DNA from: Eukaryota sp. GEM-RC1
Taxonomy: Eukaryota
Direction of reading: 5' to 3'
Length of the DNA: 64,000 nt
NCBI GenBank assembly: GCA_040285855.1
Contig: JAUFOQ010000016.1
Coordinates: 558,001 to 622,000, forward strand
Shown here: piece after piece, positions 1 through 64,000 of the stretch
Numbering within the stretch: the stretch's first letter is position 1
How the letters are laid out: every line of letters begins with the position of its first letter
The notes under the pieces: model-generated
Database searches by the model: none
Told to the model about the DNA's origin: nothing
The model's input: only the letters and a program-made list of their open reading frames with translations
Translations under genes and position numbers: made by a program

Positions 1-13112: not shown

Positions 13113-13679
13113 ATAGAAACATTTGCTATCTGAGTTGCTTCTTTGTTATTAGAAAGACAGTGCTGTTGTCACTGTTTCTAAACTTGTCTTAAAACGGCAT
13201 CAATAACTATTGGCCCACTGAAACAAAGTAATCCCTCGAATCTAACCCCCAAACTGACTAACTTTAGGATGATTGATCCTGTAAATGATTCAATGATTGG
13301 CATTAATTGATTGTTTTAATAAGCAAGTGACTTTCAATGATCCTGATTATGAAAAACTTTCGTTGGAACAACTAGTTCTAAGTGAAATCTGATCTACTTT
13401 GAAGATAGTTTTATCAAAGATAGACGTATCACTTTCTGTACGAAAGTTATTTTTAAATATTTCAATAATTAACAATAACTTAAATTTTGAAGTCCCCAAT
13501 GGGGAAATTTGCTTTCACCATCGAATAGTACTAAGTAATAACCAAGTATTAAAATACAGTTATTTCCTTCTTCTTCAACACGTTTCTTCAATAAACCAAG
13601 GTCTTTCAACAGGTCTCCTCTTAAACATAAATGCAGTAGAAAAAAGGTTTTCATGTTGGGATTTGTCAAAAATAGAATC

Positions 13680-14075
13680 ACTAGGGAGGAGGAGAATACT
13701 TCAAGAACTATAGTACAAGAGCGCGTGATCTTAGGGAAAGGTATGTGAATCGATCCTGAACGACAAAGTAGAGATCACGACGAGATCGAAGGACAAATGG
13801 TTGATTGCGTGATATCAATCGAGGTGATTAGACGTGGAGATCGTAGTAGCAGAGAAAAGGGTGATGGCATTAAGAGAGGCGGAGGAAAAGTAAGATAGGA
13901 CAGAAGTAAAGCCGTGGCTTACTTGAGTACAGTACTCGAAAACAGGATAAAGTGGACGGTCCCCTTACCACGATGATCTGAAAAGACTTTTGTTATAGAG
14001 AGAGGAACTTCTAAAATTAGGAAAAGGTCAAAAAGAAATGTCACAAAACGTCATCAACAACTTCTGATATAGAAG
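13680..14075 (-). repeat. Diverged repeat, inverted copy of 6790-7190
   Basis: See 6790-7190. Confidence 0.8.
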
Positions 14076-14389
14076 CGTCAGTGCTGTCCATTATTGACAA
14101 GACTCACGACTACTCTTGACAATAAGTCAACTTCTGTCGAATGAAGATCCTTATCTTGAATCCAAACCCCAATTTCGATGAGAGTTCTGCCATCCTCAAG
14201 AATACAACCCAGCTTCTCAAAGATCTCTCCTTTCTCACTGACAATCTCTTCTTTTATCTAAATCTTTTTTCGTGCTTGCTGTTTGGAAGTCAAGATATCT
14301 TCTTTAATGGAACCGGTGTGTAGAACGAGCTTTTGTTTTCAGTATCTGAGTTCAAGAACGCGAGTTTTCATATATACATCCCCTTTATT

Positions 14390-15100
14390 AAAAACATTAA
14401 AATAAACACAAATACTAGAATTCAATATCATTAAAGCAACAATCATTGCCATTAAAACTCACATCAGCTTTTTCTTCATAAAAAACACTGAGAGCTAATA
14501 GAGCTTTTGAAATCATGATAGGAATTGTTTTAAATATTGTAAAAACAATACGATTCAACCAAAATTTGAAATCAAATTTCTTGTTCATTCTTTTTTGACC
14601 ACTTTCTCAAAATCAGAGAGAAAACAAAGAGCATCTCTACCAAGTCGACCATAAATTGAAATTGCAAAAGGACATAATTTGTACTCAACATGTCTAATAT
14701 GTTTGAGAGCAGTCAGTGGTTCATCATATTTGTTTCTCTTGTATTGTTCTGAAGAATTCAGTGGCGAAACTTCAGTTTTAGCATCCTTGAATGCACTTTT
14801 TTTGCAAACATCCACAGTAATCACATCAACAACGGTTAGTTCATCATTAACTGATGGAACTATAACATCAGCTCTTCGTTTACCAAAAGTCTTATCAGAA
14901 TCACTATTTTTTGAATTATTGATTTCCAGTGATCTCAACAGTGGCTCAACGAAAGATTCGATTTTGTAGGACTTACACATTGCATGAATTTGATCTCTAA
15001 CAGCATCATGAATACAAGTTCTATAAGTAATGAAACGATTGCAACTCAAAAGGTGAGAAAAAGTAACTAATTTACCACATTTGCATTGAAGCGAGTTTTC
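14390..15100 (-). mobile_element. 5'-truncated non-LTR retrotransposon, C-terminal zinc finger plus restriction-like endonuclease (CRE/NeSL type)
   Basis: CKCG...HLLSC...HDAVRD...EP...RADV...VVDV...E.YKRNKY...PFAISIYGRLG. Confidence 0.85.
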
Positions 15101-15771
15101 AATCTTGTACTCTTATCTTGTTCTTGAAACCGAACACGTAACATGTATAGGTCAACATACGATCATTCTGTCTGTTTTTTGAGTTTGTTGATCACTTCAA
15201 TAACTCATTACGTGAGAGCCAAAATCAATCAAAATCAATTATTGATTGGAAGTAAAAACTTTCAGAAAAGAGATTAATGTATATGAATATGATGTAGTTA
15301 TTCTGTTTTTCTGAAACACAAAAGCATTTACTTTGGGTAGTTTTTTGTTAGTCTCTGATGGCTGAATAACAACATGAAATTGATCTTCAATTTGAGGAAA
15401 TCCGGGTTTTCACCTTGACAATCTAGTGAAATCATTTTTGTAGAATTTGATACGCTGTATTAAATCTTCATCAGAATCACCATCCTATTTACTTCCTCTT
15501 TATATTTAGAGCTGTGTACTACTCGACTGGACTCAACTTGAAATTCATTTGAGTCGACTCGACTTGACTCACGAGCGGAGTCGGTTGTCTGGTCTATATT
15601 TGTTGCATATTTTTTAATTTTAGATGTATCTGTTTTTTAGATATGACAGTTTGGGTTCAACTCGAATTGTGACAATAGACCCATCCAAGGCTTTACTAAT
15701 TACTGTGTATACATTCGGTACAAATTAGTTTATACAATAGTTCATACAAAATTCACAATACAAAGAACAAT

Positions 15772-17162
15772 TTAAAACTTAACAGATCTAGCACCACCAC
15801 AGAAAGCTTCCACCTCCTCAACAGACTTGGGGATGTCCTTAGTCAAGTTCTCATAACCAGAACTAGTGATAACAAGATCATCTTCCAACCGTACACCTCC
15901 AATATGGTAATACTCATCAATCTTATCCTTGTTAAGATACTGAGCAACTTCAGAATTACCAAAGGCATCTGCTAAGAAAGCATCAATGAAGTAGAACCCA
16001 GCTTCAATGGTGATGGCCATTCCAGGGGCTAAATCTCTACGTAATCTGAGGTTACGGATACCAGGTTCATCGATACGTTCTACTCCAGAGGGATAACCCC
16101 GCTTATCATGAACATCGAGACCAATCCTGTGGTTAGAACAAGTAAACAACAACATACAAATGACCTAATCCATGTACAAAGAAGTAGTTAGGTACATGAG
16201 CCTTCAGTAAATCCTCAACATCTCCATGAGCAAGTCCCAACTCCACCATTCTCTCGGCACACTTCCTCTCAGCAGCTCTGTGAAGGAGCTCGTAGGGAAC
16301 ACCGGGCTTACACAACTCAAAGGCAGCTTCGTTCATATCGTAAACCATTTGGACAATGTCCTTTTGATACTTGGTGAAGGTACCATTAGCAGGGAAGACA
16401 CGGGTGACGTCAGCAGCGTAGAGGTTAGGGGTTTCAGCTCCAGCATCTAGGAGAACCATGTCATCAGGACCAATGGTGGCGTTGTTGTTGACGTAGTGGA
16501 GAGTAGAAGAGTTTCTTCCAGTAGCAGCAATGGGCATGAATGAAGGGTTCTTACATCCTTCGCTCATGATTGCACCTTCAAAGATGGCGTGGACGTTGTA
16601 TTCCTTCATTCCTGGACGGACAAGGGCCATGACGTTACGGAAGGCGTTGTTGGTGATATCAGCAGCCTTGCGCATTTCTTCGATTTCAAAAGGCTTCTTG
16701 ATCACACGTTGCTCTTCAATGACCTCTTGTAGAGTACTGCTGTCGACATCGTACTCATCGAGAAGGTTCATTGGGAAGAGTAGGGGGTATACGTACATCT
16801 TCTCTTGAGAGAGGGAAGCTAGAACAGAGGGGGAGATCCTTTTCATCAAGAACCTCGTCTGCTTGATATCGCTCCTTGAGTTCATCGAAGGAAGGAATTT
16901 TGCCCATCCACATTTCAAGAGATTTAGGTAGTTCAGGGGTGAAGATGATGTACTTGTTGTGGGTAACATCGATGAGAGCAGTGCAATCAGGTTCATTGAT
17001 TCCTGTCACATAGAAAAAGTTGGATTCCGATCGATGTGGTTCGTCACGATCTGTGTCATGGCGAGCTTTGGCTTTACCACCAGCAAGAAGAAGGACACCA
17101 GAATCAAAATGAGACATTACATCAGCTCTGTTTTGAGCAGCATATTCAATAAAAGAAGACAT
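15772..17162 (-). CDS. PEPD: Xaa-Pro dipeptidase (prolidase, M24B); intron 16127-16157; frameshift near 16830
   Basis: ESNFFYVTG, LHY, DAG...YAADVTR, HGLGH|IGLDVHD, TIEAG, GGVRLEDD motifs. Confidence 0.93.
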
Positions 17163-17255
17163 GGGAGTGGGAAATTTTGGTTTGTCTCTTACTTCCTTTT
17201 GTGTTGGAGGATTTGTTAAGAAAACCTCTTCTTCTTACAAACCTTCGATATCTCA

Positions 17256-18493
17256 ATGCTAAAACATCTTATAGTATCACTTCTGGGTAGCTCTCAGCTA
17301 TCAATACCCCCACTTCCCTCCAATCCGCACATCAGATTACTGTTATTACTGGCTTTTGTCATTTACGGAGTGATTGTAATTGCTCTGGTTTGTGAACATT
17401 ATTTCATGGAGTCAATTACAGTCATGATTGCTCGTTACAAAGTCAATGATGACATCGCTGGTGCCATCTTTCTTGCAATAGGATCATCGGTACCAGAACT
17501 CTTCGCATCACTTATAGCACTATTCATTGACCACAATGATGTTGGTCTCAGCAACATTGTTGGTTCAACTGTTTTCAACATACTGGTAACTCTTGGTGTT
17601 GCCTGTCTCTTCATCAAATCTCCTCTTCTTCTTGACTTCCGTGTTGTCATTCGTGAAGTGTTATTCTTTTTAGTCTCTTCTTGTCTTCTAATATGGGCTT
17701 TATACGATAGTACTGTTACTAGACTTAATTCTAGTGTTTTTATATTGTTTTATGCCCTGTTTGTCACTGCTTTGTTGAGTTCAAAGAAATACTTTCCATT
17801 AATGGAAAAGTTCATGCATCGTAAATCTCAATCAGTTTTACGACCTCTTCGTGAACACGTGATTCCTATGACTTCCGAAGACCACGGTGAAAGTCATGAC
17901 AGTTCCGGTCATAAAGGTCTTTTCACTATACCTAAAGGATTGTTCCAAAAGATGTGGTGGTCAGTATGTTTACCAATCAACATGATTTTGAAAATTTTAA
18001 TTATTCCATGCTCAACTGAAAAAACTCGTAAATTCTACTTCTTTACTTTCATTAATGCTATCATTGTCATTGGCGTCCTTGAGTTCTTCGTTGTAGAAGC
18101 AGTAGAACTCATTGGAGAAGAACTCAACTTCAATGACGAGTTGACAGGTCTCCTACTCTTAGCTCCTTTCTCCTGTCTTCCCGAGGTTCTAACTTCAATT
18201 GCGGTGGCTAGGAGGGGTATGGGTAACGCTTTGATTAGTAACGTGATGGGAAGCAATCTTTTGATATTCTGATTGCTACAGGATTACCTTGGTTTATCTA
18301 CACGTTCTTCTATCCCAATCAGACCTTAGTGATTCATGTGGAAAAGATTGTGTTTGATGGGATTCTGTTGGTGACGATTACAATGATTGCTTTTATTACG
18401 ATTGCGTTGTCGAGGTTTAAGTTGTCGAAGTCTGTTGGAGTTGTTTTCCTGAGTTGTTATGTCTTTTTTGTGGTTTTTAGTTTAGTGTTTTAG
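17256..18493 (+). CDS. K+-dependent Na+/Ca2+ exchanger (NCKX/SLC24-like); frameshift near 18260
   Basis: alpha-1 repeat AGAIFLAIGSSVPELF, IVGSTVFN; alpha-2 repeat SCLPE..TS, GSNL(F)DIL; shifted frame continues to TAG at 18493. Confidence 0.9.
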
Positions 18494-19099
18494 TTTTCAA
18501 ACCCTTCAAATTTATTATCATTCTTTTAGAATGTTTCATTGTTATCAATATACCCATTTAGAGTATTTGACTTGGAGTTTTGATATCGAAATCAACAATC
18601 TAAAATGAATTGTTACTTCCGACTTTTCCTTTGAAACAATATTCATTTACTCTACAAGGTCAACATGATATAAACTTTTACACAGAAAAGTCATATACCC
18701 GTTTGGTTTAGTCTTAGTTTACAAATTCATATTTTTGTTGGAAGGTTACCTTTTGAGTACAGAATAACGTTTGTTTTATAGTTAGCTGAAGTAAATGAGC
18801 AACTGGTACACGACGTAATCATCACGTTGAATAATTCGAAATTTTCAAGAAGTGGTATGATGACAAAATTTTTGGTTTTGTGACCAGTTCTCAGAACAAA
18901 TTGTTGTTGATGTTGTGTGTGTACAGTTTCTTTCTTTACTGCAATTGATAAGAGAGCTATGAAAATTGTACCAGAAAGGCTCTTCGTACATAGATCTTTT
19001 TGAAACGAAAACTACTATATTAATAAAACCACCGCTTTTGAGAAAATTCAACACTGTACCTACTTGCTGTATGAGCATACCATTTTTATGGAAATTTGG

Positions 19100-19186
19100 G
19101 CAGTTGTTGGGATATAAACTCGCATTTCTATAACTCGAACAAAAATTTCGATCCCGAGCTGTTCGAAAACGACAGAGTTGACTGTA
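19100..19186 (-). mobile_element. Isolated pogo/Tigger-like terminus
   Basis: Reverse complement begins TA-CAGTCAACTC with TTCGA repeats; no partner end found. Confidence 0.4.
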
Positions 19187-19349
19187 CGTCTTTCAAGACC
19201 CAGATCTCAAATTTCAATTTAATTACACTCTATTGTTGTGATGAAATCTAAGACTCGACAGTAAATGAGATTACAGTAGAGAAGTCGACACTGTAAAGGG
19301 TTTACAGCGAAAATGAAAACTGCAAACAGACGACAACATAGTATTTCTT

Positions 19350-21948
19350 ATGTCTTCTGAGCTGGATGTCCATTACATCATCAACTATGTTGAACAATGG
19401 GATGACTTTGTCAATGCTCTTAAGGAGGTCACATCCTGTTTTGAGTTGTACACGAGCGTTTACGTTCGACAGAAGATACCGGAGATTGCCTCGTTCTTGA
19501 CGGCTTCAAGTGCATATCAAGCATTTATGAACACAAACATTAACTTCTTTATTGAAGTGGAAGTCCTTGATGATGAGATTCAAGTCAAGATTCTTGATAC
19601 TGAACATAGTCGGACCTTCACCATCCACATCCACAAGCCTGATCTTACCGAGGTTCAACAAAGTCTAGATCCACTTATCTCCTATCCTTATGGTTCAACT
19701 GACATCATGGTCGCATTTACTAAGGAAGTTGCCGCTCTATTACATAACAGCAAGCTAATGAAGCGCTACCACTCTCCAGTTTTGTCAGTCGTCAACTCCA
19801 CTGGATTGGGAAAGAGCCGATTATTGCTGGAGTACACCAACAATTCTACAAATACATCAGATCTGCGTTGTAGATATGCTAGCTTTCCACGCTATTCATC
19901 TTCTGCCAAAAAAGAAATGCCCTCAGTACCCCCGAGTTCCCATGCTGTGCTTCAGTTCTTTACAAGATGTACGTCACTTGCTACATCCCCGCTTCATTTG
20001 AGAGAGCAACGTATTGAGCTGGTTGTTAGAAACATACAGTGTCTTGTAGTTGCATTGCTGTTAGCTGATGATGTTCCAAAGAATCTTCAGTCATCCAGTG
20101 TATCAGATTGGCAAGGTTTCCATAACAAGTGGGTACAGAAAGCTGAAGACCTATACAATGCTGTTAAAGGAATCCAAAAATTACAAGACTTTACAGATTT
20201 ACTGATACAAGAACTACTCTCAGGGGTTCAGAAAGGAACAAAAAGATTCGTCGCTTGCCTTGACGAAGTAGGAACCCTCTTGTCTTATGACGGAGTCGAT
20301 CACTTCCTTAATTCTGGAGATATTGTGACCTTAAATGATATTGGAGTGCACCCATGGAATCTGTACCGATGCTTAAGATACGCTGCTCGAAACCTACACA
20401 TACGGTTAAATGTTAAGAAATGTAGACTTCTTGTTGTCGTGGCAGGAACTCATTCTGGTCTTCAATCACTAGTTCATGATCCTGTTACTGTTCTTAGCTA
20501 CATCCTGCTACCATCATCCAAATTCAACGTTCTGCAACTACAATCTGCAAAAACCATTCACCCATTTGTAAATGTATATCAGCAGTTAGATATCCGAGCT
20601 TTGCTGAGTCACGATAGTTCTGTAGACTTCTACGAAAACTATATTTCTCCATTGTTGAGTTACCGGAATGCACTTTCCCGTCGTCCTTGCTGGTTGTCCA
20701 TCGCAAAACCCTTAATATCGGAGTCTGGCCTCTCGAACGACTTCTTTGTCGCCGTCGACCACAAGATTGACTTTTGTCTGACAGAGCATGCTGAAGGTGA
20801 AGGTGAGTATTCTCTTCTTGAAGCATGTGTACTAACTCTCTGCTTCTTTGGTTCTTCTCTCCAAAGCCCCATTATTTCCCACTTGATCAAGTTTTCCTTC
20901 CCCGTGTTACAGCAGTCAATAGTATCTCATGGTCTTCATCAGTTTTGTAGCTTCTCTGTCGACCCAATTTTGACGTCATCACTATGGAAGAGAGTGGTAA
21001 GTTTGACAATTTTCGATCTTGACAGGATTATCAGTGATCTCATTGGATTGATGCTTGGCAGTGGCTTGGATGTCAATCTCTTAGGTGAACGACTGGAACT
21101 GATTGTCTTTACAATTTTCAATTCTATTATGAGGAAATGCATTACTTCACCCACTGATACTACAGTGTCAAACCTGGAGTTCTGCTCTTTGTATGATGTG
21201 TTTTCAAAGAAGTGGGATCGCAACGATTTAGTTCCCCCCTGGTACAAGTGATGAACCACAAGACCCAAGCAGTTCTTATGTCTTTCAATATTGTCCCAAA
21301 TTTGAAGCTAAAGCTGGGACTGGAAAAGTAGATCTTCGTGAATGGTATGTTTCTATTCTTCAACCTGTTACTCTTCGTACGTTGAACGTCACTCGGATCA
21401 AGGATGGACAACCACATGTCATTGAAAGAATGTTGCTGTTTGGACTTGTTTACAGAGTCGCGTTTCAGATGCCTCGTGCAAATCCTTCGTTTGATTTCCT
21501 TGTTCCAATTGTTAAACGTCAAGAACGTGGTTTTCCTAGTGTTGCTGATGTATGTACCGCTATTAGTAATAACAGAGGTGGCGATTATCTTGGTATATTG
21601 AAAATCCAGATCAAAACTGGTCAAACTACACTTTCTGATTTGAAAGATTGTTGTGATGAATTGATTAAGAGTTACACTCAAATGTCTCTCTTAGTTACCT
21701 TAACTAAAAGGATTGATATTGTACTACCAGAAACTCCACTGGTCGACAAGTATAAAAGTGGATGGGTGTTGAACTTGAAAGACCTCGTTCCAAACTCAGC
21801 CACAGCTCTATACGAATGGAAAAAGGTCGAGCAGATCTCCAACGTAAACTTTCATGTTTATGTAGATAAAGACAAACAGTATTGTTGGAGTCAAGACGAA
21901 AAGGTTGAAGGGGATTGTACCAGTGATGAAACCACATCAAGTACCTAG
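19350..21948 (+). CDS. P-loop NTPase fused to a C-terminal PD-(D/E)xK-like nuclease (Crinkler/CR-effector type); frameshift near 21236
   Basis: Walker A NSTGLGKSR, Walker B FVACLDE; C-terminal NPSFDFLVP...IQIK; shifting at the C6 run opens a frame joining the 21382 ORF. Confidence 0.7.
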
Positions 21949-22292
21949 ATAGTACGCTATAACCAATAAAGATCCCATAATAGAATAGGAAAGTCAATTG
22001 TTAGAAGTAAAACACAATGTTTACATACAGTCTACTAGTAAAGACGCAAACAGAATTAACAATACTATTCCATGACATGGTCTTGAACCCCAAAGAGTTT
22101 CTTCAAAATTCCGTCGAAATTCTGAAACACTGAGCGAAATATAGAAAAACGAGACGATCCCTCCAATAACTAATGTTGAACTTCTTGCCAAATTCACAAC
22201 ACAATTGATTAAAAGATGGCAAAAACGTCTGAGCTGCAGAATCCAAATTCGCATAAATTGAAATATCGAATGGTTGAAACCATACTTTTCAA

Positions 22293-22920
22293 TTACTGGG
22301 TTGTTGGATCAGGAATTCCTAGAACTCCTACAATTACGAATACTGCATTAATTCCTGGAATTCTCAGAGTTACGTTACTGCAGTAATTCGTACAATTAAC
22401 AGAGATTTTCTGTGAAAAGGCGAACTTTCGAATCTGATTTCTATTCACACGATTTCTGCAAAGTGACAGAACAAACCATATGCATGTGGAAATCCCTCTC
22501 AAATATGTAGCACAAGTTCAAAATTTTGGTTCAGTACTTCGACTGCAAAATGTGTTAATTTTATACCCAAATACTCAATGTTGATAACACTTTTATGTTT
22601 AACACAATATAAATTTAAATAAATGTTCTTGGAAAATGTACTTTCGATGTTGTTTCGTTCAAAAACATAAATTGATGTAAAAATTGTGAAGTGTCGGTCT
22701 CAAATGGTCTTTTGGTTCTAACCAGCGAAGACTACATACAACAAGACCGTAGGCATGACCTTGACTTGATCCACTTTGTTGAGTTTTGCACAGGTAATTG
22801 AAGATTTTTTTGTTTAAGGAATTCCTCGAATTCCAGTAATTCTGGCGTTATAAAATTGGCCTTCAGGAATTCCAGGAATTGCTACAATTACGTTTACTGG
22901 AAATTAGTACAAAGTAGTGT
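22293..22920. repeat. Degenerate transposon-like element with GGAATTCC-rich ends
   Basis: Imperfect direct repeat TCAGGAATTCC.......CTACAATTACG at about 22309 and 22863; related motifs near 63900-63950. Confidence 0.45.
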
Positions 22921-23005
22921 AATTGAAAACTGTTAAACGCGTCATGGTCTAGGTGTTGAGAATTTTCTAACACCGAATCAAACAACAGTTCAGAAATCCT
23001 TCCTC

Positions 23006-24318
23006 ATGTCTCAGCCTGATGCATTTGCCAGACTTTCGGAACTTCTTGATGGTGAAGATCTTTCGCAAACACCTTCCGAATTTCTTCTCCAACGTCGCGA
23101 CGCTTTCCGTTCAGAAATCATGGTCTTCAAAACTATGATCGATCAATTACGTGCTGACATGGCAAACATGGACAGCATCATCAACGAGAATACAGACAAA
23201 CTCAAAGTAAACCGATCACTCCCTTTTCTTGTTGGTAACGTTGGTGAAATCCTTGATCTCGATCTCGAAGAAGAGGAAGAAGCCGAAGGAGAAGCCGTTG
23301 ACATCACTTCCCAAAAATCAAAGACGGTCATTGTCAAGACTTCTACTCGACAAAACGTCTTCCTTCCCATGCCAGGCTTTGTCTCCGTCTCTCGTATCAG
23401 CCCAGGTGACCTTGTGGCTCTCAACAGAGACTCCTACCTAATCCTTGATACTCTCCCCCCAGAATATGATCATCGCATCAAAGCTATGGAAGTTGATGAA
23501 AAACCTACAGAATCCTTTGCTGACATTGGAGGTCTTGACAAACAATTAGAAGAACTAATGGAAGCCGTCGTTCTACCCATGGAACACGGTGATAAGTTCA
23601 TCAAGATTGGAATACAACCACCGAAAGGAGTTCTCTTGTACGGTGCTCCTGGTACTGGTAAGACTCTAATGGCCAAAGCTACAGCAGCACATGTTAATGC
23701 CACATTTTTAAAGATCGCTGCCCCACAGTTGGTACAAATGTACATTGGAGATGGTGCTAGGATGATCAGGGATGCCTTTGCCTTGGCCAAGGAGAAGAAA
23801 CCTGCAGTGATCTTCATTGATGAGCTTGATGCCATTGGTCAGAAGAGATCTGGAGGTGATAAAGGAGGAGACAAAGAAGTACAGAGGACAATGCTGGAGC
23901 TCCTGAATCAACTAGATGGTTTCACTGCAAATGAGGATGTCAAGGTCATTGCTGCCACTAATCGTGTTGATATTCTTGACCCTGCACTGCTCCGATCTGG
24001 TCGTTTAGATCGAAAGATTGAGCTACCGTTACCTGATTTGGAGTCAAGGATCAGAATTTTAAATATTCACTCACGGAAAATGAATGTTAGTAGTAAAGTG
24101 TCGTATAGAGAGCTTTTCTAGGGCAACTGAGGACTTTAATGGAGCTCAGTTGAAGGCTGTGTGTGTGGAGGCAGGAATGTTGGCTTTAAGGGTTTGTTAA
24201 TATTTTAAATTTTGATTAATTTCAGCGTGATGCAAAGGAAATCATACATGAAGATTTTGTGGATGGAATAACTGCTGTACAGGCTAAGAAGAAGGCAAAG
24301 ATTAAGTATTATGCATAA
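23006..24318 (+). CDS. RPT5: 26S proteasome AAA-ATPase Rpt5; frameshift near 24115; intron 24192-24225
   Basis: [45 protein letters not shown]-terminal YYA HbYX motif after splicing. Confidence 0.97.
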
Positions 24319-25162
24319 GTTTTGTGGAACTTCAATAAACAGATCTATCGATTTGACTTTTGGAACGTTTATGTTACTCTACTTGTAAATAGTTAGCAAC
24401 TTTACGGCTTATAACATTTTGTCAAGAAGTTCTAGATTTTAATTCTGTTCATATTTGATTTATCACTTGAATTGTCTAGCTCTAGTTCAAAAGAAATACA
24501 GCATAAATGTCATCAACACGGACCACCTGTGTTCTTTGTGGGAATTTTTTACCATTATCTCAGTAAGAAAGTTTTTTCGTTTGATAATTTGTTTTAATAG
24601 TGTTTATCTATTTGTACTTAACTTATTATGTGTTTTTCTCCGCACATAAATCCGTTTTTTATTTGTTAATAGTTGTTTTTTACAGCAATAATTTGATTTT
24701 ACTACTGTGTTTAGATTCCATTCAGAACTACTGGTAGTTCGTATTCGAGAATCAAAAGACATGTGCTATGACACGACATCTTTAATAGTGGATGTCAAAA
24801 CCGACTGAAGACGATTCTTGGATATGGTTATTGAGAATTGATCAACTCAATGACATCTGACCACCAAAACGCATCATTTAACCTTGCGACTGTGATTGTG
24901 ATTTGTATTTATTATTTGATTCTAATATAATACAAACAACTACAATAGAATGCAGAGTAGCCGTTTCATGCTCGAGGTAACAACTCAAGTATAATTGTAT
25001 ATAAATCAAAACCACAGCATAATCAAATTGTCCGTCTTATTATGCCCCACAGTCAACTAACACTGTGTTAAATGTTAAGCTAGCTCATCAGTTTCCAAAT
25101 ACGGAGTAGAGTTCGTTTTAAGGAAGATTACACCAAAAGATAAGATCTACCAACCTTTCTCA

Positions 25163-26271
25163 ATGTCTGAGAAATTCCCGCTTCTTCGACGTTCTTCTAT
25201 CACAGAATCTCTATTTGGACCGGCTGGAATTGACTTTACAGAAACAAAATCTCCAGATCGTCTAGAAGACCAACAGTGCTTCTTCGAAGTAATGGACATG
25301 TCTGCAACGAGACTAGAGTATTACAAAGTGTCAAATCCTGATCAATTTCTTGACCAACCAATTCCTGATTGGGTTTCCGTCCGCTGGATTGGAATTGTTG
25401 GTATCTACGAACCTGTCCTTCATGCCCTAGCTAGACACTACGGAATTCATCCTCTAACAGTTGAAGACATAATTCTACTTGAAGGACGAAGTAAAGTCGA
25501 TATTTACGATCATTTGAATTATTCTTTTATTTCACTTGAACTAATTACTGATTTAGAACCTCAACAATTGGCCTTTATTTTGATTGGGAATAAGATCTTG
25601 ATTTCTGTTATTGAGACTGATCCAACAATATTTGCTCCTCTTAGACGAAGACTCCGTTATACTAAGTCCAAGGAACGTGCAGAAGATGCATCCTTCTTGC
25701 TATACTCTCTTCTGGATCTGGTCGTGGATAAATCTTTTCCTTTTGTTAACTCCATTCTTGATGAAGTGGACAATCTTGATAGGAGACTTCTGACAGAAGT
25801 AGATGAGGAGGTAGCAGATAGTGCTCGGCACTACCGACAAATGGCTAGTAAGTTGCGTAGACACTTCTGGTCAACAAAGGAGGTCATCAATATCCTACTG
25901 TCAGCATCTACCATGAGTGACAATACCAAGATATACTTAGCTGATGTGTTGGACCACGTTCTTCACTTGGAGAACCAGTGTGAGGTCATTAGGGAAGTGA
26001 CTACGAGTGTTTCTGAGAGATATCACAATGCTATCAGTTTGCAGGTATGAAGTGAACAAAGATCTAACTGCAGGTTAACCACGTCATGAAGACACTGTCT
26101 CTCATTAGTCAGATCTTTTTACCTTTGACTTTTTTGTCTTCAGTGTATGGAATGAACTTCAGAGTTTTACCAGGAAGTCAGAACCCTTATGCATTTGAAT
26201 TATTCTGGATTTTTTGTCTTACTGTAGTTCTTGTTTCGGTATGGTATTTTCGTAGGAAACGATGGATGTAA
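25163..26271 (+). CDS. corA: CorA-family Mg2+/Co2+ transporter; intron 26045-26073
   Basis: GIHPLTVEDI, YLADVLDH, MKTLS...FLPLTFLSSVYGMNF signature; splicing joins the two ORFs in frame. Confidence 0.93.
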
Positions 26272-26963
26272 CATATATTTGTGTTAAACGTCACTATTTT
26301 GAGTGTTTGTTGAATGATTACTCTCTTCAAAACACACCTGATAAATACAAAACATTCAAGCAAACACTGCAACAACGACGTTGCAATTTCGAATCAAAAT
26401 GAAGTAGTGACAAGTAGTAGAGAGAAGAGAAGATAAGTAGCTACATGTATTTGGAGTAAGAAATCGAGGATTGACGTTTGAGTTAAGATATTTCATACAA
26501 TTGCATTTTCATTTATTTTCCTTCATTGTTATTGAGTTACTAGTTTTAGAAAAACATATACTGTAGATGTATGATTGCACAAAAAGACGCAAAATAGGGA
26601 TTAGAAGATTGCAGTCTATGTGATACACAGTACATAAAGTACAAAATATACACAACAAATATAACATACAGACAACGATTTGATACAATGCAAAATTTGC
26701 AACAAGACTGTCTTTTTTCGATTGGTTTCAAAGATTTAACGCATCACAAGGTGTTAAATGTTCTCAATTTCTATTTTCACACTTTCATCATTGTAGATTT
26801 TGTTCACCCTATCTATTTTCAAGTCAAACATTCAAACATTTAAGAATCGGAAGTGTTTAGGTGTCCATATTAACTGCACTGAACATATCCAAAATTTGAA
26901 TTGGTTTGAGAAATTCAAAATTTGGAAAATCTTAATTTCCATTCTTGTACTAGCAGCAAACAG

Positions 26964-29900
26964 ATGTTTACTGTAACAGATCCTAATGATCATTCTGTAC
27001 CCAAAAGTCGCTCTAGTGTAACAAACCAAGAAAGCGTTCCAATAGTTGACATGTTCCATGGGCTTTCTTCTGTAGCTGTTCATCCTGATGATCAACAGAA
27101 AGGTAGACCAAGCTCCCAGAATACATCCCCAAAAGCCAGACGAGAGAAACGAGAGAAACCACCGAATGATGCTAAAGCTCCTGATCTTTGCAGAACTGAA
27201 GCAAGGTCCCAGAATACATCTCCCGGAGCCAAACAGAATGCCACGGGAGAAACTACGGAGTGATCCTAAAACTATTGAAGCTGCGAGGGAACCAAATTCT
27301 CATAGTTCATCCCCAACATCTAGGAGAGAGACTAATTCTTGGAGAGGTGAGCCAAAAAGCCCTCGAAGGAAACCTTCTCCTCGTTCTAGATCTCCTCGCT
27401 ATGAAAATACTTCAATTGTTCCTCTATATGACTTGGAGAAAATCAAAGAGCTTTTAACTGATCCTAATTCTGCTCAAGACTATACTCTCGCTCGCGTCCA
27501 TGTTCCTAGAACTGGTTATACAATCTATGGGGTCCCTATTGATAAAGAACGCGCCTCCCTTCTTCTTGACATTCCTGTTGAATCCTTGTGCTATCTCATA
27601 CCTGAACGTGATATCATCTATGATACTTCTTCATGCCGTAACACTGCTCTTAAAGGCGACATTACCCTTACTAAGTTGATGCCAAAAGACAGATGGATTT
27701 CTAAAAGGTCTCCTTCAACTAAAAGAAACGACGACGATTCCACACCATCTTCGTTTATGCAAGCTACTGGTAAAGTTGTTGGTTTGGTCTCTATCAAGAA
27801 TTCCAAATTCATTTGCAAGTATCAACCTCCCCGGAAAAACTCTCCATCCCCATCATCTTGCTTCGTTCCACTTGAGAAGTCTGTACCTTCAATCTCCGTG
27901 CCCAACACTTCATCCTTTGAACTGGTTAAGAATCATCTCTATATCGTTTCAATCTCTCATTGGATTACTACCATCAATCCAGTTGGTAAAATTGAGGAAC
28001 ATTTAGGTGATGGAAAAGACACCATCACTGGTTCAAAAGTTGTTTTATTCAACCATGGAGTTGATGATACTGAGTTTGATGACGTGATCGTTGATGACGT
28101 GACCAAATCAATCCAAGCTATTCAAAAGCAACCACGTAGTGCTGATCGACTTGATTGCAGTCACTTACGAGTGGTTTCCATAGACCCTGTCACTGCTAAG
28201 GATTTAGATGATGCCTTGTCAGTGGAATTACTTGACAATGATACTGCTAGAGTTGGTATTCACATTGCTGACGTTACCCATTACCTAGCCCCTGGAGTCA
28301 GCCATGGATAATATTGCTAAATTGAGAACTAGCTCTGTATATCTTCCTGATAGAGTTGTTAAGATGCTACCAGATATTCTATCTGAAATGGTTTGTTCAC
28401 TGGAAAAGATGAAAAGAATGCTTTTTCGGTATTCGTTGATATTGAAATAGTCACAGGTAAAGCTCTTTCTTTTAAGTTTACCAAAACCTTTATTCAGCCC
28501 AGTGCTCGTTTAGCTTATGGAGATTGCCAACGTATTCTGGTCAAGAAGGGTCTTGTTGATTATGAGCCTCCGGAACATGATTGTCTGCCATCTGGTATGG
28601 AGATTGTCAATCAAAATATCACTGAGGAACAGATTGAAGAAGATGTTGCGCTCTTGTATACAATCTCCAAGGAGTTATCTCTTAATCGTAAAGAGAATGG
28701 AGCTGTTGGATTTTCAAAGAAGAAGATGCGAATGAGAGTTGACAGAGAAACTTTTGAAGCAATTGAACCTATTGTTCTACAACAATACGAAGCCAACAAT
28801 CTAGTGGAAGAATTTATGCTTCTTGCAAATGCTTCCGTCTCTAAATTCCTCTCTTCAAATCTCCCCTGGTCCCTTGGTCGTTGTCACGAATGTCCAAGTG
28901 AGATGAAGCTAGATGTTATTAGGAATTGGCTTCAACTACTAGGAACTGAAGGAGATTTCTCTGATTCCAAGTCTTTTGGTCAAACAATGTTGACTGTGGC
29001 TCAAGCTTATAAGGATGGAAACTTGGCTTTGAGTAACAGAATTCCACCAGAATTATTTGAAGATATTTTCCAAATCATGAGTACTAAAACTATGAATAGT
29101 GCAAAGTACATTTTGGTTCCTTCTCTTTCAGATCGCACCAGTACTGATGAGTTCACTCATTATGGCCTTTCAATGCCCTTTTACACTCATTTCACTTCCC
29201 CAATCAGACGTTATCCTGACGTGATTGTTCATCGACAGTTGTCAGCCGCAATCGAAATTGATAAAAGGAAAACTGCAGGAGAGGAGCTCAGTGATGACGA
29301 TATTCAATCAGTTCTGATTAAATACGGTGTACCTAAGAAAGGTGAACTTTCTTCGATTGTTTCGCATTGCAATCAGAGGAATTTTGAAGCTAGAAAAGCT
29401 GATGACGATTCATATCTATTATGGCTTGGAAATTTCATCAAGGAGAGGTTAAACGGAGGTGTGTATGCTGATGCTTATGTTATTAGTATATCTCGAAATT
29501 TTTCGATATCTACATTCCTGATTTTACCTTGGACACACGTGTTGATTCTGGAGTTGTCAACTTCCCGCACGTGTTTGAGCTTGTTGATGACGAATCTATT
29601 CCGGTAATGAAGATTAGAGTTAACAAAGACTCAAATTCTGATAGTTCTTTCAGAAAGCAGTATTCATTCAACAATCCAGTTTCAAAGTCTTCAAATCCTA
29701 AATGCACAGTTTTTGACTGGAATATCACGTTGTTTTCCAAACTTAAAGTTCTCATTAAGCCTCATCCCACTGAAATAGCGCAGTTAGAGTATATTATTGA
29801 TGGGTGTGAAGGTGAGGTGCCCATTGAATTGAAGAGTGGTGGCGAGACTAGCCCAGTTGTTAGTGAAAAGAAGGACAATGTGGTGGAAGGATTTGAGGAG

Positions 29901-30044
29901 ATGGGTGTGTCGCTCTCTAAAGTAGAAGAAACTGATGTGTTAGATCAAGATCACAAAGATGCAAAAGAGTTAGTTGATGACTCTCAAGTCAGTGATACTG
30001 ATTCAGAAGAGTACTTTGTTCTTTTGGGTCCGCCTAGAGTTTAG
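26964..30044 (+). CDS. DIS3L2: RNase II/RNB-family exoribonuclease, DIS3L2-like; several frameshifts; start uncertain
   Basis: SIDPVTAKDLDDAL, VGIHIADV, LVEEFMLLAN, HYGL..PFYTHFTSPIRRYPDVIVHR; no PIN domain seen. Confidence 0.85.
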
Positions 30045-30729
30045 ATCCTAACTGGTAGTGTATGTGTTTTGTACTGTACAATGTAAATGTATTTAACGAC
30101 GCAATTTTTTTAAATATCACATCTATAATTTGAATAGTCTGACACGTGTTCATGTTTTTCACTATAACTCCTGATAAATATATTTGTTGGGCTGAACTAC
30201 ATATTTGTCTGGAACAAATTGCAATATTCCGAAATCAAGCATACACTGGGATATCTTCCACTTTAAAACATATACTTTTTTCATAGTGATATATGGAAAC
30301 TTATACATGTATCATCCTCGTATATCAACTATACACGAAATTGAAAGCGAAAAAGGTTATACAAAATGGATGAAAAACTGACCGTAAACAATCATTGGAA
30401 TCGCCTTTCAACAATCTTTCAAGTTGTATACTTGTCTTTATGATCACTATTCCAATCAAATATGATGCTGGACATTCTCGAGGTGTAATACAGCACCGTG
30501 GTCTACTGAAAGCAAAATTGAATTGATTGTTGCATTAGCCAGGTAGAAATGTGATGCAAAACCACACAGAACATTGCTCCGCTTCTACAGGCACAGCAAA
30601 ATACACATAAACTGGATTCGACTGTAAGGATACAAATCTCGGGAAATCTTGTCTGTGTTTGACATACATGTTGACATTTGGCAAATAGCAGATCGTAGTC
30701 CCGTTTTGAGTTGTCACATTCTTCTCCTA

Positions 30730-32694
30730 ATGGTCTCCTTCTCCATTAGGAGACGGGCTAACTCAAGAGTGTGAGACCTCTTTTAGACAAAATTGATTAT
30801 GTACGGGGTCTTCTTCAGGATGACAACGTTTCAGACATCAACTTGCCCTCCATTGTTGTTATAGGGGATCAGGTTCGTCATCATTCTGCTCTGATTGTAG
30901 TCCGCTGATAAATCCTCTGTTGTGGAAGCTCTTTGTGAACTGAAATTACCGAAAGCCTCTGGATGTTGCACACGACTGCCCACTGAAGTACGATTGTGTG
31001 ATGGTAAAACAAATGACCCAAAGATCACTGTTTCCTCCAAAAAACGAAAGAAAACTCGAGTCTCATTGTCAATGCTTGGCCAAGTCATCACAGAAATAAC
31101 CAATGAAATAGCCGGCGACGAAAAAAACATTGTTGACAGTCCCATCTGTATTGAAATACGTAAGAAGGGTTTGTACGATCTGACTATCATCGACCTTCCT
31201 GGAATTACCAGAAATCCCATCAGAGGACAACCACATGACATCTATGACAGGATTAAAGCCATGTACAAGAAGTACATCTTACCAGTAAGTAAAAAGGCAT
31301 TTTAAATGCTAATTCAAGGAAGAAACCATTATACTAGTAGCAAATGTGCACCCTGCTACTGCTGACATCGCCACTTCTGAGTCCATCCGTCTTTCACGAC
31401 AAGTTGATCCCGAAGGCCTCCGTACCATCGGGATATTCTCACAGTGTGATTTGGGGCAAAAAATATTGCCCCATTGATAACTGGTGAGTCTCCCGATGCA
31501 ATTCAACTCCTTTTGGGATACTGTGCTGTTGTCAATCCTGCGGATAGTAGCGATATTGACTTTGCTTCAGCCCGTGACAATGAAGCACGATTCTTCTCCA
31601 CTCATCCTCAATTGAAAAAGCTTGGCCCCAACGTACTCGGAGTCCCTGCATTGGCAAAGAAACTGGTAGAGGTACAAAACCAACGTGTTGCCCACACTTT
31701 TCCATCAATTAAAGCCAAGATTAGAGAAGAGTTATCTGCAGTTAAGAAAGAACTAGAATCTCTTCCTCAAGCTCGATCAGATCCAAGTGATGCTTACAAC
31801 TATTTTCTTGAGTCCATTCACAAAGCTGCAAGAATCTTCGAACAATGTACTGAGTACGAATCCGCTTCAAAGACACTTAACATTAAGTCAAGATTTCATG
31901 AGTTCTTTGAAGAATGTTTTGAAAGTCTTCGCAAATTTAAAAAAGTGTTTAGAACTCCAAAATTTCGAAAATACATTGAGGATCATATGAAGGAAAATGT
32001 TGGTCATCGTCTGTCCAACTTTTTGTCCAGTACTACCTTTAATGTAATGTTCAGGAAGAATTTCCAAGCTCAATACTCTAAAGCATTTGAAAAAGTCATT
32101 GATTCATGTTCTGATGTTGCTCAAAAGGTAATGAACCACTGTTGGGACCTAGCACTAAAGAACAACAAGAATGCTTGTAATCTATTGAAAGATGTTGGAG
32201 TGGAACTTGTTGAAGAAATGACGGAAGAAGTTCAGTATTATTGTAAGGAACTTCAATCAGCTGAGCTCTATCAACCTTACACTGTTAACCACTACTATAG
32301 TGATACTTTGGACAGTATTGAGGAAGAGTTGACACCTGAAGAAAGTAAAGAGGTTCCTGAAACCTGTTCTAATGACGAATCTTCTGACGATGATTCAGTT
32401 GCCTCGTCTAGCCTTCATTTGGAAAGAGTGAATACTGTCATCAAGTACTCTAGTTCTTTAGAAGCTTATTGGAAAACCGTTCTCAAATCTTTCACTGATT
32501 CAATGTTTAAGTACATTCGGTACTGCTTCCTTCAAAAACTGTCGAAATTGATCAGCGCTGCTCCATTGGAAAAGTTAGAGTATGAAGAAATTGTGGCGAA
32601 TTTCAAGGATGATAATGAACTGGAAATGAAACGTCGAAATCTAACTTCCAGATATGATAAGTTAGCAGAAATTTGTCAAGTATTTTCCAAATAG
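30730..32694 (+). CDS. Mx-like dynamin-superfamily protein with altered G1/G4 motifs; introns 30873-30900 and 31285-31318; frameshifts; possibly a pseudogene
   Basis: VRPLLDKID...LPSIVVIGDQ|SADKSS, CTRLP, DLTIIDLPG, DIATSE...VDPEGLRTIG, TVNHYY. Confidence 0.85.
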
Positions 32695-33634
32695 TTAGTT
32701 TTAGATTTGCTTCTTAAACGTCTCTCACTCGTATTTTTATTATATGTCCAATGTAATTTCAATCATTGACTAACTTCACAATGCAAATTTCAACACTAAT
32801 ATTCCATCAATTCTGTAAAATATGCTTTTTAAAGTTCAAGACTTGAACTTCTTCAGCTGAACGGATTTGTGTTCCCAAAGGCGGGAAGATATAGAGATGA
32901 TACTGTATTAAGATTTTTGAAGTATTTTGCCTATAAGAATCAAATGAATAATATATCTCGAAGCCGTTAATGAATGCAAACCAAGTGAAGATCTTATCTT
33001 TCAAATCATAGTACATGTAGATGTCAAATTCAAGTCGTTTATAACTTGACCTATTATCAACAAAAGAATGACATTATTATTGAAAAATCACACATGTACA
33101 TAAAAAGCAATCTGCTGTAAAATGACTCCTGCTGTTGGTACAATGCATTGGTTTTGTCTCAGCAGAGTTGTTTAACAAATAGAGCTGAGCTATTCACTTA
33201 CTCATGTTAGAGAAGCTCAATCTAAAAGTTCAAGGTTACATAAAGTGGAATCCAACAAACTTGAAACTATAAATGCTTTAAATTAAGTCAATAATGTACA
33301 TCCGAAAGAAATCTTTAAGATATAAAAAGGCAGTAACTAATTTCAATTAATTTCAATGCAGTGAACTTAGTTACTCCCTTTTCATCAATCAAATAGTAGT
33401 ATCAATCACTACTATCACGTGACAACCGTATATTCGAACAACAATTGATTGTTATACTACTGAGTATGAAAGAACATTTATAAGCAATAGAAAATTAGCT
33501 CAAGATTTAGTTCACAAGAGCAATGGTCTGAACAATTTAATGTTCTAAATATGCATATCATATTTGAAGTAAGTGTTAGTGGAATCATAAGCAGTTTCAT
33601 CAGATTTGATCAGAAATAGAAACAAGACTCAAAG

Positions 33635-36417
33635 TCATTGTCGTCTTCCTGGATGTTTGGTATGTGATGGTAGATATCTTCTCTCAAACTCAAGTGAATA
33701 TTTTTGATGATTTAATAATTTGTTGATCTGCTTCTGACTTTCTTGGAATTTCAAAGAATTATCTGCAACTTGAGCTTGTAATAGCTTCACTGATTCCTCT
33801 AGTCTAGTAGTTAGTTTTTTCTGTGAATCTAACTCCTGTTCCAATGAAGAAATCTTGACTTGTTGAAAATTTGAAATTATTGGAAGATTTTCAACATAAA
33901 AATCATTTAGAAATTCGGACAACTCTGCATCATTTTGGAAGATTTGTAAAATATCAATAAATTTAACTGGATCAGACAATGATAAGTCAAATGATTTGAT
34001 ACAACCTTGAAACTCATCAACTGTCCAGTGATTGAACTGATTGCTTTGATAGCTATTAACCAATTGCTCTAAAGCCAAAGACTGTAGGTTTGATTTAATT
34101 CTGTGGCAAGAAGCTGAAAAGTCTTTGGGGATAGCTGGGAAAAATCATTTGGACAAACACCAATCTCAGGAAATACTTTAGTAAACATTTGAACCAATAA
34201 AGTTAATTCATTTAGACGTTGGTTTTTGTCAAAAGCTTTAAATGTCCACAGAAACCATTCGCGAGGTATAGACTCAATAGAACTACAATCTTGAAAAAGT
34301 TTAAAAGAATAATTCATCATGACTAATTCGAAAGACTGATTTTTAAAAAGAGGTTGTAGAATTTCAAACAACTCAGCGAGATAGTTGAATTCAATAAATG
34401 TCAAAGAATAACCGATTTCAAAAGAATCTATATCAGTTGTGGTTGCTGTTAAAACAAGACATCTCACCAGCCATTCATGATCAAACACTCTAGTGAGTGA
34501 TTTAAACAGTTCAATAGAAATAGGAATGGGGGGAAGAGTGGAAACGCCACTAAAATGCCAAATATTAACATTTGATTGAATAAAGTGAAATAATCCACGT
34601 TCATTGGCAGTTGATAGCAATTGGTGTAATTCGTCGTCAGTAAAAGATGATTGATTAAGGTAACCAAGACAAAATTGGTGAAGGCTTTCTACTTGAAAAT
34701 AGACAGATAACTGATAGAAACTTAGGACATTAGAAGGGGTTATTGAAAGCGACATACAAAGAGCAGCTTCAAAGAATTCAACAAAAACATCTTCTTCAAC
34801 ACCTGGAAACTCAATCGAATATAGAAAATTCCTAGTAGCAGAGTCTAGAAATTGGTTATTGAATAAATTTTTAAAATAGTGTGAAAAACAACTTAAAAGC
34901 AAGGAATTAATTCTGAATGTAGTTTTCTTGTAACTTAAAGACACATCTCTCACAGCCGATTTAACTAATTGAGATGTAATTACATTAGACTCGAGTTGAA
35001 ACTCACACGACTTGAAACCAGATTTTAAAATATTTTGAATAAATTCCTCCAGTTTCTGGTACTTGAGAGACAATGCAATGGTACGTAATAAATGAAAGTT
35101 ATCCTCAGTACAAGGAACAGAATCACCGTAGAAAGAGTTTAAAACAGTAATAAACAAAGAGGGATCAGGGAAAAGTTGTTCAAGGAGGACAAAAGCTTGA
35201 TGAGACGATGAGTTCATAACACTAGAAGCAAGAACATCGTTGAAGAGAGAAACAATGACTGAGTGACCTGTATAGGTTTCATCATTAAAATCAATGGTAG
35301 AATCGATCAGTTGTTGCTGGTCACGATGGTCTCTCAGGGACTGACAAAGTTGAGAGGAAGGTATTTGGACTGAACATACATTTGCGGGTCCTATACTAGA
35401 TACCAGGTCAGATCTTGCAATATGAAATGCATTGAACTGATAGAGCGGAGAGAAAGAAGACAAAGGTATTCGAATACTTTCGATTGAGCTTGATTTTGTA
35501 GCATCTTGTGTGGAAGCTACATACGAAAGCAAGAAACTCCATTGATCATCATGATCTCGTTGTAATGAGTGAGGATTGAAGAAAGCAACGGGGGCGGGGA
35601 ATGAGACATGAAGAGAGGACGTGAATCCATGATCCAAAGAGAAAGTACAAAAAATCGCAATGGTGGGAGATGCTACAAGGACAATGAAGTCAGAGTCAGA
35701 TCGTTGAAGGAGCTTGATGTAGCGCGAAGAAGAAAATGGAATATCTACTGAATCGAAAAGCACGCCATCGGCGACTTGCTGGAGTGAAAGAAGTGTGGTT
35801 GAACAATTGAGAACTAGGTTATTCGAAACTGGACTTGAACAAAGACTTGGAGCATCAGAATTGTAGATCACTTGAAGAAGATCATCTGAAAGAACGAACA
35901 GTCCGTTGGATTCTGTAGAAACAGTAACGAAAGGATGGAACAAAGAACTGGTTAAAGTTAGAATAGTGGATGGTGACCGGAAGGTGTGAAGAGGCATAAA
36001 TGCAGCTGTTACGTTTGATTCATCAATGTCAAATCGGGAGTACGCAACTACATTTGATTGGTCGTAGATATAGAATAAGGTAACACCAGTTGCGAGTTTA
36101 TGGTTAGGCTGAAGTTGTGAGGTGAAGGAACAGTGATTAAAACAGTAACCATCGACAAATTTTACCACGATTTTTTGGAGACCTCCGTTATCGTTCAGGA
36201 CTAGGCATTGTTCTTGATCGAGTGGTTGAATAGAGACAATCTCAGTGCCACCTATTTTTAAAAGCTTCTTGTGAGTTCTCGTCAATTCTGAATATATTGA
36301 AATACATATATGTGTTTCCGACAACAGCAAACCCAGAGATCGGACAGAACAGCGAGAGTGTCGGGTACAACAGGAGTCACAACTGAAATTCCTAAGGTCA
36401 AAATACACGTGTGCCAT
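33635..36417 (-). CDS. BTB/POZ-domain protein with beta-rich N-terminal region and C-terminal coiled coil; frameshift near 34080
   Basis: DVSLSYK...LLLSCFSHYFKNLF...YQLSVYFQVESL...C is BTB-like; probable start MAHVYFDL at 36417. Confidence 0.7.
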
Positions 36418-37300
36418 ACGAAATGAGCTTGTGTTGGCTCCACACCGATGTTGCGGCGTGCAGAGAGGTTTTACAGCCGGGAGCACCTTCATGTGTCTCA
36501 AATTAACATGACCGTTTTATACTTGTTGGTAAACAGTCAAATGACAAGCAGACCGACAACCCGATTGACAAAAATCCGTCTACAGACAATAATACGATTC
36601 ACAGATCACATTCGATCTCCTATTTGAACCCATTGACAATCAACTCTCACAGAAACTTGTCAGACACTTTCTACTTCTGATGCTTCATCTTACAACGGTT
36701 GAACCTTGTTAACAAAATTTTAGACGAAAATTACTCAGCTCTTGAATCTGCTGAAAGGAAATCAGTGGACCTTTAAGGGAAATTAATTATCAAGATGAAA
36801 TCTCGTCGACACAATGAATCCTTTTGCTATTTCTCTTTACAGAACGTTTGGCTTATCTGGACAAAAATATCGCAATCTTTCGGCAAATTGTGTAAGTCTA
36901 TAAAAAAGGAATCAATTTTAATGAAAGTTAATGGAAAGGAACGTTGTCATTTTACCTCTTTAAAGCATTGTTTAGGTATTTTGATTCGACTTTAAACCGT
37001 TTCTTTGTATTGAGACATGAAGTTGAGATGCATTAGAGGTATCGGTATTCTTCATTTGTAACTGTAATTGAAAGGTGTTTTTTAAAGCACATACATGCTG
37101 CTAGTACTTAAAGGATATCGAATGCTCTACATCTACTCTTGAACCACAATATAATTTGTCCACGATGCATCTAGATGCTCACATACTGGCATTGTAGTGT
37201 AGAATGCTGGTTAAAATGCTTTTATCACTTTTTGTACGCTTTGTTTGCATATTACGATGGGACTAAATACTTTTTATTCCCATCTTCCAACTGAAACAGA

Positions 37301-37726
37301 ATGTCCATCACTTCTTCAACTCCTCACGATCTCCCTGAAACACCCTCACTATCTTCTGCTTTTCCAATGCCTGGAGCTCCTCGTGTACAAACTTCAAAGC
37401 AGATTTCCAGGAAGGCTCTTCCCACTATTATCATGAGTGTCATGTCTCTCAAGTTTTCTAAAGGAAAAGCGAAGTCAGTCAGCATGATTGGTCTCATAAT
37501 GCAGTGCTTCTTCGCTATTCGATGCTTCAAGAGTGCTTGCCAATATAACACAGCATTTGAAACTGCTTCAGATACACCAACCAACAACGATCGACTAACT
37601 TATGTAGCTCTATATACCATAGCGATCGCTTTATATGTCTATAAGCTGGGTTCTCTCATGTTTCCTGTCGCTCCAGCTGACTGGGTTAGTCCTTCGTTAC
37701 CTACTGTTATCTTTACCTCGTCATAG
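37301..37726 (+). CDS. Hypothetical small membrane protein
   Basis: 141-aa ORF with 2-3 hydrophobic segments. Confidence 0.5.
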   Translation: MSITSSTPHDLPETPSLSSAFPMPGAPRVQTSKQISRKALPTIIMSVMSLKFSKGKAKSVSMIGLIMQCFFAIRCFKSACQYNTAFETASDTPTNNDRLTYVALYTIAIALYVYKLGSLMFPVAPADWVSPSLPTVIFTSS

Positions 37727-37729
37727 TAT

Positions 37730-38281
37730 TTATTTCATTCTTCTATACAAACATAGTTTTGAGTCAATCAAATTATAAGACAACATTACAAGATTATGAT
37801 ATTCCAGCAGCCTCCTCATGTTCTTCTTCCAATTCAGTTCATATTCTTCAACAATCTTTGGCGTTTCTCTAATAGTTAGTACACGTTCTCGATCTTCTAC
37901 AAGTTCAAACTCTTTATAAGTAGGTTCCCACAATTCCACAACTTCTTCGGTAGTTATTCCTGTAGGTACGACGTACTCATGTTCTTCTCGTGGGAAGGGA
38001 CGATATTGTTGACACTTGACACGAACAGCATCTGTGGTGGCTTCTTCACACAGTATGACTTTCTCAGGCATTGGTGGAGGTTGACGGATTCGTTTGGGGT
38101 AAAGCATACATTGAATTTTATCTTCAATTTGGAATCCTGGCATCTGGGAGGTGACATATCTTGGAGGATTCTTAGACATATGGTCTTCCCAACCAGCTGT
38201 ACTGTAACACCTTCTACTTGGCTCTTGGGAACGGGACATTTTACGAGTGGTAAGCCTGAATGTTAGAGATACCTGTTTCAA
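37730..38281 (-). CDS. Hypothetical protein
   Basis: 183-aa ORF with coding-like composition; start uncertain. Confidence 0.55.
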   Translation of the reverse strand: MKQVSLTFRLTTRKMSRSQEPSRRCYSTAGWEDHMSKNPPRYVTSQMPGFQIEDKIQCMLYPKRIRQPPPMPEKVILCEEATTDAVRVKCQQYRPFPREEHEYVVPTGITTEEVVELWEPTYKEFELVEDRERVLTIRETPKIVEEYELNWKKNMRRLLEYHNLVMLSYNLIDSKLCLYRRMK

Positions 38282-38344
38282 GATATCCCAAACACATCAT
38301 CATCAAAGAGAGATCTGACAGCACGTCAAAATCAGCCACAACAT

Positions 38345-41300
38345 TCAAGTACATGGCTCAACTTCAACTAAAACGCTGTTTACGCTAGATACAACTTCAA
38401 TCACACAATCGTCTTTCCAAACAAGATGAATACTGTCACCGCATAATACTTCCAATAGATGAACTGTTGTACACTTTGGTTTGACAAATATGCCTCTCTT
38501 TGTTATTGAAACAAAATTCCAAATTTTTACTACATTTTCATTTGCCGAGAACGTAGACAGTCTAGATCCATCATCTGAGAAGCAAAGACAAGTAACAGCT
38601 GACGTATGTATCACGTGTTTGATTGGTTTCCGTGGCCTCACATGGGATCGGTCAAAAACATGAAGCGATCCATCACGATCTCCGACCACCACAAACTGAT
38701 GGTGGTCAGAAGCTGACAGAAGAGGAAAAGCCTTGCACATGTCATCAAAGAAGGAGCTAATACGACGAGTACACATTGGGAAAACTATAGGATCTAGAGA
38801 TCTTAACAATTCAACAAGACTTTTGACGAATTCCACTAGTCGTGATTGGAGCCAAAGTCTGTTGATTGTAATCATGTTAGTCAGGATCTTTATGATTACC
38901 ATGATTGAGGTGGTCTTTTCGGTATTACAGTCCTCATCAATCAATTTTGATATTCTTTCAAAAGTGATTTGACAAAAAGTATGGAAGTTGTAAGAATAAG
39001 TACCTCCAAAACAAGTAAAAACTCTCATACAAGCGTCTTCTTGTGGTTTTGTCATATTATCCGAGTAATTTACCAATAAATTAAAATAAACAGAAAAACA
39101 GTGTGTAACTAAATTAGGATCTGAAAGAAACACGGAAGGAAACAGAACTAAAACATCAGCCAGAAGGAGAAGTTCTAGAAAATGTTCACAATTTAAATAT
39201 TTGGCAATTAATGAATGAATAAAACTTAAATGAGTGCTTGAATCCACACCAATACTTTTATCAGTAAAAGATAAAAGATATAGAGAAACAATCAGACCCA
39301 AGAAGACTTCCCTTGACTGTGGATGAGGACGATCAGTAAACGTGATCCATGAATCAAGAACTGATTGATAGAGATCAGACTTTCCTGTATTGGAAAGATG
39401 TGGCACGACAGAATCCATGAGTAATCCGCTGGATCTTTTAATGTATTCGCAATTGTTTTGACAAAAGAAAGCTAGTAAAGCCATTGGTGGACAATTAGCA
39501 AGGTCTAGGTTTTGAGCTAGAGTAGCAAAACAAAAGTTGTCCTCTGACAGTGAAACAACATTCATGGCGATATCTAATTGCATCATAGACAATAAACAAA
39601 AAGTAACAATGCTGTTATGAAGGGAAAAGAAAGGGAAAAATACATTAGGAGCATGTTTAACTGATGGAAAGGACACTAAGTGCTGCTGAACAGTTAGTGT
39701 AGAAGTCAATGGAAATTGAGTTGTGTAAGCAAATGAAGTTTGGGAAGAGAAGAGATGTCGAAAGAGTGGCTGGGGAGAGATGGAAAGTTTTTCAAAGGAA
39801 GAGAACAAAGGAAGGACGTTGGTAGAGAGTAGCTGACCAAAGGAGGATTGGTTGTTACAATAGAGAGTTGATATATTGAAAATGTTGTCGTTGGTAGTTG
39901 GGGTAGTAATAGTGGAAGAACTTTGCTCCTGAATATTTAAAATATTGAAATCTTGGTCAAAGATACAGCGAGATTTGTTACCTTTCGAGTAACAGATGGA
40001 ACAAAGAGTTTTGCAGACTGAATCAAAGTAAAACAGTAAGAAATCATTTTCAGAGAGCTCAAAATGAGATGCATTTGATGGTATATTAGAAATAATAGCC
40101 CCCAAAGGACTTATTTCAAATGAAGAAATTTCAAAAAACAGTGCAAAAAAGGAATTATAGAGACAAAAATGAGAATCACCCAAACAATTGAGTTTTACTT
40201 CTGCTGGATTGATCCCAGTCAATCCAATGACGTCAACAATCAAATCCGGTGAGATCACATCATCATCAAGAGGAATTTGCATTAAAGACAAACTATCATC
40301 AATTAACAACACCATAAATTTCCCACACAAAACTGACTTCAAGTTCTCAAGCTTCTCACCAGGAAAAACTTCCTCCAAAGGGAATCGAACCGTAGACCCT
40401 TCATTGAAGTTGGAAATCGACAAAACTCCATCCATGATCTTCCAACATTTCAATGATTCCGCTGTAACTGAAAGAACTTCATTCGAGGGATGAAGGTCGA
40501 CTGATTCCCAAGAGAATTGAACAAATTGAATGTTTCCTTGGGTATTTAAAAATAAGAACTCAAAAACATCATCAAAAGTCCAAATACTGGTATTGTTCAA
40601 AGCGAAACCATTCGAAATGAAAGAATTTAGAATTTTTAAACTTTCAAATGATGATGAATATTTTATCTCTAAAGAGCTCAATTCAGTTGATCTAGCTGAT
40701 GAAGGACACTCGGAAGAAGGTGCTGGAAAAGCGAAATCAAAATCATCTTCAGATTTGGCAGGTGTGATCTCCATTATGTCAGTCAGAAATTTGGAAAACT
40801 TCGATAAACAGTCAGCAGAATGTTGTAAATACATCATTTTAGTATAAACAGGAGGATTTAGATCATCAGAATCAATCCCTATATTTAAAATATTTAGAAA
40901 TTTCAGATCAAACGTGAAAATATGACTGTCAATCCAAGCTAAAGCGACAGTTAAGACAGAATTCAAACGAATTCCAAAGCTCAAAAATGACACGTCATTA
41001 GGAGTTGACTCTGGAAATAGTTTAACTGAAGAAACAATCTCAAAAGTCTGCACATTTAAAACGATAAAACTCGAACTCATCAACATTAGATAATATTGTG
41101 ATCCTAACTTTTTCCCAAAAAGGAAAGAGTCAGAATCCAACAACGAACAGTCGATAGGTCTAGGAAAGTTGTATTTTTCAGATAATAGAAATAAATCAGT
41201 GGTTGAAGCATCTCGAACTAACAAAGAAGAAGAAGAAAACTCAGAACAAAAATCACAAGAAAACTCAAGATTCTGTAAGGACTTCACTACTTCCAGTGTC

Positions 41301-41695
41301 TGTGGGTTCAGAATGGTGACGTGACCAGTAAAGCTCAAGAGAATGAGAGATTCATTTTCTCCTGATAGAAGAGAGATGTGATTGGAAGTAGAGTAATGCG
41401 AAGAGTAGACACCATTGGAAATATCCCATGAGACGATGAGAGTGTTTGAGTAGACAATCAAGAGAAAGAAGAGAGAATCATGCTCAATGATCTTGAGATG
41501 GGTAATTGTGTTAACAGTTGATGGTGTAGGACAAGATAGGAAGAGTTGCGGTGCAGCAGACATCTTGGACCAGAATACAACATTGCCTTGAAGTGATCCT
41601 GTTAAGAAAAATGGAAGATGAGAGTGATCAGCACTACAAGTAATGGTGTGACCAGGGACATCCATCCAGTGAAAGGAGTGTAGTGTTAGTGGCAT
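38345..41695 (-). CDS. WD40-repeat protein, WDR7/Rabconnectin-3 beta-like
   Basis: N-terminal LTGSLQGNVVFW; C-terminal VGDRDGSLHVFD...HTSAVTCLCFSDDGSRLSTFS...VKIW after a helical region. Confidence 0.7.
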   Translation of the reverse strand: MPLTLHSFHWMDVPGHTITCSADHSHLPFFLTGSLQGNVVFWSKMSAAPQLFLSCPTPSTVNTITHLKIIEHDSLFFLLIVYSNTLIVSWDISNGVYSSHYSTSNHISLLSGENESLILLSFTGHVTILNPQTLEVVKSLQNLEFSCDFCSEFSSSSLLVRDASTTDLFLLSEKYNFPRPIDCSLLDSDSFLFGKKLGSQYYLMLMSSSFIVLNVQTFEIVSSVKLFPESTPNDVSFLSFGIRLNSVLTVALAWIDSHIFTFDLKFLNILNIGIDSDDLNPPVYTKMMYLQHSADCLSKFSKFLTDIMEITPAKSEDDFDFAFPAPSSECPSSARSTELSSLEIKYSSSFESLKILNSFISNGFALNNTSIWTFDDVFEFLFLNTQGNIQFVQFSWESVDLHPSNEVLSVTAESLKCWKIMDGVLSISNFNEGSTVRFPLEEVFPGEKLENLKSVLCGKFMVLLIDDSLSLMQIPLDDDVISPDLIVDVIGLTGINPAEVKLNCLGDSHFCLYNSFFALFFEISSFEISPLGAIISNIPSNASHFELSENDFLLFYFDSVCKTLCSICYSKGNKSRCIFDQDFNILNIQEQSSSTITTPTTNDNIFNISTLYCNNQSSFGQLLSTNVLPLFSSFEKLSISPQPLFRHLFSSQTSFAYTTQFPLTSTLTVQQHLVSFPSVKHAPNVFFPFFSLHNSIVTFCLLSMMQLDIAMNVVSLSEDNFCFATLAQNLDLANCPPMALLAFFCQNNCEYIKRSSGLLMDSVVPHLSNTGKSDLYQSVLDSWITFTDRPHPQSREVFLGLIVSLYLLSFTDKSIGVDSSTHLSFIHSLIAKYLNCEHFLELLLLADVLVLFPSVFLSDPNLVTHCFSVYFNLLVNYSDNMTKPQEDACMRVFTCFGGTYSYNFHTFCQITFERISKLIDEDCNTEKTTSIMVIIKILTNMITINRLWLQSRLVEFVKSLVELLRSLDPIVFPMCTRRISSFFDDMCKAFPLLSASDHHQFVVVGDRDGSLHVFDRSHVRPRKPIKHVIHTSAVTCLCFSDDGSRLSTFSANENVVKIWNFVSITKRGIFVKPKCTTVHLLEVLCGDSIHLVWKDDCVIEVVSSVNSVLVEVEPCT

Positions 41696-42029
41696 CTACT
41701 TGTTTCAGCAGATCCAACCAATTGATTGAAGTTGGAGATTCGAGAATTTACCTCGTGTCAGTACATGTACCAGACTGTAATACCATCAGTTCTCAATCCT
41801 GCAAACATGTTTCCTGAATATGGACAAGATAAGGTCAGGATCAGAATTTGTTTGGATTTAATATTTAAATGATTTGCTGTACTATCATTAATAGTATGAT
41901 TTACACTTACTGTCAAACTCCAGTGAACATTTTCAAAATTAACAATTGTTGGTATAGATATTGCAACTTCTTTGATGAATTCATAACTAAGGCTCAAAGT
42001 ATTGACTCATTCAACATCCTTGCTAACAT

Positions 42030-42612
42030 AAAGGCTTGTCTAATTAGTCTCATCAGCAATTTAGTCTAAGTGAGACTAATTCTAAAATTGACCTTTGAAT
42101 TTTGTATATTCGATTTTAGATTATATATTATATAATCCTAATCAAATCTATATTTTTCTATTATTTTCTCATTTTTATATGCCTTATCTGGATGGACCAC
42201 CCTCATGTCTCTTCATGACCAACCGTTGCAGCATTTGGTTTCGTTTAAGCAAGCATCGCTCGACCTTAGGAACCTGCTGTTATTACCTCCGACGAAGATA
42301 ATTGGGATTCTGATGGTATTACGGATTAGATAAGCTATAGTTGGACGTGGACTCTCTTTGAACAATTAAACATCACTCAAATGTACCTTCTTTTTGAAGA
42401 ACATTACGGAAAATATTCTGAGTGTTTTCTGGCTAATATTCCCAATGATCAATAGTTTTGCGCAATGAATAGTAATAAACAATGGTAAAGTAATCTTATA
42501 ATTAGTCTCACCTTTTGAATTAGTCTCATCAGATAATTAGTCTCAGTGGGACTAATTCTGAAAATGATGATGAAGACTTTCTTACAATTTAGTCCCAGTG
42601 GAACTAATTAGC
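42030..42612. repeat. Degenerate MITE-like element with AATTAGTCTCA/TGAGACTAATT clusters at both ends
   Basis: Motif repeated in both orientations at 42040-42082 and 42499-42611; same motif near 1520-1633; no clean TIR/TSD. Confidence 0.55.
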
Positions 42613-43028
42613 CCGTGTAGTGTTGGGCAAAATATAATACTTTCCAATATGTTTACAATCAGTAATCATCTCCTTCAACATGAGATAGGCGGACCGGTAG
42701 TGCACCACTTATGCATATATTGTACTGTAATAAGTGCAATCACAGTAATGTACTGGGTTTAATTCATATCGAAACCGCCTGGTTGACTCGAGACATGAAG
42801 ATGATGTAAAGGTGGTATTTCAACTGTTACTATTTTTGGTATTCTTCTATTTATTTATTGAAGTGGTAAACAAAAAGGCTCTAATGTACAGGTTGTTTGC
42901 TGTATTAATACTAATCAATTCGCAACAGTTAATTTCTTCTTCAAGTATTAGTGAGCAATGTTGGGATCAGAAGAAACAGGATTGAATGAATTGCTTACAA
43001 TATTAACACAAGTTTTATTACATATAAA

Positions 43029-44417
43029 TTATAGATCTAAGATCAAAAAGCCAACGAGAAACAGAACTATCACTGGAACAACACAACGGGCTACAAAAAG
43101 ATTACTTTTGATGAAAACTCAGAAGCAACACCCAAGCTCGAGTGCAAAATCTCACGCTTCAACATGTAACCAACAAAAGAGCAAATAACACAGACGTGGA
43201 AATTACCATTTCCGTTCCAGTAAAAGCGTCAATAAAGTCCAATACTGGTTGACCATTGATCTGCCATCGTTGTTTAGTAAAACTCATTGCACTGGGTGTT
43301 CCAAGTACGAGCATAAGAAGAAATGCTACCAGAACTGATCGTTTCAGTGTCAGATTAAACTCCTTTTCAAAGGCATCAACAATGACCTTCATTCCCGCAA
43401 TCGCTGAAGAAAAAGCAGCAATGAAGAACAGGTTGAAAAGAGAACTGCAAGAATTGAACCTCCTTTCATCCGTAGGAACATATTTGGTAGTACATTGAAA
43501 GCGAGTTCTAATCCTTGACTTGGACTTTCACCAAGTGAAAAACAGAATGGAAAAATAATAAATGCGGCAAGTAAAGAGACCGACATTTCAATCGATCCAA
43601 CTATTAGACAGGCCCGTGGCACATTGCATTTTTGGGGTATACTTTTACCGTATGATGACAGATAGCCTTGTCCCAGTGCTAGTGTGTAAGCTCCCTAGAG
43701 TAAGTGAAAATTAGTCATACTTGACCAATGGAAAATGCCCACAATCTGACACTTTTCCATTGTGAAAAATCTGGTTTAAAAATGAACTTCATTGCTTCCA
43801 GAAAATCCAGTGGTGGAAGCGGCGAGACCAGACAAAACAAGCATCAGCAAAATGAGTAGCGGCATTACTATTTTACATACCCGTTCCAAAAACTTCACAG
43901 ATTGGGTGAGAACGACAGAGCACAGGACAGTTGTTAATAAAAAATATGTCAATGATCGATAGCCTGTTGTGAACTGACTAAAGACCACAGTTTTTCCTAT
44001 GACGCTTTCCACAGCGTAACCAAAGCACCAACCCGTTACCACCAAATAGTAACTGGTGATAGCAATGGTAAGAATTACAGTTAACCAACCAAGGGCTGTA
44101 CCAGTTTTTTTCTTAACTGACCGTAGAGAAGCAATGACCGGACTTTTTGTAAGTCTGCCAAGGGCAACTTCGAGAAACATAATGGGAAACGCCATTACAA
44201 TCAGAACCAATAACTGAGCGATGATGTAAGCGGCACCTCCGTTCAAACCAACAACATACGGAAACCGAATCATGTTCCCCAAACCAACAGCTGCTGCTGA
44301 TAAGGAAACAATGAATGATGATTCTGAGGAAAACTGTTCATCACTGACAGTTTCTTCCGTATCTTGAGTAAAGATAGGAAGGCATTTTTTACTTCGAAGT
44401 AGGGGGAGAAATGACAT
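43029..44417 (-). CDS. NSS-family (SLC6/LeuT-like) Na+-dependent transporter; intron 43695-43720; several frameshifts
   Basis: AVGLGNMIRFPY...NGGAAY...P...LEVALG, YYLVVTGW, GLELAF..LP..F. Confidence 0.9.
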
Positions 44418-44463
44418 TGATGTGTGACAGAGTATTTGGTCAACTTTTACTTTTGAACCAAAT

Positions 44464-45837
44464 ATGGAAGTAACTGATACAGAGTTTGATATCGCCATCT
44501 GCGGTACGGGACTAAAAGAATGCATCCTTTCTGGACTTATGTCTGTAATGGGTAAAAAAGTTCTCCACATTGATCGCAACTCTTATTATGGTGGTGAATG
44601 TGCTTCACTTAATGCCACTCAACTTCTTGAACACTTTCATGATGAAGGAGACAAAACCAGACTTGGACGTAACCGCGACTGGAATGTCGATCTCATCCCT
44701 AAATTTCTCATGTCCTCAGGGGAACTTGTTAAAATCCTCATCCGTACCGAAGTCTACAAACGCTATCTCAGCTTCCGTCTTGTAGGTGGTGCTTTCACAG
44801 TAAAAAACAATAAAATCTACAAAGTTCCCTCCAACGACTCAGAAGCCCTCAAATCCCCTCTCATGGGTATTTTAGAAAGAGAAGGTATACACTCTAACCA
44901 AACTCATTCCAGATGTCGTAACTTTTTACAATTCATTCAGCAATTCTCAGAAGAAAATCCAACTGCCTTCAAAGGATGGGATCTAACCACAAAGTCAATG
45001 AGAGATGTCTTTGACCATTTCTCTCTCACTCCTGATACTGTTGATTTCATTGGTCATTCTATGGCCCTTCATCGTGACGATGACTATCTCTCAGCTCCTG
45101 CTGTAGAAACTGTTAAACGTATCCGCCTCTTCTGTGAATCTCTTGCTCGATTTGGCTCTTCTCCTTATGTTTATCCTATGTATGGTTTAGGAGACATTCC
45201 CCAGGCTTTTGCTCGTCTTGCTTCTGTTTATGGAGGAACTTACATGCTTAACACTGACTTGAAGGAAGTTATCTATGATGATGAAGGTAAAGTAACTGGA
45301 ATTAAAGCAGGTGATCACACCTTCCAATGTAATGCTGTTGTTGGAGACCCTTCGTACTTTTCTGACAGTGTTACTAAGGTAGGACAAACAGTTCGAGCCA
45401 TTTGTATATTAAATCATCCAATTGAAGGTACCAACAACGTTGATTCCTGCCAAATCATCATTCCCCAAAAGCAAGCTCATCGTCATCACGATATCTACGT
45501 GTCCATGATCTCTTCTGCTCATCACGTCTGTCCAAAAGGCAAGTTCTTAGCTTTTGTTAGTACCACTGTAGAAACTGAGAATCCTGAAGCTGAATTACAA
45601 CCTGGTATTGACTTGTTAGGTGATATTGAGGAGAAGTTTTGGTTTGTCTCTGATATTTTCGAACCAACAGCAGAAGCTCAGGAGAGTACCAGTGGGGTAT
45701 ATGTTTCTAAGTCTTATGATGCCACTGCTCATTTTGAAACTAGTGTTGCTGATATTTCTTCCTTGTTTGAGCGACTTACTGGAAAGAGTTTTGCTGAGGA
45801 GATTTTATCTGTTGATTTATCTGAGCAAGAGATTTAG
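44464..45837 (+). CDS. GDI1: Rab GDP dissociation inhibitor; probable intron 44885-44912
   Basis: GTGLKECILSG, HIDRNSYYGG, DWNVDLIPKF, SPYVYPMYGLGDIPQAFARL, SYDATAHFE. Confidence 0.97.
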   Translation: MEVTDTEFDIAICGTGLKECILSGLMSVMGKKVLHIDRNSYYGGECASLNATQLLEHFHDEGDKTRLGRNRDWNVDLIPKFLMSSGELVKILIRTEVYKRYLSFRLVGGAFTVKNNKIYKVPSNDSEALKSPLMGILEREGIHSNQTHSRCRNFLQFIQQFSEENPTAFKGWDLTTKSMRDVFDHFSLTPDTVDFIGHSMALHRDDDYLSAPAVETVKRIRLFCESLARFGSSPYVYPMYGLGDIPQAFARLASVYGGTYMLNTDLKEVIYDDEGKVTGIKAGDHTFQCNAVVGDPSYFSDSVTKVGQTVRAICILNHPIEGTNNVDSCQIIIPQKQAHRHHDIYVSMISSAHHVCPKGKFLAFVSTTVETENPEAELQPGIDLLGDIEEKFWFVSDIFEPTAEAQESTSGVYVSKSYDATAHFETSVADISSLFERLTGKSFAEEILSVDLSEQEI

Positions 45838-46043
45838 AACTAATGTGTAATTGTAATGATTAATAAATCTGGGAATATGATTTGATTCATTATGAACAGC
45901 AAAACTAAACAGATTTAGGTTAATAAATGAATAAATAAATACAAACTACATGTAGAATGGATATTATTTGAAAATACAAATCCATTTGACATCACCAAAA
46001 CACACAAATAATTCACACCGTTTACTCAAGTAAACAAGTAAGT

Positions 46044-47207
46044 TCAACTATTCAATTTGGACTCCAAAACTCGTCGCACGTCACTCGATTCCTTTAGTGT
46101 TTCAACTACCTTCAGTAACTGTTGTGCATACTTTGTTTGATCAGGAGAAGAAGAATTGATTGTTTCAACAACATCATCTATACGCGACGCAATGATTCGT
46201 TCACCAGAACTAGAAGGTTTCCGTCGAAAAGCACGAATGATAGCATCAAGTGTCATGGAAGATTCATTAACATGCTGTATCTTCTTCCTCAACTCTGTTT
46301 CTAACTCTGGTCTATTCGATTGACTTAGAATAAAGTCAGTTTGCACAACAGCATTAGAAAAGGGCAACTTCTTTTGTCTGAGACTCTGTGTCAGCTCGGT
46401 AACCTTGGATCTAGACATTGATAGCTGAGTAGAAAACTGTTGGCAAAGTCGATCCTTCTTACTGATAGAGCTTTGTAAAGCAACGATTTGACACTCAAGA
46501 CGTTTACACTGAGTACATGACGATGGAGAAGGGAAAACTGGTGGAGGTGAGGAGGAATAACAGTGTGGTCTAAGTGTACGATTGAACTCAGCACGTGGAG
46601 GAGTGACTATAGAGAAGTGAGGGGGAACGGGAGTTGTTGATTGTTTTAACTCAGACAGTTGTTGACGGAGTGAAGCTATTTCTAGGGATTTTGTTTTATT
46701 GTCTTGTTCCAGGGACGATATTCTAGACTTATATCGAGACGCATGTAACAAAATATCCCTTTTTGAAGCAGAAGCAGAAGTCAGTGACTGTTTAAGAGAG
46801 GTTGATGTCTGTTTTGATGATAGAAGGCTTTGTTCCAGATACTTGATTTGTTTTTGGGCCTCAATTAGAGCAGTTGCGGAAGATCGTAATTGGGTATTGA
46901 TAGAATTTCGTTGACTGATCGAAAGCTGAAGATCCTGCTGAAGTTTGTGGACTTCTAATGCAGAATTTTTCAACTTTATGGACAATATGTCACTGCATTT
47001 GATTTCAGTTAGTATAGGCTCGAGTTTGACAAATTGATCAGTGGGAAAACACGGCATGTTCTTGTGTGGGATAGCCTGGAGAAGAGATTTTGTATAAGAA
47101 AGACAGTGCTTCAACATGTACTCAAGCTTTAAAGATTTTTGGTAGTAAGTATTGGCAATTTGCTCTAAGTTATCATTTAAAGTGGATGAAGGATCTGAAA
47201 GGGACAT
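46044..47207 (-). CDS. Coiled-coil hypothetical protein
   Basis: 387-aa ORF, heptad-rich. Confidence 0.7.
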   Translation of the reverse strand: MSLSDPSSTLNDNLEQIANTYYQKSLKLEYMLKHCLSYTKSLLQAIPHKNMPCFPTDQFVKLEPILTEIKCSDILSIKLKNSALEVHKLQQDLQLSISQRNSINTQLRSSATALIEAQKQIKYLEQSLLSSKQTSTSLKQSLTSASASKRDILLHASRYKSRISSLEQDNKTKSLEIASLRQQLSELKQSTTPVPPHFSIVTPPRAEFNRTLRPHCYSSSPPPVFPSPSSCTQCKRLECQIVALQSSISKKDRLCQQFSTQLSMSRSKVTELTQSLRQKKLPFSNAVVQTDFILSQSNRPELETELRKKIQHVNESSMTLDAIIRAFRRKPSSSGERIIASRIDDVVETINSSSPDQTKYAQQLLKVVETLKESSDVRRVLESKLNS

Positions 47208-47306
47208 CGCATGTTTGAGACTTTTGACTCAAAACAGTTTTGACAATCTTCGTCTTACTTTTCTTTGTTACACATCTTCACACCCATTGTATGTCAATGT
47301 TCTCAT

Positions 47307-47380
47307 CTTTCATGATGTTAACTCAGTTCTGCTTCTGAAGTGACTTCGGTTGCTCAGGAAGATACTTACCGCCTGATCTT
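47307..47380 (+). ncRNA. Box C/D snoRNA (SNORD38/snR61-like guide), copy 1
   Basis: C box ATGATG (47312); guide CAGTTCTGCTT plus D' box CTGA (47335); cUUCGg hairpin; TTACCGC plus D box CTGA (47373). Confidence 0.85.
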
Positions 47381-47429
47381 TATTGTTTTTTAACTTCTTA
47401 CCCCAGTTTATGTATGTCAATGTTCTCAT

Positions 47430-47503
47430 CTTTCATGATGTTAACTCAGTTCTGCTTCTGAAGTGACTTCGGTTGCTCAGGAAGATACTTACCGCCTGAT
47501 CTT
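47430..47503 (+). ncRNA. Box C/D snoRNA, copy 2
   Basis: Identical to copy 1. Confidence 0.8.
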
Positions 47504-47552
47504 TATTGTTTTTTAACTTCTTACCCCAGTTTATGTATGTCAATGTTCTCAT

Positions 47553-47626
47553 CTTTCATGATGTTAACTCAGTTCTGCTTCTGAAGTGACTTCGGTTGCT
47601 CAGGAAGATACTTACCGCCTGATCTT
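47553..47626 (+). ncRNA. Box C/D snoRNA, copy 3
   Basis: Identical to copy 1. Confidence 0.8.
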
Positions 47627-47716
47627 TATTGTTTTTTAACTTCTTACCCCAGTTTGTAAATAAATACAGTTTTCTTTATACTTTTAAGTTGGTTTCAGAT
47701 TTGAATTAATTTTATA

Positions 47717-48721
47717 ATGACTTTGAAGGCGCCTCTTTCAGCTTCATATACCGATCAATACAGGAGACGTCGATTGCATTTAACAGATCCTACCGCAACA
47801 ACTCTTATAACTGATCGCTCTGCATATCTATCCTTTCTTGAAAATCAACTTGACAGAACAACTGCGTCTTGTCTCACTGTTGATTCATTTTCTGACCGTT
47901 TAAATGACTTTACACGACGATTTGCTTCACTTGAAAGTCGTCTCTCTTCATATTCTCAATCAATTTCTTCTTGTCGAAAGGAACAAGAAGAATTTTGTGC
48001 ATTTCGCATGAATGCTGAAGAAGCTTTTGCGAGAATCAATCATCGCTTAGATAAACTTGAACTCTCAATGAACAAACACCAAGAGAATATTCCTGTTATT
48101 TCTTCACTATCAAAAGACATGGAATTTGTCAAAGCTCAAGCTCAAAAACTTGACTCAAAGGCTGATAAATCCGAGGTTACTGTGGTCTCCTTACACTTAG
48201 ATCGTTTCAAGACTGAATTTTCCAAGCTCACAGCAGAAATGTGTCTACTACAGAACTTCGAGCAGTTCCAATCCCAAATCGATGGTAAACTCAAATCAAT
48301 GTCTGAAACTTTGAATAAATCAGATGCCAAACTTAGATCGAGTGAGTTCTCGTTTCAGGACCAAATGGATCAGCTGAAAAGTATTACAGATGAGCTGAAG
48401 AACGAGAACAAAAGTACCATTAGGTTTAGAAATAGTACACGAGAGACTTTGGAAACTGTATTTGATAATGTTAGTTCCCTGACTGACAGTTTTATGCCAA
48501 TAGTAGCAAAGAACAGTGATGAAGTGGGCAAGGTCAAGAAAAATATAGATTGTCTGGAGAAGTCGCTTGACCAGTGTAATCGAAGAACTGCGTATATGGA
48601 TAGTCAGATTTCTATCAAAATTAATTCACTAATATCGCAGATCAATCAATTTTTTGATACAGTTGCTTTACTTGAAAACAAGGTTCAGTATGTACAAGAA
48701 TCAGTTCACTCACAGGTTTAA
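47717..48721 (+). CDS. Coiled-coil hypothetical protein (3' end may be spliced)
   Basis: 334-aa heptad-rich ORF ending at CAG|GTTTAA. Confidence 0.7.
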   Translation: MTLKAPLSASYTDQYRRRRLHLTDPTATTLITDRSAYLSFLENQLDRTTASCLTVDSFSDRLNDFTRRFASLESRLSSYSQSISSCRKEQEEFCAFRMNAEEAFARINHRLDKLELSMNKHQENIPVISSLSKDMEFVKAQAQKLDSKADKSEVTVVSLHLDRFKTEFSKLTAEMCLLQNFEQFQSQIDGKLKSMSETLNKSDAKLRSSEFSFQDQMDQLKSITDELKNENKSTIRFRNSTRETLETVFDNVSSLTDSFMPIVAKNSDEVGKVKKNIDCLEKSLDQCNRRTAYMDSQISIKINSLISQINQFFDTVALLENKVQYVQESVHSQV

Positions 48722-49931
48722 TTAAAATTTAACATTTAATGATATTTTTTGATTTCCAAGGACTACTTACTAGTAAGTTTTGTCGTTGACCGCTTCCGTT
48801 TTGTTCATTGTTCTTTGGTGAATTTGTTCGACCAATCCAGTCATCCTTAGATTCATTTACATTGTTAATTAAGTGATTGTTGTTTATATTCATAATATAC
48901 GTCATATGAAAAATTGATTTGTTGCTGTTCCATGATCTACATGCAGTCCACCCTCGACTTTAGGTCTGCCTAAGAGGTAGCAAGATGAGGGTATACGGTA
49001 CATGCATTTGTCAATTCTAAAAATATTTATATTCTTTTGATTAGAGTTTGATCATAAGAATTGATATATTTTTACTACGAACCATCGTCTTCACTCATGA
49101 ATTTCTGAATACATAGACAGTGGTTCAAAATGTCTTGAATACATGTATTTGGAGAGGAATCATGTCCAATTTGGAGAGGCATCCGTCATCAACATCATTT
49201 GTATTTATTTGTCACTTGGCTTTAAATCACAATGGCCAAAAAGTTCATCATCGTTAGTTAGGTTGAATCACATACTGCTAAAGTACTTTCAGTGCCATCA
49301 TACATGCTGTATAAAGTTGTTATTGTCCCAAATTTTTTGTATCATTTTTTAATATCACCCGAAAATGCTCAGAAGGAAAATTATGGAACACTACTTGAAA
49401 CTCTCTAAGTACATGAATGACTATTAAATCACAGAACTGACCTGAAAATATGGTATTTTTCATTTTAATTTCAACCATTTGATGTTTCTCTTTTGATCGA
49501 TTAGTGCTGTACTTGTACAAAGACGTTGAGCAGCTGTGTAAGTGAAGAGGCACAAGTTTATAATGTCTGAATCTAAAAATCGTGTTGTGTTTTCCATAGT
49601 CAGTGCAATATGTCATCCAACTTCTCTCGTTTTGTGGAGAAACTTACAAGTTTGGTGTGAATAATACTGTCCAATAACTTAATGTATTGCAAGACAGAGT
49701 TGAAGTCGGCTGGATTTAACCTTGTAATAGTACTTGTTATTTTCAATTTTCAAATTCAAACTTCTGTGGTACAGTTAAAAATATATGGCAATAATGACGG
49801 ATTACAATTGATGGAAACATGTGGGCTCATACAAGTTGGGCTTTGATTCTGTGAGACACTGAATATAGATATACAAGAACTTATGAAGACAAAATTAATC
49901 TGATTGATTCTTTATCACTTATGGTCAAAGC

Positions 49932-50919
49932 CAGGGGTTTGAAATATGGCATGGGCCATATTATGGATTGTGTCCAAATCAATTGCCACCATAATGGCCA
50001 TAATCAATTACGCTTGCCATACTTATGGCCATTATGGACCCCATAACTACAACAGTAATAATACAGTTTATTTTCAATACAAAATAACAAGGTGTCACAC
50101 CTTATATAACATATCTGAACTTCCAATCTATAATAACCTCTTCTTCATCATTGTCGTCTCTCAAAACGGCGAAACAGTTTCCTGATCCCACTGGTCTTTG
50201 TGAATCATTTAAAATAGCTGCCTTTCAAGATTGGCATTAGTTACAGAAAACCATAACAAAACCATTAGCTGTCGCGCACGACTGAAGAGCCGTTCGACTG
50301 GGTTGGGTATACTGTCACTTGTTGAAATGGGAAACAGTTACTTCTCATTTCCTTCTGCACAACTTACAGTAATTAGTGTAAGTGATACTAGTTGTTGCAA
50401 AAACTAATGGCAAATACTTTTGGCAACAAATAGTGTAACTTTCGAAAAACTATGTAGGTTGTTCTTCGGATTTGCTATATTCTTGAGCAACTGAATCACT
50501 GGCTTCTACCTCTTCACTTACTTCTACTGAGGCCTAAACTTGACGACGATCAGAAACTTGGTCAAGACTCGGTATTCGAGCCTTCTGTGTTGGAGGAGGT
50601 TGGATAGTGTGTTAGGATAATTAATTGACAACAATCATACCTCTATTTCCACTCAACCTAGTAAACTTGATCAACAGTTTTTGTCAAGGAATATATTTTA
50701 TAAGTTTTACCGAACACAGAACGCTAAAATCCACTGTTTAAATGTATTTATTACTGCTGTTTCCACATAAGTTGGTTAATTGAAATCTAAAAATATGGAC
50801 CCCCATATATGGCCATGATATGGGACGAATAGCCATAATTGATTTTGACGTTCCATACTTATGGTATGGCCATTATGGGGAAATATGGATATGGGTCCAT
50901 GCCATATTTCAAACCCCTG
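49932..50919. mobile_element. Non-autonomous hAT element
   Basis: 23-bp TIR CAGGGGTTTGAAATATGGCATGG; 8-bp TSD GTCAAAGC; ATGGCCAT subterminal repeats. Confidence 0.95.
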
Positions 50920-51273
50920 GTCAAAGCCCAAACAGATTCGCTGTATAATTATTTTAGTTAAAACACCCGCAGCATCAAACTTCTTCTAGAAAAGGAAGGG
51001 AGATCTTGGTAATTGTGTAGTTAATTTGTTTAACATGTTCAGAGTTTAATCGGAGTTTATGCTCAATCAGTGCAATAAATGTTTTTGCAAATAATAATAA
51101 CTAACAGACACTAGCTAAAGTATCAAATTGCTATCAACTGCAGAATCAAAAAATACACACCCATGACACCCATTGATGGATTTGTCTAGTGAAAATCTGC
51201 AGTATTTTACGATTGTGGGAAGTATAAGAGAAACAGTTTACTTCAAAATGTACTGAATTTGCTTCTACAGCAC

Positions 51274-53705
51274 ATGGTGTCGTCATTCTTCTCTGCGCTA
51301 CTGAGCAATCCCCCCATATGCTTCTTAATTCTCTATCTGAAAAGTATCACCACTCCTCCAAGACCGAAAGATCCAAAGATTTACTCCTATGTCTTTGTTG
51401 GACCCTTTACTGTCACAGTCATCAGTCGCATTGTCCTTAGCATAATGGCGTTTTTCTGTCTTTTTGGTTTTGCAAATTGGGTGAACCATCATGTCCGCTA
51501 CATGCAACTCCTTCCTATATATATTTACTGGACTGCCATCATTGTTTGCTTCTATATCCTTTCTTTCGCCCTTGTATACCTTCTATTCAGAGCCCTGAAA
51601 CTTCACCATGTTGGATTTTACTTCTTCTTCGTTACTTTCCAAATGGTATTCCTTCTCCTCCCAATTGCTGACGTCATCTTCTCAGTCACTGCCGGTCAAA
51701 AGCTCACCCCCAACACCATTCGAGCTTACTCACATAGCAGTTCCGGAGGCAATCCGATTTCTCTAATCATTGACAGCTACCACATCGCTAGGAGCTACTC
51801 GCCTGAGAAGACAAAGATTCTGTTTACCGCCCTTGTCATATCTCTTGCCGTTATTGTTCTTAGTCACTACATTTCACTGTCCCTTGTGAAACACTTCCCT
51901 GTTACTGAAAAGGTCTTCATTTGGATCTTCTACATTCTTGTTTCTCTTTCTTTAGTTGTTGTATTGTTTCCCTCTTCTATTTCTCTAAGACAGAGTCAAC
52001 ACCCATCACATACCGCTACGAAGCCAGCAGATGCGTATTTCCTGTTTCCAGAACCTCCTTATCCAATCAAACATTATTTAAAAGATTTAAAATTATTAAG
52101 GGAATTTTTCCCTTTACCAAAGGATCGTTATTGGATTAGCGACTTTTCCCGTTGGTTCATGGAAATTTTGAAAAATACTGTCAATTTAATTTTGAGCTCG
52201 ATGAATGTCAACACCAGAGGAATCAAACAACAATTGAAGAAGATTTCGAAAGACCAGACATTTTCCTTATTTTGTGGGAAACTTTGTCTGGGAATATTGT
52301 TTCTGCTGTCGATAACCCTGTTGTTGACGATGCAACTCCTAATTTAAAGAAATTCTTTGAAGAATATGGAGTTTTGTATCACGAATTAGTCACAAATGCT
52401 TGTCCAACAGCTAATTCTTTCTGGTCTTTGTTTAACTTAGGTCTCCCTCTTAGTCATGGTAATACCATTGTTGACACTCTAGGCACCAATGTTGATTCTC
52501 TTTATAGTTTAATCAACAGATCTCCTGCCAATTATTCCACTTTGTACACGTCAGCAGCCAATCCTAATTTTGATGGGAAAGATAAGTGGTTGGACAAGAA
52601 TGAAATTGATGACGTGTTCTTCAGATATGATAACATTCCAGAAGCTCAAAATTACGATCTTCCGATTGCAAAAAGATTTGCCAGTATTTGGAATAATGAC
52701 AGAATTTTAGTTGATCAAGTAAGGGAAAGAACAGATTTCATTGCAAATATTTCAAATAATGCACCTTTATTCAATTGGATTACTTCTATTTCTACTCACA
52801 ATCCTTTTTCGACTTTTGATGATCCGGAAGTCGTCGGAAGTCCGTGGCCTGACGTGGTTCGTGATCGTTATCTTAGAGCTATCAATTATTCTGACAAATA
52901 TTTGGTAGATGAAATGTTAAAGTATTTGAAATCTAGAGACAAACCCAACACTGTCGTTATTTTCATGGGAGATCACGCTGCTTATAAGCTTGCTGACCTT
53001 GTTCCTAAGTGTCCTAAGTGTCCACAAGCTCCCTTTGATAATGACCAAGTCTTCTACACAACAGCTGTTCTAGGTTATCTTGGAGACGAGGAGATGCGTA
53101 AAAAATTAAAAATTCCAAAAGCTGGTACTAAAGACTATCGAGCTGCGTCTGCGCTAGATATTATGGCAACGATTGCTGAGCTGACAGGGGCAGGTGATGA
53201 CGTTACCTACTCAATGGGAAGGTCATTATTGGATGATTCGATTGACGACTCTCATAGAAAATCACTTTCCCTTTTGTCTTTGGGGGCAGAATTAGGACTT
53301 GCTGATAGCATTGTTAGAACTGATTGGTCGGGATCTACAAGGTTACAAACGTCTAGACCTCATCCAACATTCTTAGAACCCACCAACATTACTAAGGATA
53401 CTGTGTGGTTTGAGATGATATTGCGGGTTAACTTGGTTTATAATCATATTGTAACCAAAAATAGACTGTGGCACAACGATTTCTTATTGAATCCTGTTGA
53501 CTTTCCTCAGGTTTCTGTTCCTATTCCAGATATTGTGGAACATACGAATTTGGTATTGCTATATGTTAGTTTGTTTATATTTGCTTGTATTCTTCTTTCT
53601 TTATTTATTCGTATGATTGTTCTAACTTTAATGATACTCAAAAGACTATTCTTGACGGTCTTATTTAGAAAAGAAAAACCTGAAGAGTTCTTGTCCTTGG
53701 TGTAG
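51274..53705 (+). CDS. Membrane-anchored LTA-synthase/sulfatase-family (alkaline phosphatase superfamily) protein; frameshift near 52145; start uncertain
   Basis: Multi-TM N-terminus, then PDIFLILWETL, PTANS, STHNPF, YLRAINYSD, NTVVIFMGDH, SALDIMATI, GRSLL; C-terminal TM segment. Confidence 0.8.
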
Positions 53706-53975
53706 CTAACATTGTGACTTATTATTGTGACCTGTAATCTATTTTCTAGTCTTTTTTTTAGTAGTTGAACTTGCTTGTAGACAGACTTAGCTTTCTGACG
53801 TCCATGAGTCTTGGTTAAACAAGTAGAGTCTTTGACTTCTATTAACTTCAGTAGTCTTATAGAACCTAATAAAACATATTTGTTTCTTTCTTACTTACTT
53901 TGTATATCTTGTGAGCAAGGAGTTTTCCCCTTAGTGACAAGGGAAACCTTTTTATATAATCTCACTAGTTCAGAA

Positions 53976-54839
53976 CATAGTTGTACTTCACAAATCACAA
54001 CTGGGATCACAGTGATCACAAAAGTGTAAAAATGGTCGGATTGTTGTGATCACAATTGTGATTTGTGATCACCATTGTCGACGCTAAACTTGGTTGTCAT
54101 TTTGTAAATTTGTCAGATTTTAGTCACATAAATGAAATATAAACAAGACAAGTCAATTATGTGTCATATCTGAGTGGCAAACTGGTCATTCTGAACCCCA
54201 CGAATTAGATTATTCTTTTTCTAAATGATGATTAAATATGTCTGCTACTTACTCAAACTGATGATGTCATTGGAGTTTATTTTAACCTAGCTCTATTGAA
54301 GCAAGAAGAGGAAAATCTCATTTTCGCTCAATTCAAAATTTATCAAGCAATGTTACATATAAGCAGATATTTGGAGTGAAGTGCGTGTCAGTACTGAACG
54401 ATCTCTGAGTGCTGAAGATGAATTATGGAGAAGGGTGATGATAGATGTTGATCTTAGTGAAAAATAGAAGAAATGGATTTTCAAGACGTTATTGACAGTA
54501 AGTTTGAAAACCCTATGGATTTTGGGGTTGAGTCAGAAGAAGATGATGACAATGTGTCAGAACTACAGAATTGTCCACCAAGAGAAACAGTAGAAATAAT
54601 AGGTAGATAATTGATGAAATAAATTATAAAGTAACTCTGAAATAAAGTTCGTGATAAATTAGCAATTGTTTTACTGTTTTTGAGATCAAATTGTCGGGAG
54701 ATAAGTCACCATGGGATAATTTTTCATATAAGCTATGAAGGAAGTTGAAGAGTACATTTTTCACATCGTGTGTGATTATTGTGATCATCGTTATCACAGA
54801 TCACAAAACAGAGCAATATTGCTGTGAAGTACAACTATG
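53976..54839. mobile_element. Non-autonomous hAT element
   Basis: 17-bp TIR CATAGTTGTACTTCACA; 8-bp TSD GTTCAGAA; GTGATCAC subterminal repeats; internal VSTERSLS resembles hATC ERxFS. Confidence 0.93.
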
Positions 54840-55398
54840 GTTCAGAACGAACCATCACATGCCGTGACCATGGTTTGGTTAGGATTACGACGACAACCTT
54901 TAATCGTTTGAGCCCACCTTTTATTACGGGCTTATATTTGATGTAACAAAACAAGCTGTCCTGCAACTGAAAAACTAACTAAACTGAACTACTAGTACCC
55001 CCATTTCAATGTCTTCTTCGATATTTGGAGGGAATGTCATTGATCTGGTGTTGTTTCAGGTTTGCTTTAGATGATTTATAGGCTATCGAAATAACGATTC
55101 CTATTTTACTAATTAAAAACATTTAAAGAAGTCTCACCATACTTCCTTATTAAAAGAAGACAGGGACTGGAATAAATTAAACCCAACTAAAATCTCCTGC
55201 TAAGATTAAATTAACTGAAATTAACAGCATAAATATGTCAGAACAAAAACACAATCATTGACATCACCATCGCCACGATGAAGGAACAAACGTTAAATTT
55301 CTACCAAATTTCTAGAACAATACTCGACTTCTGTTGACTTTTTTCATTCCGAAATTCCTTTACAAAGGAACTTCATCTAAGACTCAAGAAGAGACAAT

Positions 55399-56796
55399 CT
55401 ACGAGAACATTTCTGGTAGCTTCGTTTTCCAATCATTGTAAAACTCCTTACAGTAATCAACATTTCCAAGGGAGTTTTCCAAATCAATAACAAATTTAAA
55501 AAGTACTGGATCGAATAATTTAGTTAAAATCCAATTCAAAACTTTCCTGCAGCCCTCCAAATCACTCAATCGAACATAGAACAAAGCAATAGACTTAGCT
55601 AACATTGGAACCTTTACTAATCCCAATGGAAGTTCTTCTAAAGCCCTAGAGTACACCTCCTTAGCTCCTTCTGCATCTTCAATCACGACTTCCAAGTAAG
55701 AGGCGTACATTATCCAAAGATAGACTAGTCGTTGAAAAGTAGGAGACGTGGAATCAATCTCGACTTTAATTGCCCTTTCGAACACAGAAACAACTTCATC
55801 CTTGGGTGAGCTCAATTCTTGTAAAATCTTAATCAAATCAAACCAATTATTAACATCATTTGGCTTAATCTCAGTACGATACAAACAGAAATACTTTCTA
55901 GACAGCAAAGCAACTGTCTGAATATCACTCGGATCTCCATACTTCCTCTCAATAAATAGCCACTCCTTACCTACTTTAGACTTGTCCTTCGTAGCAACAT
56001 TATCAATAGCAAACTTAAACGCACTCCTAGCTTCATCAAGAGAACCAATCTCAACATAGAGAGAAGACAACTCTAGAAAGATAGTAACATCAGCTAAGGC
56101 TTGGTCTAAGAATCCTTGGATGAAAACTTGAGCAAAGTAGATGGACTGTTTCAGGTCTTGAACTCGATGTTTGGCAAAAGACATTGCATCTCTAAATGAT
56201 TGAGCTTTAGGACGAGTGGAGATCATTTGCTCTAAGACTTTCCATACGTTGTCCACGTTATTCATTCTAAACTCAAAATCAGCAAAAGCAATGTAAGCAG
56301 AGTTAGGTGGATGCCAGGACATCCACTTGTTATAGACAGCATGTTGAGATTCATAAGGTTGATTAGATCTGCGGAGGACATCGAGATATATGATCCAGAG
56401 TTTATCTATTCTGGGAAGAGTGCAAGTAGCACGGGAGAAAACTTCAAGAGCTTCTTCAAGATTACCACCTTTTAGTTCGAGTTCAGCGTAGGCTAACCAT
56501 AGCTTTGGTTCTGTATAGAGAGTACACAGAGCTCTTTCCATGATACTACGCATACGACGGTGGTCTTGCATGGCTAATTCCCATGAAGCGTATTCAATCC
56601 AGGGTTTGGATTTGTTTGGAGATCTGCCAACATTGGCTTCGAACTCCCGACGACGTCTAACTAGGTAATCAGCAAGATCCACTTCATCGGTGATTTGTTC
56701 TTGAAGAGGACGAAAGTATATGTCAGCCTGACGTTCAAAGGCCTCTAGTAAGATTTGTTCAGCTGTGATCTGGATAGGAGCAGACTCATTGGACAT
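55399..56796 (-). CDS. CLF1: Crooked-neck/Clf1 splicing factor (HAT repeats); true 3' end probably frameshifted
   Basis: APIQITAEQILLEA, RRREFE..V, WIEYASWE...RMRSIMERAL, LPRIDKLW, WMSWHP. Confidence 0.92.
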   Translation of the reverse strand: MSNESAPIQITAEQILLEAFERQADIYFRPLQEQITDEVDLADYLVRRRREFEANVGRSPNKSKPWIEYASWELAMQDHRRMRSIMERALCTLYTEPKLWLAYAELELKGGNLEEALEVFSRATCTLPRIDKLWIIYLDVLRRSNQPYESQHAVYNKWMSWHPPNSAYIAFADFEFRMNNVDNVWKVLEQMISTRPKAQSFRDAMSFAKHRVQDLKQSIYFAQVFIQGFLDQALADVTIFLELSSLYVEIGSLDEARSAFKFAIDNVATKDKSKVGKEWLFIERKYGDPSDIQTVALLSRKYFCLYRTEIKPNDVNNWFDLIKILQELSSPKDEVVSVFERAIKVEIDSTSPTFQRLVYLWIMYASYLEVVIEDAEGAKEVYSRALEELPLGLVKVPMLAKSIALFYVRLSDLEGCRKVLNWILTKLFDPVLFKFVIDLENSLGNVDYCKEFYNDWKTKLPEMFS

Positions 56797-56935
56797 CAGC
56801 TAATAGCTTACGGATGTCAAATAATAGTGACCCGATTAGATCACTGGAGGGAGAGAATTATGTAGAAGTTCTTTTCAAAACTTCTGGTCTACCATTTCCT
56901 CTACCATGTTCATCTACAATATGAATCATGTTCAA
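56790..56935 (-). ncRNA. Candidate Fanzor omega-RNA scaffold
   Basis: Consecutive hairpins overlapping and following the Fanzor stop codon, including a 9-bp stem with a GAAA tetraloop. Confidence 0.45.
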
Positions 56936-59900
56936 CACAGCGTTCACGTTGCGGTTCCAAAGACATCCACACTTTTGCAAGTGAGTAATCCATGTCTTAA
57001 AACCGTTGGTGTTTTTGCTCTTCTGTAAGGTCTGGGATTTTGAACACGGTGTTTGTTTTCATTAATTCCATGTTCATTTTTCAGCACACACTTGTGACAT
57101 CGAGCGCTTGTTCTATATTCATCTATCAGCAGCACCCGATAATGATGCTTTTTGAACATTGCCCTGTGACCAACATTCTTTGTTGGTGCTTGATTCTTGA
57201 ACATAGTCTGCTTCCAATCTCCCATCACTATCACTGTATTTTCTGGACCTCCAAACTTCTCTTTCTCGATTCAAACCTTTCCTTGGTCATATACCTCTTT
57301 AGCTTCATTATTCTTATTTCGTCTGATTGATAGTACGATCCCATATTCAGAGAGAATTCATACTTAAAGCTTTACAATATGCCAAGAAATCATCGTGATC
57401 AAGGCCTTTACTAGAGTGTTTACTTAGTTGTTTTTCCCACTCTTCATTAGTTTTTCCTCCAATGATCCATGACTTTTTACTCTCTCTGAAGAACTTCTGC
57501 TGATCTTTGCCAGGAGTCTCTCTATTTCTTTGAGGGGCTGTCAATCTTTTAAAATGGAACTTCTTGAGCTCCTTCTTTATTCCAGGTTTCTCAGGTGGAG
57601 GATCTTTTGGGGGTTCCAAGTTGGTTGTGCGGTAACTCGCGGCTCTACCTTTGGCTTTGCGTCGTCTTTCATTGTTCAGACGTTTATGGTAGCCACTGTT
57701 ACCACTCTTTCCATTGTCATTTCGCCACTCCTCCCACTCTAACTTAGTATAAGAGGGTTCTTTGGGTTTTGAATTTTGAATTTTTGGCGGACCGTATTTT
57801 CTTCTTGCTCCCATCATCAACTGATCTCTTATCCCAGGGTCTCCACAGACGATAGAGGAACTCTTCAGTAATTCTACTGGTACATCTGTGATATACAGGT
57901 CGTTGTCTACCATATTTCTACTAGGCAGACGATTTCTTCCAATTAAATCGTTTCTTATTAAACTTAGAGAAACGCTTATTCCATTGGTGCGAATTGAATG
58001 GTTAAAGGAATAGCCCTGTTGACGGGAAAGCTTTCTTTGAGGTTCTAAAGATCCAACTCCAGTACTGATGTTGGTACTTTTCGAGATTTCCATGTAGTGT
58101 TGCTTCACTATTCGAAGGAAACCTGTGGTCATTGGGAATAAGAATCCGATAGAGAGCTCCTGTGTCAATAAAGATATGACCAGGAGATTCAGAAGTTTTC
58201 AGAGGAAAGACTTTGTAAATGGAAGGTTTAAAGCACTTCATATCTTCTGGTTTTCCATCTGCTGCATCAAAGTCATGAGATGACATTTGAGTGACTTCTG
58301 GCGTCAGCAATTCCACCCCGTGCATTAGAGACATTGAATAAAATATGAAATTTTGTGGATATTTCTTACACAGATATGATGCACTCTTTAATCCATGTGT
58401 TTCAGGAATAAATAGATGTATGTTTTCGTAGAGCATCAACAGTTTGGGGAGTAGTTCAAATTGCAATTCACGAATAAGTACCGAATGCTCTTTGAATTTT
58501 TCAAGTAGAAGATTAAATACGTTTAAGAGATCGTATTTAGGGTACTTGCTTTGACACAAGGCATTAATAACCTCTCTGAGAAAACAGTGAAATATCTCAT
58601 TTTTTTGTGTTTTTTAAATTTTCAATATTCTTTTTAATTTTTTCGCTTCCACTAAATTGGTCGAAGTAGCAATTAATGAATTTAATCACGTACGTCACCC
58701 AGTGTTCTTTAATATTCACTTCAAGATTATCAATGTATTCAGCAACACTGTACTTTGTAATTCTACCCATAGCTGGTAAGTAGAGATTTTCTGGAGTTCC
58801 AGATTCATCAGTATCCGCCATTGTAGAACGATAGTATTCTTTAAAATACTCATTTACTTTTTCCTTCGAGTACGAGACAGCAGGAGGAATCGAACTAAAT
58901 CTACCTTGCATAGAAATTACTTCAGAATTTAAATCTGATGTCTGCTCCTCTAAAACAGACAAAATATTGGTCAAAAGTTTAGTATAATCAATTTGATTTC
59001 TACCAATTTGTGATAATAGAACAGCCTCACTGAGCTCTTTCTTTGAGCCTTCAATCATTTATATTTTTGATTTTTCCATGGCAAGCAGTTCTTCCATGAC
59101 AGGCAGAATTTCTGTTAGTATTTTAGAGAATTTATCTGTTATGTGAACACTTTTGTTAGTAAATTTAATTTTTTCTGTGTCCATTGCCTCAAGAGTAAAG
59201 GGCTCATGGATCGTGACAACCACTGATACAGCTCATGATTATCTAGGGATTGCTTATACTGATTGACAGTAAACCCTTTCAGAAATTGACAACCATGTGA
59301 CATCAATTGGTCATGTATTATTACATAATGACGAATAATTTCTGAAACTTCGCCAAAATGTAATAATTTACGTAAACCTAACTTTTTAGTTTTAAAGAAA
59401 GGCAAAGCAGGATTTGGTCCTTGAAAAACTGAAAAGAGTTTCAATGTAAGAATTACAGTAGCTGACTAATTCACCTCTTCCTTCAGCTGTTTCCATCAGA
59501 GTAGAATTTGATCTGCTGAGTTTAGATTTTCCTTCAGCCAGAATACTTAAAGAAACACTATTTAGACTGGTGCCAAATTTTGAAGTTAAATTTTTCTTAG
59601 CAAAAGAACAGCAGTCTAAGGAAGTGGAATTACCAAATTTATGAGAGATGGTAGAGTTCCAAGAGGCTGAAAGAAAAGTAAGTGAAATTATATTGTCTGT
59701 CTTATCTTCGTGAGTGACGGTAGTATCAATCTTTAAAATTGAAGCTCTTTTAAGAACATATGGTAGATCATAGAAATCGGAGTAAAAGCCTGAAACAAAG
59801 TCTGGTGAAAAGAATTGAAAAAATTGAGAAAATTAGAAATCAAAAGGAACTCAGATTTAAATGAAAAAATATTAACAGCTTCAGACTCTAATGCAGAAAT

Positions 59901-60519
59901 ATCTCCAACACTAAGCAAATAATTATCTACATTAAAAATCTTTTCATTTTTAAAATAACAAAATGAAAAAACCAATCATGACGATCGGAACCACAAAACT
60001 TCCTTCGTCAACTTCATTGAGAGTTTCGATATCAACTACTAAAAGGGTGGACATTTTGGCAGTTGATTTGACTCTTAAAGATAAATTCACTAAAGGTGTT
60101 GCTTTAATTTTTTCGTCAATGTTGATACCACGAGAACGTACTTTGTCAAGAGTGTTTCCACCCTTATATTCATTTTCAAAATAGGTTTTTGGAATTTCGG
60201 ATCTACTCAAGGATACTGTATCAGAATCAGAAGTAGAAGACAAAATATCCGTCTTGGAAAACGGACACGGCGGTAATTCTAGTTCAGATGCTAGACGCTT
60301 TCTGTCAGAAATTGAATTTGATTTTGCATAAGAACTACACTGTATGGAATTTTCTGGAGTGGATCGCTTTTGTCGAGTGTTACCACAAGACACGGATCGC
60401 CGCGATATTAACTCCTCAGGAGTTCCAGATATCAAGCTGTATGCCTCTTCTCTGAAACTGCCCTGGGTTGTTAATCCTGGGTTAGGGCCGTAGTCCCCAC
60501 CCAAATCCACTGTACTCAT
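56858..60519 (-). mobile_element. Fanzor1 (eukaryotic TnpB-like) nuclease gene, multiply frameshifted, probably inactive; 5' extent inferred
   Basis: FNHSIRTNGISVS; RuvC-I CGDPG (D at 57839-57841); VMGDW; RuvC-II IDEYRTSARCHKC; HGLLTC..C; RuvC-III WNRNVNAVLNM; GRP; TAA at 56860-56858. Confidence 0.88.
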
Positions 60520-61065
60520 CAGACATGGAAGAAAAGAAATTCACAACAGTTCTATAGTAGTTCTAGTTGTGTGTAAATTGAGTGCATTGCTAAACATACT
60601 ACATGTAGTATTGGCTTTTCTTTTAAAATGCAGAGTTTATTTGCAACAACAAAAATTGACTTTATCACATATACTTCCCACACAAAAATTTCTTGTGGTC
60701 TAATTTAAGAGTCTGAAACAATGTTTGAAAATTTGAGGATCGTAATGTGGTCCTCTAATCATTTGGGGTCACATTCCGCTCTTCAAATTTTAAAACGATT
60801 GTGTCAACAGAGCAACCTTGTAGGCATATACCGAAATATAAGTACATCAATAATACGTAATCTGATTGAACTATGATTGACTGTAAAGTTCAGTCCAACT
60901 ATTTGTTCAGTAATTTTAGTGACCATGTAGACATCTCATCACAGTGAATTCCTGCATTTATTTATCGATAGTTGTGTCAGTTAATCTTAGCATCCGCTTA
61001 AAAACACTGTTGAATGACTGACTTTCTCGAAAATGGAATTCACTATCTACCACTATCACTGACTC

Positions 61066-62631
61066 ATGTATCGAGCTAAGTCAGAATCTTTTTCGCCTCA
61101 CCAAACAAGCAATAGCATCAACTCCCTTCACTCCATTCAATCCATAGATGGGAAAACATGGTTTGGTGGTATTGTTGTTCTTGTCGCTTCGGTCGGGCTG
61201 ATCCCGTTTTCTTCTGTCTCGTCTCTACTACTGTTTTCTCCCGTGATCCCAATGCCTCCCCAAACAAGCAATAGCATCAACTCCCTTCACTCCATTCAAT
61301 CCATAGATAGGAAAACATGGTTCGGAGGTGCTGTTTTTGTGGCTTCGGTTGGGCTGATCCCGTTTTCTTCTGTCTCGTCTCTACTACTGTTTTCTCCCGT
61401 GATCCCAATGCCTCCCCAAACAAGCAATAGCATCAACTCCCTTCACTCCATTCAATCCATAGATAGGAAAACATGGTTTGGAGGTGTTGTTCTTGTTGCT
61501 TCGGTTGGGCTGATCCCGTTTTCTCCTGTCTCGTCTCTACTACTGTTTTCTTCCGTGATCCCAATGCCTCAATCTCAATGGAAACGGAATCTCGCAGAAG
61601 ATGGAGATGTTGAGACTAATCCCGGACCTCGCAATTCTCATGATCGACAACGATTGTCTTCAGACGTTTTTTCAGAGAAACCAATTCGTAGAGAAACTAC
61701 AACAACTCGATTTTTGCCAGTACCCAAATCTTATCATGTACGCTTTCATAGTCGTTGTAAGATTTATCATTCTTGTTTAGCACATTTAATGAAATCATCT
61801 GGTACAATGGATAACTTAGTAATTTGTACATGTATGGAACATTTCGATCCCGCTGTTGCTGAATTTCAACCAAAAGATTTGCCTCCTCCCACAGTTTCTC
61901 CTCCTGCAAATTACATTCGTCAATCTTATCTTAATGAAATACTGAATTTTCATTACAGTAATTTTCCTGGTACATTACCGTCCATGTACAAAATTGACAA
62001 TTATATTGCAGCAAAACATTATGGTACCTTTCTACATGATACCAATCATCACTTGTATTCTATTAATGATCCAATTCTACAGTCAGTTCAAAAATACGTT
62101 TCTGAACTGGACACAATGAGAGTTCCTGTCATTGATCCTGATTTTAAAATTTGTCCAATTTTCTGTGACTTCATTTCTCCTTGCCGTTATTGTTTACTTC
62201 CTGGTCATTTCGCCAGAAACTGTACTTTACAGTTTACAGAAAAAACTAGCCTTGTTTCTATGGATCTCTCTGTTGTGTATAAAAATTTCTCACATGATGT
62301 ATTGCTCAACCCTGAAGCACTGTTGGACCTTTTATTAACTATATTGCATTTCCATTTGCACACAAACAAACATACTGACTTGTATGATTCTCAAACAAAT
62401 ACATTCACTTTGGAAATGTTCGGTCGTAATTCTGATTGTATTTCAAAAGCAACACATGAAAAGGAAGAAATCCGAAACAAAATTTCTGCAACTTATCCAC
62501 GTCTAGTTTCGGATATTAACTATGTCTCGTCTTTACTTTCAGATGACCAAGATGGAGATGACGTTGGTGATGTAGATAATTTTGGTGATTTCGTGGCGAT
62601 AGATGATGATGCATATAAGATGATCATATAA
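61066..62631 (+). CDS. Probable mobile-element polyprotein: 3 hydrophobic repeats, 2A motif, Cys/His region with CCHC knuckle; coding may continue to about 63270 across frameshifts
   Basis: WKRNLAEDGDVETNPGP (motif 61600-61629); CRYCLLPGHFARNC. Confidence 0.7.
   Translation: MYRAKSESFSPHQTSNSINSLHSIQSIDGKTWFGGIVVLVASVGLIPFSSVSSLLLFSPVIPMPPQTSNSINSLHSIQSIDRKTWFGGAVFVASVGLIPFSSVSSLLLFSPVIPMPPQTSNSINSLHSIQSIDRKTWFGGVVLVASVGLIPFSPVSSLLLFSSVIPMPQSQWKRNLAEDGDVETNPGPRNSHDRQRLSSDVFSEKPIRRETTTTRFLPVPKSYHVRFHSRCKIYHSCLAHLMKSSGTMDNLVICTCMEHFDPAVAEFQPKDLPPPTVSPPANYIRQSYLNEILNFHYSNFPGTLPSMYKIDNYIAAKHYGTFLHDTNHHLYSINDPILQSVQKYVSELDTMRVPVIDPDFKICPIFCDFISPCRYCLLPGHFARNCTLQFTEKTSLVSMDLSVVYKNFSHDVLLNPEALLDLLLTILHFHLHTNKHTDLYDSQTNTFTLEMFGRNSDCISKATHEKEEIRNKISATYPRLVSDINYVSSLLSDDQDGDDVGDVDNFGDFVAIDDDAYKMII
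61102..61570 (+). repeat. In-frame tandem repeat, 3 copies of about 156-159 bp
   Basis: Copies start at 61102, 61261 and 61417. Confidence 0.95.
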
Positions 62632-63279
62632 GCATTTTGTATTGGAGATGTCGAGATCATCATCTCCAATACAAAATGCTTATATGATCAGTTCAATGCA
62701 ATTAGGGACAATTCCTGGTCCTCTCGTCTTATATCTCGGTTCTTTTATTGTTTTAAACTTGTTCTGCACTATGACAATGGGTCAACTTTTATTGAAAGAA
62801 CCAATGAAAATGGTGAGACAGCCAAGTACACTCCTCTGGAAGACATATTCATTTACCATCATAAAAGTATCAATATTTTGATGTTCCAATTGGCGTATTG
62901 TGCCTACTATGAACATAATTCGAGACCTTCTATTAGCAAGTTTTGTATTGATGCTTTGACTTATTTGGTGTCATACAGTTTTAGTGTGTCGTCTGAATGC
63001 CACCTGCGCTACCAGAAATTAGCTAAAAGGTACATGAGCTGGCAAAATTGTATGATCCAAAAATCGACGACACTGTGGTCACATCACTTTCTCCAAAATA
63101 AAAATGATAGGGCTTTATTGCGTACCGATCAAAGTTTCCTAGATAGTGCTTTAATGTTTCGATTTATGTGGTCTTATAAAAGAGTAATTTATATTCTCAC
63201 TACGGTAACATTCGCCGAAAATAATTTCTGTAATTTTACGGTTGCCGAATTCTATGGATACCGGTATTTGTAAATAATA

Positions 63280-63620
63280 TACTACTAAACGACAATCTGG
63301 TGTCATTTAAACAACACCGATAACTATCAAATCTTTCAACAGCTTTGTGCTCATAAAAGGAACTCACAGCTAATGATGCTTTGGAGATGATTAGGGGGAA
63401 TAGTTTTTAAAACAGTAACAACGGTCCGATTCAACCATAACATATGATCAAAACGTTTGTACATTCTGTTGTTTACAATGTCTCTGAAATCGTTTCGAAA
63501 ATTCCATGCACATTTTCCTAAGCGGTCATATATTGATACATCAAAAGGGCATAATTCATATTCGACTTGTTTTAGAGCATATCTGGAAAATACACATTCA
63601 TTGTATTTTTTGTATTGTAT
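63280..63620 (-). mobile_element. 3' end fragment of an RLE-type non-LTR retrotransposon
   Basis: YALKQVEYELCPFDVSIYDRLG is homologous to ALKHIRHVEYKLCPFAISIYGRLG of the 14585-15049 ORF. Confidence 0.8.
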
Positions 63621-64000
63621 CAAATCGTTTCCTGTGTATTCTTCATAAGTTGTGCACTTTCTTGTGGTGTCAATATTGCTGTTTGTTTCAACTTACAACA
63701 TGCTACATCTATGTGAAGGAAACATTAAACGAATAAACAAATTTAATCTATTGTTGCAAATAGAGTCTAAATTAACAAATTGATCTGAATTGTAAACCTA
63801 ACATAGAAAAGAACGCAAATGTTTACCTACAAGTTTCTTTACTATCAGGTAACTCCATATCAATCCTTGATTTCTTATGTTTAGAATGTATTTTTCTTCT
63901 TTCCAGGAGTGTTTAGGAATTCCGTCTCCAGGAGTACGGAGTTTTGCATTTTCAAGAAGCGGAGAGAAATGGTGTAAAATGTTGTATCAAATAAGAAGCA

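Follow-up and report, generated by a model that had tools for sequence, protein, structure and literature searches.

A probable Fanzor1 right end, with a likely relic omega-RNA scaffold, on the start codon of the splicing-factor gene CLF1 in a skoliomonad-like metamonad

On the minus strand of a 64,000-nt stretch of DNA from Eukaryota sp. GEM-RC1 (here called the window), a Fanzor gene ends shortly before the start codon of CLF1, a gene of the spliceosome and essential in yeast, and a series of hairpins occupies the junction. The question raised by this locus is what these hairpins are and how the start codon of a host gene can lie within one of them. The original prediction had taken four stems at 56790-56935 for a candidate omega-RNA that runs into CLF1. 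We located the strings of hairpins 1, 2, and 3 again at their minus-strand positions (Table 1), with the CLF1 ATG (56796-56794) inside hairpin 3 (56818-56792) as proposed, and the spacing from the Fanzor stop codon (TAA, 56860-56858) to this ATG, given as about 60 nt, is 61 nt. The explanation that we favor, and hold to be fairly probable, is that the flagged DNA holds the right end of a Fanzor1 element that is broken and that ends on the CLF1 start codon, with hairpins 2 and 3 as its likely omega-RNA scaffold.

Table 1. Features of the CLF1-Fanzor1 junction and of the putative element, in window coordinates
Feature	Position	Strand	Remarks
CLF1/crooked-neck splicing factor ORF	55399..56796	minus	465 aa, intact
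Predicted guide	56777..56791	minus	~15 nt, start +/-2 nt; CLF1 codons 2-7; placed from the predicted scaffold end
Candidate right target-site copy, ATGTC	56792..56796	minus	Native-type Met-Ser start of CLF1
Hairpin 3, likely SL2 (scaffold-closing stem)	56792..56818	minus	CLF1 ATG in 3' arm
Hairpin 2 with TCC leader, SL1	56826..56848	minus	7 bp, loop TAATCG (hairpin alone, 56845-56826)
C/T-rich tract, candidate transcription-start region	56846..56860	minus	13/15 pyrimidines, 7 C; background 0.26%; putative function
Fanzor1 pseudogene	56858..59430	minus	Six frame changes, one in-frame stop, RuvC-III Asn
Hairpin 1	56864..56885	minus	GAAA loop; in last Fanzor codons; outside conserved scaffold
Relic family-B polymerase 3'-5' exonuclease domain	59430..60060	minus	Pfam PF03104, E = 5.9e-7, above cut-off; Pol delta, E = 0.0015
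189-aa ORF	59950..60519	minus	DIE motif resembling ExoI at its end; probably the N-terminal portion of one long gene with the exonuclease relic
Candidate left target-site copy	60514..60526	minus	11/13 nt match the opening 13 nt of CLF1; ATGTC block exact; pyrimidine tract before it

Each stem was compared with 1,000 dinucleotide shuffles of segments chosen around it and with background segments of the same length. Hairpins 1, 2, and 3 had folding z scores of -3.9, -2.7, and -3.7, and were equaled or bettered by 49, 44, and 47 of 2,414 background segments, respectively (about 2% each). The weak stem at about 56905-56932, which had been counted as part of the cluster, drops out: its segment (56935-56900; z = -1.3) folded at the level of chance, with 112 of the 1,000 shuffles folding as well. 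The flagged interval as a whole was modestly structured (z = -2.3; 128 of 2,410 background segments fold as well), the region 56780-56960 gave a z score of -1.8, and an Rfam search of the flagged RNA returned no significant family (best E = 1.9). Folding energy by itself is weak evidence here; the strong evidence comes from position and from comparison with other loci.

The gene called a Fanzor in the original prediction is indeed a Fanzor1 and, as went unmentioned there, a pseudogene. An HMM of 18 full-length viral Fz1 proteins matched it at positions 6 to 633 of 642, from 59414 to the stop codon, and its best match among structural chains was the Parasitella parasitica Fanzor1, PpFz1 (PDB 9cf0, as described by Xu et al. 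2024, PMC11423790; chain 9cf0_P, E = 2e-17), with SpuFz1 matching at E = 8e-10. The RuvC-I motif is intact (CGDPG at 57847), the RuvC-II Glu, in its rearranged place ahead of the zinc finger (DE-Y/F-RTS followed by CxxC), is present as DEYRTS in DEYRTSARCHKC and aligns with PpFz1 and SpuFz1, and TNG stands at the place aligned with the TDG motif of the WED domain. On the other hand, the RuvC-III Asp (WNRD) is replaced by Asn (codon 56950-56948, AAC), the frame changes near 59190, 58610, 58030, 57365, 57270, and 56975, and an in-frame stop lies at 59061-59059, and no single ORF of 600 to 850 aa was found, though full-length homology is kept. Errors of assembly could underlie some of the single-base shifts (the named skoliomonads were assembled from nanopore data with short-read correction), but near 57270 and 59458 several codons are missing compared with sister proteins. 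Four sister proteins, with 84 to 92% identity, are encoded on three contigs of Eukaryota sp. GEM-RC1, all of them fragments or broken before RuvC-II. Judged by its sequence, this copy is homologous to Fanzor1 but its nuclease is dead. GPNP at the Fanzor start was considered as a 2A peptide and rejected, as it aligns with ordinary Fz1 N termini.

A basic, Pro-rich insertion of ~75 aa past RuvC-I (~57800-57575, minus strand), common to proteins P0025 and P0027, sits at the position of the FRI insertion of PpFz1. In the ESM Atlas, P0025 groups with DUF8286/TNB clusters, and P0030 had no match.

Comparison with other loci identifies hairpin 2 as SL1, the first stem-loop, conserved among omega-RNAs of Fanzor1, with its TCC leader, 7 bp, and 6-nt loop ending in CG. 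A viral test set independent of the window was obtained by fetching 121 loci by their RuvC-III motif, of which 108 resembled Fanzor and 98 were distinct and had sufficient DNA. The SL1 pattern (TC[AC], 7 bp, and a 6- to 7-nt loop) followed the conserved RP codons in 74 of these 98 Fz1 loci, compared with 1 of 98 in the upstream control, and its distance from RP was 30 to 45 nt in 72 of the 74; in the window it is 45. A second viral set, which partly overlaps the first, had SL1 in 35/42 loci versus 0/42 in the control. When a score trained on 30 viral SL1s only was applied, hairpin 2 ranked first among 127,954 window positions. The leader-stem-loop pattern, the loop of which was widened by one position after the window had been seen, had a single match over both strands (128 kb), located 12 nt past the Fanzor stop. 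None of 119 chance matches to leader and loop had at least 6 pairs. A covariance model also ranked hairpin 2 first, but with E = 1 over the window, so that hairpin 2 is not significant without the positional prior. Covariation counts (98.6% paired, 7/7 pairs with double changes) were not taken as proof because the rows had been selected for pairing, and the viral comparison set is a single clade with a TCA leader and an SL2 longer than that of the window.

Hairpin 1 was rejected as SL1, having scored 5.7 bits versus 16.0 bits for hairpin 2 and ranked 22nd. It spans the codons RPEVLKRTS, and a comparable hairpin was found at that place in 2 of 48 distinct viral loci. Of the cluster first proposed as omega-RNA, hairpins 2 and 3 are retained, and the coding hairpin 1 is set aside along with the weak stem. 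The scaffold does not overlap the 3' end of the Fanzor ORF, as had been expected of it, and begins past the stop codon.

Searches of metagenome and viral contigs gave 0 exact or near-exact matches to the SL1 hairpin. Close Fanzor relatives were sought in viral contigs, with one chance locus and then none, and in prokaryote genomes, with none. A combined Fanzor-plus-SL1 pattern, which proved too loose, returned 1 viral and 118 metagenome rows, none of them a Fanzor by tblastn. Within the giant viruses, the Fanzor1 loci (L002-L122, L242-L283) have in common a covarying SL1 as well as a closing stem that reaches to a Mariner-like end. In three of them (L244, L264, and L274), the RNAs are compact and the closing stem shows what appears to be a compensatory change. 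Their alignment is a ready basis for an Rfam-type family, and Rfam has none for the window's RNA.

Conservation in the viral loci ends directly past the terminal motif in 70/74, this motif closes a basal stem in 63/70 folds, and the closing stem begins 7 to 10 nt past SL1 in 58 of the 70 measurable loci. Hairpin 3 begins 7 nt past SL1, and its 6-bp basal stem has pair probabilities of 0.98 to 1.0. Since hairpin 3 fits a scaffold-closing stem, the scaffold likely ends near 56792, with the CLF1 ATG inside, and the viral closing-stem rule would place this ATG in the scaffold 3' arm and the first guide nucleotide at about 56791. The predicted guide, as read from the scaffold end and the viral-locus comparison, would be CLF1 5' coding sequence, which bears out the earlier expectation of a guide from the CLF1 5' region. 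It has no further match with up to 2 mismatches in the window, and the minimum-energy fold lengthens hairpin 3 by 5 bp into it. A role of the guide as an antisense regulator of CLF1 was rejected, as guide and mRNA are of the same sense.

The CLF1 ORF matched human CRNKL1 (chain 8c6j_S) with an E value of 1.6e-66, and HAT repeats and the N-terminal QITAEQ motif are present. Its nearest relatives are two skoliomonad metamonad orthologues (455 and 467 aa; 52% identity over 96 to 99% of the length), no other lineage-specific CLF1 paralogue was found among 18 matches at E < 1e-40, and the host is a skoliomonad-like metamonad. Met and APIQ are separated by 4 residues in the window CLF1 and by 4 and 5 in the skoliomonad orthologues; with an N terminus of orthologue length, the ORF is therefore whole and starts where expected, and a hidden intron or a truncated N terminus is excluded by the orthologue alignment. 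No start is commoner in the window than ATGTC, which is found at 6 of 26 ORFs of at least 150 aa versus 145 of 2,338 ATGs, and at 8 of 20 hand-picked starts, and the CLF1 start looks native. For the Fanzor1 reRNA of SfAV, a target-site duplication was predicted within the scaffold, with a guide of ~15 nt beyond it (Yoon et al. 2023, PMC10711439). Given this prediction and duplications of the MCi-2 type (see below), a native CLF1 start is compatible with its place in the stem, and the CLF1 ATGTC is probably target-site sequence built into the scaffold, by analogy with what has been published for Fanzor1.

It is plausible that the CLF1 promoter lies within or against the Fanzor end, as the original prediction required. 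A C/T 15-mer weaker than that in Table 1 stands before the ATG at 7 of 15 host starts (background 7.3%), and 8 of 15 are without it. At CLF1, in an observation made post hoc, the C/T tract is absent directly before the ATG and present before SL1. None of 34 viral leaders is as pyrimidine-rich as the window tract, no ATG occurs between 56895 and 56796, and divergent host genes lie as close as 93 bp to each other. A start of the CLF1 mRNA near the scaffold 5' end is predicted as the simplest, albeit post hoc, reading of this arrangement.

Directly upstream of the Fanzor1 pseudogene lies the relic exonuclease domain. In P0047, a 199-aa fragment of a sister copy, one frame runs from the exonuclease through YCLKD into the Fanzor1 N terminus (Fz1 HMM positions 4 to 63), with 84% identity to the exonuclease piece of the window and 79% to window positions 59456-59118. 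The family thus encodes an exonuclease-Fanzor1 fusion, which is seen in this one fragment and in the colinear relic of the window. DIE near 60033 and YDLPY near 59769 are present in the window, the ExoIII YCLKD is present in P0047 and lost in the window, and the acidic motifs of ExoI, ExoII, and ExoIII were never found together in one intact protein. The 189-aa ORF, for which Pfam and ESM Atlas searches found no protein family, would also be a member of the element, and a single gene of ~1,200 codons before decay probably extended from ~60519 to 56858 on the minus strand. Such a gene span would put the left end of the element near the candidate duplication at 60526-60514, the exact ATGTC block of which ends where the scaffold end is predicted. 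This match is statistically weak, with 5 others of such quality in 128 kb and 1 among 19 control starts, and we regard it only tentatively as the left copy of a target-site duplication; alternatively, 60526 is merely the start of the long gene itself. A 7-nt repeat at 60054 was rejected as the left duplication because it lies inside a stop-free frame. As for terminal inverted repeats, no inverted copy of the right end was found in the window; one may have decayed or may lie outside.

Several other features were observed in the window. At 61066-62631 (plus strand), a 521-aa ORF, a single cluster member, has three 52-aa hydrophobic repeats followed by a DVETNPGP motif, which we take to be 2A-like, and a weak zinc knuckle. 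Perfect inverted repeats lie at 62621-62690 (30-nt arms) and 2400-2462 (29-nt arms), and the palindrome CTACATGTAG occurs three times (9561, 45946, and 60599), apparently in intergenic DNA, as a possible promoter element. A multi-copy repeat family (14585-14980, ~2875-3092, 11600-11885, and 63275-63574) carries a 131-aa ORF with 22 cluster members, presumably a restriction-type endonuclease of non-LTR retroelements. A Gag-like zinc-knuckle ORF (Pfam E = 4e-5) was found at 8380-8901 on the minus strand, and the repeats at 6800-7500 and 13380-14070 form a degenerate inverted duplication of ~700 bp.

The right end of the window element works like those of PpFz1 and SpuFz1, while the nuclease does not qualify as an active enzyme. 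So far as PMC11423790 describes them, the PpFz1 RNA and that of the window are alike by eye, both being short, with a TCC leader, a 7-bp SL1 (common to the published Fz1 RNAs), a loop T-T/A-ATCG, and one SL2 (hairpin 3 as the candidate in the window) followed by the guide, and both proteins have a large insertion past RuvC-I. The two differ in that their stem sequences are unrelated and that the window has a pseudogene, an N-terminal exonuclease domain, and a predicted scaffold end over a host start codon. In the account of SpuFz1 (Saito et al. 2023, PMC10432273), the scaffold sits past the stop codon and before the end of the element, as is likely in the window, and its RNA has by eye the same TCC leader, an SL1 loop ending in TCG, and a single SL2, with a linker of ~6 nt compared with 7 nt up to hairpin 3 in the window. 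The same account includes ghost omega-RNA loci of SpuFz1, i.e., RNA loci without a working nuclease, and 30-nt inverted repeats of Spu-1, whereas none were found at the window element. Two Parasitella Fz1 RNAs listed in its supplement 5 (rows 58 and 59) have by eye ~13 nt in common in the guide numbering of the structure paper, which may be a fixed guide.

As described by Bao and Jurka (2013, PMC3627910), MCi-2 is, like the window copy, a Fanzor1 element without recognizable TIRs, but MCi-2 and CRe-1/2/3 have long duplications, with a fixed and a variable part or of variable length, whereas the window has one weak candidate and no transposase or Helitron ends were identified in it. The SfAV element (PMC10711439) is described as intact and expressed, with clear TIRs, in contrast to the decayed window copy with no TIR found. 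ISC and IS605B elements (Kapitonov et al. 2016, PMC4810608) are presented as RNA-guided-nuclease elements inserting at an ATG-containing target (N|ATGA), but they are prokaryotic, encode IscB or TnpB, and make no duplication; the wording "start codon" is absent from the main text of that paper.

The point on which other readings mainly turn is where the element ends. A real SL1 could go with an element end at 56797 or farther upstream. SL2 would then be the short inner AGCT/AGCT stem or deleted, the guide would begin with the ATG or immediately ahead of it, and GACATC would pair with GATGTC by chance. Hairpin 3 may indeed be such a chance stem, because random sites close a 6-bp stem within 30 nt in 443 and within 100 nt in 1,784 of 9,115 cases, i.e., at 5 to 20% of sites; moreover, the PpFz1 structure, as described in PMC11423790, shows 4 bp of SL2 only, and ORFs at the viral loci start 1 to 35 nt past the scaffold in 8/43 and inside it in 0/43. 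However, the position of hairpin 3 within the top 2% of background speaks against this reading, as does the linker, which with the inner AGCT stem as SL2 would be 17 nt long instead of the 6 to 10 nt of viral and published Fz1 RNAs, and we consider an end upstream of the start codon unlikely.

The opposite displacement is conceivable as well, with a right end reaching to 56790 (GATGTCCA), an insertion a few codons into CLF1, and a start codon donated by the element, the ATG of which rescued the frame as an exaptation. Reading the stem as far as 56790 takes one mismatch, and an exact 6-nt repeat, ATGAGT, is next at both junction candidates, but such a donation requires that an ATG of the element be in frame and as far from APIQ as in the orthologues, when ATGTC is already the commonest start of the host, and it appears highly improbable. 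Domestication of the scaffold as a control element, with a transcript either trimmed to an omega-RNA for the Fanzor of other copies or kept long for CLF1 translation, would agree with SL1 and SL2 being fully paired despite many lesions in the ORF, with the AUG within a stem, and with the existence of related copies. We give it very little weight nonetheless, as the named sister proteins are all broken in the way noted above, and, at 84 to 91% protein identity among copies, neutral survival of a 50-nt RNA would be possible.

Under the favored explanation, a right end whose closing stem includes the native CLF1 start, hairpins 2 and 3 would encode a compact omega-RNA scaffold of ~60 nt (56852-56792). 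The CLF1 ATGTC would serve as the 3' arm of its closing stem, and the predicted guide would be the 15 nt of CLF1 that follow. The element may have inserted at the native ATGTC and regenerated ATGTC as target-site sequence, and, when active, its ribonucleoprotein would have cut the empty CLF1 allele, favoring the element. The insertion would also have separated CLF1 from its old promoter, so that the C/T tract at the 5' end of the scaffold would now be the likely start of the CLF1 mRNA, which would carry the scaffold as a structured 5' untranslated region (UTR), with the CLF1 AUG as the first AUG. As no working nuclease is made by this copy, the hairpins would most likely be a relic carried along as a passenger and tolerated by CLF1, not a regulator. 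A broader proposal, which we hold to be quite unlikely as it stands, is that the exonuclease-Fanzor1 family targets ATGTC as the commonest gene start of its host, enters behind the promoter, makes the start codon anew to serve as closing arm of the scaffold, and re-expresses the gene from the omega-RNA start, one transcript then serving as guide RNA and as mRNA of an essential splicing factor.

The locus combines a real relic omega-RNA with a dead nuclease: the system is a known one, of which this copy is a relic, and the architecture is new. Our full-text search of open-access papers, with a minority of their supplements, found no Fanzor in metamonads. The word "exonuclease" is absent from the main text of the Fanzor surveys checked, and no title describing an exonuclease-Fanzor fusion was found; nor did the literature searched hold a precedent for a host ATG inside a scaffold stem. 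The short rule of TC[AC], 7 bp, and a loop ending in CG locates the 5' ends of Fanzor1 omega-RNAs in giant viruses and fungi as well as in this protist. The fusion of Fanzor1 with a polymerase-type exonuclease resembles hand-built genome-engineering designs, and the exonuclease could trim the ends left by cutting. If the predicted geometry is true, a spliceosomal gene would be transcribed through a guide-RNA scaffold, a natural OMEGA RNA serving as host 5' UTR, and the insertion would be a case in which the target gene is kept alive by the element.

Follow-up and report, generated by a model that had tools for sequence, protein, structure and literature searches.

The window, as the whole analysed stretch of 64,000 nucleotides is called here, contains on its minus strand a broken coding region of 11 colinear segments separated by 10 breaks, which encodes about 1217 residues (with an X placed at each break) and closes with the stop codon at 56858-56860. 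An earlier note, made from the letters alone, had joined these ORF fragments into one coding region and assigned it to Fanzor1, the omega-RNA-guided double-strand nucleases of published work, and both claims were borne out: the motifs TNGISVS (~57988), CGDPG, GDW, IDEYRTSARCHKC, HGLLTC..C, WNRNVNAVLN (56950) and GRP were all recovered on the minus strand where it had placed them, and one ORF fragment matched PpFz1 with E=2e-16 and SpuFz1 with E=3e-9. Relatives were taken as gene models from long-read assemblies. At least five lie on other contigs, of three sizes, in one assembly (P0007, P0010, P0015, P0016 and the partial P0031 and P0038), and a second protist species holds four copies, 93-99% alike; the three intact exonuclease-Fanzor1 proteins found in that species (P0108, P0166 and P0167, 93-95% alike) share the same junction and retain all exonuclease catalytic residues and the D-E-N RuvC triad. 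Identity between the window lineage and the intact lineage is only ~25-28%. Related gene models read through all 10 breaks of the window copy, which appears to be dead; some of these breaks may be assembly errors, since host genes in the window also carry single-base frameshifts.

The Fanzor1 WED/REC region (58010..59399, minus strand) is 90% identical to P0010 over 630 aligned residues, and P0010 itself gives colinear matches to GtFz1 and SpuFz1. It is interrupted at ~59208, 59059-59061 (an in-frame TAA), ~58604 and ~58026, and both the TAA and the first frameshift are read through in P0015 and P0016. The RuvC-I catalytic Asp (57839..57841, Asp 57841, minus strand) aligns with the DP motif of other Fanzor1 proteins, and alignment to PpFz1 and SpuFz1 placed the rearranged RuvC-II Glu of IDEYRTSARCHKC at 57118..57120 (Glu 57120, minus strand), adjoining the C4 zinc finger (TNB; 56963..57099, minus strand), whose break at ~56975 is read through in P0001 and P0017. 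Between RuvC-I and RuvC-II a basic, Pro-rich insertion of ~70-80 residues (57560..57811, minus strand, ends approximate) was delimited from the motif spacing and from P0010, as the earlier note had proposed: the two motifs lie 241 residues apart, where the 47 long proteins scored have a median of 173, and the 113-residue stretch after RuvC-I contains 29% K+R and 11% P. The insertion is common to the window and its paralogue P0010 and is absent from P0167 (spacing ~185).

The RuvC-III residue (56948..56950, minus strand) is Asn instead of Asp, a substitution overlooked by the earlier note. The same Asn occurs in P0001, P0017, P0108, P0162, P0166 and P0167, and among 136 proteins screened this position was D in 110, N in nine and E in one, with 16 unscored. 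It was rejected as the mark of a dead nuclease, since the same variant, within a D-E-N triad, is active in GtFz1 according to the available part of PMC11423790. The Fanzor1 C-terminal motif as given in the available part of Bao and Jurka (2013), D-X(125-275)-[TS][TS]-XX-C4 zinc finger-X(5-50)-RD, is present in the window with every element at the right spacing and N rather than D as its last residue.

The N-terminal extension had been described as unexplained; however, ~210 of its 340 residues form a family-B DNA polymerase 3'-5' exonuclease domain of DEDDy type (59433..60054, minus strand; breaks at ~59971, ~59812 and ~59458), most like that of Pol delta and joined directly to the Fanzor1 core. 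The window scores 29.6 bits against Pfam PF03104 (cut-off 23), and all four members of the P0108 cluster score 50-53 bits; P0007 matches yeast Pol delta with E=8e-10. In the window the ExoI D-x-E (60033/60027), ExoII Asp (59769) and ExoIII Tyr (59460) are kept and the ExoIII Asp is gone with a deletion whose size, ~11 nt, was inferred by protein comparison, and in the window lineage a Tyr replaces the ExoII Asn. The catalytic D, E, D, Y and D are complete in P0167 and were also seen in P0108, P0165 and P0166. Pfam scans of the window and of the P0108 cluster members detected no palm, fingers or thumb after the exonuclease.

At the junction, the earlier note had proposed a 46-nt intron (59474-59429). 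The GT..AG stretch exists; however, it aligns with yeast Pol delta at the ExoIII helix and encodes that helix minus ~11 nt including the ExoIII Asp codon. In both P0007 and P0016 the frame stays open across it, the ExoIII Asp is present and there are more residues at this point, not fewer. A spliceosomal intron was therefore rejected as unlikely. Both paralogues continue in a single frame from the exonuclease domain into FFKTKK (59399), which the earlier note had correctly taken as the core start: in P0167 the corresponding stretch matches the very start of SpuFz1. Over the exonuclease end and the Fanzor start, P0016 and P0167 align as a single block of 144 columns with 3 gaps (E=6e-16); 25 and 26 residues, respectively, separate the ExoIII Tyr from the Fanzor core. 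Because P0007 and P0016 are in single frame here and P0108, P0166 and P0167 are intact throughout, the upstream region is assigned to the same gene as the Fanzor.

This holds for the exonuclease part of the ~340 residues that had been attributed to the gene; the first ~55 codons, however, may on sequence grounds lie outside the original gene. Here a structured repeat of ~155 nt (60358..60511, minus strand) is predicted to fold as a closed structure of several stems (z=-3.99; 1 in 200 shuffles did as well), and on another contig two loci encode residues 75-76% identical to those encoded here, the match ending with the structure; the repeat is possibly the left end of the element or a separate small repeat. 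It is followed by a Ser-rich, low-complexity stretch (60055..60357, minus strand) that has no Pfam family and resembles the N termini of the intact relatives no more than expected by chance (E>=0.3). A 2A peptide considered at the ORF start was rejected as a merely degenerate look-alike. Further upstream lies an imperfect hairpin (60714..60806, strand unassigned; 27-nt arms, 85% complementary, z=-3.71).

Behind the stop codon, folding and position define a candidate omega-RNA scaffold (56786..56885, minus strand) of three hairpins (56885-56864, 56845-56826 and 56824-56786). The cluster has z=-2.65 to -3.05, sliding windows reach -4.58 and -3.44, and 6 of 120 random windows were at or below -3; its position fits Fanzor1, and it is plausible that these hairpins are the omega-RNA with the guide following. 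Rfam contained no family for this scaffold and gave sub-threshold miRNA-type matches on an unrelated hairpin only. The adjacent gene (55399..56796, minus strand) is a host Clf1/crooked-neck-like HAT-repeat gene (Pfam HAT_Syf1_CNRKL1), and the last hairpin carries the first ATG of this gene in its 3' arm. In agreement with the earlier note, which had seen neither TIRs nor a transposase, no inverted repeats of at least 10 nt were found between 60300-61200 and 56760-56900, no direct repeats longer than 8 nt between the flanks, no transposase in the neighbouring ORFs (Pfam) and no tRNA near the locus.

Fold comparison to Fanzor1, which the earlier note had called for, was carried out on the relative P0167. 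P0167 matched SpuFz1 by sequence with 4e-31, and its model matched SpuFz1 with a TM of 0.80-0.83 by target length; E values were 1e-27 to 5e-17 for Fanzor1 and 4e-4 or worse for Cas12, TnpB and Fanzor2. The full-length fold did not resolve the exonuclease part because alignment depth was too low, and the domain was refolded alone (pLDDT 80). Foldseek gave Pol delta as its top match (E=1e-9), and comparison with PolB chains gave Z 14.6-17.9 at rmsd 2.7-4.0 over 177-205 aligned residues, against Z of 11 or less for RNases. By profile score Pol delta was again best (48.8 bits; of 87 viral PolB segments, none scored above 39.4); nevertheless, Z values tie across Pol alpha, epsilon and delta and viral and archaeal PolB. 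A host Pol delta gene is the putative donor. The domain resembles the Pol delta exonuclease (PDB 3IAY, 6P1H, 6S1M) in its ExoI D-x-E, ExoII Asp, ExoIII Y-x3-D and fold, but differs in ending just past the ExoIII helix, where it is joined to the nuclease instead of palm, fingers and thumb, and, in the intact copies, in extra helices after ExoI.

Among 53 long Fanzor1 matches, the exonuclease profile found the domain in none of the 52 others. One branch for the fusion received SH-aLRT of 92-93 in quick trees, 41% of bootstrap trees in a careful tree and AU p=0.48, the exonuclease tree being taken without cellular Pol delta; the exonuclease part of P0007 scored 27-28 bits against the intact copies and 32 against one viral PolB. 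The sequence trees thus fall short of proving a single origin. A word-index search with the RuvC-I fragment gave 0 matches among 1097 candidates, P0007 had no match in the phage collection, and related DNA was absent from the viral and metagenome contigs scanned, apart from three distant giant-virus Fanzor1 loci of one scan, with no fusion among the ORFs listed there.

The fusion has the WED-REC-RuvC-TNB order of SpuFz1 (PDB 8GKH, 9CEU-9CEZ), PpFz1 (9CF0) and GtFz1 (9CER), and shares with them the rearranged RuvC-II Glu, the C4 zinc finger and, as predicted, the hairpins behind the stop codon; the RuvC-III Asn is common to the window and GtFz1. In contrast to these three it has ~1100-1280 residues rather than 600-700, it alone carries an N-terminal PolB exonuclease, and no TIRs were found at the window locus; the Pro-rich insertion of the window lineage directly follows RuvC-I, whereas the FRI domain of PpFz1 sits elsewhere. 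A natural DEDD 3'-5' exonuclease is likewise fused to a CRISPR-related DNA-processing protein in the Cas2-DEDDh trimmer-integrase (PDB 8FYC; Z 11.3 against the P0167 exonuclease model), but there the exonuclease is attached to a subunit of an integrase rather than to a guided effector, and is a DnaQ-type DEDDh, not a PolB DEDDy. In the present fusion, by contrast with engineered ones, the tethered domain is natural and polymerase-derived. RNA-guided nucleases have reportedly been tethered to exonucleases in the engineered TREX2-Cas9 and in exoCasMINI, a T5-Cas12f fusion. Engineered exonuclease fusions of SpuFz1 (T5) and MmeFz2 (TREX1, TREX2, T5) lowered editing, and Fanzors benefit from an added DNA-binding domain but suffer from an added exonuclease, according to the available parts of PMC13434818 and PMC12923547.

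A Fanzor1 nuclease and a family-B exonuclease are thus encoded in one reading frame, with the catalytic residues kept in intact relatives. That there is no real fusion, but a Fanzor that landed in or next to the relic of a polymerase, or two genes that an intron or a faulty gene model brings together, is very improbable and largely refuted: the window copy is indeed frameshifted at the junction, and the P0166 model also joins a neighbouring DEAH helicase, but the same in-frame junction recurs in two paralogues and, in another species, in four of four cluster members, none of which has a polymerase palm downstream. On balance, and with modest confidence, the window is considered to hold a broken copy of a multi-copy PolB exonuclease-Fanzor1 fusion. 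With the active sites of both halves preserved in the intact copies, such a protein would make a guided cut and afterwards probably shorten the 3' ends. An omega-RNA guide would probably pick the DNA site, perhaps with the hairpins behind the stop codon as its scaffold, the Fanzor1 part would make the guided cut, and the exonuclease part would work in cis on it, trimming the freed 3' ends; this would block clean re-ligation and thereby favour repair that restores the element by copying it from an intact allele. What the element would gain is not evident: homing by single-strand invasion depends on 3' tails, and these are degraded by a 3'-5' exonuclease.

An active exonuclease might instead serve the carrier element, trimming its ends or circular intermediates in transposition as in Cas2-DEDDh; the conserved catalytic residues, the lack of a transposase at the locus and the structural precedent (Z 11.3) agree with this, but no integrase or ends were found there for it to act with and the domain is welded to the Fanzor WED start at fixed spacing, and we regard it as unlikely. 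It is established that transposons capture pieces of host genes, and the domain could be such a passenger or could serve only to bind DNA ends, without catalysis. The changed ExoII Asn of the window lineage and the gain of Fanzors from DNA-binding but not exonuclease add-ons would suit such a reading, which is nonetheless doubtful: all four acidic residues and the Tyr are still in place after ~75% sequence divergence, and in the intact copies the exonuclease (93-99%) is as conserved as the nuclease (93-95%). Harder still to credit is trimming of the omega-RNA 3' end to set guide length; a run-on transcript provides the Fanzor guide as its 3' end, according to the available part of PMC10432273, and the DEDD fold includes RNases, but the model is closer to DNA polymerase proofreading domains (Z 14.6-17.9) than to RNases (11 or less), and other Fanzor1 proteins manage without such a domain.

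The guided cut followed by 3'-end trimming leads to a more tentative proposal, in our estimate slightly more apt to fail than to hold: a natural RNA-guided editor that combines two nucleases and is still active in one metamonad genome or more, with the proofreading domain taken from the replicative polymerase of the host chewing back its own guided cuts. If true, a single polypeptide would provide programmable deletions or an irreversible break, and the fusion might yield a compact tool for deletions. Engineered exonuclease-Fanzor fusions lost activity, and a natural version kept by selection across two lineages ~25% identical would show how both activities can be coupled; it also brings within reach of experiment what selfish RNA-guided nucleases gain by steering repair of their own cut. 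No report of a natural Fanzor-exonuclease fusion was found in the literature searched. The protist with the three intact copies is free-living and culturable and its assembly is public, which makes direct tests possible. An atlas search returned only unnamed or DUF8286 clusters, at 0.92-0.93.

The reading-frame pieces between 60519 and 56858 on the minus strand were found to form a colinear series, and reading through it with an X placed at each break yielded approximately 1217 residues in 11 segments separated by 10 breaks, of which nine are frameshifts and the tenth is an in-frame TAA. Every motif listed in the earlier note was recovered in these pieces, and its assignment of the locus to Fanzor1 was borne out, the C-terminal 850 residues being Fanzor1 by sequence matching. 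A 97-residue piece carrying RuvC-II and the zinc finger matched the known Fanzor1 nucleases PpFz1 (E=2e-16) and SpuFz1 (E=3e-9), and the close paralogue P0010, 90% identical to the window copy over 630 aligned residues, gave colinear matches to GtFz1 and SpuFz1 over its length. The minus strand encodes the RuvC-I Asp (57841) and the rearranged RuvC-II Glu (57120), with Asn at the RuvC-III position (56950). Among 136 proteins with a RuvC-II match, the RuvC-III residue was Asp in 110, Asn in nine and Glu in one, 16 being unscored; four of the nine Asn-bearing proteins are members of the exonuclease-Fanzor1 family described below, and Asn was also present in P0001 and P0017, further relatives from a metamonad assembly. 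Since Asn recurs in relatives, and since GtFz1 still cuts with Asn at RuvC-III and the D606N substitution gives SpuFz1 higher activity (Xu et al. 2024, PMC11423790, accessible text), this residue is a trait of the family and not decay.

The N-terminal extension, left unexplained in the earlier note, is mostly a proofreading exonuclease of the family-B DNA polymerase (PolB) type as judged from its motifs. The piece at 59832-59395 matched Pfam DNA_pol_B_exo1 with 29.6 bits (cut-off 23), the minus-strand sequence contains the ExoI D-x-E (60033), the ExoII Asp (59769) and the ExoIII Tyr (59460), and an alignment with yeast Pol delta continued into the 46-nt stretch (59474-59429) that had been proposed as an intron, which encodes the ExoIII helix. 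The paralogue P0007 (85% identical to the window copy) matched Pol delta at 8e-10, and both P0007 and a second paralogue, P0016, run in a single frame from the exonuclease through a complete ExoIII motif into the Fanzor core, placing the upstream region in the same gene as the core, as previously suggested. At the proposed intron site the two paralogues are longer than the window copy, not shorter; such extra residues are inexplicable by splicing, and the intron was therefore rejected as unlikely. The window copy has lost approximately 11 nt at ExoIII. The other 155 residues of the extension begin with approximately 55 codons that are 75-76% identical to two other loci and overlie a closed 155-nt structure, the rest being a Ser-rich stretch; the opening piece may be the element's left end or an independent repeat. 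The protein model P0038 holds a repeat common to 60358-60511, with tandem repeats before it and a clear 2A-like motif after it.

For each of the 10 breaks, one or more related gene models continue across it: P0007 across three, P0016 across those at ExoIII and ~59208, the paralogue P0015 across the stop, P0010 across four, and P0001 and P0017 across the last. These models have faults of their own, P0010 being without RuvC-I and ending early. Real decay is favoured because two breaks are deletions (~11 and ~16 nt), only two lie in runs of at least six bases, and two host ORFs (815 and 1116 residues) are intact. The window, whose genes include those for spliceosome and proteasome proteins, is eukaryotic, and two of its housekeeping genes, encoding a proteasome ATPase (~24120) and a Clf1-like protein (~55400), carry single-base frameshifts; this points to indel errors in the assembly, and some of the 10 breaks may therefore be errors. 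The window copy is probably dead, but intact members of the family exist. The proteasome ATPase gene also shows a probable 34-nt GT-AG intron.

One frame of the locus was searched against 1.84 billion representatives, giving 625 matches at E<=0.001, the best 150 of which were listed. Among the matches listed, P0108 (1281 residues) clusters with three other gene models of a second metamonad assembly; P0108, P0166 and P0167 are complete exonuclease-Fanzor1 proteins and P0165 ends in REC, and PF03104 scored 50-53 bits in all four. The members are 93-99% alike, which suggests recent copying, and they retain the ExoI Asp and Glu, the ExoII Asn and Asp, the ExoIII Tyr and Asp and the D-E-N triad. 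In the P0166 gene model a DEAH-type helicase is joined to the intact exonuclease-Fanzor1, which may mean that the element landed in a host gene or that the model was wrongly joined. The 603-residue Fanzor1 fragment P0162 is 54-55% identical to P0167 and also has the RuvC-III Asn; as its N-terminus is missing, it is a possible third lineage of the fusion. With a profile derived from 83 viral PolB exonucleases, applied to the 53 matches of at least 560 residues among those listed, shorter ones being fragments, the exonuclease domain was found in the proteins of the P0108 cluster and the window read-through and in none of the other 52 matches.

Despite an identity of only ~25% between the P0108 cluster and the window copy, the two can be aligned across the junction in a single block, with ExoIII and the first Fanzor strand separated by 25 versus 26 residues, and a single fusion event would be the simplest reading of this common junction. 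Two quick trees grouped the fused forms in one branch (SH-aLRT 93 and 92), as did a quick tree of the exonuclease from which cellular polymerases were absent (98). In a careful tree, into which a long branch intrudes, they were one branch in only 41% of bootstrap trees, and a single clade was not rejected by the AU test (p=0.48); tree support for a single fusion is thus weaker than the junction evidence. By profile, Pol delta scored 48.8 bits and the highest-scoring of 87 viral PolB segments 39.4 bits, which favours host Pol delta as the putative donor.

The predicted structure of P0167 was confident over the Fanzor part and matched SpuFz1 (TM 0.80-0.83, normalised to target length) much better than Cas12, TnpB or Fanzor2. 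Its exonuclease domain was folded alone from a 47-row alignment (pLDDT 80, pTM 0.83); the alignment included viral PolB rows, and the fold leans on that homology. The top Foldseek match of this model was Pol delta, with Z scores of 14.6-17.9 to PolB domains and at most 11.6 to DnaQ-type and RNA exonucleases.

Three hairpins were predicted over 56885-56786 (z -2.65 to -3.05), and sliding windows over this region gave z values of -4.58 and -3.44, values of -3 or below occurring in 6 of 120 random windows. Their place and size fit Fanzor1 omega-RNAs, given as 75-150 nt (PMC11423790, PMC10432273, accessible text), and they constitute a candidate omega-RNA. The last hairpin (56786-56824) overlaps the first ATG (56796) of the Clf1-like splicing gene, 62 nt past the Fanzor stop. 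The 5' end of this gene may be where the element inserted, in which case the guide would match host coding sequence. Neither a transposase nor a terminal inverted repeat of at least 10 nt was found at the locus, in line with the earlier note, and no close related locus was found in the scanned viral and metagenome contigs.

PolB exonucleases take nucleotides off single-stranded or frayed 3' DNA ends. Tethered at the WED end of the nuclease, such a domain would encounter the 3' ends released within the R-loop and trim them back, preventing simple re-ligation and leaving the break to be repaired through deletion or with the occupied allele as template. A guided cut followed by 3'-end trimming by the tethered exonuclease is, with moderate confidence, the most likely mechanism. 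Fanzor1 cuts dsDNA beside a TAM, with the omega-RNA 3' end specifying the site, and OMEGA nucleases are proposed to cut the empty site and thereby restore their transposon (PMC13565253, accessible text). Engineered exonuclease fusions reduced editing by SpuFz1 and MmeFz2 (PMC13434818, PMC12923547, accessible text), which argues against an easy benefit. Trimming of the element's own ends is unlikely, and similarly little weight is given to the domain being a passenger or binding module; trimming of the guide is less probable still, and the absence of a true fusion highly improbable. No natural Fanzor-exonuclease fusion was found in the literature searched, although catalogues in paper supplements may already include these proteins. 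The word 'exonuclease' is absent from the accessible main texts of PMC10711439, PMC10530073, PMC3627910, PMC10432273, PMC11423790 and PMC13565253, as is 'Fanzor' from the accessible part of PMC11316075, on the relatives' metamonad assemblies. Exonuclease-Fanzor1 is a real and apparently undescribed variant of Fanzor1.

Elsewhere in the window, a 521-residue ORF (61066-62631, plus strand) contains three 156-nt tandem repeats, a 2A-like ribosomal skip motif (~61606) and a CCHC-like knuckle; its cluster contains no named relative, and it is possibly the front end of a retroelement family. Its stop codon is spanned by a perfect 30-nt inverted repeat with a 10-nt loop (62621-62690, z=-13), and a further 2A-like motif lies at ~12813 (plus strand). 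Decayed repeat copies with nuclease-like coding were located at 2875-3092, 10870-12020, 14401-15112, 22145-22294 and 63275-63692; no Pfam match was found for their nuclease domain, which presumably resembles the restriction-enzyme-like nuclease tail of non-LTR retrotransposons, and in P0001 a Fanzor end is joined to the same domain. Three identical 123-nt tandem repeats (47288-47655) lie between two ORFs, and a Gag-like ORF with a zinc knuckle (8380-9066, minus strand) is probably an LTR retroelement remnant.

Follow-up and report, generated by a model that had tools for sequence, protein, structure and literature searches.

The window analysed in this study is the whole 64,000-bp stretch of contig JAUFOQ010000016.1 from Eukaryota sp. 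GEM-RC1. Its surroundings are eukaryotic housekeeping genes, e.g. that of a HAT-repeat splicing factor at 55399-56799. On the plus strand at 61066-62631 lies an open reading frame of 521 aa that carries a putative 2A (StopGo) peptide, WKRNLAEDGDVETNPGP, at 61579-61629 (Table 1). Our reading of the window confirmed this frame, and the three repeats, the 2A core and the CX2CX4HX4C zinc knuckle noticed in a preliminary description of the same DNA are all real. The product upstream of the 2A, counted from 61066 to the predicted skip site, has the 187 aa that were given to it. Downstream of the 2A, the protein consists in order of a basic S/T-rich linker, a CxC..H word, the CCHC knuckle, a helical region and an acidic patch, the last of which had also been noticed and begins at 62542. 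A promoter scan of the locus, made with bacterial models while the host is a eukaryote, found none.

Table 1. Features of the 2A gene and its neighbours (positions in the window; P0002 and P0003 are database proteins described in the text)
Feature	Position	Strand	Remarks
Leader	61066..61578	+	171 open codons; ATGs of the same frame at 61066, 61252, 61408, 61564
Three tandem 156-bp units (first 159 bp)	61095..61570	+	94% matches
2A/StopGo peptide	61579..61629	+	G187/P188 is the predicted skip site
Post-2A product as now encoded	61627..62631	+	334 aa
Single CCHC zinc knuckle	62182..62223	+	C-x2-C-x4-H-x4-C
Perfect 30-bp inverted repeat, 10-nt spacer	62621..62690	.	arms 62621-62650 and 62661-62690; z -8.96
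In-frame continuation	62632..63273	+	213 codons; 62647-63042 homologous to P0003 residues 371-485
3' end of repeated element	63270..64000	-	antisense, abuts stop at 63273
Divergent intergenic region	60520..61065	.	546 bp; imperfect hairpin at about 60712-60806
Remnant of a frameshifted family-B (polymerase delta-like) exonuclease gene	59229..60519	-	Pfam, P0002 and PDB matches
Degenerate 2A-like word GDYGPNPGL	60469..60495	-	nine codons into polymerase remnant
Fanzor1 remnant	56858..59200	-	several frames; 5' limit approximate

The 2A peptide and a small orphan family

In eukaryotes, a 2A core that follows an upstream sequence of the motif 4 type leads to skipping of the Gly-Pro bond. The StopGo core is defined as (D/G/C/N)(V/I)ExNPGP in the accessible part of PMC12846837, and the core found here, DVETNPGP, fits this definition. 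The pattern occurs twice in the window, in the 2A gene and at 12813, and in none of 150 block-wise dinucleotide shuffles, so that a chance origin of the core was rejected. The second occurrence is an exact core as well; it lies in an ORF at 12744-13109 (+) and is preceded by a hydrophobic, class A-type sequence.

Upstream of the core, the W at -17 and a DLTxDG-like stretch point, for the peptide of the 2A gene, to the class described as motif 4, WV(R/K)DLTx[acidic]G, in the accessible part of PMC12846837, where almost 100% skipping in lysate is given for this class and changing its characteristic residues nearly abolishes activity. The W, L, D and G of motif 4 are matched, and D and T are replaced by N and A; the D is kept in the relative P0003. 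The window 2A shares with viral motif 4, as described in that part of the paper, the W at -17, the L at -13 and the G before the D(V/I)ExNPGP core, in the same register as the 30 distinct viral peptides that we compared. It differs in the two replaced residues and in being chromosomal, near an N-terminus instead of between capsid and replicase, with skipping here a prediction. Class B 2A peptides, in which, according to the accessible part of PMC12338488, the W stands at about -16 and the centre reads EEGIE, were rejected as the class of this peptide, since it has W at -17 with a GDVE centre. The four supplementary files of that paper have no match to the names or the peptide of the relative; a 10-mer of the window occurs in four of their rows, and both of the two rows listed are other sequences.

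The viral peptides came from a pattern scan of viral contigs, which gave 38 loci and 30 distinct 17-mers. Among these 17-mers, all of which had been selected in advance by their W, D/N, L and core, the mean identity of the window peptide is 11.4/17, compared with 12.9 among the viral ones, and the T of the window is found in none (0/30). The peptide had been called a perfect 2A; this is true of its core octamer, but only one of the 30 viral peptides of the class has its upstream N, and the same count applies to its A and to its E. Since these rare residues stand at critical positions, the putative 2A of this copy may skip weakly.

Relatives were searched by phmmer with the 2A and the downstream region as query. 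Three matches at E<=0.001 were found among 1.84 billion representatives, in a library that conceals any relative sharing over 50% identity. These are the window gene, P0003 with 533 aa (E 3.5e-32) and P0004 with 254 aa (E 4.7e-26). The latter two are NCBI hypothetical proteins of Eukaryota sp. GEM-RC1 and are located on different contigs. P0004 starts downstream of the 2A. P0003, the only relative that covers this region, conserves the 2A at its position (1/1), and is laid out as a 58-residue leader, a W-type 2A (W-x2-D-L-x3-GDVExNPGP, residues 59-75), a basic linker, the CxC..H word and knuckle also present in the window gene, and a helical C-terminal half. Between the window gene and P0003, the identity is 11/17 in the 2A, 9/44 in the adjacent linker and 80/228 in the core (Fisher's test for the excess in the 2A: p 0.002 vs the linker, p 0.02 vs the core), so that the 2A is better conserved than the protein around it. 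Its selective conservation in a relative that is 33-35% identical makes a genuine StopGo signal very likely, and this comparison of sequences lends support to the earlier proposal of one. Since P0003 keeps the 2A and the knuckle behind an unrelated leader, the conserved unit consists of a variable leader, the 2A and an orphan zinc-knuckle/helical protein. The 2A gene belongs to a new orphan protein family. A word-based search with residues 170-521 recovered only the gene itself among 1069 candidates; it is insensitive, since it missed P0003. Scans of viral and metagenome contigs found no relative of the 2A gene or of P0002, a protein related to the neighbouring polymerase remnant.

All four ligands of the knuckle are kept in the three family members (3/3), and that of the window gene matches Pfam zf-CCHC at E 0.01-0.04, under the cut-off; the released protein would likely bind nucleic acid through its knuckle. 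Searches of Pfam, PDB, PHROGs, ESM Atlas and Foldseek gave no assignment of family or fold to the post-2A protein. That no APE or RT domain follows the 2A, as previously stated, agrees with the lack of such a match in Pfam or PDB, and neither domain was seen by eye in the three plus frames of 63271-64000. Pfam searches over the three family members found no RRM, coiled coil or ORF1 family and no KDZ/CxC or other DNA transposase, and one sub-threshold zf-CCHC, three sequences being a limit to the detection of remote homology. Sequence and profile searches of PDB with the family had no match, PHROGs had nothing at E<0.05, and the best ESM Atlas score was 0.77, below the usable level, with no usable match for the core. 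AlphaFold models had a mean pLDDT of 35 and 38, too poor to interpret, and Foldseek found nothing at E<=0.001 in PDB or BFVD. Similarity to LTR gag, as represented by a gag-like ORF of the window, is confined to the knuckle (probability 16%). This gag-like ORF (7861-9066, minus strand) has a CCHC knuckle and is followed by a weak SET-domain fragment (E 0.035), with no recognisable pol.

The leader repeats and the interrupted frame

Tandem Repeats Finder gives a period of 156 with 3.0 copies for the leader repeats. Each unit encodes a hydrophobic stretch (KD-19 of 1.6-2.07) and has an in-frame ATG at its end; that of the last unit alone would give a 21-residue leader. The leader had been taken for a membrane-type product. 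Several results argue against such a dedicated role. The leaders of the window gene and P0003 have no homology (701 of 1000 shuffles score as well), and that of P0003 is shorter and weakly hydrophobic, with a hydropathy maximum of 1.2. Moreover, T-rich composition accounts for part of the hydrophobicity. When whole units were shuffled, 4112 of 20000 shuffles were open (21%) and 150 of the open ones were as hydrophobic (3.6%), i.e. the leader is more hydrophobic than 96% of them; for the T-rich half alone, the fraction was 1716 of 12086 open shuffles (14%). Matches of the leader to Pfam membrane families are below the cut-off, without a passing stretch.

GC content at the three codon positions is 0.47/0.46/0.44 in the leader, i.e. 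without bias, compared with a biased 0.46/0.35/0.24 in the core, and units 2 and 3 differ in six codons, four of them non-synonymously. The leaders of the window gene and P0003 are both internally duplicated, the last unit stopping 3-4 residues before the W. Some features speak against the leader as nothing but a by-product: the unit length is divisible by three, the single 3-nt indel is in frame, and 171 codons are open although only 21% of shuffled units are; read-in to the 2A, however, requires an open leader frame with or without a job for the leader peptide. Most likely, the hydrophobic repeats were triplicated in place not long ago and are a by-product. The repeat unit folds no better than its shuffles (z 0.93 and 1.17).

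Broken frames had been described up to about 63270. What we found is a single TAA in this frame, at 62629-62631, followed without a shift by 213 further open codons. The alignment with P0003 extends across this stop, and the sequence past it scores 119 against P0003 residues 371-485, compared with a maximum of 83 in 1000 shuffles (pairwise E 4e-11). The TAA lies within the left arm of the perfect inverted repeat, inside a 22-residue gap of the P0003 alignment. The inverted repeat is likely a template-switch duplication that broke this copy. As the stop lies inside a perfect 30-bp fold-back, the window copy of the 2A gene is likely a dead pseudogene. Alternatively, the stop could be explained by an intron, as four in-frame GT-AG pairs span it, or by an assembly artefact. 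An alternative genetic code was rejected, since host genes have normal ends and P0003 lacks the fold-back that contains the stop. Rfam gave only sub-threshold, miRNA-like matches at the fold-back and no ribozyme.

The 727 bp of the window left beyond 63273 are occupied by an antisense repeat. This repeated element is present in four decayed copies with a common 3' end (2875-3092, 11659-12020, 14401-15112 and 63270-64000); it has no Pfam match, and from its motifs we take it to be an RLE-type non-LTR retrotransposon.

The divergent neighbours

The preliminary description had placed the 2A gene head-to-head with the 5' end of a Fanzor gene, about 550 bp away. The divergent ORF that starts 546 bp from the 2A gene, with its ATG at 60519, turned out to be the 5' piece of a frameshifted polymerase exonuclease gene, while the coding start of Fanzor1 is estimated at 59130-59220, some 1.9 kb from the 2A gene, an estimate from a single weak alignment (E 1.7) and an assumed tag length. 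Fanzor was accordingly rejected as the head-to-head partner, as the polymerase remnant intervenes. This remnant matches Pfam DNA_pol_B_exo1 (E 5.9e-7), and its best matches of solved structure are polymerase delta from yeast and from human (E 7.7e-10 to 1.8e-6). P0002, which is a second copy and likewise broken, matches 60005-59229 with 64-96% identity in three pieces and is found on a third contig, apart from P0003 and P0004. The word DIE that ends the first polymerase piece is presumably Exo I.

The 2A-like word in the polymerase remnant, GDYGPNPGL, is off the core at three of eight positions, scores under 5 on the viral motif profile and holds a telomere-like hexamer; as it stands, it would not be expected to skip. 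The pattern GDxxxNPG, which was picked after the word had been seen, was found in 0 of 150 shuffles. The hairpin between the divergent genes has a z of -5.06 (0/200 shuffles) and no Rfam match. This word and the hairpin are the sole hints of a shared element, and the remnants of polymerase and Fanzor are probably neighbours of the 2A gene among several elements in decay.

The Fanzor1 remnant itself is real, with E 2e-17 to Fanzor1 of P. parasitica. In a word search for Fanzor, none of 3193 candidates passed, and the one match in a contig scan (L001), of 11 residues, was disregarded as too short. In PMC3627910, as far as its accessible part goes, Fanzor1 is described from large DNA viruses and many transposon types. 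A Fanzor1 remnant 1.9 kb from the 2A gene recalls the Fanzor1-carrying elements of the accessible parts of PMC3627910 and PMC10711439, but here a polymerase remnant lies between, no transposase was found, and no terminal inverted repeat or target duplication of at least 9 bp was detected in the 200-bp stretches at each presumed element end. The words 'polymerase' and 'exonuclease' have no occurrence in the main text of PMC10711439.

Origin and possible role of the 2A gene

We argue, with a probability of about one half, that the 2A gene is one broken member of a small protist family with dispersed copies, likely derived from an unclassified mobile element, and that in this family a conserved 2A of viral type is predicted to free the zinc-knuckle protein of its variable leader. 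Ribosomes starting at any of the upstream in-frame ATGs would skip the same Gly-Pro bond. Because skipping would occur whichever ATG is used, the downstream protein, of roughly 460-550 residues, would always begin at the same proline, and such constant release would let the leader duplicate and drift. A conserved 2A behind a replaced and duplicated leader is the pattern expected if StopGo discards any translated leader. The 2A gene stands among three other element remnants; as neither terminal repeats, a target duplication nor a transposase was found, its putative mobile origin rests on this context and on the 2A. The 2A might also throttle output, as proposed for the 2As of retrotransposons, which are argued to lower output in the accessible parts of PMC3894237 and 10.64898/2026.06.17.732966. 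With the 2As of mobile elements it shares a position near the start of the ORF, and the role suggested for both is to set the downstream protein apart or to limit its amount, whereas APE, RT and RRM are absent here, the upstream motif is W-type and not leucine-rich, and the downstream protein is an orphan.

In another reading, the 2A gene would be ORF1 of an APE-type non-LTR retrotransposon, with its ORF2 deleted or pushed beyond the window by the antisense insertion at 63270 and the 156-bp units as promoter-like 5' monomers. LINEs typically have CCHC knuckles and, at the 5' end, monomers in tandem, and the second 2A of the window, at 12813, stands before words resembling an APE endonuclease. 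Precedents come from N-terminal 2As on ORF1p-like proteins in ticks and a limpet (10.64898/2026.06.17.732966, accessible part) and from the share of reverse-transcribing elements among contigs with class A 2As, given as about 21% in the accessible part of 10.64898/2026.09.24.754024. Yet the family has one central knuckle only and matches no RRM or ORF1 family, APE and RT are missing from the plus frames of 63271-64000, a search without length limit found no longer, fused relative, and the ORF at 12813 matches neither Pfam nor PDB. We regard an ORF1 origin as unlikely.

Rather unlikely, too, is that the 2A gene, the polymerase remnant and Fanzor1 (56.9-63.3 kb) all descend from a single DNA element, either a large DNA virus that became endogenous or a transposon with cargo genes, each divergent gene of which started with a 2A. 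Three non-housekeeping genes are packed between the splicing-factor gene of the host and the retro-insertion, the two divergent ORFs each begin with GDxxxNPG and a basic S/T-rich linker behind it, the region between them has a strong hairpin, and a second broken polymerase copy exists; Fanzor1 is at home in such elements (PMC3627910, accessible part), and a 39-kb IMG/VR contig has three 2As of the same class beside a DUF927-like gene, the latter a Pfam match below the cut-off. These points are set against the location of P0002 on a different contig from P0003 and P0004, with no close copy of the 2A gene of 286-912 aa found to accompany it in a word-limited search, and against the degeneracy of the word in the polymerase remnant. 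Terminal repeats and target duplications of at least 9 bp were missing near the presumed ends, as were relatives in viral and metagenome contigs. If the doubtful one-element origin were true, it would be a new, undescribed 2A-using DNA element from an anaerobic protist, carrying Fanzor and heading each divergent gene with a StopGo of the RNA-virus type.

Improbable, in our view, is a working bicistronic host gene, in which the 187-residue leader would be a membrane anchor or signal and incomplete skipping would split the knuckle protein between the membrane and the cytosol or nucleus. The hydrophobicity of each unit, attained by few open whole-unit shuffles, the 521 open codons and the dual targeting described in the accessible part of PMC4981915 speak for it. 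The leader, however, is not conserved, and that of P0003 peaks at 1.2 only; the T-rich half alone is often matched by open shuffles, Pfam membrane matches stay under the cut-off and the conserved C-terminal region is lost to the stop. The 2A-like dual-targeting signal sequences of that source, as far as it is accessible, likewise have a hydrophobic sequence upstream of the 2A core, but in the window gene the hydrophobic stretch stands apart from the 2A, occurs three times and has no counterpart in P0003.

N-terminal 2As in eukaryotic genes are already known, and their purpose is debated. The locus adds a W-class 2A of viral type that sits on an orphan protein, in a lineage related to metamonads. 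Among the papers listed by our literature searches and in the supplementary files of PMC12338488, we found no report of such a 2A gene; a bioRxiv survey list of 4,218 eukaryotic 2A-like peptides could include these sequences.

Some further observations were made along the way. The 39-kb contig, IMGVR_UViG_3300020445_000015 (L030/L031), has a 1302-aa ORF with three identical motif 4 2A peptides, adjoining the DUF927-like gene (Pfam E 0.0015, under the cut-off). It is possibly a case of StopGo in a DNA virus or Polinton-like contig, and we found no paper joining the terms for such a case. In the window, three perfectly identical 123-bp tandem copies at 47288-47655, between two genes, are either a very recent duplication or an assembly artefact. 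A 700-bp repeat, 75% identical and inverted, is formed by 6782-7492 and 13382-14085, and a near-perfect palindrome of 63 bp lies at 2400-2462.
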